DNA of 63,256 nucleotides, the filler included, from Basidiobolus ranarum (taxonomy: Eukaryota), in the NCBI GenBank assembly GCA_040143965.1. It is 44 parts of 44 records of this genome, joined end to end, with 100 filler letters (N's around TTAATTAATTAA, not from the genome) between each part and the next. Parts side by side here need not be neighbours in the genome. Positions count along the whole stretch, not along the records: positions 7,227 to 8,570 come from JASJQH010012340.1; 43 more parts are not named here. The stretch is one strand, 5' to 3'. This document shows positions 1 through 63,256 of this stretch, one piece after another. The first letter of the stretch is position 1. Every line of letters starts with the position of its first letter. A program made the translations under genes and the position numbers. Under the pieces are notes generated by a model that did not search any database, was not told the DNA's origin, and was given only the letters and a program-made list of their open reading frames with translations.

Positions 1-238
1 TGTGAATAATGTGAGAATTAGCAATTCCATATTGGAAATTTCAAACTCATCCAAAATGCCCCAAATATAGCTGATTTTACTGCCACAGAGGTTCTGAACA
101 CAACCCCAGTATTAGTTTTCTGTATTTCCACCAAAAAGTATAAATGCTTTATTTCTGGACAATAAATAATTATCTCACAAAGCTATTCACAACTCCACTT
201 TTCTAAAGTTCCTCCAAACAGCCCATATTTTCCCAATA
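1..238 (+). repeat. 3' part of the 5' LTR of Ty1/copia family G
   Basis: AT-rich segment with TATAAA and AATAAA, ending ...CCCAATA (probably decayed ...AACA) immediately before a PBS and gag. Confidence 0.6.
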
Positions 239-254
239 GGTTATGAGCCCTGTG
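239..254 (+). promoter_or_regulatory. Primer-binding site complementary to the anticodon arm of initiator tRNA-Met (half-tRNA priming, Ty5/copia type)
   Basis: GGTTATGAGCCCTGTG contains the reverse complement of the tRNAiMet segment CAGGGCUCAUAACC. Confidence 0.85.
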
Positions 255-270
255 TTCTAACCTTTACAGC

Positions 271-1346
271 ATGACAGAAACCACTACTACCACTTTTATT
301 AACTCAAGTGTTGAAAAGCTTGATGGAGAAAATTACAATTTCTGGAAGTTCAAGATGCAAATCATGCTGGAGGACAGGGAGCTTTGGGATGTAGTCTCTG
401 GAGATGAAAAGGAACCTTCTGACCCTTCTTTATTGGAAGCTTACAAGAAAAGAGACAAGAAGGCCTTTAATGTCATTTGTCAAAGTTTGAAGGATTCACA
501 ACTTGTGAATATTCAATATGCAAAGACTTCCCATCAAGCTTGGACTATATTGGAAGAATGTTATGAAGCAAAGAGTCTTGCTAATAGACTCTTTCTCAGA
601 CAAAAATTCTTCAATATAAAGATGGAAAAGTCTGAAAGCATGGTTACTCATATTGCAAATGTGAGATCTTTGGCAAAACAACTGGAAAATATTGGTGCAA
701 CTTTACAGGAAGAGGATGTCATTATGACTCTTCTAAGTAGTCTACCAGAACCATAATCAAGCTTGGTCACTGCTTTGGAAGCAAGATATGACAAGTTGTC
801 TTTGGAGTTTGTGGTAGCAAGGCTAATGGATCAACATCTCAGAAGTAAGAATTTGGAAAAAGAATCTGAGGAAGTGGCTCTTTTTGGAGCTGGAAAACGT
901 AGCTTTGGCAAGTACAAAGGTTACAAAAGAAGGAAACCAGGTTTATGCTATGGTTGTAACAAACCAGGACACCAGATAAAAGATTGCAAATCAAGAAATT
1001 ACAACAAAAGTGAGAAGTCAGAACAAGCAAATCAGGTTTCAACCAAAGAGGAAGTTTTATTCATTTCTGCCCTGTCAGTGACCTCTGAACAAGACTGTAG
1101 GTTGTGGTATATTGATTCTGGAGCCTCTCAACATTTCTCTAATCAAAAAAACTGGTTTAAGACACTCAAAACTGACATAAACAAGAAGGTTTATATGGGA
1201 GATGACCAGCCACTAGAAGCTCTGGGCGTGTGAGAGATTGATGTCGATCTTGGAGACATCTCTGGGGACATGTGCTTGACACTGGAAAATGTGCTATATG
1301 AGCCTGGGATAGCAAAAAATATGTTATCAGTGAGTAAAGCAACATC
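271..1346 (+). mobile_element. Ty1/copia family G gag-protease, degenerate (stops at 754-756 and 1231-1233)
   Basis: KLDGENYNFWKFKM gag N-terminus, CCHC knuckle CYGCNKPGHQIKDC, protease WYIDSGASQH. Confidence 0.95.
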
Positions 1347-1446
1347 NNNNNNNNNNNNNNNNNNNNNNNNNNNNNNNNNNNNNNNNNNNNTTAATTAATT
1401 AANNNNNNNNNNNNNNNNNNNNNNNNNNNNNNNNNNNNNNNNNNNN
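1347..1446. other. Artificial contig spacer N44-TTAATTAATTAA-N44 (first of 43 identical spacers)
   Basis: Identical 100-bp block about every 1.44 kb; linker has stops in all frames; contig lengths decrease monotonically. Confidence 0.99.
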
Positions 1447-1470
1447 AGAAGTCTACAGGCAAGTATGAGT

Positions 1471-1481
1471 AGTCTGATCAA
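1471..1481 (-). promoter_or_regulatory. Self-priming PBS (TTGATCAGACT) of gypsy LTR family E
   Basis: Lies 2 nt beyond the LTR end, lacks TGG, and is exactly complementary to AGTCTGATCAA inside the LTR (1640-1630). Confidence 0.75.
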
Positions 1482-1483
1482 AC

Positions 1484-2018
1484 TGTCATAATAAAGAATT
1501 GGACAAGGACTGGGAGCAATGACAAAAGGCAAGAAGGCAGGAGAGTACTTGGGTGTAGAACACAAGACAAGACAAAACAAGACCGGACAAGGAAGATACT
1601 CTGGCAAGAATCTTTATTGATAAGTGGCATTGATCAGACTGAGGTCTGATCAAGGAATATATGGGGCTTATATAGATATTGCAAGGTGAAACATAATATA
1701 CTTAATAGGGAATATACTGTGGCAAGTTCAAGAGTCATGGTGTTGGGGACTACTAGGACCAATACAAAGAGGGATGATGTAAGGATGATCAGGTGACCTT
1801 CCATGGAAGGTCTTGGCGGAAATACACTATGTGTGGGCTGACATGATTGGTTAGGTTTCATGTAATGTTCCAAAGAACAAGACTTCTATATAAGGGAATC
1901 TGGATGAACTGACACCAGATTGCCAAGAAGGGATGGCACAGAATATATGATGTCATCATCTAATAATAGAGGAGTTCTATTTGTAGTGGATCAGTATGCC
2001 AAGATCAGAATCATGACA
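1484..2018 (-). repeat. Complete 535-bp LTR, family E (chromovirus, Ty3/gypsy), 5' LTR
   Basis: TGTCATG...TATGACA termini, TATATAA at 1674-1668; other copies at 8169, 28354, 38541 and 58470. Confidence 0.9.
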
Positions 2019-2049
2019 CTATCATGACACCACTGAATTACTACTCTCA

Positions 2050-2593
2050 CACTGGCCAAAAGGAGCCTAGTACTAATTTAGCCTTTTCTGACAAGCCCAA
2101 ATCAGTACACCAGGCTATGGAGAGTCCCAACACAAAGTTTTGGAGTGCTGCAAAGGCAGAGAAGTATCAGTCACTCATAGATAACCAAACTTGGACTTTG
2201 GTTCAGTTACCTGATGACCAAAAATCAATTGGATGCAAATAGGTGTTTAAAGTTAAATAGCAAGCTGATGGATCTGTAGGAAGATATAAAGCCATACTTG
2301 TGGCTAAAGGATACTCTCAAATGGAAGGAATGGCCTATAATCAAACATTTGCTCCTGTAGCAAAGTTTAAATCCATCAGAACCGTACTTGTGGTGGCAGC
2401 AAAACACAGCTTAAAAATGCATCACATGGATGTTAAAACTGTGTTTTTGAATGGAGACTTGGAAGAGGATATATTCATGGATCAACCAGATGGTTTTGTG
2501 GATCCTGAGCACCCTGAGGACATGTGTAAGCTACAAAAATCACTGTAGGGACTTAAACAATCACCAAGGGTGTGGTACACTAAGATTGATACA
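2050..2593 (+). mobile_element. Ty1/copia reverse transcriptase fragment, degenerate
   Basis: YKAxLVAKGYSQ, TFAPVAK, HHMDVKTVFLNGDLEEDIFMDQPDGF. Confidence 0.95.
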
Positions 2594-2791
2594 CCTTAAC
2601 AGAAATTTGAGGATTGTTATTGTAGGAAAACCGTCACAATTTTAATCCATTTGGGATTGACTGTTAACTTACCAGCATATAATCATCAAGTTAGATTTGA
2701 TTTTAATCAATTTTTTCAGTTTCAGGAGTGAAATTTCAAGATCTCGCAAAATAGTTGCAAATGATTGGCTAAAATCTCAGAGAACTATGGA
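2594..2791 (+). mobile_element. CACTA/CMC element terminus L inserted in copia RT
   Basis: CCTTAACAGAAATTTGAGG...AAAACCGTCAC; same end at 33630, 44290, 52860 and, reversed, at 58469 and 60939. Confidence 0.8.
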
Positions 2792-2891
2792 NNNNNNNNN
2801 NNNNNNNNNNNNNNNNNNNNNNNNNNNNNNNNNNNTTAATTAATTAANNNNNNNNNNNNNNNNNNNNNNNNNNNNNNNNNNNNNNNNNNNN

Positions 2892-4236
2892 TTTGAAGTT
2901 GGTGGGGCTTGAGTAAGGAAGTATTTTGTTGGCCAAAGGCCTCGTCCCCTTCTTTAGGCTGATATTCTGCTCTACATGATAAGGCATCAGGCTTTACTTG
3001 CCGGCTACCTGGTCAATATGTAATTACAAAATCAAAACTGGCAAGAAATAATGTGCATTTTGCTTGATGATGGTAGAGAACTTTGGTTGTACTAAAAAAC
3101 TGAAGATTCTTGTGATCAAAATACACTGTGATTTTGTGATTTGCTCCATCTAAGTATTGTTGCCAATGTTCAAACGCAGCAATAATTGCTAATAGTTCCT
3201 TGTCATGGATGTCATAGTTGATTTCTGTGGCAGAGAACTTTCTTGAGTAAAAGGCAACAGGGTGCAGTAATTTGTCATCATCAAACTGTGATAGTACTGC
3301 TCCTAGTGCAAAGTTGAATGCATCAGTTTCAATAATAAATGGCTTGTCTAACTTGGGATGTGCCAGAATTGGTGCTGAGGTATAAGCACTCTTTAAAGCT
3401 ACAAATGCTTGTTTGCAAGATGGGTTCCAGTCAAATGGGAGTTCTTTCTTTGTGAGGTTTGTTAATGGGGCAGATATTTTGGAATAGTTCTTGACAAACC
3501 ATTGGTAAAAGTTTGCAATCCCAAGGAAAGATTGGACATCCTTAAAATTCTTGAGAATATCCCAAGACAGAACAGACTCAACCTTCTTAGGGTTTATGGA
3601 GATGCCTGATGTGCTGATATTATATCCAAGGAATTCAACTTAAGCTTGATCAAATTCACATTTCTCAAGTTTAGCATAGAGCCCAGAGGTCTTCAACTTC
3701 TCAAGGACTTGGGAAACACAAATATTATGTTCTTCTTGAGAGCTTGAGAAGATCAAGATATCATCACGGTAGATTACCACAAATTGGTCAAGATACTCTC
3801 TGAAGATATCATTCATCATTTGTTGAAAGACTGCAGGGGTGTTAGTAAGTCCAAATGGCATGACATTTTATTCAAAGTGTCCATAGCAAGTTTGAAAGGC
3901 AGTTTTTCATTGGTCTCCAGGTTTGATTCTTACAAGTTGTAAGCACCTCTTAGATCAATCTTTGTAAACACCTTGGCTGAAGCAAGCTGATCCAACAGAG
4001 AGTTGATTAATGGCAAGGGTGTACCAATTTTTGACTGTAATGCTATTTAGGCCATGATAATCAACACAGAGATGGAGGGATCCATCCTTTTTCTTAATAA
4101 ATAAGATTGGAGAGCCTGCTGGGGACTTTGAATGTTAGACAAATCCTTTATCTAGATTTTTTGCAATATACTCTTTCAGAATCTTGAGTTCTGGCTGGGT
4201 CAGCCCATATATAAGAGTCAAAATAAGTAACTGGAC
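2892..4236 (-). mobile_element. Ty3/gypsy RT-RNase H, degenerate
   Basis: [17 protein letters not shown](R)DDILIFS, ETDA and DKELLAII-type motifs with many stops. Confidence 0.95.
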
Positions 4237-4996
4237 NNNNNNNNNNNNNNNNNNNNNNNNNNNNNNNNNNNNNNNNNNNNTTAATTAATTAANNNNNNNN
4301 NNNNNNNNNNNNNNNNNNNNNNNNNNNNNNNNNNNNTGCTATAATAAGTCTGACCTATTTCAATACAAATCAATATGTGAACAAATGTCACGCTATACAT
4401 TCAAGTGAATGCTGTTGAAAACTATACTCTCTATAGTATGCGCTTGCATCAGATAACATTGTATTAGGCAAGTATCAATTATGTTACCATGCTATGAGCT
4501 AAAAGATAGGAAACATTCTCTCTAGCCTACTGAAACTCATGGTATTCAATATATTAGGGTAGGCTAGAGGATGCTGAATATAATTTTTATTTTATGGTAC
4601 ACTGCACATAATATATTATGCATTGTATTCTGCAATGTCAAGTCACGGTTGGATAGTCTCTAGTGCAACAATGCATCTAATACTTTATGGAATGCTATCT
4701 AATAGCATTAACTTGCTCTAGTGATGTATATGATGCATGAGTATATCCAGCTCCAACAAAACTTTCTAATTAAATATTCCACAATAGGAATAAAAGTATT
4801 CACTGGCAGTTGCTACAAGGGTGAAGTACAATTGGGAGTAGAATATATGACACCTTGCAGTGTGTTGCCAGTGACTTTACTATGCTACCAGTTGGTTCTA
4901 CAGAAACTGCTGACAAGACCCCTAGGAGAAAATGTGACAACTTGGGTGTCATAGAGCTTTCCTGCTCATTTTAATGGTGTTCTTGGTGTGTGTTAC

Positions 4997-5313
4997 TGTT
5001 GGATAATGAATATTTATTCAACATCATAGTTAACTTTAGCTATGATACATATACCAGAAACAGAAAGTAACATATCTATAGCCTCTATACTCTAAATAGG
5101 AATATCTCTATATCCATATAATAAGTATGTCTTATTACCCCCAATTATCTATTATATCTTATTACACAAGCTCCTGAATATCTCAAACAATTGATTTACT
5201 TTTCTACTACATAAGTCAACATATACTCTTAGGAATAAAGTAACTAAAGCACACTATCATAAGTTGCTTCTAATACACAAAGTCTACACCCATTATGTCA
5301 AGATCCTCCAACA
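4997..5313 (+). repeat. Complete 317-bp 5' LTR, copia family D
   Basis: TGTTGGATAA...CCTCCAACA; copies at 24773, 40087, 42787-43103 and 63146. Confidence 0.9.
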
Positions 5314-5681
5314 TGGTAGCAGCAAGTGAATTAGAGTCTTCTTCCCAAAAGGAGATTACTAATATTCCAACATTTATTGGGGAACATTTCCATGAATGGA
5401 TATTCAAGATGCAACTTGCTCTTGAAGGGAAACATTTCTGGGAAGTAGTTCAACCAGATGAAGAGGAAGAAACTTCTGAAAAAGAAAGTACAGATTCTGA
5501 CACTGAAACAAAGAAGCCAACACATAAAGAAGCCAGGGCAACCTTCAAGGAAAAAGACAGATTGGCATTTAGGGAAATATGTGTAAGACTGGGATCACAA
5601 TAACTTATGCTAGCCAGAGATGCTGACTCTGCCAAGAAGGAATGGGAAATCCTAGTAGGACATTTTGAGCAAAAAGGGCTT
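5313..5681 (+). mobile_element. Ty1/copia family D gag N-terminus, degenerate
   Basis: FHEWIFKMQLALEGKHFWEVV ... WEILVGHFEQKGL; overlaps the gag of 46334-47324. Confidence 0.85.
5314..5323 (+). promoter_or_regulatory. Canonical 3'-end tRNA PBS TGGTAGCAGC (probably initiator tRNA-Met)
   Basis: TGG directly after the LTR CA; TGGTAGC matches the ...GCUACCA 3' end typical of tRNAiMet. Confidence 0.7.
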
Positions 5682-5781
5682 NNNNNNNNNNNNNNNNNNN
5701 NNNNNNNNNNNNNNNNNNNNNNNNNTTAATTAATTAANNNNNNNNNNNNNNNNNNNNNNNNNNNNNNNNNNNNNNNNNNNN

Positions 5782-7126
5782 GGCTGAGGACACTGCAGGT
5801 GAGAGATTTTCAATGTTTTTCTCACTGATCAGGAGCTGGTGAGAAAAAGAAGAATTTTCATCAATTTTCAGTTGTTTTTCTTGAACCTGGATTGTTTTGA
5901 TTGAAATTTTTCTTCTGCAGCAAATTCCACTTCCCTTGACTTGATTAGCTTCTTATTTTTAGTGTTGTACAGTCTGCACCCTTTTGTCCCATCACAATAT
6001 CCCAAAAAAAGACATTTATGGCTTTTTCAGTCTAATTTTGATCCCTTCTGGTCTGGAATCATTGCTTATGTGCTACTTCCAAGAACTCTGAGATTAGCCA
6101 CATCAGGTTTACTTCCAAACCAAGCTTGATAAGGTGTCATAGGCAATAGACACCTAGAAGGATGTCTATTTTTAGTATATTCTGCAGTTGCAACCAATTC
6201 AGCCCAGAATTGTTTTGGTAAATCTTGATCATCAAGCATTGTTCTTGCCTTTTGCATTTTTGATCTATTTGCACATTCTGCTACTTTGTTCTGCTGTGGA
6301 GAATATGGCACTGTAGTCTGCTGTTTTATCCCATGTGTTGAGCAGAAGTTAGAGAAGAGTTTAGAGGTATATCCCCCTCTGTCATCAGTATGGATAATAT
6401 TAATCTTTAGACCTGTTTCAGTCTCCACCATTGCTTTAAATTTCTTGAAGGTATTAAAGGCTTCATCCTTACTGGCCCAAAAGTACACCCAAGTATATTT
6501 GTCTTATCATCAATAAAGGTTGTAAAATACCTTTTTCTGCCCAAGGATTTTGTCGGCATTGGGCCACACAAATCTAAGTGTATCAGGCCCAATTTGTTTG
6601 ATCAATTTTGCTCATTCCAGAGGCCACAAATGGCTGTCTGTGTTGCCTACCATATAGGCAACCTTCACATAGCTCCAGATCCGGTGGAATTATGAAATTT
6701 AGTCCCAAAACCATCTTATTTTTGATTAAATTTATCATATGTTCAGCTCCTAGATGACCCAATCTCCTCTGCCAGATTTTCCAATATATCTCTTCAGCTG
6801 TGGCAGTATTAACTAGTTCATATATTGGCCTAATACAATGAAGTTTATACAAGTTATTGTGCTTAGCTCCAGAAGCTTTGTAATTCACTTTTTGATCCCT
6901 GATTGTACAGCCATTTTGATCAAAATTAAAGCTATATCCCTCAGATGTAGCTTTACTGACTGATGACAAGTTTTCTGCTATCCCAGGCACATATAGCACA
7001 TTCTTCAGTGTCAAACACATGTCCCCAGAGATGCTCCCAAGATCCCCTTCAATTTCTCCCACTCCCAGAGCTTCTAGTGGCCGGTCATCTCCCATATAAA
7101 CCTACTTGTTTATATCAGTTTTTAGT
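5782..7126 (-). mobile_element. Ty1/copia family G protease end and integrase, degenerate
   Basis: WQRRLGH, CEGC, LIHLDLCGPM, PYSPQQN; overlaps 1170-1346. Confidence 0.95.
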
Positions 7127-7226
7127 NNNNNNNNNNNNNNNNNNNNNNNNNNNNNNNNNNNNNNNNNNNNTTAATTAATTAANNNNNNNNNNNNNNNNNN
7201 NNNNNNNNNNNNNNNNNNNNNNNNNN

Positions 7227-8168
7227 CTGTCACTTGCTCTGATGATGAGTGGTTTAACATTTTGGATACTGTGCAGAATCTGGCTCAAAATCACCTTGAT
7301 TTGTGCCAATCATGAAAAAACCAAAAACCAGACATTACTCTGAAGGTTCTTGATTTATTTCATGTGGCTTATCCTGGGCTCTTGCAAGCAAATGGCAATT
7401 GGGCTAGTATAGGCCTATTCATGAAACATCTCAAAAATGTATGCAATTATTGACTTGGAAAAGAAAGAAAAGCAGCTAAAGAAGTACAGAAGGAGCAGGA
7501 AATTAGTAATTCAAGGGAAAAGCAAAGGAGCCAGTGAGTTCAGGCTCTATTGTCCGACTTACCAAATTCTTAACATCATTACAAAGATCCACATTTCCAG
7601 AGTCAGATATACTGGCAAAAAAGCTTAATTTTACCATGGAACTGGGTACACCAGTTGAAAGAGTGCTAAATTTGGAAGTCTATCCAACACCAGGCACCTC
7701 ACAACAAGCCAAAACACCAGGAAATAAAATTCATGGCTCTACAACCTCAACTGGTACTTTTCAAAGTGTTCAAATAAGCCCCAAAGGTAAAGGCAAGCAA
7801 AAAGCTACAAAACATCACAAAGCACCCTCAGTAGTGTCACACTATAAGGACATATGAAAATAATCAAAGTGCTTGAGGAGTATTTTCAAAAGTATATGGG
7901 GAAAATGCAGTGCAAGTATGCAGAAAGTGGCTTCAGAAGAACAACATTCAACTAGACATTGAGTCTGGTGTTGACCAAGCAGATATCTGGGAAGAACTCA
8001 ATACAGAGTGGCACAATATTGTAGGGTATTGGCCAGATAGCTGTAAGAATGTTGATTCAGCAACATTAATATAATGGTGGGCTTTGATGGAGATATTGAT
8101 ACAAATTTGTGTTGGGCATGAGCTAAACCTTGGGTATGTCGAGCTCTATAAAGTATTCAAGAGAATAT
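7227..8168 (+). mobile_element. CACTA element accessory ORF2, central to C-terminal part, degenerate
   Basis: Homologous to 12500-12902, 57619-58283 and the reverse of 47566-48100. Confidence 0.8.
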
Positions 8169-8570
8169 TATCATGATTTTGATCTCGGCATACTGATCAA
8201 CTGCAAATAAAACTCTTATATTATTAGCTTATGACATCATATCTGCTGTGCCATCCTTTCTTGGCAATCTTGTGTTAGTTCATCCAGATTACCATACATG
8301 GAAGTCATGTTCTTGGGAACATTCCATGAAACCTAACCGGTCATGTCATCCCACACAGAATGTATTTTCCGCCAAGACCTTCCATGGATGGTCACCAGAT
8401 CATCCTTACATCATCCTTCTTTGTATTGGGCCTGGTAGTCCCCAACACCCTGACTCTTGAACTTGCCACAGTATATTCCCTATTCAGTATATTTTGTTTC
8501 ACCTTACAATAGCTATATAAGCCCCATGTATTCCTTGCTCATCCCTCAGTCGGATGAGCACCAGTTTTGA
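8169..8570 (+). repeat. LTR family E (variant subfamily), partial, inserted in CACTA ORF2
   Basis: Aligns with 2018-1620; hairpin TGCTCATCC/GGATGAGCA at 8536-8560. Confidence 0.85.
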
Positions 8571-8670
8571 NNNNNNNNNNNNNNNNNNNNNNNNNNNNNN
8601 NNNNNNNNNNNNNNTTAATTAATTAANNNNNNNNNNNNNNNNNNNNNNNNNNNNNNNNNNNNNNNNNNNN

Positions 8671-9303
8671 TGAAGGATTATAAGTCATATGATTGACAAG
8701 TGTTTTCCACTTGTACCAGGTTTGTGGCAAGCAACAGTTGCCAATCAACTGTGGTAAAAGTGTAAGAAAACCAATAAACACTTGGTTGCTAAGATTGGAT
8801 TGAACTCTCCACTCCTCAATAATCAAAGCTGCTTCCTTTACTGTAAGTGTTATGAGTGGACTAATGTTTGCCAATAACAAAGAGTCCATAACAAAACCAT
8901 TGTCTTCTTCTTCAACTTCTGATATACTACCATTGGTACTGGAATAACCAAGGTCAACATCTAGCAGCAAGTCCTCAAAGTTGTCTGGACTTACTGGTTT
9001 GACCAAAGTTGCATTTTGACCTACATCATTCTGGTCATATAACTGTGGTAACTCCATGGTATCTTGACTTTTAGCAGTGTTACCAAAACTTTGAGGCAAA
9101 CTACAGTCAGTGGACTCAATAGGCAAAACTAAAGTCGATTTAGTGCACTTATTACTGTTGTTATACACCAGGCTTTGTGCAGCTGGTGGCTTTGTACAGT
9201 GACTATGCTTGTGATTATTTTTTCTATGAAGCCTTTGGCTTTCATAGCACAAGAATTTGCAACAATAATAGCAGGGCTTCTTTAAACATTTGTGTTGTGG
9301 CAT
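8671..9303 (-). mobile_element. CACTA/EnSpm transposase N-terminus
   Basis: MPQHKCLKKPCYYC...H...H; the 39359-40080 copy continues into CPNGCLAF and YIPLIPHL, typical of Tnp2 (Transposase_21). Confidence 0.8.
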
Positions 9304-9514
9304 GAGAAGGATAATGTAGAAAAAAGAACACCTCCCATGTAAGGGTCGCATTTTAGGTATAGCCCATTAATATCATCAGCTGATTGTGAGATGGTGTCAC
9401 AGATGAGTCATCAGGGGATTTGCAAGATATTTCCGGTAATGGATGGCAATTTTGGTTTATTATATGCTGTTTCTAAGCAATTTCATTACACCAGTTTACC
9501 ATCTGAAAATTTCA
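9304..9514. promoter_or_regulatory. Putative bidirectional promoter between CACTA transposase and ORF2
   Basis: Conserved spacer of about 210 bp between divergent ATGs; seen in at least five contigs. Confidence 0.55.
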
Positions 9515-10014
9515 ATGCCATTCAAAAAGCATTCAAAATCTAAGTCAAAATTGGCTTCCAAGCCAAAGCTTGCTTGCACAAAAGGAAAAAAACCAGTAAG
9601 AACAGAGGACTAAATTGATGAGTAGTCTAGCAATCACTATCCACTTTGGAAGGCATTAACATGCTGGATACTAACTCAAGTAACAATGCAGCATTAATCA
9701 ATTTACCAGATGTATTCCTTTCCAGCAATAGTGCAAGTGAAGAGATTGTAATCCCCCAATTACATAGTAAATCAATAGTTGAGCAAAGTTCAACCAAAAC
9801 ACCATCAAGACCATCTACTTCCAAAATGGCTACTTTGCCCACTATTGAACAACCCTCTATAGAAAATTTGGATAGAATTATTACAATAAGGGAATTGCAG
9901 GCAGAACACCATAATGATTTGTATGCAATCATAAGTAAAAACTATGAAGTTGCTATACAGGCCATGACAAGCAATAATGCTGCAATATTGCAATTAATGC
10001 AGTGTTCCGAAGCA
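9515..10014 (+). mobile_element. CACTA accessory ORF2 N-terminus
   Basis: MPFKKHSKSKSKLASKPK basic start, Ser/Thr-rich linker, coiled-coil-like segment; multicopy. Confidence 0.8.
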
Positions 10015-10114
10015 NNNNNNNNNNNNNNNNNNNNNNNNNNNNNNNNNNNNNNNNNNNNTTAATTAATTAANNNNNNNNNNNNNNNNNNNNNNNNNNNNNN
10101 NNNNNNNNNNNNNN

Positions 10115-11458
10115 AGAAGTCTGTCTTGCAGCTTTCCTAAAAATACCATCAGATTATCACACAAGCAAATTAGTCTGATTATAAAGGTACTTACTCTGTG
10201 TCCATGGATTGGGCTTTGTTGCTGTTATTGTGCTCAAACAATGCAAAAACCTGTGAGCACATTGAAAAGAGCCCTTTGTTGGCAGGTGAATATACTCTGG
10301 AGTCTCCTTAACCCATTGCATTACATCCATCACTGATTTTGCTGCTACATTATTAATCAGATTAGCATATGGTAATACTGATGATTTCACATGGAGCATC
10401 ATTTCACCACAGGTGCACTCCATTGGAACTCCCAGAATGTATAGCAAGGGCCTATAATCTCTAAGCATTGTAAAAGATGCAGCTGGGAATGTATTGAATA
10501 CCAGCATAGATTCACGCTATCTTCTTTGCACCTGTAATAAAGTGTATCATATTGAATTACAAAATCTTTGCACAGTCAATGTATCTACCTGAGATCTGCC
10601 AATGTCAGTTGATGCTGTAAGAATATATTAACAATATTAACAAACAACTCCTAATGTTGCCAAAACTTATCAGGCAGAAATCTTTTCAAAATTTGACTTG
10701 AATATATACAAATCCAATACTTCCAGTCTTTGCATTTAAATAAATGCCTAGATGAGTGGAAATTGGTGGGAGTCCTGGTAAAATATGATGGTATCTTGAC
10801 ATTTTCAAGCATTTTCCCAATCAAATCAAACATTGATCCTATCTTGAATGGCTCATTCATATTGAACTTTCCACTATAAAGCTGAGTAGTTGGAATCAGA
10901 ATATTGTTAAATAGTAAGTGCATAGTGCTTAATGGGAAGCTCTGGCTCCAGCTGATCCCCTTTAGCAATATATTCTTAGGCTTACAGCTAATACCAAGTT
11001 TGAGGTTAGACTGACTATTTGGTGAATTGATATCAGTGATCATGCTGAAATCAGACCAGGCTCTTGATGGTAAGATCATGGAGTTTAGTGTGGTATTTGG
11101 ATAGGAGTAATGTGTATGCCTGATAGAGTAAACTCCATTGATTTGACAAAATCTCCAGCAGGATGGTGCATTGTGCCCACAAAAACCTCCAGGTTTACTG
11201 ATGGCAGGAGTGTCACCAATACATACAATGATATTAGCTTTAATAAAATATTTACCCATCTGAACCCCATTAGATAACCATTCAAATTCTGCAATCACAG
11301 GCTCCAAGAAGCTATCTATAAGCACTGATCATTTAGGGCCACATATGATGGATAGTATCAAAGTATTATGACTCTTATATTGTGTCAGAACGAGGAAGAT
11401 TTAAGGCCATCAAAATTATTGACCAGAACGCCTTTCCAATGGTACATTTGTTTAGTGA
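10115..11458 (-). mobile_element. CACTA/EnSpm transposase core and C-terminus, degenerate
   Basis: IDSFLEPVIAEF, GDTPAISK, GHNA..C.FC, MHLLFNNI, PMExTCGEM..VKS..PYANL. Confidence 0.9.
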
Positions 11459-11558
11459 NNNNNNNNNNNNNNNNNNNNNNNNNNNNNNNNNNNNNNNNNN
11501 NNTTAATTAATTAANNNNNNNNNNNNNNNNNNNNNNNNNNNNNNNNNNNNNNNNNNNN

Positions 11559-12902
11559 ATTCAGTCTATCTTCTTTAAATCTGTAATAAAGTTTTCAATA
11601 TCCAATTACAAAATCTTTGCACAGTTGCTGTATCTGCCTGAGATCTGCAAATGTGAGTTGATGCCATAAGAATATATTAACAATATCCACAAACAACTCC
11701 CAATGTTGCCAATACAATTTCATTGCACCAAGTTTACCATCAGACAATTTCAATGTCATTCAAAAAGCTCTCAAAATCTAAGTCAAAATTGGCTTCCAAG
11801 CCAAAGCCTGCTGGCACAAGGGGAAAAAATCAGCAAGAACAGAGGACTTGATTGATGAGCAGTCTTGCAATCCACTATCCACTTTGGAAGGCATTAACAT
11901 TCCAGAAACTAACTCAAGTAATGATGAAGCATTAATAAATTTACCAGATATGTTCCTTTCCAGCAATAATGCTGGTGAAGAGATTGTAATCCCCCAATTA
12001 TGTAGTAATTCAATAGTGGAACAAAGTTCAACCAACACACCATCAAAACCATCAACTTCTAAAATGGCTACTTTGCCCACTATTGAACAACCCACCGTAG
12101 AAGATTTGGATAGAATTATTACAACAAGGGAATCACAGGGAGCACACCATAATGATTTGTATGCCATCATAAGTCAAAGCTATGAAGTTGCTATACAGGT
12201 CATGACAAGCAATAACGCCACAATATTGCAATTAATGCAGTGTTTGGAAGCAACCGGTCAACAGTTACAGAGTCACTCAACAATGATACAAGCCCTTCAG
12301 AATGCTGTACTTGAGCTACAGCAACCTGCTGCTCCCTCTATTCATTCTCAGAGTGTCACTGTGACAATCTAGCAGAGCACTATATGTGTTGGACCATTAG
12401 GTCTACACAGTGATCTGAAATTGCCTGGGACATGAAAGTAGAAATCTCATAGGAAAACCAGCAAACCAAAAGACACTGAGTGTCAGAGCTACCGTAACTT
12501 GCTATGATGATGAGTGGTTTAACATCTTGGAAGCTGTGAGAAATCTTGCCTGAAATCACCTGGATTAGAGTCAATTGTGGAAAAACCAAAAACCAGACAT
12601 TACTCTGAAGGTTCTTGACTAATTTCATGTGACTTATCCTGTGTTTTTGCAAGCAAATGGCAATTAGGTTAGTATAGGCCTATTCATAAAACATCTCAAA
12701 AATGTATGCAATTATCAGCTTGGAAAAGCAAGAGAAGCAGCTAAAGAAGTACTGAAGGAGCAGGAAGTTAGTAAGCCCAAGGCAAAAGCAAAGGTGCCAG
12801 TGAGCTTAGGCTCTACTTTCCCACTTACTAACTTCTTCACACCAATACAAAGATCTGCAATTTCAGAGTTGGATATACAGGCAAAAAAGCTTAACTTCAC
12901 AA
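11559..12902 (+). mobile_element. Internally deleted CACTA copy: transposase scrap (-) fused to ORF2 (+, ATG about 11753)
   Basis: 11559-11715 matches 10520-10660; the rest matches ORF2. Confidence 0.85.
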
Positions 12903-13180
12903 NNNNNNNNNNNNNNNNNNNNNNNNNNNNNNNNNNNNNNNNNNNNTTAATTAATTAANNNNNNNNNNNNNNNNNNNNNNNNNNNNNNNNNNNNNNNNNN
13001 NNCTATACATCTTCCATATGTCTTCCCTTAGTATGGAGAATGGATTTTGATGTAGATTCAATATAACATTTATCAATGAGTGTTTATCCAGTGAGTATAT
13101 TGAGCAAATTCTTTACAGGTGATGGGATAAGTAGACTGACATGTAAATATTTATTCAGGGAGTAGCCACAATCTGCTTAT

Positions 13181-13246
13181 CTGGTTAATAACCGCATCGT
13201 TATTAATGGATTGCTGGTTAATGACTGCATCTTTATTAATGGATTG
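13181..13246. repeat. 33-bp tandem duplication with internal hairpin
   Basis: CTGGTTAATAACCGCATCGTTATTAATGGATTG twice, second copy diverged. Confidence 0.8.
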
Positions 13247-13805
13247 GATGGGTATTTCTCATTTGGTAACTACCATTGCTGTTAACCGTTGAGTACATTC
13301 TATTAATTCACTGAGCAATTCACCATATTGGTGCACATAATCGCTTTTTACTAACCATTTTTGCTTTTGGCTTGGACCATCTTGTCTTGGGAGAGCAATC
13401 CAAGAGAACTTTCTCATTGGATGCTAGGAATGAAGCTAGATAGAAAATAATTATTTGTTTGGCTTGAGCACTTTTGGTCACAAGGTGAGAAATTTATGCA
13501 CCTTCTATTATTCTTGATATGCCATCACTCTTGGATATCTAAGCCTAAATGAATTATTAAATTAACTAAACTGACTCTTCTCCCATGCACATATTTACCT
13601 TCACTGATTGATTTGATTACAAGTGATTTATCATAAACTTACCAAAGAAGTTGGCCTATTATACTAGTGAATGACACTTAACATAGATCCAAAAATGGAA
13701 ACCAGGCATACTGATACCTAAGCTTTAAGGCTCTGAATGACATGCCCTAATTGTATGTACAGAGCCCCCAACTCTATATTTGGCATAAGAGGAGCTTGTC
13801 TAAAT

Positions 13806-14072
13806 TGTTAAAGTATTTGGGAGTCTGGTGGAAGTGGTTTGAAGAATTAGAGAAATTGGTGGTTTTCAATTGTTGATTTACTGAGTATTCAGTTGACATT
13901 TACAGTTTTGTCAATATCTAAACAAACCAACATCTAGAATGTGTTAAGGAAGGTCCCAGGAACATCCATTTGATGTATAATAAACTGATATTTAGCTGAA
14001 ATTGCTAAAATCAATCTGATAGAATTAAACTTTGCTACAGGAGCAAAAGTTTCTATATAATCTATTCCTGGT
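13806..14072 (-). mobile_element. LTR family A fragment fused to a copia RT fragment
   Basis: TGTTAAAGTATTTGGGAG LTR end; GIDYIETFAPVAKFNSIR...HQMDV breaks into LTR sequence at about 13960. Confidence 0.85.
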
Positions 14073-14445
14073 GCATGGGAGTATTTGAAGTGGGTGAATA
14101 GATCTGCTGAGAAGTGGTGACAAAACTCTCTGGTATGGCAGGTGGCCAGAATTTGCAAGCTTACCAAGAATCTTGGTTTCTGCAATAATAGAGACATCCA
14201 GAATCATCCTCAAAGCAGCAGGAGAAGCTGATATCCAGTCAACAACTCTGTCATTTGATACTGGTATGACTGATATCAGGTAGGACTTTCTCATAAAGGA
14301 GTAAAGATGCTTGGCTTTGGGGAGTTGATCAGCTGCAATTGAAGTNNNNNNNNNNNNNNNNNNNNNNNNNNNNNNNNNNNNNNNNNNNNTTAATTAATTA
14401 ANNNNNNNNNNNNNNNNNNNNNNNNNNNNNNNNNNNNNNNNNNNN

Positions 14446-15657
14446 CAGTGACTGTGCAAAAATTTTATATTGGATATGAAAAACTTTTAACAGGTTTAAA
14501 GAAGATAGACTGAATCTATGCTGGTATTGAATACATTTGCTGCTGCATCTTTCACCATGCTTAAAGATTATTGGCCCTTGCTATATATTCTAGGAGTTCT
14601 TAATGGAGCGCACCTGCAGTGAAATGATGCTCCTTGTGAAATCATCAGTATTTCCATATGCCAATCTGATTAACAATGTATCAGCAAAATCAGTGATGGA
14701 TGTAATACAATGGTTTGAGGAGGTTCCTCAATATATTAACCTTCCAACAAAGGGCACTTTTCAATGTGCTCATGGATTTTTGCATTGTTTTGGTACAATA
14801 ACAGCAACAAAGCCCAATCCATGGACACAGAGTAAGTACTTCTATATTTTGGACTTATTTGTTTGTATAATAGTCTGATGGTATTTTTAAGAAAGCTGCA
14901 AGACAGACTTCTTGGTGAGAGAGATCAAGATACACAGTATTATTGTTTTAGCCATGGGGTAATCTATTCAAGCAATGACAATTCTACTTGTGGCAGAAAA
15001 TAAACATTCAATAAGAATGAGCCATTCTAGATAAGATCAAAGTTTGAATTGATTGGGAAAATGCTTGAAAATGTCAAGAGACCATCATATTTTACCAGGA
15101 CTCCTATCAATATCCACTCATCTAGCCATTTATTCAAATGCTAAGACTGGAAGTATTAGATATGTATATATTCAAGTGGAATTTTGAAAAGTTTTCTGCC
15201 TCATGAGTACTGGCAACATTGGGAGTGGTTTATTGATATTGTCATTATATTCTTATGACATCAACTCACATTGGCAAATCTCATGCAGATACTGCAACTG
15301 TGCCAAGATTTTGTAAATGGACATGTAAAACTTTATAACAGGTTTGTAGAAGATAGGCTGAATCTATGCCAGTATTCAATACATTCCCTGCTGCATCTTT
15401 GGCAATGCTAAGAGATTATAGGCACTTGCTATATATTCTGGGAGTTCCCAATGGAGCACACCTGCAGTGTAATGATGCTGTGTGTGAAATGATCAATATT
15501 AGCATATGCTTTGTGAAAAGAAGAACCCCTCCTATATAAGGATGGTACTTTAGATTTAGCCCATCAATATCATCAGCTGATTCTGAGACAGTGTCCCTGA
15601 CAAGTCATCAGGGAATTTACAAGATATTTCCAGTAATGGATGGCAATTTTGGTTTAT
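14446..15657 (+). mobile_element. Rearranged CACTA transposase C-terminal fragments plus intergenic spacer
   Basis: Two overlapping copies of the MERTCSEMML..VKS..PYANL region, then the bidirectional spacer. Confidence 0.85.
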
Positions 15658-15788
15658 TAGACTTGTTCCATTGGACCAGGTCAGATTGTGCCACTTAATC
15701 CAGCCTGCTAGTACACCATCTGGCACAATCTGTCAATTACCATGGCTGGGTCCTATAACACTTGATCAGACTCTATAAGGAACAATAT
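15658..15788 (+). mobile_element. Terminus of a putative hAT-like DNA element inserted in the CACTA spacer
   Basis: Starts TAGACTTGTTCC; subterminal inverted 12-mer CAGATTGTGCCA/TGGCACAATCTG; second copy at 27421-27611. Confidence 0.45.
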
Positions 15789-15888
15789 NNNNNNNNNNNN
15801 NNNNNNNNNNNNNNNNNNNNNNNNNNNNNNNNTTAATTAATTAANNNNNNNNNNNNNNNNNNNNNNNNNNNNNNNNNNNNNNNNNNNN

Positions 15889-17230
15889 GTGACTCTAGTC
15901 TCCTCACAGGCCTTGATCATGGTATCCTCAAGTCCAGAGTAAACAAGTTCGTGCTCTTCAGCACCATGAATGACCTGTTGACGTTCGGTGATGGTGAGTT
16001 TGCGGCCAGCATTCTCTTCAACAAGAGAAAGGAGTTGGGCCTTGCCTTGCTCATCCCACTTCTTGTTCATACGACCGAAACGGATGTGGGAGATGTTCTT
16101 GAGCCACTCGAAGTATGACACGCACACACCACCAGCATTCAGCAACAAGTCAGGAACAACCACACGGCCACTCTTGACAAGGAAGTCGTGAGCGGCAGGA
16201 GTGATGGGTCCATTGGCTCCCTCACCGATCACCTTAGCCTTGATGCGGCTGACATTCTTGAGACCAACTTGACGTTCAAGAGCCGCAGGAATGAGAACAT
16301 CACAATCAGCCTCAATGAGTTTGATGGAGTCGGGAACAATGGTTCCAGAGCTGTAACCACCAAGAATACCCTTAGCAGACTTGTACTCTTGCAACTCATC
16401 GATGTTGATACCTTGCTCATTGTAAATACCACAGTCTTGATCGGCGACACCTACAATCTTGGCACCGTTGGCCTCGAAGAACTTGGCGGCCCAGTAACCA
16501 ACGTTTCCGAAACCTTGGATGACAACACGCTTACCATCAATGTCACCAGTGAGCCCAGTTTGCTTCTGAACCTCATCGTACTTCAAGAACTCACGAACAC
16601 CATAGTACACACCGAGGCCAGTGGCTTCAGTACGACCGCGGACACCTCCTTGATTGACTGGCTTGCCAGTGATGCAACCAGCAGAGTTAATGTCGGTGGG
16701 GTTGAACTGACGATAGGTGTCCATAATCCAGGACATCTCACGACCACCAGTACCAACATCAGGAGCGGGAACATCGATACCGGGACCGATGAAGTTCTTT
16801 TGGCAGAGTTCGAGGGCGAAGCGGCGAGTGATACGCTCCAACTCACGGGTACTGTACTTCTTGGGGTTGATGGAAACACCACCCTTGGCTCCACCGAATG
16901 GAACATCAACAACAGCACACTTGTAAGTCATCAGGGAAGCCAAAGCCTCAACCTCTTGCATGTCAACCTCATTGGCATAACGGATACCACCCTTGACTGG
17001 GAGACGATGGTGAGAGTGCTGAGCACGGTAACCACGGATGATCTCGGTTTGACCATTCTCAAGCTCGATAGGGAAGGTGACGCTGAGAACAGCATCGACT
17101 CTCTTGATGGCAGCAAGGGTCTCAGGTTTGACACCACTGACTGAAGCAGCCTTATCGAAGAACTGCTCTACACAACCAAGGAATGCAGGTTCACTTTCTT
17201 CGCAAGCAGCATTAGCGTGGGTGCTCATAC
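15889..17230 (-). CDS. gdh: NAD(P)-dependent glutamate dehydrogenase, GLUD/antenna type (partial, 3' truncated, no intron seen)
   Basis: KGGIRY, KCAVVDVPFGGAKGG, DVPAPD, GRTEATG, QGFGNVG, EGANGP, VSYFEWLKN; clean ORF with normal CpG. Confidence 0.96.
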
Positions 17231-17330
17231 NNNNNNNNNNNNNNNNNNNNNNNNNNNNNNNNNNNNNNNNNNNNTTAATTAATTAANNNNNNNNNNNNNN
17301 NNNNNNNNNNNNNNNNNNNNNNNNNNNNNN

Positions 17331-18672
17331 AGTCAGCTTGCAGATGAAACAAAAACTACACAAGCATTTTATTCTCAAAATAGCCAACCAGAAAGGAGCA
17401 CTGTGAAATGTTACAAATGTGGAAAACTGGGACATATAGCATATTACTGCAGATCAAAGAAGAAATGGGTTTCAAAGAAAAAGGAAGCATATAACACCAC
17501 TAAAAGAGAATATAAACACTATGTACATATGGCAACCTCTAAATCAGGAAATGACTCTGCTGATGTATGGATTCTAGATTCTGGTGCAAGTGATCATATG
17601 TGTCACAATAGAAACATAATGCATGACTACAAGGAAATAGTACCTCTGGACATCATGGTAGCTGGAAGAAACAAACTGGTTGCATATGGAATGGGAAAGG
17701 TCACACTTGACTTACAAATAAGTAAAACCAAAAGTGTAATGGTAACCTTGGAAGATGTCTTATATATTCCATCATTTACAACAAATCTGTTTTCAATTGG
17801 AGCAATTGAAAAGAAACATTATGATGTCAAATTCAGCCAAGGAAAAGCAACCATATACAAATCAAAGGACTTGATAGTAGCAACTGGAACAAGAATTGGG
17901 AATCTATATCACCTGGATATTGCACCAATAACTGAGACTGTTTCTAACTTTGCAACAATTACTTCTGGAAACTTGATGACTTGGCATCAGTGCTTGGGTC
18001 ATCTAAACTATAATAGTGTGAAACTATTATATAAAAATAGCCTGTGTACTGGAATGGATCTTAAGCCCTCAGATATTACTAAATGTGAAAGCTGTATTCA
18101 AGGGAAAATCACCAGAAAACCATTTCCAAAAGAAGGAGCTAGCAAAGCCAAAGATTTATTGGATCTTATTCATACAGACTTATGTGGCCCAATGCAAACT
18201 CTGACACCAAGTAAGCAATGATATTTACTCATCTTTATTGATGATAAATCTCACTTCACAGTTTCATATCTTCTGTTGAGCAAAGGAGAAGTGTTTCAAT
18301 ATTTCAAGATATATGAAGCAATGGTCACAACCATAACAGGAAGAAAAATCAAATACCTATGCAGTGATAATGGAACTGAATTTAGCAATGAAGCCATGAC
18401 TAGCTTTTGTCAAGAAAAGGGAATTCAGCAGCAATTTGTTATTCCATATAGTGCAGAACAAAATGAAGTGACAGAATGGAGGAAAGCCACTGATGATGAA
18501 ATTCACTCCCTAATCAAGAATAACACATTGATCCATGTGGATTTACCTACTGGAAGAAAAACTATTGGTAATAGATGGGTGCTGAAACTGAAACTTAACT
18601 CAGATGGATCAATCAACCAATATAAAGCAAGATTAGTAGTAAAAGGCTATTCTCAGAAACATGGCATTGACT
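17331..18672 (+). mobile_element. Ty1/copia family D knuckle-PR-INT fused by deletion to RT start
   Basis: CYKCGKLGHIAYYC, WILDSGASDHM, LIHTDLCGPM, SDNGTEF, then YKARLVVKGYSQ. Confidence 0.95.
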
Positions 18673-18810
18673 NNNNNNNNNNNNNNNNNNNNNNNNNNNN
18701 NNNNNNNNNNNNNNNNTTAATTAATTAANNNNNNNNNNNNNNNNNNNNNNNNNNNNNNNNNNNNNNNNNNNNCGACAAATCACATTCTAGAGTCTGCTTG
18801 CGTATTCCAT

Positions 18811-20114
18811 CAGCTGGTGGCTTTGTACAGTGACTATGTTTGTGACTATTTTTTCTATGAAGCCTCCAGCTTTCATAGCACAAGAATTTGTGACAATAAT
18901 AGCAAGGCTTCTTTAAATGTTTATGTTGCAGAATGAGAAGGATATCATAGAAAAAAGAGCATCTCCTACATAAGGGTGGTATCTTAGATTAAGCCCATCA
19001 ATATCATCAGTCAATTCTGAGATAGTGTCACAGATGAGTCATTGGGGAATTTACAAGATATTTCCAGTAATGGATGGTAGTTTTGGCTTTTTATAAGCTG
19101 ATTCTAAGCAATTTCATTTCACCAAGTTTACCATCTGAAAATTTCAATACCATTCAAAAAGCATTCAATATCTAAATCAAAATTGGCTTCCAAGACAAAG
19201 CCTGCTGGCACAAAAGGAAAATAACTAGCAAGAATAGAGGACCTAACTGATGAGTAATCTAGTGATCCACTATCCACTTTTGAAGGCATTAAAATGGTGG
19301 AAACTAACTCAAGTAATGATGAAGCATTAATCAATTTGGCAGATGTGTTCCTTTACAGCAATAGTGCAAGTGATGAAATTGTAATTCCCCAATTATGTAC
19401 TAAATCAATAGTTGAGAAAAGTTCAACTGAGACACCATCAAGCCCATCAACTTCCCAAATGGCTACTTTGCCTACTATTGAACAACTCTCTGTAGAAAAT
19501 TTGGATAGAAATATTACAACAAGGGAATTGCAGGCAGAACACCATAATGATTTGTGTGAAATCATAAGTAAAACTACAAAGTTGCTATATAGGCCGTGAC
19601 AAGCAAGAATGCCACAATATCACAATTAATGCAGCATTTGGAAGCAACTAGTCAACAGTTAGAGAGTCACTCAACAATGATACAAGACCTTCAGAATGTC
19701 TTACTTGAGCTACAGCTATATGCTGCTTCCTCCATTCATTCTCATATGGGATTTCAATCAATCCTACACCAAACATATGAACATCATCATGACAATCTAG
19801 CAGAGCAGTATATGTGTTGGACCATTATACCTACACAACAATTCAAAATTGCTTTAGCACATGAAAGTAGGAATCTCATTGGATACCTGGCAAATCAAAA
19901 GACTCTGAATGTCAGAGCTGCCATCACTTGTTCCAATGACAAGTGGTTTAACATTTTGGAAACTGTGCGGAATCTTGCCCAAAATCACCTGGATCTGAGT
20001 CAATCATAGAAAAACCAAAAACCAGGCATTACTCTGAAGATTCTTGACTTATTTCATGTAGCTTATCCTGGGTTTTTGCAAGCAAATGGCAATTGGGCTA
20101 GTATAGGCCTATTC
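18811..20114. mobile_element. CACTA copy: transposase start (-), spacer, ORF2 (+)
   Basis: Colinear with 9180-10014 and 20215-21556. Confidence 0.85.
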
Positions 20115-20214
20115 NNNNNNNNNNNNNNNNNNNNNNNNNNNNNNNNNNNNNNNNNNNNTTAATTAATTAANNNNNNNNNNNNNNNNNNNNNNNNNNNNNN
20201 NNNNNNNNNNNNNN

Positions 20215-21556
20215 GTGATTATTTTTGATATGAAGCCTCTGGCTTTCATCACACAAGAATTTGCAACAATAATAGCAGGGATTCTTTAAAGGTTTGTGTA
20301 GCGGCATGAGAAGAATATTGTAGAGAAAAGAACACCTCCCACATAGGGGTGGCATTTTAGGTATAGCCCATCCATATCATCAGCTGATTCTGAGATGGTG
20401 TCACAGATGAGTCATCAGGATATTTACAAGATATTTCTGGTAATGGATGGCAAGTTTGGTTTAATATAGGCTGTTTCTAAGCAATTTCATTACACCAAGT
20501 TTACCATCTGAAAATTTCAATGCCATTCAAAAAGTATTCAAAATCAAATTCAAAATTGGCTTCCAAGCCAAAGCCTGCTGGCACAAAAGGAAAAAAACCA
20601 TGATGAGCAGTCTAGTGATCCACTATCCACTTTGGAAGGCATTAACATGCCGGAAACTAACTCAAGTAATGATGAAGCATTAATCAATTTACCAGATGTG
20701 TTCCTTTCCAGCGATAGTGCAAGTGAAGAGATTGTAATCCCCCAATTACGTAGTAAATCAATAGTTGAGCAAAGTTCAACCAAAACACCATCAAGACCAT
20801 CAACTTCCAAAATGGCTACTTTGCCCACTATTGAACAACCCTCTGTAGAAAATTTGGATAGAATTGTTACAATAAGGGAATTGCAGGCAGAACACCGTAA
20901 TGATTTGTATGCAATTGTGAGTAAAAACTATGAAGCTGCTATACAGGCCATGACAAGCAAAAATGCCGGAAAATTTCAATTAATGCATCATCCGGAAGCA
21001 ACCAGTCAACAGTTAGAGAGTCACTCAACAATGCTACAAGACCTTCAGAATGCTGTTCTTGAGCTACAGCAACATGCTGCTCCCTCCAATCATTCTCATA
21101 CAGGATTTCAGTCAATCCCACACCATACATATTAATGTCACTGTGACAGTCTAGCAGAGCAGAATTTGTGTTGGACCATTAAGCATACACAATAACCCAA
21201 AATTGCCTGGGCACACAAAAGTAGAAATCTCATAGGAAAACCTGCAAATGAAAAGATTCTTAATGTCAAAGCTGCCAACACTTGCTCTGATGATGAGTGG
21301 TTTAACATTTTGGAAACTATGTGGAATCTTGCCCAAAATTACCTGGATTAGAGTCAATTGTGGAAAAACCAAAAACCAGGTGTTACTCTGAAGGTTCTTG
21401 ACTTATTTCATGCGGCTTATCCTGGGTTTTTGCAAGCAAATGGCAATTGGGCTATTATAAGCCTATTCATGAAAAATCTCAAATATGTATGCATTTTTTG
21501 ACTTGGAAAAGAAAGAAAAGCCACGGAAGAAGTACTGAAAGGAGCAGGAAGTTGGT
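20215..21556. mobile_element. CACTA copy: transposase start (-), spacer, ORF2 (+)
   Basis: Colinear with other copies; ORF 20632-21135. Confidence 0.85.
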
Positions 21557-21656
21557 NNNNNNNNNNNNNNNNNNNNNNNNNNNNNNNNNNNNNNNNNNNN
21601 TTAATTAATTAANNNNNNNNNNNNNNNNNNNNNNNNNNNNNNNNNNNNNNNNNNNN

Positions 21657-22997
21657 CCCGATGGCAACATTGAATTTTTGGGTCGCAACGACTTTCAAAT
21701 AAAGATTCGCGGATTTCGAATTGAACCTGGGGACATTGAAACACTTCTCATGAAGCATCCCCAGGTGCGAGAATCCGTTGTACTTACGCTGGACAAGGAT
21801 AGTGATCAGCGTTTAATCGCATACGTAACAGCCGAATTGGATGAAAAGCTTTCTAGCAAGTTACGAGCCCACCTCGAAAATAAACTGCCTGGATATATGA
21901 TTCCATCCGCATTTGTACGCTTGGAAGCGTTTCCAATGACATCTAACGGAAAACTAGACCGCCGAGCATTACCAAAGCCAGATGAGGGTGACTTTGTCCA
22001 TCAGACCTACGAAGCACCGAAAGGTAAAATTGAGGAAGAACTTTGTAAAATCTGGGCTGAAACTCTCAATCTGGACGTTGTCGGACGCAGCGATAATTTC
22101 TTTGCGCTTGGTGGATACTCTCTGCTCGCCGTTAGGATGATCAGCCGTATTCGAACCACATTGGGCATCGAAATTGCTCTAAATACGCTATTTGAAGCCC
22201 CTACTATTGCAGAATTGGCGCAACATTTACTTAAAGAAGATACGGATGACCAACAAAATTCTTTTTCAGTAATACTTCCTTTAAATCCTAAAGGCACTCA
22301 AGCTCCTCTTTTCTGTATTCACGCCGTTTCCGGTTTAAGTTGGGGCTACATTGGCTTATGTAAACATTTAGGCCCTGATCAACCGATATATGGTCTACAG
22401 GCTCGTGGACTCAACAATGAGACACCAGTGGCAGAAACAATGGATGATATGATATCCGATTATATTCAACAAATACGTAACGTCCAGTCTACTGGACCAT
22501 ATCATCTACTTGGATGGTCTTTGGGCGTTTATATTGCTCACAGCATTGCGACACGCCTCGAAGAACAAGGGGAAAAGGTAGCGTTACTTGCTCTTTTAGA
22601 TATTAATCCGGAATATTCACCACCCAGCTACGGAACGGAGGCGGAGAGAGATAGTTGGTACATAAGATTTCTGGATCGCTATTGCGACGAAGGTGATCCA
22701 AATGCTGGCGAGTATTTATGGGAAAAGACGCATAACGTCATAAAAAATAATCACAAGATATTAAAGGGGTTTACACCGCCCGTTTATAGCGGGGACGTGA
22801 TTTTCTTTCGGGCAACCATAGTAGAGCAACGCTCTATCCCGCTAGTGTCTCCTCAGTTGTGGAAACCTTACGTTCTTGGCAATATCGAGGTTTTCGACAT
22901 TAACTGCACACATCGAGACATGGACAGGCCTTTACCAATTGCGGAAATCGGTGGTATTTTGGCAAACAAATTCCAAGATTTACAAAATAAGGCATAG
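21657..22997 (+). CDS. Non-ribosomal peptide synthetase C-terminus: A-subdomain, thiolation domain, thioesterase (5' truncated)
   Basis: GRNDFQIKIRGFRIE, SNGKLDR, T motif NFFALGGYSLLA, TE PLFCIH / GLQARG / GWSLG / CTH; intact and intronless. Confidence 0.96.
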   Translation, partial: PDGNIEFLGRNDFQIKIRGFRIEPGDIETLLMKHPQVRESVVLTLDKDSDQRLIAYVTAELDEKLSSKLRAHLENKLPGYMIPSAFVRLEAFPMTSNGKLDRRALPKPDEGDFVHQTYEAPKGKIEEELCKIWAETLNLDVVGRSDNFFALGGYSLLAVRMISRIRTTLGIEIALNTLFEAPTIAELAQHLLKEDTDDQQNSFSVILPLNPKGTQAPLFCIHAVSGLSWGYIGLCKHLGPDQPIYGLQARGLNNETPVAETMDDMISDYIQQIRNVQSTGPYHLLGWSLGVYIAHSIATRLEEQGEKVALLALLDINPEYSPPSYGTEAERDSWYIRFLDRYCDEGDPNAGEYLWEKTHNVIKNNHKILKGFTPPVYSGDVIFFRATIVEQRSIPLVSPQLWKPYVLGNIEVFDINCTHRDMDRPLPIAEIGGILANKFQDLQNKA

Positions 22998-23216
22998 NNN
23001 NNNNNNNNNNNNNNNNNNNNNNNNNNNNNNNNNNNNNNNNNTTAATTAATTAANNNNNNNNNNNNNNNNNNNNNNNNNNNNNNNNNNNNNNNNNNNNTCC
23101 TTTTTATACATGCAACCCTTTCTTATATCGATTGTTTCTAATATACATCTCCAGAACTTCTCGTTGTAACTACTCTGACGTAGTTCATACATTAAACTTC
23201 ACTCGTTTGAGATCAA

Positions 23217-23266
23217 GGGTTAGGGCTATGGTCATGATTAGGGCTATGGTCATGATTAGGGTTAGG
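23217..23266. repeat. 18-bp tandem repeat built on TTAGGG
   Basis: GGG-(TTAGGGCTATGGTCATGA)x2-TTAGGGTTAGG. Confidence 0.75.
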
Positions 23267-23417
23267 ATGAAGGTGACAGTAATACTAGGAGTATCTCACC
23301 ATAGATACTGTCATGCTTACTGCATATTAGCCACTTGACACACTTGTTTCTTTGTAGAGATAATTGAATAAAATCCGGTTGGCACTGTATCTGTCTAACT
23401 CGTCTTCTTATTTCAAG

Positions 23418-23591
23418 ATGGAAACGGGTGTCTTGTTTCTTATAGAGGCGTTGATAATCCTGGTAACTTGCTTTCAGCTTTCGGTAAGCTATCCATTGAC
23501 TGATTTCAAGACCTCTGGTGTTAATGGACCTCTGGTGTTGGTGGCACATAATCTCCGATCTCATAATATTATGGATATAACAAATGATTAA
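23418..23591 (+). CDS. Possible 57-aa secreted peptide
   Basis: METGVLFLIEALIILVTCFQLSVS-YP resembles a signal peptide; no other support. Confidence 0.25.
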   Translation: METGVLFLIEALIILVTCFQLSVSYPLTDFKTSGVNGPLVLVAHNLRSHNIMDITND

Positions 23592-23635
23592 TTTAGAAAT
23601 ATTTGCTCAATTGGATTTATACTACTATTAAATAA

Positions 23636-23679
23636 ATGATTCACTACCTATGATCCACTACCTATGATCCACTACCTAT
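23636..23679. repeat. 14-bp minisatellite, three copies
   Basis: ATGAT(T/C)CACTACCT x3. Confidence 0.85.
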
Positions 23680-24004
23680 CTGTAGCCGTAGAGGTAACCA
23701 TAGAGGCAGACTTTAATTCGATCAGTTATAGTGATAACTGCAGAGATAGCCTTTAATTTGGCATAGGGGGTGTTGTGAACTAGTGATACAAAAGCATGTC
23801 TATATGATGAATGTACTTGAAGCTTTATTAAACATAAATTCAAAAGAACATAAGACTAATGTCTAAGCGCCCTCTAATGTCTAAACGCCATCCTAAATAT
23901 ATTTAGCAACAACTATACTTGCATGTTAAACTATTGTGTTACTATTGGATTGTACACCATGATAACATTTTTAAAAGGATACATATTTCGGCTACAACGT
24001 GGAT

Positions 24005-24433
24005 TTATTTGCAACGCATTCTTATTTCACCGCCAGGTATATGAGCCTCACAATGTTTAATAGATTTTTTCCATAGATCTGGAGTACATTTATTCGAACC
24101 ATTTGAAACGGTGAAGTCAGATACTCTGCCAAGACGAGAAAATTTAAAGTCGTTGACAAAACCATCATATGTATCTCTTAAACCTGTTTGTCTGTAATCG
24201 TTTGCAAAACATTCAAGAAGACAGTTGCCCGAGGTCTCAATATCGGGTTCGCAATCAAGACGTACATATACTGCTGCATAATTAGGCTTTGGCACTACTT
24301 TTGGAGCCTTCATACCAGACCCTACCTGGCTTGTGTGAGCCTTAGCCACTTGGCCTTCAATATATCCCAAGTAGGTAGAAACCAACAAGAGACACATAGA
24401 GCTGTGGAGCATTTTCATATTAAAGAACATCAT
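24005..24433 (-). CDS. Small secreted cysteine-rich protein (142 aa)
   Basis: Hydrophobic leader ending ...GYIEG-Q; six Cys in the C-terminal domain; intact ORF in a non-TE contig. Confidence 0.7.
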   Translation of the reverse strand: MMFFNMKMLHSSMCLLLVSTYLGYIEGQVAKAHTSQVGSGMKAPKVVPKPNYAAVYVRLDCEPDIETSGNCLLECFANDYRQTGLRDTYDGFVNDFKFSRLGRVSDFTVSNGSNKCTPDLWKKSIKHCEAHIPGGEIRMRCK

Positions 24434-24538
24434 TAGAGNNNNNNNNNNNNNNNNNNNNNNNNNNNNNNNNNNNNNNNNNNNNTTAATTAATTAANNNNNN
24501 NNNNNNNNNNNNNNNNNNNNNNNNNNNNNNNNNNNNNN

Positions 24539-24649
24539 CTAAGTAAATTCCGATTGAGAATAATTCATAATATCTTAGTGAATTATAAGATAACTAAGTA
24601 CTAAGCTATATATGACTATATAGGTGTTTAGGCAATGCTAATTTCAACA
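24539..24649 (-). repeat. LTR family A, partial
   Basis: Ends ...CAATGCTAATTTCAACA. Confidence 0.85.
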
Positions 24650-24772
24650 TATCCAAGTTAAAATTTTTTAACATATCTCCCAAGAGACTATTTGTGTAGA
24701 CATACCATTGATTTAAATACATTGATGACTAGATCATACCATTATTAATCCTATTAAACTTGTATTGATCTT

Positions 24773-25396
24773 TGTTGGATAAGTAATCTTTATTCAACAT
24801 CTAACTTTAGTTATGATGAATATATCAGAAGCAATAAGGCTTTATATCTATAGCCCCTATATTCTAATTAGGAATATCTCTATACGTACATAACTAGTAA
24901 GTCTTATTACACATATTTTGTTGAAATTAGCATTGCCCAAACACCTATATAGTATTATATAGCTTAGTATCTAGTTATCTTATATTTCACTAAGATATTA
25001 TCCATTATTCTCAATTGGAATTTACTTAGGTTATTGACACCATCTTAGAAGATATCAGATATATAGATTTTTCAAACTTGTGCTAGAAGCCCCAAAATCT
25101 GCACACATGCTTCTAGGTCCTTCCTTAACCCATTCTACACAGTAGTTTGTTTATATTGTGACAAAACTATAAATGTCAACTTTCTACTCTATAAATCAAC
25201 AGGTGAAAACAATCAATTTCTCTTATTCTCCAAACTATTTGCAACAGGCTCCCAAATACTTTAACATATTTATCTATTATAGCTTATTTTGCAAACTTCT
25301 GAATATCCCAACCAAGTGATTTACTTCCCTGCTCCATAAGTTACCATATTCTCTTAAGAATAAAACAACTAAAATGGTATCACCCAGGGTTATTAC
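24773..25396 (+). repeat. Diverged LTR family D interrupted by family A LTRs
   Basis: 24773-24918 and 25267-25396 align consecutively to 4997-5260. Confidence 0.8.
24919..25266 (+). repeat. Solo LTR family A (348 bp) with 5-bp TSD TATTT
   Basis: TGTTGAAATTAGC...CTTTAACA flanked by TATTT at 24914-24918 and 25267-25271. Confidence 0.92.
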
Positions 25397-25756
25397 TGTT
25401 AAAGTATATGGGAGCCTGTTGGAAGTGATTTGGAGAATTAGAGAAATTGGTGGTTTTCACTTATTGATTTATTGAGTAGAAAGTTGACATCTATAGTTTT
25501 GCCAAGATGTAAACAAATTAATGTATAGAATGTGTTAAGAAAGGCCCCAGGAACACATGTGTGAAGTTTGGGGCTTCTAGCACAAGCTTGAAAAATTTAG
25601 GTAACTGAGAACTCCCAAGTTGGTAATAATATTCCAAGTAAATTCCAATTGAGAATAATGGATAACATCTTTGTGAAATATAGAATAACTAAGTACTAAG
25701 TAATGTATGACTATATAGGTGTTCAGGCATTGCTAATTTCAACACTCTCCCTTAAC
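25397..25756 (-). repeat. 3' LTR family A (25397-25744) with polypurine tract
   Basis: Full LTR preceded on the - strand by GTTAAGGGAGAG. Confidence 0.88.
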
Positions 25757-25770
25757 TAAATAGTCATATA

Positions 25771-25879
25771 TGTTAAAGTATTTGGGAGCCTGTTGGAAGT
25801 GGTTTGGAGAATTAGAGGAATTGGTGGTTTTCACTTATTGATTTATTGAGTAGAAAGTTGACATTTATAGTTTTGTCAA
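25771..25879 (-). repeat. LTR family A, partial
   Basis: TGTTAAAGTATTTGGGAGCC terminus 26 bp from the previous LTR. Confidence 0.85.
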
Positions 25880-26012
25880 NNNNNNNNNNNNNNNNNNNNN
25901 NNNNNNNNNNNNNNNNNNNNNNNTTAATTAATTAANNNNNNNNNNNNNNNNNNNNNNNNNNNNNNNNNNNNNNNNNNNNTATAAGTTATGTTTAAGAGAA
26001 ATAAAAAATAAT

Positions 26013-26378
26013 TAGTTGAGTGGGAATGTTAAAATTAGGTAAATAGCAACTCATTCTTGAGTATTTAGTTTATTCATATTCTGATAATCTAGTACTCAAT
26101 TCCATCTCTCAAAGATGTGTGTTTATTGCTCTAATCAATAGAAATTTCAATCAGATCACTTTTACCAATTTTGTCTATTTTCTCAAAACTTCTCCAAATC
26201 ACCTCAGATTTTCACCCATGCTTAACAGGCATGTTTGTTATGATTTAAGCACGTCCAATAGTCCAATTTCATAGTAACCAATAAATAGGACATATTCAAT
26301 TCAATAAAACTTAATTGTCTAATTCACAAATCCAAATCTTGTCCATAACACTTCCAAATCCCTTAAACACTTTTATCA
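26013..26378 (+). repeat. PPT plus 3' LTR family B (26027-26378)
   Basis: TAGTTGAGTGGGAA then TGTTAAAATTAGG...CACTTTTATCA; matches 34035-34385 and 34795-35145. Confidence 0.88.
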
Positions 26379-27320
26379 ATGACTATGCTGCACATCATCA
26401 ATTAAGTTCTCTGTTCTTGCTGGTTCTTTTCCTTTTGTGCCAGCAGGCTTTTGCTTTGGGGCCAATTTTGATTTAAATTTGGAATGCTTTGTGAATGACA
26501 TTGAAATTTTCAGATGGTGGACTTAGTGTAGTGAAACTGCTTAGAAACAGCTTATAATAAACCAAAATTGCCATCCATTACTGGAAATATCTTGTAAATT
26601 CCCTGATGACTCATCTGTGAGACTGTCTCAGAATCAGCTGATGAAATTGATGGGATATGCTCAAACATACCAGCCTTATATTGGAGATGTTCTTTTCTAC
26701 CATATCCTTCTCATTCCACAGCACACATGTTTAAAGAAGCCCCACTGATATTATCACAGATTTTGTGCTATGAAGCTGGAGGCTTCACAGAAACAAGCAA
26801 TCAAAAGCATAGATACTGTACAAAGCCACCAGCTGCACAAAGCCTGGTGAATATTAGCAGTAAAAAGTGCACAAAGTTGACTTTAGTTTTGCCCACTGAG
26901 TTCACTAGCTGTGGTTTGCCTTGAACTTTTAGTAACACTGCTGAAAGTCAAGATAGAGTGGAGTTACCCCAGTTGCATAACCAGAATGATGTAGGTAGGA
27001 ATGCAACTTTCATCAAATCTGTAAGTCCAGAGAACTTCAAGGACTTGCTGGTAGCTGTTGACCTTGGTTTTCCAGTACTGAGGGTAACATATCACAAGTT
27101 GAACAAGAAGATGATGGTTTTGCTATGGACTCTTAGTCATTGGCAAGCATTAATACACTCATAACACCTATAATAAAGGAAGAAGCTTTGATTATTGAGG
27201 AGTGGAGAGTTCAATCCAATCTTAGCAACCAGGTGTTTATTGGCTTTCTTACATTTTTACCACAGTTGATTGGCAACTGTTGCTTGCCACAGACCTGGAA
27301 CAAGTGGAAAACACTTGTCA
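26379..27320. mobile_element. CACTA copy: ORF2 start (-), spacer, transposase N-terminus (+)
   Basis: Reverse-colinear with 8700-9630. Confidence 0.85.
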
Positions 27321-27420
27321 NNNNNNNNNNNNNNNNNNNNNNNNNNNNNNNNNNNNNNNNNNNNTTAATTAATTAANNNNNNNNNNNNNNNNNNNNNNNN
27401 NNNNNNNNNNNNNNNNNNNN

Positions 27421-27611
27421 TACGGGCTGGCATGATATCTCCAATAAAATCATAGTGTCTGATTGTGGTGGGATAGTGCCATATTGTTCCTTATAGTGTC
27501 CAATTGAGTGTTATAGGACCCAGCCATGGTAATTGACAGATTGCACCAGATGGTGTACTAGCAGGCTGGATTGAGTGGCATGATCTGACCTGGTCCAATG
27601 GAACAAGTCTA
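27421..27611 (-). mobile_element. Second copy of the hAT-like terminus in the CACTA spacer
   Basis: Reverse complement aligns to 15658-15788. Confidence 0.45.
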
Positions 27612-28353
27612 ATAATAAACCTAATATGCCATCCATTACTGGAAATAACCTGTATATCCCCAGATGACTTATCTGTGACACTAGCTCAGAATCAGCTGAT
27701 GATATTGAAGGAATACACCAAAAATACCATCCTTATGTAGGAGGTGTTTGTTTCTCCACAATACCCTTCTCATGCCACAACAAAAATGTTTAAAGAAGTG
27801 CTGCTATTATTGTCACAAATTCTTGTGCTATGAAAGCTGGAGACTTCATAGAAAAATAATCACAAGCATTGTCACTGTATAAAGCTATTAGCTGCACAAA
27901 GCCTGGCCAACAGTAATAAGTGCACAAAATTGACTTTAGTTTTGCACACTGAGTCCACTCTATGTGCTTTGCCTCAACATTTTTGTAACACTGCCAAAAG
28001 TCAAGATACCAAGGAGTTACTGCAGTTATATGACCAGAATGATGTAGGTAGAAATGCAACTTTGGTCCAACCAGTAAGTCCTGACAACTTTGAGGACATG
28101 ATGTTAGATACCAACCTTGTTTATTCCAGTAGTGATGGTAGTAAATCAGAAGTTGAAGAAGAAGACAATGGTTTTGTTATGGACTGTTTGTTATGGGCAA
28201 GCATTAGTCCAATCATAACACTTACAGTGAAGGAAGCAGCTTTGATAATTGAAGAGTTGAGAGTTCAATCCAATCTTAGCAACCTGGTGATTATTGGTTC
28301 TTCTTACACTTTTACCACAGTTGGTTGGCAACTGTTACTTGCCACAGTCCTGG
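27612..28353 (+). mobile_element. CACTA spacer plus transposase N-terminus, degenerate
   Basis: KEAALIIEELRVQSNLSN; aligns to the reverse of 8720-9460. Confidence 0.85.
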
Positions 28354-28761
28354 TGTCATGATTCTGATCTTGCAATACTGATCCACTGCAAATAGAACTC
28401 TTCCATTACTAGATTGTGACATCATATCTGCTGTGCCACTCCTTCTTGGCAATCTAATGTCAATTCACCCTGATTACCTTATATGGAAGTCATGTTCTTT
28501 GGAACATTCCATGAAACCTAACCAATCATGTCATCCCATACATAGTGTATTTCTGCCAAGAACTTCCATGGAAGGTCACCGGATCATCCTGACATCATCC
28601 TTACATCATTCCTCTTTGTTTTGGTCCTTGTAGTCCCTAACACCCCAACTCTTGAACTTGCCACAGTATATTCGCTATTCAGTATATTATGTTTCACCTT
28701 GCAATATCTATATAAGCCTCATGTATTCCTTGATCAGACCTCAGTCTGATCAATGCCAGTT
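28354..28761 (+). repeat. LTR family E, partial
   Basis: TGTCATGATTCTGATC start; hairpin TTGATCAGAC-CTCA-GTCTGATCAA at 28730-28753. Confidence 0.88.
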
Positions 28762-28861
28762 NNNNNNNNNNNNNNNNNNNNNNNNNNNNNNNNNNNNNNN
28801 NNNNNTTAATTAATTAANNNNNNNNNNNNNNNNNNNNNNNNNNNNNNNNNNNNNNNNNNNN

Positions 28862-30202
28862 CTAATGGTGAGTCATGTCTTTCCTGTATGATTTTGAGTC
28901 TGGAAGAGTGGTGTGGAATGTAAAGGTGCTTCTTATAAAACAAGAGATCATTGATGGTGGACAAATGGTGGAACAAGTTCAAGCTTGAGAGGTCTTTTAG
29001 TGTTTCCTGGGCTTTCTTGATAGATATTACCAATGGGTCTTCAGACTGAATTTTGCGGATGTCTTCATGGAATGTGCTTGAACTAGGCAGAGAAAGGGCA
29101 GTTGCACTAATTTGAAGATGGTGGGGCTTTGGTAAGGAAGTATTTTGTTGGCCAAAAGCCTCATCCTCTTCTTTAGGCTGATATTGTACTCTATGTGAGA
29201 AGGCATCAGGTTTTCCTTTCTGGCTACCTGGTTGATATGTAATCACAAAATCAAAACTGGCAAGAAATAATGTCCATCTTGCTTACAACATTTGAGAACT
29301 TTGGTTGTACTAGAATACTGAAGATTCTTGTGATCACAATAAACTGTGATTTTGTGATTTGCTCCATCCAAGTATTGTTGCCATTGTTGAAATGCAGCAA
29401 TAATTGCTAATAGTTCCTTATCATAGATGTCATAGTTAATTTCTGTAGGAGAGAACTTTCTTGAGGAAAAGGCAACAGGGTGCAGTAAGTTGTCATCATC
29501 AAATTGTGATAGTACTGCTCCTAGAGCAAAGTAGGATGCATCAGTTTCAAAAATAAACGGCTTGTCTGGCTTGGGATGTGGCAGGATTGGTGCTGAGGTA
29601 AACATACTGCTTAAAGTTACAAATGCTTGTTGGCAAGATGGGTTACAGTCAAATGGGAGTTCTTTCTTTATAAGATTTGTTAATGGAGCAGCTATTTGGA
29701 GTAGTTCTTGACAAGCCATTGGTAAAAGTTTGCAAATCCAAGGAAAGATTGGACATCCTTCATATTCTTGGAATATCCCAAGACAGAACATATTCAATCT
29801 TCTGAGGGTCCATGGAGATGGCTGATAGGCTAATATTATATTCAAGGAATTCAACTTGAACTTGATCAAATTCACACTTCTCAAGTTTTGCATAGAGCCC
29901 AGAGGTTTCCGACTTTTCTAGGACTTGGGAAACATGAATATTATGTTCTTCCTGAGAGCCTGACAAGACCAAGATATTGTCAAGGTAGATTACCACAAAT
30001 TGATCAAAATCCTCTCTGAAGATATCATTCATCTTATGTTGAGAGACTGCAGGGTCATTGGTAAGTCCAAATGGCATGACATTGTGTTCAAAGTGTCCAT
30101 AGTGAGTTCAAAAAGCAGTTTTCCATTTGTCTCCTTGTTTGATTCTTACAAGATTGTAGGCACCTCTTAGATCAATCTTTGTAAACACCTTGACTGAAGC
30201 AA
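28862..30202 (-). mobile_element. Ty3/gypsy RT, RNase H and integrase start, degenerate
   Basis: MPFGLTN, YLDNIL, ETDASYFALGAVLSQ, YDKELLAII, DHKNLQY. Confidence 0.95.
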
Positions 30203-30429
30203 NNNNNNNNNNNNNNNNNNNNNNNNNNNNNNNNNNNNNNNNNNNNTTAATTAATTAANNNNNNNNNNNNNNNNNNNNNNNNNNNNNNNNNNNNNNNNNN
30301 NNTATCGAAGCGGACTGATACAACTGGCACTCATAACAAGTTTGTCTACAATATTTTATCTTCGTCTTGTTCCCGCATTGTTTCCAAGATCGTACCTATC
30401 CGCACACTGAGTAATGGAGTGATCATTGA

Positions 30430-31200
30430 ATGTGGTCCAATATTGCACATTTATAATGAGCACTCGGAAGCTAATGATGTGCTTTATTGAACTAGGCTAT
30501 ACAGTTATATTGACTAGTTATATCATCATTGTATAGCGAACAAATATTAGCCGAAGTGGGTACACCAGCAGCGTAGTTTCCAAGAGTAAGCTAGAATTCG
30601 TACCATATCTTTTAATAGCAATAGTAATGCCAGTAGTTTGGCTTAGAGCTATTAACCAAGGCTGTACTGTATCATGAGTATCCTTCATGATAGGACCAAT
30701 CTCTTTCATAACTGCAAGAATTATTAAATTTAAGACATCGTCTAACAACGCAGCAATCGTGATGAGTACACCAAAAGGAGTCTTCAGTATACCTTGGTGA
30801 CTTAAAAGCATTATTATGATTCCAATAGAAGTACTTGCCAATGAAGCAGAAGATATTACCGCTTCGAGTAAGCTAAATTTAAAGAGAAAGCGGTACACCA
30901 AAGTACCTACTCCGAAAGGTAACAAGGTTCCAGTCAATACGATAAGCAATGCTTGAGAAAAAGCACCTTTAATATGGAAAAGGTCAACACCCATGCCACC
31001 TTCGAATATAACAGAAGCATTCCAAGCTTTCCTATCAAAGTAAAAGCCCCTACGATAAAAGTAGGTAGCACATTTTTCCAAGCTACCAAAACGATTTCAA
31101 CAAGTAAATGACCAATTAAATCAGCATAGAGTAACGGAAAAATTTTCCCCGAGAGATATAAGATGAATAGGTATAGTGAAATGGTGATTAGAGACAACAT
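30430..31200 (-). pseudogene. CPA2-family cation/H+ antiporter, frameshifted
   Basis: IGKLG / IFEGG, ASLASTSIGI, LITIAALLDDVL motifs split across frames; C-terminal half collapsed. Confidence 0.75.
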
Positions 31201-31742
31201 GATTCATGATTGTAAGACTTCAGAATATTGAAAGTGTTAGTGGCAAAGTAGGTTCCAAGGTACTGTTAGCTCAATTGGAACATAAATTTGGCGTTGAACT
31301 TTATTTCTCACGTGTCGAGATTAAGGTTCTTATTTGCTGAACCAATGTAAATGATTCCTAATTTAGGTATGGACAATAATAGTAGATTGATATAAGTTAC
31401 AGCTTTATGAATTCTATCTATTTGTTTGACTAAGTTGAGAACTGGAAATCCAGGCGATTATTCCCTCTATCTTTGGTTGTATCCAGGTAGTGTTGACGCT
31501 CTTCATTAGTCATAGCATTCCAGATCTTGTCACGTTTGTTGTTGATATGAGTGTAATAGGCTCGTAATGCAAGGAATAGGATGCAGGTGGCTATTGTAGA
31601 TTATCAATGAAGTCGATCAAGGTGGCTATATATATATTTACTNNNNNNNNNNNNNNNNNNNNNNNNNNNNNNNNNNNNNNNNNNNNTTAATTAATTAANN
31701 NNNNNNNNNNNNNNNNNNNNNNNNNNNNNNNNNNNNNNNNNN

Positions 31743-33082
31743 CTGTCTCCACTGCAGTCTATATCAAAAACAGATGCTCAACAAGATTGCTACAAAATTC
31801 TACTCCATTTGAAGCCCTATATGGATCAAAACTAAGTGTGGCTCATCTCAGGATCTTTGGTTGCACAGCATATTGCCTAATTCCAGCTCAAAAATGCTAA
31901 AAATTGGAACCCAAAAGTAGAAAATGCGTATTTCTTGGCTACTGTGATGGATCCAAGGCCCACAGACTGTTGGATATCAAAAATCAGAAGTCAATTAAGT
32001 GCAGAGATGAGATTTCTGATGAAAAAGCAAATTTTTCACCTCAAATCACAGTTCTTGATCCAGAAAACTCAATCAGCATTATTCAGGAAGTGTCTGACTA
32101 AACTCCAGCTGTATCTGAGCCCTATTCAACCAGAATTTCAATCCCAATTACATCAAAGGATGATTCATGACCCAGAAGATCATCCAGAAGGGGAAATAAG
32201 CCAGAAAACTGGTGGAACACTTCAAATGATGATGTATATGCTTATGCAGCATTCTGTGACAAGCCACAGACTATAGATCAAGCTCTAGAATGTCCAGAAT
32301 CAAAATTATGGGTAAAAGCAATGTCAGATGAGTTTTCTTCACTTCAGGACAATAAAATGTAGGTTTTAAGTCCTCTTGTATTGGGGAGAAAGCCAATAGG
32401 TTGCAAATGGGTCTACAAAGTCAAAATTCAAGCTGAAGGAACCATAGAAAGGTACAAAGCAAGATTAGTTGCAAAAGGCTATTCCTAGACTCCGGTAGTT
32501 GATTTTATTGAAACCTTTGCTCCAGTAGCTACATTTAGCTCCATTAGGTCAATTCTGGCACTCTCAGCCGTCCATAACCTTGATCTACATCAAATGGATG
32601 TAAAAACAGCCTTTCTGAATGGAAATCTAGAAGAAGACATCTATATGGAGCAACCAGATGGATTTGTTGACCCAAAACATCCTGATATGGTCTGTAAGCT
32701 GCAAAAATTGCTATATGGACTCAAGCAAGCACCCAGGGCATGGTACAACAAGATAGATGCCTATTTGGAATCTCTGGAATTCCAAAAATGCACAGCAGAT
32801 CACAGTATTTACATCAATACAACCTGAAATGGGATCCTTATCTTGGCACTCTGTGTGGATGACTTAAACATAGCCATAAATGATCTAGAAGCACTCAATC
32901 AGACAAAAAGCAGCTTGTCATACCTATTTCAGATGACTGATATGGGTGAATTAAGTTATTTACTTGGAATCCAAATCAAGAGAGATAAACCCAATCAGAA
33001 AAGCATGCTGAATCAGTCTAGATACATCCTAGACATCCTAATAGGCTTCAACAGGGCGAATAGCAAGTCTGTATCAACACCA
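31743..33082 (+). mobile_element. Ty1/copia integrase C-terminus and RT, degenerate
   Basis: [44 protein letters not shown]. Confidence 0.95.
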
Positions 33083-33182
33083 NNNNNNNNNNNNNNNNNN
33101 NNNNNNNNNNNNNNNNNNNNNNNNNNTTAATTAATTAANNNNNNNNNNNNNNNNNNNNNNNNNNNNNNNNNNNNNNNNNNNN

Positions 33183-33386
33183 GGATATTGAATAACGCAT
33201 GCCAAATTTGAGGATCAATATTTTAACATGTATGAATACCACCAAGATACCATCAAGAAACCACCGTCACACCATCAAAATCCCTGGCAGAATGCAAGCC
33301 AATGATATTGTGACAGTTCTCTGATGGTTTTGCTATTTTAGAGGGTGGATCCGATCCGGATCAAATTGATTATATTTTTGTTAGGG
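33183..33386 (-). mobile_element. CACTA terminus R
   Basis: Ends ...ATTTTTGTTAGGG; also at 46333, 58584 and 61114. Confidence 0.8.
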
Positions 33387-33629
33387 ATTATTGACCTATC
33401 CCCAGCAATCCAAGTAGAAGAACACTCTGAATATGAAGTTGGCAAAATTCTAGATTCCAGAGTTTATTAACTTAAATTGCAATATATAGTGGACTAGAAG
33501 GGATACTCAACAAATGATTAATGATGAGAAACAGCAACAAATCTTTCCACCTCTAAGCAACTCTGACAGGAGTCATATGAAGCATATCCAGAGGAACCTG
33601 GCCACATGATGTCTGGAAGTCATCCCTAA
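33387..33629 (+). mobile_element. Chromodomain of gypsy (chromovirus) integrase, degenerate
   Basis: EYEVGKILDSRV..KLQYIVD*KGY...ATNLS. Confidence 0.85.
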
Positions 33630-34034
33630 CTCTAACAGATATTTGAGGATTGTTAGTGAATGAAAACCATCATAATATTTAATTCATATGACATTGAGTG
33701 TTTACTTACCATCACAAAATTGTAAAGTTAGATCTGACTTGAACAAATTTTTTCAGTTTCAGCAGTGAATTTTCAAGATCTTGCAAAATAGTTGCACAAG
33801 ATTGGCTACAATCTCAGAGAACTATAGATCAGCACTTGTGCAAAAACATAACTCAGATTATACACATTTACCACTTAAATGCTAATTTGTCATCGTTGAA
33901 CCTCCTAGTTTATTTGATATACTCTCCTGAATATTCTTACCAAGTTCTTTATACACAAGATTTAGCTCATATCCAACACAAGTTTGTAGCATAATCTCCA
34001 TCAAAGCCCTCCATGGCCTTAACATCACAGAATC
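33630..34034 (+). mobile_element. CACTA terminus L running into the ORF2 3' end (-)
   Basis: CTCTAACAGATATTTGAGG; continues into the reverse complement of the ORF2 C-terminus. Confidence 0.8.
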
Positions 34035-34521
34035 TGATAAAAGTGTTTAGGGGATTTGGAAGTGTTTTGGACAAGACTTGGATTTGTTAATTAGATTCTT
34101 AAGTTTTATTGAGTTGAATATGTCCTATTTATAGTTTACTATGAAATAGGACTATTGGATGTGCGTAGATCATAACAAACATGCCTGTTAAGCATGGGTC
34201 AAAATTTGAGGTGATTTGGAGAGATTTTGAGAAAATAGTGAAAATTGGTAAAAGTGATCTGATTGATATTTCTATCAATTAGAGCAATAAACACACATTT
34301 TGAATGACAGAATAGAGTACTAAATAATCAGAATATGAATAAACTAACTAGTAAATAATGAGTTGCTATTTACCTAATTTCAACATTCCGACTCCACTAA
34401 TTATTTTGTATTTCTCTTAAACCTAACTTATATCTTAATAATTCAAACTGTGCTTTAGCTAAAGGTTTGGTTAAGATATCAGCTATCATTTCTTCAGTAG
34501 GGCAATAGACAAGTTCAATTA
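34035..34521 (-). mobile_element. Copia family B 3' end: RNase H terminus, PPT, 3' LTR (34035-34385)
   Basis: IELVYCPTEEMIADILTKPL...LGLREIQNN*, then purine tract, then TGTTGAAATTAGG. Confidence 0.92.
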
Positions 34522-34621
34522 NNNNNNNNNNNNNNNNNNNNNNNNNNNNNNNNNNNNNNNNNNNNTTAATTAATTAANNNNNNNNNNNNNNNNNNNNNNN
34601 NNNNNNNNNNNNNNNNNNNNN

Positions 34622-35145
34622 CTCTATTTCTTCTCCTGTAACAAATCCACAAAGGTCCTTGTCATCTAGCACCATTTGCATCTTGAACTTCCAAAGGTGA
34701 AAGTCTTAGCCATCAAACTTATCTGTGGATGCAAAAATATTGGTAATAATACTGGTAGACATATGCATCAACAGCAAGCTCAGGGCTCATACCCTGATCA
34801 AAGTGTTTAGGGGATTTGAAAGTGTTTTGGACAAGATTTGGATTTGTGAATTAGACACTTAAGTTTAATTGAATTGCATATGTCCTATTTATAGCTTACT
34901 ACAAAATAGGACTATTGGACATGCTTAGATCATAACAAACATGCCTGTTAAGCATGGATGAAAATTTGAGGTGATTTGGAGAAGATTTGAGATAATAGTG
35001 AAAATTGGTAAAAGTGATCCAATTGATATTTCTATGAATTAGAGCAATAAACACACATTTTGAATGACAGAATTGATTGCTAAATGATCAGAATATGAAT
35101 AAACTAACTACTAAATAATGAGTTGCTATTTATCTAATTTCAACA
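34622..35145 (-). mobile_element. Copia family B 5' end: LTR 35145-34795, half-tRNAiMet PBS 34794-34781, gag from 34762
   Basis: GGGTATGAGCCCTG; gag DKFDG*DFHLWKFKMQMVL. Confidence 0.9.
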
Positions 35146-35960
35146 TGTGCAACCAGCCTTGCTGAGGTCAAAGCTTAGTCCTTGAGTTGCAGCTTGGCTG
35201 ACAGAGAGTAGATTCTTAGCTATATTTGGTACATAGAGTATGGCATCCAATATTGAAGAGGATGTATCTAAATTTAGGTCTAAATTAAGCATCACTGCAC
35301 CCTAGTGCATAGTCATCACTTAAGTAGACCTCCCTTGTTTAAATTAGTTATAAGCTGGAAAACATATTTTTCTTGTTTGACATATGCCAGGAAGCTCCTG
35401 AATCAGTGTTCCTCATTTCTGAGCCTTCTTTATTGGTTACTGATAGGGCATACACAAATAGATGAGCCCTGTCATTGTTTACTTGATTTGCTTGTTCCAA
35501 TTTTAGCTTTTTGGGCAAAAATCCTACTTGGGCAATCTTTGATTGAGTGGCCTGCTTTCTAGCAATATTTGTATATGATTACTCTCCTATTGGGGGCACC
35601 ATGATTGAAGCCTGTTGAACACTTTGCAGCTCCAAAAATGCCTGTTCTACATTATTTTGCTGAGAATTAGAGCTCATTAATTCCTCATTCACCAGCCTAG
35701 CCCCAATGTATTCCATTGTTAGTGGCTCTGATCTTGATTCTTGACCAATTATGAGTTTCCCAAACTCCACTGGCAGGCTCCCAAGTGGTGTCATGACTAA
35801 GTTTTCATCATTTAAAGGTGATCCAATGGAAGGGAGCTGATCTGCCATAGTTTTGCCTTATTTATATATTTAAGATAGAATCATCTGAATTGAGAGTAAT
35901 TTTGCCTTCAATGTAACCTGTTAGCCAGACCTTTAGTCTCATATTGCCCTTCAAGTGTTT
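35146..35960 (-). mobile_element. Another copia family gag-protease (host of the family B insertion)
   Basis: MADQLPSIGSPLNDENLVM; homologous to 45170-45970. Confidence 0.9.
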
Positions 35961-36068
35961 NNNNNNNNNNNNNNNNNNNNNNNNNNNNNNNNNNNNNNNN
36001 NNNNTTAATTAATTAANNNNNNNNNNNNNNNNNNNNNNNNNNNNNNNNNNNNNNNNNNNNGCATACAA

Positions 36069-36141
36069 GGACTGGTAGCTCAGTGGTTAGAGCACCTTGC
36101 TAGAGTGAAGGAGGCCCCAGGTTCAAATCCTGGCCAGACCA
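36069..36141 (+). pseudogene. tRNA-derived pseudogene or SINE head
   Basis: 73-nt cloverleaf with A box TAGCTCAGTGG and B box GGTTCAAATCC; mismatches in acceptor (A.A) and anticodon (G.G) stems. Confidence 0.75.
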
Positions 36142-37499
36142 ATATTTCTCCCTAAATAATTTCAACAGTTTATTCTAACTTAAGTAAGTTCACATCAGAC
36201 TACAGTAATTAAATCAGGTAATATATGGTCTAAGAGATGGTTGTTAAATGTAGTTTGGTATCCATACACATGTTACAAATTGATCAACTTCAAAAGGAAC
36301 AAATCTTCCAGAATCAACACTGGAGATATATTGGCATTTTAGAGTTAAACAAAGGAAACCTACCAAATATGCACAAACAAGTGTAGCAGATTCAAAGACC
36401 TTGTGATCTCTGTGGTAGGATGCTAACAACTTTTATCCAAGGAGCTAAGTGTATATAGAATGGATTTATCAACCTTGTAGCAGTAGTGTCTCAAAGCAAA
36501 GTATATTTACCACCCTAAAGTCTCTCTTCAATTGAGCAGATTGTACCTAGAGTTCTTGACAAAATATCACCAACATGTATATAGGATTAGAAGAGTACTA
36601 ATAACTTATATAAAGCTGGAACTAGAGATCCTGGTTTTATATTTTAGACCAAGATTACATGAATATAGTAGTGAGAAGGAAATAATGTACTACATTGTCT
36701 GACTGATAAAAGCAAATATTTTAATACTTGAAGAGAAAGTGGAATCATATCCAAAATAAATAAGTGCATGTTTCTACTATTGAAGTATACTATCACCTAG
36801 TACTAGTTCAGATTGATGTTTTCTCAAATTTGTTAGATACAAAATCAATCGGGTGTTATCACATAATCAAACCAAGGCAACAACATGATGAGAATAAGTA
36901 TAAGTTGCAGGAACGTTGAAGACACCCAGATATTATTTCATCCATTGTCAACTATCAAAAGCTAATTCCATTAGACTCTTTGTTGGCACTTGAATATATA
37001 CAAACATATTTGTGGTTATTAAATCAAGAATGAAGGGGCGCTCTGGTTAATGCAATGATGGATATCTGAAATTGCAAGCACTATATACAGGGCTCGATTT
37101 AGCTCTACCCGGTCAAACAAATACTCCGCCCATTAGCGGTTTGAGGTCAAAAATCTCAGGTGATTCTAAGGGCCATGATCAGCTGATCGGTAAGAGATCC
37201 CAAGTCGGACTTGAACCAGACATGCCAAGGAACATACAGACTAATAGACAGGACTACCCTACATCGCATGTATGTTGTGATAGATGCAATTACAGAATGA
37301 ACCATGCCCCTACCATGAGTTGAGTTTCACCATTCATGGATAGCATGATGATCAGTCTGTGGACAAGGCCGAGCTACAAAACATACCCACTCAATTATGN
37401 NNNNNNNNNNNNNNNNNNNNNNNNNNNNNNNNNNNNNNNNNNNTTAATTAATTAANNNNNNNNNNNNNNNNNNNNNNNNNNNNNNNNNNNNNNNNNNNN

Positions 37500-38410
37500 G
37501 TAGATGTGTCATTGCTTGAATAGATTACCCCATGGCTAAAACAATAATACTGCGTATCTCCATCTATCTCACCAAGAAGTCTGTCTTGCAGCTTTCCTAA
37601 AAATACCGTCGGATTATCACACAAGCAAATTAGTCTGATTATAAAGGTACTTACTCTGTGTCCATGGGTTGGGCTTTGTTGCTGTTAATGTACTCAAACC
37701 TCACATAGCTCCAGATCCAGTGGAATTATCAATTTAGTCCCAAAATCATCTTGCTTTTCATTAAATTTCTTGTATTTTCAGCTCCTAGATGCCCTATCTC
37801 CTATGCCAGATTTTGCAATCTATCTCTTCAGCTTTGGTAGTATTAGCTTGTTCATATATTGGCATATTATAATGAAGCTTATGCAAGTAATTTTGCTTAG
37901 CTCCGGAAGCTACATAATTCCTTTTTTGATCCCTGATTGTTCAGCCATGTGATATGTGATATAGTTAGATGTATAAAGATAGAGATGGCATACACAATAA
38001 AGATAATAAGCTTCAACAAACACCAGACAGAAGGTCTGTTGAGTGTTTTTATTGTGAAGCCACTTTTGGGATACTTCCACTGTGTCTTTCCCTTCAAACT
38101 TTTGAAAATATTCTTCATGAACTTTTATTATTTTTATACATCCTTGTAGGGTGACACTACTTGGTGTGCTTTGTGATATTGGCATGGCATTTTGCTTGCC
38201 TACAGGTTTGAGGCTAACTTCAACACTTTCAAGAGCATCAGTTGAGGTAAGAGATCCAGATATTTTATTTGCTGGTATTTTGGTTTGTTGAGAGGTGCCA
38301 GGTGTTTGAAACATTGCCAACTTTTGCCTTCTTCCAACTGGTGGACTTGGTTGCATGGTAAATCATGCCTTTTGCCAGTATATCTGACTCTGGAAATGCA
38401 GATCTTTCTT
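37500..38410 (-). mobile_element. Mosaic: CACTA transposase, copia G pol, LTR F end, CACTA ORF2
   Basis: Successive blocks match 10115-10240, 6660-6910, 47325-47400 and ORF2. Confidence 0.75.
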
Positions 38411-38667
38411 AACAAATGATGAATTATGGGAGCCAGCAACAAATCTTTCCAATCTCTAAGGAACTTTGCCAGGAGTTTCATGAAGCTGAACCAGAAGAGC
38501 CTAGCCCTATGATGGCTGGAAGCAATAAAGGAGGAGATACTGTCATCATTCTGATCTTGGCACACTCTTCCACTGCAAATAGAACTTGTCTATACTTAGA
38601 AAATGATATCATACTTGCTATGGCATCTTCTCTTGGCAATCTTGTGCTAATTCAACTGTGTTACTAT
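38411..38667 (+). mobile_element. Chromovirus 3' end: chromodomain tail, PPT, start of LTR E (38541)
   Basis: DELWEPATNLS; AAAGGAGGAGATAC; TGTCATCATTCTGATC. Links LTR E to the chromodomain gypsy. Confidence 0.85.
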
Positions 38668-38837
38668 TGAAAAAAGTGTTTAGGGGATTGGTAAGTGTTT
38701 TGGACAAGATTTGGATTTGTGAATTGGACACTTAAGTTTTATCAAATTGAATATGTCCTATTTATAGTTTACTATGAAATAGGACTATTGGACGTGCTTA
38801 GATCATAACAAACATGCCTGTTAAGCATGGGTGAAAA
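38668..38837 (-). repeat. LTR family B, partial
   Basis: TGAAAAAAGTGTTTAGGGGATT matches 34035. Confidence 0.85.
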
Positions 38838-38937
38838 NNNNNNNNNNNNNNNNNNNNNNNNNNNNNNNNNNNNNNNNNNNNTTAATTAATTAANNNNNNN
38901 NNNNNNNNNNNNNNNNNNNNNNNNNNNNNNNNNNNNN

Positions 38938-40086
38938 TTTTTCCTTTTGTGCCAGCAGGTTTGGCTTGGAAGCCAATTTTGACTTTGATTTTGAATGCTT
39001 TTTGAATGGCATTGAGATTTTCAGATGGTAAACTTGGTGTAATGAAATTGCTTAGAAACAGCTGATAATAAACCAAAATTGCCATCCAATACTGGAGATA
39101 TCTTGTAAATCCCCTGATAAATCATCTGTGATGCCATCTCAGAATCAGCTGATGATATTGATGAGCTATATCTAAAATACCACCTTTACATGGGAGGTGC
39201 TCTTTTTCTACAATATCATTCTCATGCTACAACACAAACATACATAGAATCCCTGCTATTATTGTTGCAAATTCTTCTGCTATGAAAACCAGAGGCTTCA
39301 TAGAAAAAATAATCACAAGCATGGTCACTGTACAAAGCCACCAGCTGCACAAAGCCTGGTGTGTAACAACAGTAATAAGTACACTAAATCAACTTTACTT
39401 TTGCCCATTGAGTCCACTGACTGTGGTTTTTTTCAAAGTTTTGGTAACACTGCCAAAAGTCAAGATACCATGGAGTTACCACAGTTGTATGACCAGAATG
39501 ATGTAGGTCAAAATGCAACTTTGGTTGAACCAGTAAGTCCAGACAGCTTTCAGGACTTGCTGCTAGATGTTGACCTTGGTTATTCCAGTACTGATGGTAG
39601 TATATCAAAAGATGAAGAAGAAGGCAATGGCTTTGTTATGGACTCTTTGTTATTGGCAAGCATTAGGCCATTAATAACACTTACTGTGAAGGAAGCAGCT
39701 TTGATTATTGAGGAGTGGAAAGTTCAATCCAATCTTAGCAACCAGGTGTTTACTGGTTTTCTTACACTTTTACAACAGTTGATAGGCAATTGTTGCTTGC
39801 CACAGACCTGGTACAAGTGGAAAGCACTTGTCAATTGTATGACTTATAATACTTCAGTAATTAAACTATCTTCATGTCCAAATGGTTGTTTGGCTTTCAC
39901 CAGTGATCAGAAAAATCTGAAGTAATGTACTGTTTGCACACAATTGGCAATCACCAAATCAGGTAAATCTCATTCATATTTGGCTTACATACCATTGATT
40001 CCCCATCTTAAAGTTTTGATGAAATCACCCAAATATAGATCATTGATCTAATACCAAAGTACTCACCATAAAGCTGATGGTGTTAC
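38938..40086 (+). mobile_element. CACTA spacer plus transposase N-terminal half
   Basis: LPQTWYKWK, SSCPNGCLAF, CTVC, AYIPLIPHL. Confidence 0.9.
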
Positions 40087-40275
40087 TGTTGGATAATCAA
40101 TCTTTATTCAACAACATAGTTAACTTTAGTTATGATACATACATCAGATACAGAAAGCAATGTATCTATAGCCTCTATATTCTAAATAGGAGTAACTCTA
40201 TATCTATATAACAAGTATGTCTTATTACCCCCACTTATCTATTATATCTTATTAAACAAACTCCTGAATATCTCA
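40087..40275 (+). repeat. LTR family D, partial, inserted in CACTA transposase
   Basis: TGTTGGATAATCAATC matches 4997. Confidence 0.88.
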
Positions 40276-40375
40276 NNNNNNNNNNNNNNNNNNNNNNNNN
40301 NNNNNNNNNNNNNNNNNNNTTAATTAATTAANNNNNNNNNNNNNNNNNNNNNNNNNNNNNNNNNNNNNNNNNNNN

Positions 40376-41713
40376 AGTGCATCTTGGGGGCATCTTTGGG
40401 GACATGTATTTGACACTAAAAAATGTGCTATTTGTGCATGGGATAGCAAAATATTTGTTATCAGTGAGTAAAGCAACATCTGTGGGATATAGCTTTAATT
40501 TTGATCAAAATGGCTGTACAATCAGGGCTTAAAGAGGGAATTATATAGCTTCAGGATCTGAGCAAAATAACTTGTATAAACTTCATTATATTAGGCCAAC
40601 ATATGAACAAGTTAATACTGCCACAGTTGAAGATATAGACTGGAAAATCTGGCATAGGAGATTGGTTCATCTTGGACCTGAAAATATGAGAAATTTGATC
40701 AAAAACAAGACAGTTTTGGGACTAAATTTCATATGTCCACAAGATCTGGAGCTATATGAAGGTTGACTATATGGTAGGCAACACAGACAGCCAATTGAGG
40801 GCTCTGGATTGAGCAAAATTGATCAACAATTGGGCCTGATACACTCATATCTGGGTGGCCCATTGCAGAAAAAATCCTCAGGCAGAAAAAGGTATTTAAT
40901 GACCTTTATTGATGATAAGAGAAAGTATACCTTGGTTTACTTTCTGGCCAGTGAGGATGAAGCATTTGAGATCTGCAAAAAATTCAAAGCAATGGTGGAG
41001 ACTAAAACAGGTCTAAAGATTAAGATTATCCATGCTGATAATGGAGGGGTATATACCTCAAAACTCTTCTCTAACTTCAGCTCCACACTTAGGATAAAAG
41101 AGCAGACTACAGTGCCATATTCCCCACAGCATAATAGAGTAGCAGAATGTTCAAACAGAACAACAATGGAAAAGGCACAATCAATGCTTCATGATCAAGA
41201 TTTACCAAAACAATTTTGGGCAGAATTGGTTGGAACTGCAGTAAATAATAGGAATAGATGTTTGTTTATGTCTCTATTGGTTATGACACCTTACCAAACT
41301 TGGTTTGGAAGTAAACCTGATGTAGCTAATCTCAAAGGTCTTCAAAGTACTGCATATGCAATGACTCCAGACCAGAAGATACAGAAATTAGACCCAAAAA
41401 GCCAGATATGTCTTTTTTTGGGACATTATCATGGAACAAAAGAGTACTGACTATATGACACTGAACACAAGTGGCTAATCAAGTCAAGGGATGTGAAATT
41501 TGCTGAAGAAGAAAAATTTTCAATCAAAACAATCCAGGATCAAGAAAAACAATCAAAAATTGATGAAAATTCTTCTTTCTCTCACCAGATCCCAATCAGT
41601 GAGAAAAACATTGAAAATTCTTCACCTGCAGTCTCCTTAACCAAGCCTGAGGTAGTTTCATTACCAAAATTGGTACCAGAAGTTGTAGTGCCAATTTCCT
41701 ACCTTGGGAAATC
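40376..41713 (+). mobile_element. Ty1/copia family G integrase, degenerate
   Basis: WHRRLVH, TFIDD, ADNGGVY, PYSPQHN; homologous to 5782-7050. Confidence 0.95.
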
Positions 41714-42786
41714 NNNNNNNNNNNNNNNNNNNNNNNNNNNNNNNNNNNNNNNNNNNNTTAATTAATTAANNNNNNNNNNNNNNNNNNNNNNNNNNNNNNN
41801 NNNNNNNNNNNNNCTGCAGATTAGACTACGTCGTTATATAGAATTCTGATGGTAAGAGAAATACATATTTTGTTACTATCTATTGAATGCTCACTTACTT
41901 CATCTGATTGGTGTAACTTTTGTTGGTTACTCTGGAAATTTATATATAAGGTTCGGTGCATATGCTCTTAATGTTTAGTGCCTCCCCCTCTAACCATAAT
42001 GACTGAGTGACGCTATCTTGTAAAACCTCATGTCACTTTTATATGCAACAAATCGCTAAAATATCATTACCAACATTGACTGGAGTGAAAATAGCTCATT
42101 AAATATCTTGATCTTTTAAAGTTTTAATCTAAAATTTGTATAGATAAATATAAAATTATAAAAATTCAAAGTACTCTATTTATCACAGTCTTGATCTCCA
42201 TTACCTTTTCCACCCTTTCCGGCATCATAACCACCAGCTTCATTACCGCCGTTATCATCTTCATTGCAAGAACCGTTGCCATTTCCACACATGGTGATTT
42301 TTTCAATGCAATTATATTTGTAGTTGAACTGTTATTGTTGGAGTTGTTGTGATGACAGGATAATATTCCTTGAAGATTCAAGATTATGTCAAATAGTCTC
42401 TGTATTGAGAAGGCAGACACCAATATATTCAAATGTGTTACTAAAGAGTTTGGCACAATTATTCCCCACTACAAACAGCCTTTAGACCAAGAAGATCAAC
42501 TCTATATTTGGTGTAGATGCTACATGTAGTATGGATTTCAAGTAAGGATATCTATGAAACAGAGTTCCAGCCTAAGAAAGTACTGTACAATATGTGAATC
42601 TAGTATTTATCATGTTCTCATAAATTCCATTTATTTATACTTAGTGACAACTCTTAGTGGTTTTTCTTGGCCCTCTTGTAAATTTGAAACAATCATCACA
42701 TTTGTACCTTATGAAAACTCCAGATAGCTTTATAATTGCTGAAGTTAGAGTTGGACAGAGTCTGTATCATTCTGAACATATAGTTT

Positions 42787-43117
42787 TGTTGGAGGATCTT
42801 GACATAATAGGGGTAGACTTTGGGTATTAGAAGCAACTTATGATAGTGTGCTTTAGTTACTTTATTCTTAAGAATATATGGTGACTTATATAGTAGAAAA
42901 GTAAATCACTTGTTTGAGATATTCCGGAGTCTGTGTAATAAGATGTAACAGATAAGTGGGGGTAATAAGATATACTTGTTATATAGATATAGAGATATTC
43001 CTATTTAGAACATAGGGGCTATAGATATGTTGCTTTCTGCTTCTGATATATGTATCATAACTAAAGTCAACTATGATGTTGAATAAAGATTAATTATCCA
43101 ACACCTTCCCTTAATTC
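42787..43117 (-). repeat. 3' LTR family D (42787-43103) with PPT
   Basis: Full 317-bp LTR preceded on the - strand by GAATTAAGGGAAGG. Confidence 0.9.
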
Positions 43118-43251
43118 TTATTCAGCATTGTGCTTATATTCACTAATGCCTNNNNNNNNNNNNNNNNNNNNNNNNNNNNNNNNNNNNNNNNNNNNTTAAT
43201 TAATTAANNNNNNNNNNNNNNNNNNNNNNNNNNNNNNNNNNNNNNNNNNNN

Positions 43252-44289
43252 ACTGTCACTTGGCAAATAGCTGACTCTTGTTACCGTTTACAATGAGAAT
43301 AAGCTCTTGGATTTTTGCAAATTTCCATAAAGAATTCAGCCAAAATATCCCCAACTTGCAGTCAACATATGTCTGTCACAAGTAGATGTGTCATTGCTTT
43401 GAATAGATTACCACATGGCTAAAACAATAATACTGTATATCTCAATCTATCTCACCAAGAAGTCTGTCTTGTAGCTTTCCTAGTAATACCATTAGATTAT
43501 TATATACACAAATTAGTCAAATTATACAGATACTTACTATGTGTCCATGGACTGGACTTTGTTGCTGTTATTGTGCTGAAACAATGCAAAAACCTGTGAG
43601 CACATTGAAAAGAGCCCATTGTTGAAAAGTCAATATACTCTGGAGTCTCTTTAACCCATTGTATTGCATTAATCACTGATTTTGCTGATACATTGTAAAT
43701 CAGATTTGCATATGGTAATACTGAAGATTCCACATAGAGCATCATTTCACTGCAGGTGTGCTCCATTGGGAATTCCCAGAATGTATAACATGGGCCTAAA
43801 ATCTCTAAGCCTTGTGAAAGATGCAGCACGGAATATATTGAATGCTGGCATAGATTCAGTCTGTCTTCTATAAACCTGTCATAAAGTTTTTCATATCAAA
43901 TTATAAAATCTTCACATAGTCACTGAATGTACCTGAGATCTGCCAATGTGAGTTGATGCCATAAAAATACATTAGCACTATTCACAAACAACTCCCAATG
44001 TTGTCAATACTTTTCAGGCAGAAATCTTTCCAAGAATTCCACTTGAATATATATAAATCCAATAATTCCAGTCTTTGCATTTGAATAAATGCCTATGTGA
44101 GTGTATATTGATGGGAGTCCTGGTAAAATATGATGGTATCTTCATGTTTTCAAGCATTTTCCCAATCAATTCAAACTTTCATTCTACCTCAAATGGCTCA
44201 TTAATATTGTATTTCTCACTGAATAGCTGAGTAAGCAGTATTTGAATGTTGTTATATAGAAAGTACATAGTGCTTAATGGCAACCTCTG
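43252..44289 (-). mobile_element. CACTA/EnSpm transposase C-terminal region
   Basis: LGPCYTFWEFPMEHTCSEM..PYANL, the typical GP...W.F.MER motif. Confidence 0.9.
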
Positions 44290-44589
44290 CCCTAACAGAA
44301 ATTTGAGGATTGTTATTGTAGGAAAACCGTCACAATTTTAATCCATTTGGGATTGACCGTTTACTTACCATCATAAAATCATCAAGTTAGATTTGATTTT
44401 AATCAATTTTTTCAGTTTCAGGAGTGAAATTTCAAGATCTGGCAAAATAGTTGCGAATGATTGGCTAAAATCTCAGAAAACTATAGATCAACACATGTGC
44501 AAAAAACGTAACTCAAATTTTACACAATTACCACTTGAATGCTAATTTGTCACCTTCAAAATCCCTAGTCTCTTTGATATATTCTCCTG
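44290..44589 (+). mobile_element. CACTA terminus L inserted in its own transposase
   Basis: CCCTAACAGAAATTTGAGG. Confidence 0.85.
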
Positions 44590-44689
44590 NNNNNNNNNNN
44601 NNNNNNNNNNNNNNNNNNNNNNNNNNNNNNNNNTTAATTAATTAANNNNNNNNNNNNNNNNNNNNNNNNNNNNNNNNNNNNNNNNNNNN

Positions 44690-46027
44690 TTTGATTTGAG
44701 AAAGAATACACAAGTATATCTTGTTTTGTCATCAATAAAGGTCATAAAGTACCTTTTCCCACCCCGTGAGACGTTTTTCATGGGCCCACATAAGTCAGAA
44801 TGAATCAGGGAAAAAGTTTGAGTGGATTCAATCTCTCCAGAACTTGAAAACACCTGTCTGTGATGTTTTCTATATATGCAACCTACATACAGATGCAATT
44901 TGGTGATATTTCCAATTTCCAAGCCTGAAACAAGCTGATTTCAGATCATTTGGGTCAGTGTTTGTTTCCCAATGTGGCCCAATATTCTATGCCATGTTTG
45001 ACAACTTATTTCACCAGTTTTGGCCAAGTTTGCATTCTCAGAACACCATTGGTTGATTTCTAGCTTGTATAACTTTTGAGTTTTGATCCCAGTAACTACT
45101 TTGGTATCATTCTGATCTGTGATAGTGCATCCAGCCTTACTGAACACAAAATTCAATCATTGAGTTGTTGCTTGGCTTACTGAGAGCAGATTTGTGGCTA
45201 TATTTGGTACATATAGTACATCATCTAATTTTGCAGATGGTGCAGCTGAAATTTGGTCCAAATTGAGTACAACTGTGCCCTTACTAACTGCATCTAGTGC
45301 AAAGTCATCACCTAAGTAGACTTTCCTTGTTTAGATTGGTTTTAAGCTGGAAAACCAATCTTTCCTGTTAGACATATGCTGGGAAGCTCCTGGATCAATG
45401 TACCACATTTCCAAGCCTTCTTAGGTGGTTACTGATAGGGCAGACATGAATAGATGATCTCCATCAGTGTTTACTTGATTTGCTTGTTCCAGTTTTAGCT
45501 TTTTGGCAAAATTCCTTTTTCTGCAATCTTTGATTAAATGGTCTGGTTTTTTGCAATACTTGCAGATGATTAAATTCCTAATAGGAGCACCATTATTGAA
45601 GCCTGTTGGATGTTTTACAGCTCCAAAAAATGCCTGTTCAGCATTATTTTACTGAGAATTATATCTCCTTAATGCTTCATTCAAAAGCCTAGCACCATCA
45701 TATTCCATTGTTAATGGCTCTGAACATGACTCTAGGACAATTATGAGGTTCCCAAACTTGTCTGGCAGGCTCCCAAGTAGTGTCATGACTAAGTCATCTT
45801 CATTTAGAGGTGCTCCAATGGATGAGAGCTGATCTGCCATAGTTTTTATCCAATTTATATGATTAAGCATAGAATCATCAGGATTCATCTGAATTGAGAA
45901 CAATTTTCACCTAAGATATAGCCTATTAGCCAGACTTTTAGTCTCATATAGTCCCTCAAGTGTTTCCCAAGCATTTTGGATGTTTTTGGCTGATTGCATG
46001 TGCCTTAATTGAGAATCTCTGCGATGT
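44690..46027 (-). mobile_element. Ty1/copia gag-PR-INT start, degenerate
   Basis: LVMTLLGSLP, WYIDPGASQH, WHRILGH, LIHSDLCGPM. Confidence 0.95.
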
Positions 46028-46169
46028 NNNNNNNNNNNNNNNNNNNNNNNNNNNNNNNNNNNNNNNNNNNNTTAATTAATTAANNNNNNNNNNNNNNNNN
46101 NNNNNNNNNNNNNNNNNNNNNNNNNNNGTGGAATATTAGTCTTTTCATTTTAAAGATTGATAACACACC

Positions 46170-46333
46170 CCCATTCCACACTACACCGTTAAGATACCAT
46201 CAAGAACCCACCATTACACCATCAAAATCCCTGGCAGAATGCAAGCCAGCAATATTGTGACAGTTCTCTGACGGTTTTGCTATTTTGGAGGGTGGATCCA
46301 ATCTGGATCAAATTGATTTTATTTTTGTTAGGG
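46170..46333 (-). mobile_element. CACTA terminus R inserted in copia D
   Basis: ...TGACGGTTTTGC...ATTTTTGTTAGGG. Confidence 0.8.
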
Positions 46334-47324
46334 AATTGTTGCAAAGCTAGAAACAGTCTTAGTTATTGGTGCAATATCCAGCTGATATAGATTCCCAATT
46401 CTTGTTCCAGTTGCTACTATCAAGTCCTTTGATTTGTATATGGTTGCTTTTCCTTGGCCAAATTTGACATCATAATGTTTCTTTTCAATTTTTCCAATTG
46501 AAAACAGATTTGTTGTAAATGATGGAATATACATGACATCTTCCAAGGTTACTAATACACTTTTGGTTTTACTTATTTGTAAGTCAAGTGTGACCTTTCC
46601 CATTCTATATGCAACCAGTTTGTTTCTTCCAGCTACCATGATGTGCAGAGGTTTTATTTCCTTATAGGCATGCATTATGTTTCAATTGTGACACATAAGA
46701 TCACTTGCACCAGAATTTAGAATCCATACATCTGCAGAGTCATTTCCTGATTTAGAGGTTGTCATAAGTACATAGTGTTCATTTCTTCTTGTAGTGGTGA
46801 TATATGCTTCCTTTGTCTTTGAAACACATTTCTTCTTTGATCTGCAATGACATGCTATATGTCCCAGTTTTCCGTATTTGTAACATTTCACAGTGCTCCT
46901 GCTGGTTGGCTATTTTGAGAATAAATGCTTGTGTAGTCTTTGTTTCATCTGCAAGCTGACTTTTGTCTTTCCTTTTCAAATCTTCTTGACTTAGATGAGT
47001 GATCAGATAATGCTGAGTAAGCTTATCCCCAATTGCTTCCAAAGTGAGTACAAGGGCTGAATATGATTCAGGAAGACCATTGATTATGGTAAGAATTATA
47101 TCCATTTCAGGTACTTCATAATTCACTGATTCCAGCTGTTGGGCAAGTTTCTTGATACCATTTACATATGTCATAATATCTGAATCCTCAGACATACAAG
47201 AGTTTAAGAGTTTCTTTGCAGCATCATCAAGCAAGCAAGCCCTTTTTGCTCATGATGTTCCACTAGGATTTCCCATGCATTCTAGGCAGAGTTAGAATCT
47301 CAAACTAGCATAAGTTGTTGTTGT
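46334..47324 (-). mobile_element. Ty1/copia family D gag-PR, degenerate
   Basis: TIINGLPESY, knuckle, VWILNSGASDL; homologous to 17331-17960 and 5600-5681. Confidence 0.93.
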
Positions 47325-47465
47325 TGTTGAAGTTTATTTTCTTTATCATATTTATTATCTCTATCTTTATACACCTAACTATTTCATATATCACATATAA
47401 GTTAGTTAACAATACTTAGTCAAATATCACTTAGCTGAAAATTGGAACATATATTATATATATAT
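47325..47465 (+). repeat. Probable LTR terminus, family F
   Basis: TGTTGAAG start interrupting gag; related reverse copy at about 37930-38017. Confidence 0.55.
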
Positions 47466-47565
47466 NNNNNNNNNNNNNNNNNNNNNNNNNNNNNNNNNNN
47501 NNNNNNNNNTTAATTAATTAANNNNNNNNNNNNNNNNNNNNNNNNNNNNNNNNNNNNNNNNNNNN

Positions 47566-48902
47566 AGTACCAGTTGAGGTTCGCAAGCTATGAGTTTTAT
47601 TTGCTGGTGTTTTGGCTTGTTGAGAGGTCTTCTGACTGGTGTACCTAGAACCATGGTAAAATTAAGCTTTTTTGCCAGTATATCTGACTCTGGAAATGCA
47701 GATCTTCATAATGCTGTGAAGAACTTGATAAGTGGGACAGTAGAGCCTAAACTGACTGGCTCCTTTGCTTTTCCCATGGGGTTACTAACTTCCTGCTCCT
47801 TAAGTACTTCTTTAGCTGCTTTTCTTTCTTTTCCAAGTCATTAATTAGGTACATCTTTCAGATGTTTCATGAATAGGCCTATACTAGCCCAATTGCCATT
47901 TGCTTGCAAAGGCCCATGATAAGCAACATAAAATAAGTCAAGAACCTTCAGAGCAATGCCAGGTTTTTGGGTTTTCAATGGTTGGCTCAAATCTAGGTGA
48001 TTTAGGGCAATATTCCACACAGTTTCCAAAATGTTTAACCACTCATCATCAGAGCAAGTGATGGCAGTTCTGATATTTGGTGTCTTTTGGTTTGCTGGTT
48101 TTACTAAGAGAATTCTACTTACATGTTCCCAAGCAATTTCAGGTTGTTATGGAGGCTTAATGGTCAAACATATATTCTGCTCAACCAGATTGTTATTGTG
48201 ACATTCACATGCATGGTGAGTGATTGATTGAAATCCTGTATGAGAATGGATGGAGTGAGCAGCATGTTGCTGTAGCTCAAGTACAGCATTCTGATGGTCT
48301 TGTGTCATTGTTGAGTGACTCCCTAACTGTTGACTAGTTGCTTCCAAATGGTGCATTAATTAAGATATTACAGTGTTATTACTTGTCATGGCCTGTATAG
48401 CAACCTTGTAGTTTTTACTTATGATTGCATACATATCATTATGGTGTTCTGCCTGCAATTCCCTTATTGTAATAAATCTATCCAAATTTTCTGTGGAGGG
48501 TTGTTCAATAGTGGGCAAAGTAGCCATTTTTGAAGTTGATGGTCTTGACAGTGTTTTGGTTAAACTTTGCTCAACTATTGATGTACTATGTAATTGAGGG
48601 ATTACAATCTCTTTGCTTGCACTATTGCCAGAAAGGAACACATCTGGTAAATTGATTAATGCTTCATCATTACTTGAGTTAGTTTTAGGTATATTAATGC
48701 CTTCAAAAGTGGATAGTGGATCACTAGACTGCTCAGCAATTAAGTCCTCTGTTCTTGCTGGCTTTTTTCCTTTTGTGCCAGCAGCCTTTGGCTTGGAAGC
48801 TAATTTTAACTTAGATTTTGAATGCTTTATGTATGGCATTGAAATTTTAAGATGGTAAGCTTGGTGTAATGAGATTGGTTAGAAACAGTTTATAATAAGC
48901 CA
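47566..48902 (-). mobile_element. CACTA ORF2 N-terminal two-thirds (ATG 48839)
   Basis: MPYIKHSKSKLKLASKPK...ANGNWASIGLFMKHLK. Confidence 0.85.
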
Positions 48903-49002
48903 NNNNNNNNNNNNNNNNNNNNNNNNNNNNNNNNNNNNNNNNNNNNTTAATTAATTAANNNNNNNNNNNNNNNNNNNNNNNNNNNNNNNNNNNNNNNNNN
49001 NN

Positions 49003-49314
49003 AAAGGGGCCAGCTATTGGATACACCTCCAACTTTTGCACTCTTCCAACTGGTATACTTGGTTGCATGGTAAAATCAAGCCTTATTGCCAGTATATCTG
49101 CTGATATATTTGACTCCAGAAATACAGATCTTTGTAATGGTATGAAGAGTTTGGTAAGTAGGACAATAGAGTCTAAAATCACTGGCTCCTTTACTTTTCC
49201 CTTGGGTTTACTAGCTTCCAGCTCCTTGAGTATATCCTTAGCTGCTTTTCTTTCTTTTCTAAGTCCTTAATTGTGTACATTTTTGAGATGTTTTGTGAAT
49301 AGGCCTATACTAGC
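49003..49314 (-). mobile_element. CACTA ORF2 fragment
   Basis: Aligns to 47650-47890. Confidence 0.8.
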
Positions 49315-50031
49315 TGTTATGCACCAACATAAAAGGTTGTTTACCTTACACCATATCTATATAACTTGCATGAATATCTGTTTAGTTTATCATCATTGCT
49401 AGCTAGTCACCTGACCTTCTCCAGTGACCCTATCCTGTGACTTATCACATGACTAACTTTCTATTCTCTTATCTCTTCTATCTATGGTTTGCTCGGCACT
49501 TTCACTTCTAATATAAGGAATAAAAAACATTAAAGTACCTTCAAACTCCTCTCTCAAGGCACATTCATGGCACCTCCCAAAGTTATAGAAATTTCTCGCT
49601 GACATATCGAACGATCACTAAAATGATATGCTCTATCAAATATGTAATAATGCCAGATGTATTACAGCACTGCTCATATTCTTCTTGCTTAAACTTATTG
49701 TAGGTAGCCACTAATAACTATAAATATCATGATGTTTCATCAAGAGATGGAGATTTTTTGCACAGGAAGAAACTATACCCTAGAAAGCTTCACGGTTACT
49801 TTTTCTTTGTAGATTAGATAGCATGCGTACAATGATATTGTAAAGTATAAGATGGTACATTTTACTTCACATATACACAATGTTATCATGACAATATCAG
49901 ACCTAATCCACTATAATGCTTGTATTTACTAAGTCGGAGGACATGGATTCAGCTCAGAATAAATGGTGCAATACGTATGTAAGAGACGCAGTCACAATTG
50001 TAATGTTAGGAATGGATCATTCTGTAGGAAC

Positions 50032-50339
50032 CTAACGCTTTCTTCCTAACACTCGATCCAGATTAAAGGCAGCTGAAATTAATGCGATATGGGTGAAAGC
50101 TTGAGGGAAATTACCTAAGGATTCACCACCTTTGTTAATCTCTTCCGAGTAAAGAGAAAGATGGTTAGTGTATCCTAACATTTGTTCAAAAATCACCATG
50201 GCATGATACAGCAGCGCCTTGTCATATGTACCAGCTCTTGTCAATGCCTCGACTAGCCAGAATGTACACAATGAGAAACTCCCCTCTTCACCACCAACCC
50301 CATCATTTGCAGATATATGGTTGTATCTATACACCAGAT
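50032..50339 (-). CDS. Glycoside hydrolase family 15 (trehalase/glucoamylase-like) C-terminus
   Basis: [40 protein letters not shown]. Confidence 0.92.
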
Positions 50340-51349
50340 NNNNNNNNNNNNNNNNNNNNNNNNNNNNNNNNNNNNNNNNNNNNTTAATTAATTAANNNNN
50401 NNNNNNNNNNNNNNNNNNNNNNNNNNNNNNNNNNNNNNNGCATGCTCCTTGGAGCTGACTCTTCTCCTGACATAAAAGCTCACTGGTTGGCTTGGTTGAA
50501 TCAGGTAAATCACATGCTATGATGCATGATAAAGCAGGCCATCCTCTTTCTAGTTCTCCATTGACTGCTTGCCCTTCATCAAAAAAAGGAGAAACAATGT
50601 GGACTCTTCCAAGCTGGCATTGCTGTTAATGTTTACTACTAGCTGATGAACCAACTTTTTAGGCTCTTGCCCTTGTTGGAGATGTTACCTCAATTCTAGT
50701 GGTGAGTTGTGTAGATTCCTCTTGTGAAATAGATACCTTTACTCTAAAGCAGAGAAGAAAGTTGCTTCCACTTTTGTCTAATGCCCCCTTCCCCAGCTTC
50801 TGTCAAGCTTATTAATAACTCCCATATATCCAAGCAAGAATTCATAGTGGATACCTAGGGATCTGTAAAATCATTAGGCATGCACTGCTTTGTGCCACCC
50901 ACACCTTCATTTGACTGTGCATGTGAAATTTTGGAAGTGGTGGTTTCCTGTACTAAAGTAGGTTGTGAATCAGAAAGAATATGTTTTGATATGATACATA
51001 AGTACAATATATATCTATGATGTTAGACTTTATAGGTTTCAATCAGATTTAGGGATCTTTTTATAGTATTAGTTAAAATGTCAAAGTTAATTTCCTATAG
51101 TGTGCTCAAGCTTAATGCATTCTGCTTTGAGCTGTTTTGATATGTATGCTAAATAAATTGATTTGGATCACACTATAATTAACTTTGCTGATGCAGCTTA
51201 TTATATAATTTCCATGCAATTAAACATAATTGAAATAAGTAGGATAATAAACATAAACATCAATTTTATTATACAGAATGTAGGGAATTTTACCATGATA
51301 ATTAAAATTCTTAGATAAATACCTTGTGGGCACCAGATCAATCAGTATC

Positions 51350-51775
51350 ATGCCAGCTTAGTACAAGATTAATATCATGCTCTCCATCTACTCTAAATGG
51401 TCATTCCTCATTAATCCAAAAGCAACTACTGGCTTTCCTATCACCACCCTAGAAGCTATTTTTGGGAAATACTGTGGCTTGTATACTCAAATACCTACCA
51501 GAAAGCAGCTAGTCAATTTGTTTTGTTACTACAAAAACTATTGTCCAATCAGATTTCAGTGCACTATTAATGGTAGCAAAAGTGGGAGAAGCTTCCATAC
51601 CAGGCTTCAAGTAAGTGAGAATTATCTAGCTTCTGTGATGAATGATGTTGAAGATGCCTGGGACAAAAGATTTAGAGACTCTAATTTCCTTCCATTTCCT
51701 GGAGTATTTCCCAATAGAGTTCATATCAGAAGTATTCTTGACACATTTCCAGTCAGAATTAACAGGCCCAAAAGC
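51350..51775 (+). mobile_element. Probable IS5/PIF-Harbinger/ISL2EU-type (DDE_Tnp_4) transposase N-terminus
   Basis: LF.YYKNY helix, then ILDTFPVRINRP (first catalytic D); CpG-depleted contig. Confidence 0.55.
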
Positions 51776-51875
51776 NNNNNNNNNNNNNNNNNNNNNNNNN
51801 NNNNNNNNNNNNNNNNNNNTTAATTAATTAANNNNNNNNNNNNNNNNNNNNNNNNNNNNNNNNNNNNNNNNNNNN

Positions 51876-52859
51876 TATTTTTACCAACTTAGAAGTTCTT
51901 GGATATATAGATTCTTCAAGCTTGTGCTAGAAGCCCCAAGCTCTGCACACATATTCCTGGGACCTTCCTAACACAGTCTACATATTAGTTTGTTTACATC
52001 TTGACAGAGCTATAAATGTTAACTTTCTACTCAATAAATCTATAAGTGCAAGCCCCCAATTCCTCTAATTCTCCAAACCACTTCCAATAGGCTCCCAGAT
52101 ACTTTAACAGGTTGTGAACCCCAAGCTTCCACTATCTGTAATTTCTACTTCTCAAATTTATGGAACATTCCCCTCTTCTGAAAAATTAGATGGAACAAAT
52201 TTTCAAGTTTGGAAAATTAAAAAGAAAATGCTGCTATAAGAAAAAGGACTATGGGACACTGTTGTAGGAGAAGAAATCAATGCAAAACAATCTGAAAGCA
52301 AAATTTAGTCCAAGTTAAAAAAGAATAAGGTGCCTTTAACACAATTTGTCTTAATGTTAAAGACAAATAGCTAATTCAATGTACAAAAGCTAAAACTGCC
52401 AAGAAGGTATGGAAAGCCTTAGAAGACACCTACCAAACAAGTTCTGCTGCAAACTAGATGTTTCTAAGAAGACAATTCTTTAACTTAAAGATGAAGCAAG
52501 GAGAATACATTAAATCACCAATTAATAGAATCACTATTTGAGTGGATGAAACAGAATGGATAACAGTACCTACTACTGATCAAGATATCATAGTTACAGC
52601 CCTGAATAGCCTGCAACACAAGTTGCAGAGCATAGTACTGGCTCTAGAATCAAGAACTGAAAGTTTGACCCTAAAGTATGTATTTGGCAGCCTCTTGGAT
52701 GAAGATTTATGAAAGCAGTATCCAACCAAAAGAATGAAGAAAATGCTTTAATAGGCTATGGGAAAGCTTCCCGTAAAGGTCAAAAGAACTTTAAGAAGAA
52801 AAGTAACACATTCTGTGATTACTATAAGAGAACTGGCATTTAAGCAAAGATTGCTTTAA
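51876..52859 (+). mobile_element. Copia family A 5' end: LTR to 52109, decayed half-tRNA PBS 52110-52121, degenerate gag
   Basis: ...TTTAACA GGTTGTGAACCC; EKLDGTNFQVWKIK. Confidence 0.9.
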
Positions 52860-53211
52860 CCCTAACAGAAATTTGAGGATTGTTGTTGTAGGTAAATCAT
52901 AAAATTGTCAAGTTAGATTTGCTGTTAACCAATTTTTTCTGTTTCAGCAGTGAAATTTCAAGATCTCACAAAATAGTTGCAGATGATTGGCTATAATCTC
53001 AGAGAACTATGGATCAACACATGGGCAAAAAACATGACTCAAACTTTACACAATTCCCACTTGAATGCTGATTTGTCACCTTCAAAATCCCTAGTCTCTT
53101 TGATATATTCTCCTGAATATTTGTATAGAGATCTTTATACCCAAGGTTGAGCTCATAACCAACACAAGTTTGTATCAATATCTCCATCAAAGCCCACCAT
53201 TGTATTAATGT
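52860..53211 (+). mobile_element. CACTA terminus L into the ORF2 3' end
   Basis: CCCTAACAGAAATTTGAGG. Confidence 0.85.
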
Positions 53212-53311
53212 NNNNNNNNNNNNNNNNNNNNNNNNNNNNNNNNNNNNNNNNNNNNTTAATTAATTAANNNNNNNNNNNNNNNNNNNNNNNNNNNNNNNNN
53301 NNNNNNNNNNN

Positions 53312-54647
53312 AATATTGTTCCAAAACTTGATTGACTCATTCTGTTTGGCCAACAGATTGGGGACGTAAGGCAGTAGAGAGATTGGCAGAGATACCCAAC
53401 TTATGGAGGATACTTTTCTAGAATTTGGAAGGAAACTGAAGTTCTTGGCCAGAGATGATAGTTTCAGGGAGTGCATATAGGTGGAAGATATTTTGAGTTA
53501 CCCATTCTGCTGTTTATTTTGCATCAAATGACTTGTTGCAGGGCACAAAGTGGGCCATCTTTGTTTGACAGTCAACATTTACCAGAATTGAATCATATTT
53601 GGCAGACATGGATAGATCAGTTAAGAAATCCAGGGATATGGATTTACACTGCTGATCAAGAATTGGAAGTGGCTGCAGGAGACCATAGGGCTGATGTCTT
53701 GGAGTCTTCACTTGAGCACAAGCACCACAGGTGAAAACATAGGTCTTGACAAATGCAAACATTTTGAGCCAACAATAATTCCTGGATGCCAATATGTATG
53801 GTTTGGCAACACCAAAGTGTCCTGCTATTGGTAAGTCATGTCTTTCGTGCATGATTTTGAGTCTAGAAGTGTGGTCTGGAATGTAAAGGTGCTTCTTATA
53901 AAACAATGGATCAATGATGATAGAGAAGTGGTGGTACATGTTCAAGTTTGAGAGGTCTTTTGGTGCTTCCTGGGCTTTCTTGATTGATATTACCAATAGG
54001 TCTTCAGATTGAAATATGCAGATGTCTTCATGCAATGTGCTTGAACTAGGCAGAGAAAGGGCAGGTGCACTAATTTGAAGTTGGTGGGGTCTTCAGTAAG
54101 GAAGCACTTTCTTGGCCAAAGGCCCCATCCCTTTTTTAGGCTGATATTCTGCTCTACAAGATGAGGTTTAAGGTTTTACTTGCTGGCTACCTGGTCAATA
54201 TGTAATCACAAAATCAAAACTGGCAAAAAATAAAGACCATCTTGCTTGACAATGGTTGAGAACTGTGGTTGTACTAAGATACTGAAGGTTCTTGTGATCA
54301 GGATAAACTGTGATTTGGTGATTTGCTCCATCCAAGTATTGATGCCATTGTTCAAAGTGGTTCTTGACAAACCATTGGTTAAAGTTACAAATCCAAGGAA
54401 AGATTGGACATCCTTCACATTCTTGCAAATATCCCAAGACAGAACAGATTCAACCATCTTAGGGTCCTTAGAGATGCCTGATGGGCTGATATTAGATCCA
54501 AGGAATTCAACTTGAGCTTTATCAAGTTCACATTTGTCAAGTTTAGCATAGAGCCCAGAGGTTTTCAACTTTTCTAGGACTTGGGAAACATGAATATTAT
54601 GTTCTTCTTGAGAGCTTGAGAAGACCAAGATATCATCAAGGTAGATT
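53312..54647 (-). mobile_element. Ty3/gypsy RT (RNase H partly deleted) and integrase
   Basis: HD.PIAGHFG, CGAC, PYGLLQPLP, ISLDF. Confidence 0.95.
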
Positions 54648-54747
54648 NNNNNNNNNNNNNNNNNNNNNNNNNNNNNNNNNNNNNNNNNNNNTTAATTAAT
54701 TAANNNNNNNNNNNNNNNNNNNNNNNNNNNNNNNNNNNNNNNNNNNN

Positions 54748-56057
54748 TTTTTGTCATCATCTGAGGTCATTTTGGGTGAAAATTTTTCATTTTCATTAAA
54801 AGAACACCCCTGGACTTGATTAACTTGGAAATTTTGGTATCATAGAGTTTGTAGGCCATAGTATGAGTACAATAACCCAGAAATATGCATTTCTTTCTTT
54901 TTGGATCAAATTTTGACCAATTTTTGGTCATAATTTTGACATAAACAATGCATCCAAAGATCCTCAAATGTTTTACATCATGCTTAACTACAAACCAAGT
55001 TTGATATGATGTAGAGTTAGACAGACTTCTAGCAAAACACCTATACTTCAAATGTATAGCTGTAGCAACAGATTCTGCCCAGAAGTTATGAGATAAATTT
55101 TGTGCATTTATCATAGATCTTGCCATTTCAATCATAGTCCTATTAGCTCTTTTAGCAACTCCATTTTGTTGAGGTGAATAGGGGGCAGTAGTTTCTTGCT
55201 TAATTCCATGAACTTTGCAAAAGTGCTTAAATAGTGTTGAAGTATATTCCCCACCATTATCAGTATGTATTTTCTTGATTTTAATTCCAGTTTCAGTCTC
55301 CACAAGTGTTTTAAAATCTGTAAGAGTACAGAGAGCTTCTACTTTGCTTTTCATAAAGGAGACCCAAGTGTATCTTGTATAATTATCAATAAATATGTTT
55401 AAATATCTTTTTGTGCCCAAAGATAAATGTTGCATTGTTCCACACAAATCTGAATGAATTAGATCCAATTTTTTGACAGATTTGATTAAACCAGAGCTCT
55501 TGAACAGTTGCCTGGCTTATTTTCCATATATACAACCCTCACAAATTGCCATTTTGGTTGGGGGAGGGGGGTTAATTTGAATTCCAGAAATTAGGCAATT
55601 TTTGATCAATTTGCTCAAATAATCAAATTCAATATGGCCAAATCACTTATGCCATATTTGAATAGTTTCTTGATTGGAATAACTTATACTCACATAAATC
55701 TCTTAGATTATTTGTAAGTTTGTATAAGTTTTGATCCTTTTCTCCCAAAGCCAAATAATTCCCATTTTGATCAGTGATGGTGCATCCTGACTTATCAAAA
55801 TTGAATTTTAGCCCTTCTGAGGTGGCCTTGCATATAGATATTGAGTTCTTGGGAATATCTGGAACATGTAGTACATCCTTAAAAGTATATATTTTCTCTT
55901 TAGAAGCTCCAGTTAAATTTGACTTGAATTGTTCCCATTCCAATAGCATCCAATGTGTGGTCAACTCCCATGAAAACCTTTCTATTTGGGATTTTTTCAT
56001 ATTACACAAACCAATGATTTTCATTTGTGAAATGTTGGGAAGCTCCAGAATTAATAT
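54748..56057 (-). mobile_element. Ty1/copia PR-integrase
   Basis: LIHSDLCG, HTDNGGEY, PYSPQQNGVA, KCIFLGY; an LTR A start follows at 56058. Confidence 0.95.
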
Positions 56058-56238
56058 TGTTGAAATTAGCTTTGCCTAAACACNNNNNNNNNNNNNNNNN
56101 NNNNNNNNNNNNNNNNNNNNNNNNNNNTTAATTAATTAANNNNNNNNNNNNNNNNNNNNNNNNNNNNNNNNNNNNNNNNNNNNTACCCGTATTATATCTC
56201 CGGTTCACACGTGTGGCGGGGCGGGTGGTGTTCTTTAT

Positions 56239-56523
56239 TCACGTTATATTGCTGGGGGGGGGGGGGTAAGAAGTATTTCCGTAAGCAGGTTGTGGTGGAT
56301 ATTGAGGCTGTGGGGGATAATTGTTATTGTAGTTCGAACCTTGCTGAGGTGGGGGAGGGTAGGAAGTGTTATTATAAGGTTGAGGCTGACTAGGATAACC
56401 TCCATATGAACCCCCTTGTTGTGGTGGTGGTGCAGGGTATCCCCCACCACTATATGGTGGGTTTTGTTGTGGAGGTGGAGGGTAGTAGCCTGAGTGCTGA
56501 TTTGCGTAAGGGTACTGGGACAT
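56239..56523 (-). CDS. Pro/Gln/Tyr/Gly-rich N-terminus of an unidentified protein; frame probably breaks at a C13 run
   Basis: MSQYPY...YPPPPQQ repeats, as in annexin, peflin, metacaspase or Pns1-type N-termini. Confidence 0.6.
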   Translation of the reverse strand: MSQYPYANQHSGYYPPPPQQNPPYSGGGYPAPPPQQGGSYGGYPSQPQPYNNTSYPPPPQQGSNYNNNYPPQPQYPPQPAYGNTSYPPPPSNIT

Positions 56524-57245
56524 TATGAAGGATGACCTAGCGAGTGAAATTCCAAGAGGCAATTGAAGATGTCTTCTAACGTTGGTTATTTCAAAATAGA
56601 TACTATTAAATCAAGTTTTTCGACCGATAGGGCTGAGTTAAATTCGTATATCTGAAAGTAACGAATAGAAGGTGCGAAAGAAGGAAATGAAACTTAAATA
56701 CCTGGCTCTGTGGAGCCAAGAAACAATCACCAAAAGCGCCAAGTGTAGTGCATTACAGTCATGTGACCTAAACAATCATCCGCTCAGAATATCTTATATA
56801 CTGAGAATTAGCATGAATTTTTCCAAATGTTTATATGTGGCTACACTACTTCATTTTGCCCCGTCATAACTATGATCACGTAATGTCTACAATACTAACC
56901 ACAAATAGGAATAATTTCTGAATCATACATTACTGTGATTGCGCCTTTAAGTAGGGCAAAATACTAGTATTGATTACAGTTATTTCTATATTCAACTGTG
57001 AGTGAATTTTCTATTTCTAAGGACATTGGTTATTTGTTGTTAGCACAGTTACTTCATAATCATGTGTGACATATGTATCTACATCTCAATATCAGTCAGC
57101 AACTTGATGTTTGACTACAAACTTCATGTAGTATGTATCGCTTATATCAGAATATCACTTTTTCTTTCAAATATCCCACTGCTTGAGCTTGTATAGCCAC
57201 TATGTATCATTGCCAATTACCATTGATGTTGAACATATATGTATT

Positions 57246-57503
57246 TGTTGAAGTATTTTGGGAGTTTGTTGGCAGTGGTTCGTGTTAAAGTATTTGGGAG
57301 CCTGTTGGAAGTGGTTTGGAGAATTAGAGAAATTGGTGGTTTTCACTTGTTGATTTATTGAGGTGAAAGTTGCCATTTATAGTTTTGTCAAGATGTAAAC
57401 AAACTAGCGTGTAGAATGTGTTAAGGAAGGTCCCAGGAACATGTGTGCAAAGTTTGGGGCTTCTTTGAAAAATCTATATATTTGAGAACCTCTAAGTAAA
57501 TTC
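57246..57503 (-). repeat. LTR A (from 57283) inserted near the end of an older A-like LTR (57246)
   Basis: Two TGTT(G/A)AAGTATTT termini 37 bp apart. Confidence 0.8.
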
Positions 57504-57618
57504 CTTATGATAATCATGNNNNNNNNNNNNNNNNNNNNNNNNNNNNNNNNNNNNNNNNNNNNTTAATTAATTAANNNNNNNNNNNNNNNNNNNNNNNNNN
57601 NNNNNNNNNNNNNNNNNN

Positions 57619-58469
57619 TCCAGAGTCAGACATACTGGCAAAAAAGCTTAATTTCACCATGGAACCTGGCACACCAGTTGGAAGAGTGCTAAAGTTGGAT
57701 ATTTATCCAACACCTGGCACCTCTCAACAAGCCAAAACACCAGTAAATAAATTCACAGCTCTCCAACCGCAACTGATACTTCTCAAAGTGTTGAAATTGG
57801 TCACAAAGTTAAAGGGAAGCAAGAATCCACACAAACACTGCAAAGCACCCTTGGTGGTGTCAAACTACAATGACATATGAAACAGTAAAAGTGCTTGGGG
57901 AGTATTTTCAAAAGTATGAAGGGAAAGATACAGTTCAAGTATGCAGAAAGTGGCTTTGGAAGAAGAACATTCAACTTGACATTCAATTTGGTGCTGACTG
58001 TGCAAATATCTGGGGAGATCTTAATACTAAGTGGCTCAATAATGCAGGGTATCCACCAGACAGCTGGAAGAATGTTGATTCAGCAATGTTAATACAATGG
58101 TGGGCTTTGATGGAGATATTGATACAAACTCATGTTGGATATGAGCTAAACCTTGGGTGTGAAGAACTCTATAAAAATATTCAGGAGAATACATCAAAGA
58201 AACTAAGAATTGTCAAGGTAACAAATTTGCACTCAAGTGGTAAATGTGTAAAATTTGAGTTACATTTTTTGCACATGTGTTGATCCATAGTTCTCTGATA
58301 TTGTAGCCAATCATGTGCAATCGTTTTGCAAGACCTTGAAATTTCACTTCTGAAACTGAAAAAATTGATTAAAATGAATTTAACTTGACAATTTTATTAT
58401 GGTAAGTAAATAGTCAAATTAAAATGTGATGGTTTTTCTATGATAACAATCCTCAAATTTCTGTTAGGG
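57619..58469 (+). mobile_element. CACTA ORF2 C-terminus (stop 58283) and terminus L
   Basis: LIQWWALMEILIQT...FLHMC*, then ...AAATTTCTGTTAGGG. Confidence 0.88.
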
Positions 58470-58583
58470 ATCTGCTGTGCCCTCCCTTCTTAGCAATCTT
58501 GTGTTAGTTCTTCCAGGTTATCTTATATGGAAGTCATGCTCTTTGGAACATTATGTGAAACCTGACCAATCATGTCATCCTAC
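58470..58583 (+). repeat. LTR E fragment between two CACTA ends
   Basis: Aligns to 28426-28540. Confidence 0.8.
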
Positions 58584-58953
58584 CCCTAATAAAATTGATA
58601 TGTTCTGGATCAAATCCACACACCAAAATAGCAAACCATCAGAGAACCATCACAATTTTGGTGGCTTGCATTCTGCCAGGGATTTTGATGGTGTGATTGC
58701 AGTTTCCTGATGGTATTTTGATGGTATTCATATATGTTAAAACACTGATCCTCAAATTTGTATGCATTACTTGATATCTGGCAATTTTTGAAAAAATATA
58801 ATTTTCAAATGGCAAATGACTGGGTTTACTGCTCTATGAATTTGATTTAATATGCATGCCATTATTTAGATATCTTAGGCTTTGTATTCCAGCCATAATC
58901 AGAATCAAAAAATAAAAGAATCTTGTTGTGTTTAGTCTCTACATATGCACATA
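58584..58953 (+). mobile_element. CACTA terminus R
   Basis: CCCTAATAAAATT; aligns to 61114-61490. Confidence 0.8.
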
Positions 58954-59053
58954 NNNNNNNNNNNNNNNNNNNNNNNNNNNNNNNNNNNNNNNNNNNNTTA
59001 ATTAATTAANNNNNNNNNNNNNNNNNNNNNNNNNNNNNNNNNNNNNNNNNNNN

Positions 59054-59542
59054 CTTTCATACTCGAAGTATCTCAAAGCCTTGGAACCTTTCTACGAAAA
59101 AGCTGATCCTGAGTTTGTTAACCTAAGAACCAAATGTAAGGAGATTCTTCAATTGGAAGAAGATTTATCAGAAATTGTTCAATTGGTCGGTAAATCTGCT
59201 CTTGCTGAAACTGATAAAATCACTTTGGAAGTGGCTAGAATTATCAAGGATGATTTCTTGCAACAAAATGGTTACTCCTCCTATGATCGTTACTGCCCCT
59301 TCTATAAGACCGTTTGGTTGCTACGTAACATGATTGGTTTCTACAGCCATGCTACACACGCTGTTGAGGTCACCAATAACCAAATTACCTGGGCTAAGAT
59401 TCGTGACAACATGTCAGATGTTCTTTACAAGCTTAGCTCCATGAAGTTCGAAGACCCTGCTGATGGTGAGGAAGTATTGGTCGAACGCTTTGCAAAATTG
59501 AACAAGGAAATCGAAGAACGTTTCAGACAGCTTATTGACTAA
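59054..59542 (+). CDS. VMA1: V-type ATPase catalytic subunit A, C-terminus
   Basis: [48 protein letters not shown]. Confidence 0.97.
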
Positions 59543-60488
59543 GTATGTCAAATGTACTTCATCGATTTTTCTCGATTTCTTTCCTTAACATCATCCTTTA
59601 GCAATCGCACTCATCCCATGCTCCCTCACTATTATTCCAAAAATTCACTTTCCCCATAACATTATTTCACTAATTTAGTCAATTAATGCAGCAATACCAC
59701 GGAAATAAGACATGGGCGAATACCACCATTTTGCCATTTCATCTTCATTCTACCATATAATTTCATTCGTACTCTTGATTAGTCTTCTATTCTCTCATAA
59801 ATCAAATAAACCATTCCAATTGAGAACCCTCTATATTTTGCATACCAAAATTACTGAATACCCAATCTGGTGGCGAATATACAATATGGATTATAATGTG
59901 GATGGGAGATTGACCAACAATAAATGTAGATTTGGTTTGTTCTTTAATGGTATTCTTTTGTGAAGTTGTCCATGTTACTACTATTCTATAACCAGCTAAA
60001 TACGAAGAAAACAAAAAGGTATCAAGATCGAGGTGTAACAAAGGAAGGATGTAATGAAATAAAGATTAGGAAGTTATGAGAGGAAAGAATCCAATCGATA
60101 ATTCGAATAATTCTTTTACATTCAATATTCCGAAGTAAAAGGAGATACAGTAGGAATTCATAAGTGAATTTCTTATTTAATGAAAACCGAATGTTGACTT
60201 TTTAATGGATATAGAGAAAAAAGAGAAAATCTTTTCGAGAATAAGAATAATAAAAAAGGTGGAATTTGATAAACTGAGATTTTTGAACATGAAAAGAAAG
60301 GGTGTTGGAAGAAGTTATGCCAGGTAGCGTTTTTCAAATATTTATACACGGTTATTGGTGGCGTTGTTGTTGTTGTTACTGTTGTTGTNNNNNNNNNNNN
60401 NNNNNNNNNNNNNNNNNNNNNNNNNNNNNNNNTTAATTAATTAANNNNNNNNNNNNNNNNNNNNNNNNNNNNNNNNNNNNNNNNNNNN

Positions 60489-60939
60489 GTGGCACAATAT
60501 TGCAGGGTATCCATCAGATAGCTGGAAGAATGTTGATTCAGCAACATTAATACAATGGTGGGCTTTGAGAGAGATATTGATACAAACTTGTGTTGGGTAT
60601 GAGCTAAATCTTGAGTAAGAAGAACTCTATAAATATATTTAGGAGAATATATCAAAGAAACTAGGAATTTTTAAGGTTACAAAGTAGCATACAAGTGGTA
60701 AATGTGTGAAATTTGAGTTATGTTTTTTGCACATGCATTGATTAATAGTTCACTTAGACTGTAGCCAGTCATGTGCAACTAATGTGTGAGATCTTGAAAT
60801 TTCACTCCTGATACTAAAAAAATTGATCAAAATCAAATCTAACATGATGGTTTCATGATGGTAAGTAAACTGTCAATCCCAAATGGATTACAGCTGTGAT
60901 GGTTTTCCTACAATAACAAATGTCAAATTTCTGATAGGG
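60489..60939 (+). mobile_element. CACTA ORF2 3' end plus terminus L
   Basis: Ends AAATTTCTGATAGGG. Confidence 0.82.
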
Positions 60940-61113
60940 TGTATTAAAGCTACTACCTTTGTATGTATTGGTGAATCTCCTGACATCAGTAAACTTGGTG
61001 GTTTTCATGGGCACAATGCACTATCTTGCTATAGATTTGGTCCAATCAATCAAGTTTACTGTATTGGGCATATGCATTACTACTATCCAAATACTACATT
61101 CCACTCCATGCTA
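60940..61113 (+). mobile_element. CACTA transposase core fragment targeted by two CACTA insertions
   Basis: IGESPDISKLGGFHGHNALSCYRF. Confidence 0.85.
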
Positions 61114-61822
61114 CCCTAACAAAAATAAAATCGGTTTGATATGGATTAGTTCCCCCCTTGTGCATTTCAAAACCATCCAAGAACAATCAAAATATTAATG
61201 GCTTGCATTCTGCCAGGGGTTTCAACAATATGATGGCAGCTTCTTGATGGTATCTTCATGGCATTCATATATGTTAAAAGAGCAGTCCTCATGTTTGTCA
61301 TGCATTATTTAATTTCTGACAATATTTGCAAAAATATAATTTTCAAATGGCAAATTAGTTGGTTTACAGCTGTAGGAATTCAAATTAATATGCATGCCTC
61401 TATTAAGACATCTTAGGCTTGGTATTCCAGCCATAATGAGACTCAAAAAATACAAGAATCTTGTTGTGTTTAGTCTCTACCTATGCACATACTTGACTGA
61501 TTTGACATAACTCAACAACATCAATATGCTTTATCAGCAAACTAATGGTGGAGAAATTCCTAAACATCTGAACTCAACAAATGTCCTGCCACAAGTAGTG
61601 GTGTCATTGCTTGAATTGATTATCCCATGGCTAAAACAATAATATGGCATATCTCCACCTGCCTCTCCCAGAAGTCTGTCTTGCAACTTTCTTGGAAATG
61701 CCACTAGATTACTACTGAAACAAATTATTTCAAGTTCTAGAGGTACTTACTCTGTGTCCATGGATTGGGTTTTGTTGCTGTTATTGGGCTCAAACAATGC
61801 AAAAACCCATGAGCACATTGAA
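61114..61822. mobile_element. CACTA terminus R linked to the transposase 3' region (-)
   Basis: CCCTAACAAAAATA; from about 61585 matches the transposase C-terminus (43370-43610). Confidence 0.82.
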
Positions 61823-61922
61823 NNNNNNNNNNNNNNNNNNNNNNNNNNNNNNNNNNNNNNNNNNNNTTAATTAATTAANNNNNNNNNNNNNNNNNNNNNN
61901 NNNNNNNNNNNNNNNNNNNNNN

Positions 61923-62575
61923 TCCATACCTTTTTGGCAGTTTTAGCTCTTGAACATTGAATTAGCAATTTGTCTTTAACATTAAGACAAATTGTGTTAA
62001 AGGCACTGTGTTCTTTTTTAATCTGGAGTGAAACTTTGGTTTCAGATAGTTTTGCATTGTTTTCTTCTTGTACAACAGTGTCCCAAAGTCCTTTTTCTTG
62101 CAGCACCATTTTCATTTTAATTTTCCAAACTTCATAATTGGTTCCATCCAATTTTTCGGACAAAGGAAAAGTTCCATAAATTTGAGAAGTAGACATTACA
62201 GAGAGTGCAAGCTTGGGGCTCATAACCTGTTAATGTATTTGGGAGCCTGTTGGAAGTGGTTTGGAGAATTAGAGAAATTGGTGGTTTTCACTTATTGATT
62301 TATTAAGAAGAAAGCTGACATTTATAGTTTTGTCAAGATGTAACCTAACTAACATGTTGAATGTGTTAAGGAAGATCCCAGGAACATGTGTGCAAAGTTT
62401 GGGGCTTCTAGCCCAAGTTAGAAAAATCTATATATCTGAGAACTTCTAAGTTGGTAAAAATATTCTAAGTAAATTCCAATTGAGACTAATTGATAATATC
62501 TTAGTGAGTTATAAGAGGACTAATTACTAAGTTATATATGACTATATAGATGCTTAGGCAATGCTAATTTCAACA
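61923..62575 (-). mobile_element. Copia family A 5' end: LTR 62575-62228, PBS 62227-62216, gag
   Basis: TGTTGAAATTAGC...TTAACA GGTTATGAGCCC; EKLDGTNYEVWKIKMKMVL. Confidence 0.93.
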
Positions 62576-62867
62576 GTTTTCACCTGTTCATATATTGAGT
62601 AGAAAGTTGTCAAATGTGGTTTTTTCACAAGGTTAGTAAGCAAGCATGTAGAATATGCTTAGTAGGATCTCAGAAGCATGGGTGCAAGTTTTTCAGCTAC
62701 CAGCACAAGCTTGAAAAATCTATATATCCAAGAACTTCCATGCAGGTAAATATTTTCCATGTCAATCCTCATTGAGAATAATGGGTGATATCTTAATGAG
62801 ATAAGGGATAACTAAATACTTTGCTCTATATGACTATATTGATGCTTAGGCAATGCCAATAGCAACA
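62576..62867 (-). repeat. Older diverged A-like LTR interrupted by the previous element
   Basis: Aligns to 62284-62575; ends GCAACA. Confidence 0.75.
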
Positions 62868-63145
62868 GCCAACAATATTTCTTTTGTTTAAATTATATTA
62901 AAACAAATAAATATACACATAATAAATACTTGAAACAATTAATGCAAGAGTCCCTGCCAGCAGGCATGTTTGATGCAATACCTCAAGTAGTAAAGGAAAT
63001 GATGGCAGATAAACAAGTTTGTTTGGTATGGAGCCAGTATATTGATAGTTGTTGGATTACATGGAGTATCAGGAAGAGGTTCAAAATACCTATCAATCTA
63101 TAAAACAGATGGCTAAATGCAGAGGTAATAAGCCTGATTATGTAG

Positions 63146-63256
63146 TGTTGGAGGATCTTGACATAATGGGGTTAGACTTTGAGTATTAGAAGCAACTTAT
63201 GATAGTGTGTTTTAGTTAGTTTATTCTTAAGAGTATATGGTGACTTATATAGTAGA
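63146..63256 (-). repeat. LTR family D, partial
   Basis: TGTTGGAGGATCTTGAC matches 42787. Confidence 0.88.

What the first reader, a model, noticed from the sequence alone, without database searches (positions are those of the whole stretch)
8536..8560. Co-varying U3/R hairpin that could hide the 3' copy of the self-primer
Seen: two LTR E copies (1630-1653, 28730-28753) have a perfect 10-bp stem, TTGATCAGAC-CTCA-GTCTGATCAA, over the putative self-primer. A third copy has a different sequence at the same place but still a perfect 9-bp stem, TGCTCATCC-CTCAGTC-GGATGAGCA, which needs several concerted changes. Inference: the left arm is in U3, so it is transcribed only at the RNA 3' end. There it would sequester the second primer copy and leave the 5' copy free to pair with the PBS. 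Subfamilies would then carry their own primer/PBS/decoy codes. I do not know of this being described.
Basis: partly seen in the sequence, partly recalled or inferred. Interest (0 to 1): 0.75.

Follow-up and report, generated by a model that had tools for sequence, protein, structure and literature searches.

The report
Hairpin masking a retrotransposon self-primer copy
A fungal jumping gene that starts copying itself with the first bases of its own RNA carries, just before its start of transcription, a short inverted repeat that would fold over the second copy of that primer at the RNA's far end; the repeat is real and recurs in some unrelated elements, but its role is not shown.

Summary
All 3 copies of "LTR E" that reach this point carry a perfect hairpin at the same site: 10 bp in two copies and 9 bp, with a different sequence, at 8536-8560. 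The loop holds an initiator-like TCAGTC, 34 nt after a TATA box. In the one copy that extends further, the 11 nt from that A are exactly complementary to the 11 nt lying 2 nt after the LTR end. This is the Tf1-type self-priming layout. The left arm lies in U3, so it would form the hairpin only at the RNA 3' end.

The window is 44 contigs of about 1.34 kb joined by linkers. The variant copy ends 10 nt after its hairpin, so the predicted variant PBS cannot be checked.

As an outside test I fetched 31 Ty3/gypsy contigs. Of these, 13 show a self-primer/PBS pair. Three (L003, L015, L025) have a strong hairpin between the primer and upstream sequence, three have a weak one and seven have none. One of the seven has intact genes. 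The feature is therefore recurrent but optional.

Folding models fit a role as a decoy for the 3' primer copy, and they fit rival roles equally well. I found no description of it in print. It is a new variant of a known kind, of moderate interest, and its function is inferred.

The parts
1484..2018 (-). LTR E, the only copy with R, U5 and the downstream border (535 bp; TGTCAT...ATGACA termini)
   Evidence: The 5' border is shared by three copies whose upstream DNA differs. The 3' border is set by the terminal inverted repeat and is seen in one copy only.
1667..1674 (-). TATA box TATATAAG, 34 nt upstream of the predicted start
1644..1653 (-). Left arm TTGATCAGAC in U3, identical to the first 10 nt of the PBS
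1640..1643 (-). Loop CTCA. The A at 1640 is the predicted transcription start within the initiator-like TCAGTC.
   Evidence: Read. The start is inferred, and the initiator consensus is recalled.
1630..1640 (-). Putative self-primer AGTCTGATCAA (RNA nt 1-11). Positions 2-11 form the right arm of the hairpin.
1613..1618 (-). AATAAA poly(A) signal at RNA +23 to +28. A CA follows at 1602-1603 and a GT-rich stretch at 1556-1582, so R is about 39 nt.
   Evidence: Read; inferred
1483..1525 (-). Predicted 7-bp stem (1519-1525 with 1483-1489) next to the PBS. It is placed like the U5-IR stem or one lobe of the Tf1 'pretzel'.
   Evidence: helix list of the fold. Single sequence, no covariation test.
1471..1481 (-). 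Primer-binding site TTGATCAGACT, 2 nt after the LTR end. There is no TGG tRNA-type start.
8169..8570 (+). LTR E copy with the variant hairpin, cut by the contig end at 8570. TATA at 8514-8521, predicted start A at 8548.
8536..8560 (+). Variant hairpin: left arm 8536-8544 TGCTCATCC, loop 8545-8551 CTCAGTC, right arm 8552-8560 GGATGAGCA
28354..28761 (+). LTR E copy cut by the contig end at 28761. TATA at 28709-28716, predicted start A at 28743.
28730..28753 (+). Hairpin identical to the one at 1630-1653

Best explanation
LTR E is the long terminal repeat of a self-priming LTR retrotransposon in an early-diverging fungus. Transcription is predicted to start at the A of TCAGTC, 34 nt after the TATA box. 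The first 11 nt of the RNA fold back onto the PBS 2 nt after the LTR, and that end would prime minus-strand DNA, as in Tf1.

R is repeated, so the same 11 nt occur again near the RNA 3' end. There they are preceded by U3, whose last 10 nt before the loop mimic the PBS. At the 3' end the two form a local hairpin of 9-10 bp. This hairpin ties up both the spare primer copy and the PBS look-alike, so only the 5' copy meets the true PBS.

What is shown: the sequences, their positions, the preserved pairing in a second sequence version, and recurrence in some unrelated elements. What is inferred: the transcription start, the RNA ends, the masking role, and any co-variation of the PBS.
For: - Anatomy. 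TATA, TCAGTC, AATAAA, a GT-rich stretch, TG..CA termini and an 11/11 primer-PBS match bounded at both ends.
- 5' RNA model. Nt 1-11 pair with the PBS in both the MFE and the centroid structure.
- 3' RNA model. The hairpin forms in both the MFE and the centroid structure.
- Energies. The hairpin is -13.4 kcal/mol (c2, c20) and -14.2 (variant). The primer:PBS duplex is -14.8.
- Two-strand model. With the natural left arm, the PBS pairs with the 5' primer at P=0.96 and with the 3' copy at P=4e-6. In 17 of 20 random shuffles of the left arm, the 3' copy wins (mean P 0.82). A one-strand model with a spacer gave the same result in 10 of 10 shuffles.
- Substitutions. The 8 substitutions of the variant all fall in a 26-nt stretch and restore a perfect stem.
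- Independent test. Among 13 self-priming comparators, L003 (8+6 bp, -17.0), L015 (9 bp, -13.4) and L025 (7 bp) have the primer as the right arm of a hairpin with upstream sequence. Stems of 9 or more occur in 2 of 12 comparators, against 26 of 4138 control windows.
- The comparator primers start 32-35 nt after a TATA box in 5 of 13. This is the same geometry as here.
Against: - Seven of 13 comparators have no such hairpin (L002, L005, L007, L013, L016, L017, L020). L002 has intact gag and pol. Within one related group the hairpin ranges from strong (L015) to absent (L020). Self-priming therefore does not need it.
- There are only 3 copies and 2 sequence types in the window.
- The PBS of the variant is unseen.
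- The 5' copy is about 150 nt from the PBS and the 3' copy is kilobases away. The real advantage of masking may be small, and the folding models ignore this distance, proteins and kinetics.
- The same models support a DNA-level role equally well.
- The comparator set was picked by my own criteria. A 9-nt match after a CA is expected by chance about once per locus (my estimate), so some comparators may be false. The grouping into 9 families is by eye.
Confidence: 0.35

Rival explanations
1. There is no selected function. The palindrome is kept perfect by copying between its own arms, through intrastrand template switching during reverse transcription or replication (quasi-palindrome correction). 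The variant would then be one or two such events, not stepwise compensatory evolution.
For: The variant's changes are clustered and concerted, and its stem register shifts by 3 nt, as a snap-back event could produce. The variant left arm resembles a U3 motif about 125 nt upstream (14 of 17 with one gap; 28 of 1000 shuffles reach the score). The common type does not (314 and 367 of 1000). This suggests a templated source. The hairpin is absent from most comparators. The proneness of reverse transcriptases to template switching is established knowledge (recalled).
Against: Both arms differ from the common type, so one switch between the arms cannot explain the variant. A hairpin must already exist for correction to act on it. 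The excess of primer-overlapping hairpins in unrelated elements needs a reason for arising at this site.
Confidence: 0.2
2. The hairpin acts in DNA intermediates. In plus-strand strong-stop DNA it would keep the R start from pairing with the 3' PBS copy, leaving that end free for the second strand transfer and preventing snap-back synthesis.
For: A DNA-parameter fold of U3-R-U5-PBS gives the hairpin at P=0.97 and PBS:R-start pairing at P=0.002.
Against: In the standard scheme (recalled), strong-stop plus DNA stays paired to the minus strand except for the PBS tail, so the R start is not free. There is no direct evidence. The objection that most comparators lack the hairpin applies here too.
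Confidence: 0.12
3. It is a switch set by the choice of transcription start. RNAs that start upstream of the left arm carry the whole hairpin at their 5' end, cannot self-prime and would serve as messengers. RNAs that start in the loop self-prime and serve as genomes.
For: Use of alternative starts decides whether Tf2 RNA carries its self-primer (PMC5341516, passages read). The loop holds the predicted start.
Against: The single TATA at -34 argues for one main start.
Confidence: 0.12
4. It is a 3'-end processing or stability element. A hairpin 12 nt before AATAAA that forms only when U3 is present could mark the 3' poly(A) site for use, or protect the RNA end. The same signal at +23 of the 5' end would stay silent.
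For: The poly(A) signal lies in R, so it occurs at both ends, and the hairpin is specific to the 3' end. Retroviruses use structures that depend on U3 or U5 to tell the two ends apart (recalled).
Against: This does not explain why one arm is exactly the self-primer, or why the comparator hairpins also centre on the primer. A site 39 nt from the cap is likely to be too close to be used anyway (recalled).
Confidence: 0.08
5. It is a palindromic protein-binding site or a cruciform at the promoter, with no link to priming.
For: The palindrome is centred on the predicted start.
Against: The variant keeps the pairing but not the sequence, which a sequence-specific factor would not tolerate. The right arm equals the PBS complement.
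Confidence: 0.04

Closest known systems
Tf1/Tf2 of Schizosaccharomyces pombe and the Tf1/sushi group of chromoviruses (self-primed reverse transcription, 'pretzel' 5' structure)
   Same: There is no tRNA-type PBS. The first 11 nt of the predicted RNA are complementary to a PBS just after the 5' LTR, as stated for Tf1 (PMC7175516, passage read). A stem is predicted next to the PBS. The host is a fungus. The window's gypsy RNase H fragment is 51-53% identical to two chromodomain-bearing, self-priming comparators.
   Different: The papers I could read describe duplexes within the 5' untranslated region only (PMC10085805, passages read). None mentions a U3 arm that pairs with the primer copy at the 3' end. 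The internal genes of LTR E are not in the window, so its clade is unknown.
Plant Ty1/copia TAR lineage and Tcn1 chromoviruses, predicted self-primers (Neumann et al. 2019, PMC6317226)
   Same: Self-priming is predicted from complementarity between the LTR and the PBS. It was predicted for 12% of the plant elements surveyed (passages read).
   Different: Those are plant elements. The passages say nothing of a hairpin. The per-element tables and sequences (Additional files 1 and 3) were too large to read.
Retroviral R-region hairpins (TAR and poly(A) hairpins of HIV-1) and end-specific structures
   Same: These are local hairpins at or near the U3/R/U5 borders whose formation differs between the two RNA ends (recalled, not tested here).
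   Different: Those lie within R or R/U5 and serve transcription, polyadenylation or strand transfer in tRNA-primed viruses. Here one arm is the primer itself and the other is in U3.
Quasi-palindrome correction / short template-switch mutation
   Same: Clustered, concerted changes that keep or create a perfect inverted repeat (recalled concept; pattern seen).
   Different: This is a mutational process, not a functional element. It can explain how the arms stay matched, but not why the site is the primer.

Membership tests
Self-priming LTR retrotransposon (Tf1-type mechanism) | No PBS complementary to a tRNA 3' end | tested here: met
   The sequence after the LTR end reads GT TTGATCAGACT ACTCAT, with no TGG start. 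It was not compared with a tRNA set of the host.
Self-priming LTR retrotransposon (Tf1-type mechanism) | The PBS just after the 5' LTR is complementary to the first ~11 nt of the element's own RNA | tested here: inconclusive
   There is an 11/11 match that starts at the A of TCAGTC, 34 nt after the TATA box, and stops at both ends. The RNA 5' end is predicted, not mapped. Matches of 10-11 nt at this range are common in the window (77), so only the positions make this one telling.
Self-priming LTR retrotransposon (Tf1-type mechanism) | RNase H cut between nt 11 and 12 that frees the primer | not testable with these tools
   Needs biochemistry.
Self-priming LTR retrotransposon (Tf1-type mechanism) | Three-duplex 'pretzel' in the 5' untranslated region | tested here: inconclusive
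   The central duplex and one adjacent 7-bp stem are predicted. A second flanking duplex is not in the MFE structure. With one sequence, no covariation test is possible.
Tf1/sushi clade of chromoviruses (Ty3/gypsy with chromodomain) | Pol phylogeny and a chromodomain at the integrase C-terminus | not testable with these tools
   Only 25 nt of internal sequence follow the PBS before the contig ends. No other contig continues it.
LTR (long terminal repeat) | Two direct copies flanking an internal region, TG..CA ends, a target-site duplication | tested here: inconclusive
   TG..CA ends with a 6-nt inverted repeat are present, and the 5' border is shared by three copies in different flanks. The contigs are about 1.34 kb, so no pair of LTRs and no duplication can be seen.

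The most novel reading that the evidence does not exclude
Some self-priming retrotransposons carry a three-part priming code: a PBS mimic in U3, the primer at the start of R, and the PBS. The code would evolve in concert. Copying between the arms of the U3/R hairpin and copying of the primer into the PBS during plus-strand synthesis would let a lineage change its priming specificity in a few steps. The 3' hairpin would keep the spare primer copy silent. Subfamilies would then become isolated in replication from one another.
Probability: 0.15. Interest if true: 0.7.

Novelty: new variant of a known kind. Interest (0 to 1): 0.5.

Why it matters
Self-primed reverse transcription has an inherent oddity. 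The primer lies in R, so every genomic RNA carries it twice. How the spare copy is kept out of the way has not, in the literature I could search, been addressed. A hairpin that can form only at the 3' end would be a simple answer. It would also add a cis element to the Tf1-type mechanism, and it is directly testable in the fission-yeast Tf1 system. If the arms, primer and PBS change together, this would also show how such elements diversify their priming specificity. If instead the hairpin is a mutational by-product, it is a neat example of palindrome maintenance by template switching and little more.

Tried and rejected
- Own genome, sequencing runs and earlier findings were not available. 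I could not collect more LTR E copies or any transcript data.
- Exact-pattern scans with a 25-mer conserved in all three copies gave 0 hits in viral contigs and 0 in metagenome contigs.
- The 20-mer core of the hairpin hit one metagenome contig (L001). It is GC-rich bacterial DNA with a chance palindrome and is unrelated.
- The predicted variant PBS (12-mer, up to 2 mismatches) matched only the hairpin itself and one unrelated place inside a glutamate dehydrogenase gene.
- The sequences just after the PBS and at the U5 end occur nowhere else in the window.
- A scan for the three-part layout (palindrome plus a third copy downstream) found only LTR E and two AT-rich chance 8-mers.
- The 11-mer TTGATCAGACT at 15762-15772 looked like a second PBS. 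It is not kept in the homologous copy and has no complement upstream, so I rejected it as probable chance.
- An assembly fold-back artefact is rejected. The palindrome does not extend to the contig ends, and it lies inside contig 2.
- A single-protein search of viral contigs with the window's RNase H fragment found nothing. A pol alignment added no new loci.
- My PPT/terminal-repeat heuristic confirmed L002, L003 and L015 and gave only noise for eight other loci.
- Papers by Levin, Lin and Levin, Atwood-Moore, and Wicker and Keller were not held. Whether they mention such a hairpin is therefore unknown to me.

Full report
**What the window is.** The 63,256 bases are not one stretch of a chromosome. 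They are 44 contigs of 1,334-1,346 bp, in descending order of length, joined by linkers of 44 N, TTAATTAATTAA and 44 N. Most contigs are fragments of nested repeats, namely copia and gypsy pieces. A few carry ordinary genes. A V-ATPase A fragment (59054-59539) is 96% identical to that of Basidiobolus ranarum and 89% identical to that of Massospora. The source is therefore most likely a Basidiobolus-like, early-diverging fungus. No whole genome, sequencing runs or earlier notes were available.

**The observation.** Two are identical: TTGATCAGAC-CTCA-GTCTGATCAA, at 28730-28753 on the + strand and at 1653-1630 on the minus strand. The third, at 8536-8560, is TGCTCATCC-CTCAGTC-GGATGAGCA.
- A scan for perfect stems of 9 bp or more with loops of 3-8 nt gave 13 rows, which are 10 distinct hairpins. 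Three of them are these. Fifty shuffles gave a mean of 2.2 rows.
- In the alignment of the three copies, the variant differs from the c2 copy at 8 of 26 hairpin columns, against 38 of 365 in the rest of U3 (p=0.006). The two common copies differ at 0 of 26, against 37 of 365.
- All eight changes leave a perfect stem. The covariation is not in register, however. The left arm keeps its columns, the right arm moves 3 nt downstream, and the conserved CTCAGTC becomes loop.
- Only these three copies reach the hairpin. Two further partial copies stop before it.

**Anatomy of the one complete copy (contig 2, minus strand).**
- The LTR runs from 2018 to 1484 and has TGTCAT...ATGACA ends.
- TATATAAG lies at 1674-1667.
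- The left arm (1653-1644) follows 13 nt later.
- The loop CTCA holds an A at 1640. This A sits in TCAGTC, an initiator-like word (consensus recalled), 34 nt after the TATA box.
- AATAAA lies at +23. A CA at +38/39 and a GT-rich run follow, so R would be about 39 nt.
- Two nucleotides after the LTR end comes TTGATCAGACT (1481-1471). This is the exact complement of the 11 nt that begin at the A, and the match stops at both ends.
- Complementary 10-11-mers at this range are common in the window (77). The positions are what make this match meaningful, not its length.
- The same figure, 11 nt, is given for Tf1 (PMC7175516, passage read).
- The 5' RNA model pairs nt 1-11 with the PBS in both the MFE and the centroid structure, and adds a 7-bp stem next to the PBS.
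- I conclude, with about 85% confidence, that this is a self-priming LTR element. Whether it is a Tf1/sushi chromovirus cannot be told, because only 25 nt of internal sequence are present.

**Where the hairpin sits.** With the start at the loop A, the left arm is in U3 and is absent from the RNA 5' end. At the 3' end, U3 precedes R and the hairpin forms in both the MFE and the centroid structure. Its energy is -13.4 kcal/mol for the common type and -14.2 for the variant. This is close to the -14.8 of the primer:PBS duplex.

**Folding models of the decoy idea.**
- In a two-strand model of the 5' leader and the 3' end, the PBS pairs with the 5' primer at P=0.96 and with the 3' copy at P=4e-6.
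- After random shuffling of the left arm, the 3' copy wins in 17 of 20 trials (mean P 0.82).
- In a one-strand model with a spacer, it wins in 10 of 10 trials.
- This shows that the idea is thermodynamically coherent. It ignores distance, proteins and kinetics.
- A DNA fold of plus-strand strong-stop DNA gives an equally clean picture for a DNA-level role (hairpin P=0.97).

**The untestable prediction.** The variant contig ends 10 nt after the hairpin. The predicted PBS occurs nowhere else in the window apart from the hairpin itself and a chance near-match in a dehydrogenase gene. This test needs the full genome.

**An outside test.** Using the window's gypsy RNase H fragment, a profile of its relatives and an integrase profile, I fetched 32 Ty3/gypsy contigs from the viral collection and analysed 31 of them (L002-L032). 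Most are 5-7 kb with an exact terminal overlap, that is, one collapsed LTR plus the internal region.
- *Selection.* I looked for a perfect complement of 9 nt or more whose downstream arm follows a CA within 5 nt in the non-coding junction. I kept 13 loci: 12 of the first 20 and 1 of the next 11.
- *Backing for the 13.* L002, L003 and L015 are confirmed by a polypurine tract and terminal repeats. L008 is confirmed by a true LTR pair. L007, L014, L017, L018 and L025 have a TATA[AT]A 32-35 nt before the primer. L015 and L020 have TATAAG at -33/-34. L005 and L013 share the same pair. L016 rests on its 11-nt match alone.
- *Left out.* Six loci (L027-L032) use a repeated palindrome, which is a different design. 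Twelve loci had no convincing pair.
- *Identity of two comparators.* L002 and L003 have intact gag and pol with a chromodomain and a Tf2-type SH3 domain.
- *Strong hairpins.* The primer is the right arm of a hairpin with upstream sequence in L003 (8 bp plus 6 outer bp, -17.0), L015 (9 bp with one G-U, loop of 4, -13.4) and L025 (7 bp, loop of 3).
- *Weak or none.* Weaker pairings occur in L014, L008 and L018. L002, L005, L007, L013, L016, L017 and L020 have none.
- *Controls.* Stems of 9 or more occur in 2 of the 12 comparators scored, against 26 of 4,138 slid control windows (0.63%). By the joint measure, 4 of 13 fall in the 5% tail.
- *Significance.* Grouped by eye into about 9 families, 3 have a strong hairpin where about 0.45 would be expected. 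By my arithmetic this is roughly p=0.01.
- *Reading.* The layout recurs in unrelated elements and is more frequent than chance. It is absent from most, including one apparently intact element, and it decays within one related group (L015 > L018 > L020).
- *Codes.* The same set shows compensatory primer/PBS changes between relatives (L014 vs L017, L015 vs L020). This fits the notion of lineage-specific codes and follows from the copying of the primer into the PBS during plus-strand synthesis (established scheme, recalled).

**How the variant may have arisen.** One switch between the arms cannot explain it, since both arms differ from the common type. The variant left arm resembles a U3 motif about 125 nt upstream (14 of 17 with one gap; 28 of 1000 shuffles reach the score). 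The common type does not. This is a post-hoc and weak lead. It suggests a route of conversion of the left arm by the upstream motif, then correction of the right arm against it, then transfer to the PBS through the primer.

**Literature.** Six full-text searches and passages of six papers gave the following.
- The Tf1 mechanism and the 'pretzel' of the 5' leader.
- Predicted self-priming in plant TAR and Tcn1 elements.
- Control of Tf2 by choice of transcription start.
- No mention of a U3 arm pairing with the primer copy.
- The primary Tf1 papers, and Wicker and Keller 2007, were not held. The large supplements of PMC6317226 could not be read. The claim 'not described' is therefore limited to what was searchable.

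**Verdict.** The self-priming reading is well supported by position. The hairpin is a recurrent, optional companion of self-primers. Its proposed role as a mask for the 3' primer copy is the best single explanation, but I hold it at about 0.35. The rivals are a mutational by-product (0.2), a DNA-level role (0.12), a start-site switch (0.12), 3'-end processing (0.08) and a promoter palindrome (0.04). Interest is moderate, 0.5. This is a new variant of a known kind, and it is directly testable in the Tf1 system.

Noticed in passing
window 1-63256: The window is a chain of 44 contigs of 1,334-1,346 bp in descending length, joined by N44-TTAATTAATTAA-N44 linkers. Neighbouring contigs are therefore not neighbours in the genome.
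   Followed up: yes
window 59054-59539 (+): A V-ATPase subunit A fragment is 96% identical to that of Basidiobolus ranarum and 88-89% identical to Massospora and Neoconidiobolus. The source is probably a Basidiobolus-like fungus.
   Followed up: partly
window 15889-17230 (-) and 21657-22997 (+): These contigs carry uninterrupted open frames for a glutamate dehydrogenase (446 aa) and for an NRPS-like tail (AMP-binding C-terminus, carrier domain, thioesterase). I did not decide whether they are fungal genes, acquired genes or contamination.
   Followed up: no
window 15762-15772 (+): The exact 11-mer of the LTR E PBS (TTGATCAGACT) occurs 1 nt after ...TATAACA in another repeat. The homologous copy at about 27498-27510 (minus strand) differs at 5 of 12 positions there, in an otherwise 89% identical stretch. 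No complement lies upstream. This is probably chance, but the local cluster of changes is odd.
   Followed up: partly
window 8403-8419 versus 8533-8549: The variant left arm region (TCCTTGCTCATCCCTC) resembles the U3 motif TCCTTACATCATCCTTC about 125 nt upstream (14 of 17; 28 of 1000 shuffles reach the score). This is a possible template for the variant.
   Followed up: partly
L027-L032 (for example L030 junction 1478-1491 and 1632-1645; L029 961-976 and 1027-1042): A group of gypsy contigs carries a self-complementary 14-16-mer (TCTCGCCTAGGCGAGA and variants), repeated several times in the LTR and again right after ...GACTGACA at the LTR end. A palindromic primer would be its own PBS, which would be a different solution to self-priming.
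   Followed up: partly
L014 vs L017; L015 vs L018 vs L020: Related elements show matched changes in primer and PBS: ACGCTTTACCAA/TTGGTAAAGCGT against ACACTTTACCAA/TTGGTAAAGTGT, and ATCGAGTTCTT/AAGAACTCGAT against ATTGAGTTCT/AGAACTCAAT.
   Followed up: partly
L014 and L017, 4-19 nt upstream of the primer: A conserved small hairpin (GATAC..GTATC, and GATACA-TTCA-TGTATC) lies between the TATA box and the primer without covering the primer.
   Followed up: no
window 45333-45361, 61966-61994, 52344-52368, 17790-17812, 46482-46504: These are other perfect hairpins of 9-11 bp in the window. Some lie in homologous repeat copies (61966/52344; 17790/46482).
   Followed up: no
L001 801-820: The 20-nt core of the LTR E hairpin occurs by chance in a GC-rich bacterial metagenome contig, as part of a longer stem (GGCCGATCAGAC..GTCTGATCGGCC) after an open reading frame. 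It looks like a terminator.
   Followed up: no
window 27852-28358 (+), 8671-9366 (-), 39248-39922 (+): A repeat family that flanks the LTR E copy of contig 20 carries homologous open frames of 169-232 aa with no Pfam match.
   Followed up: no
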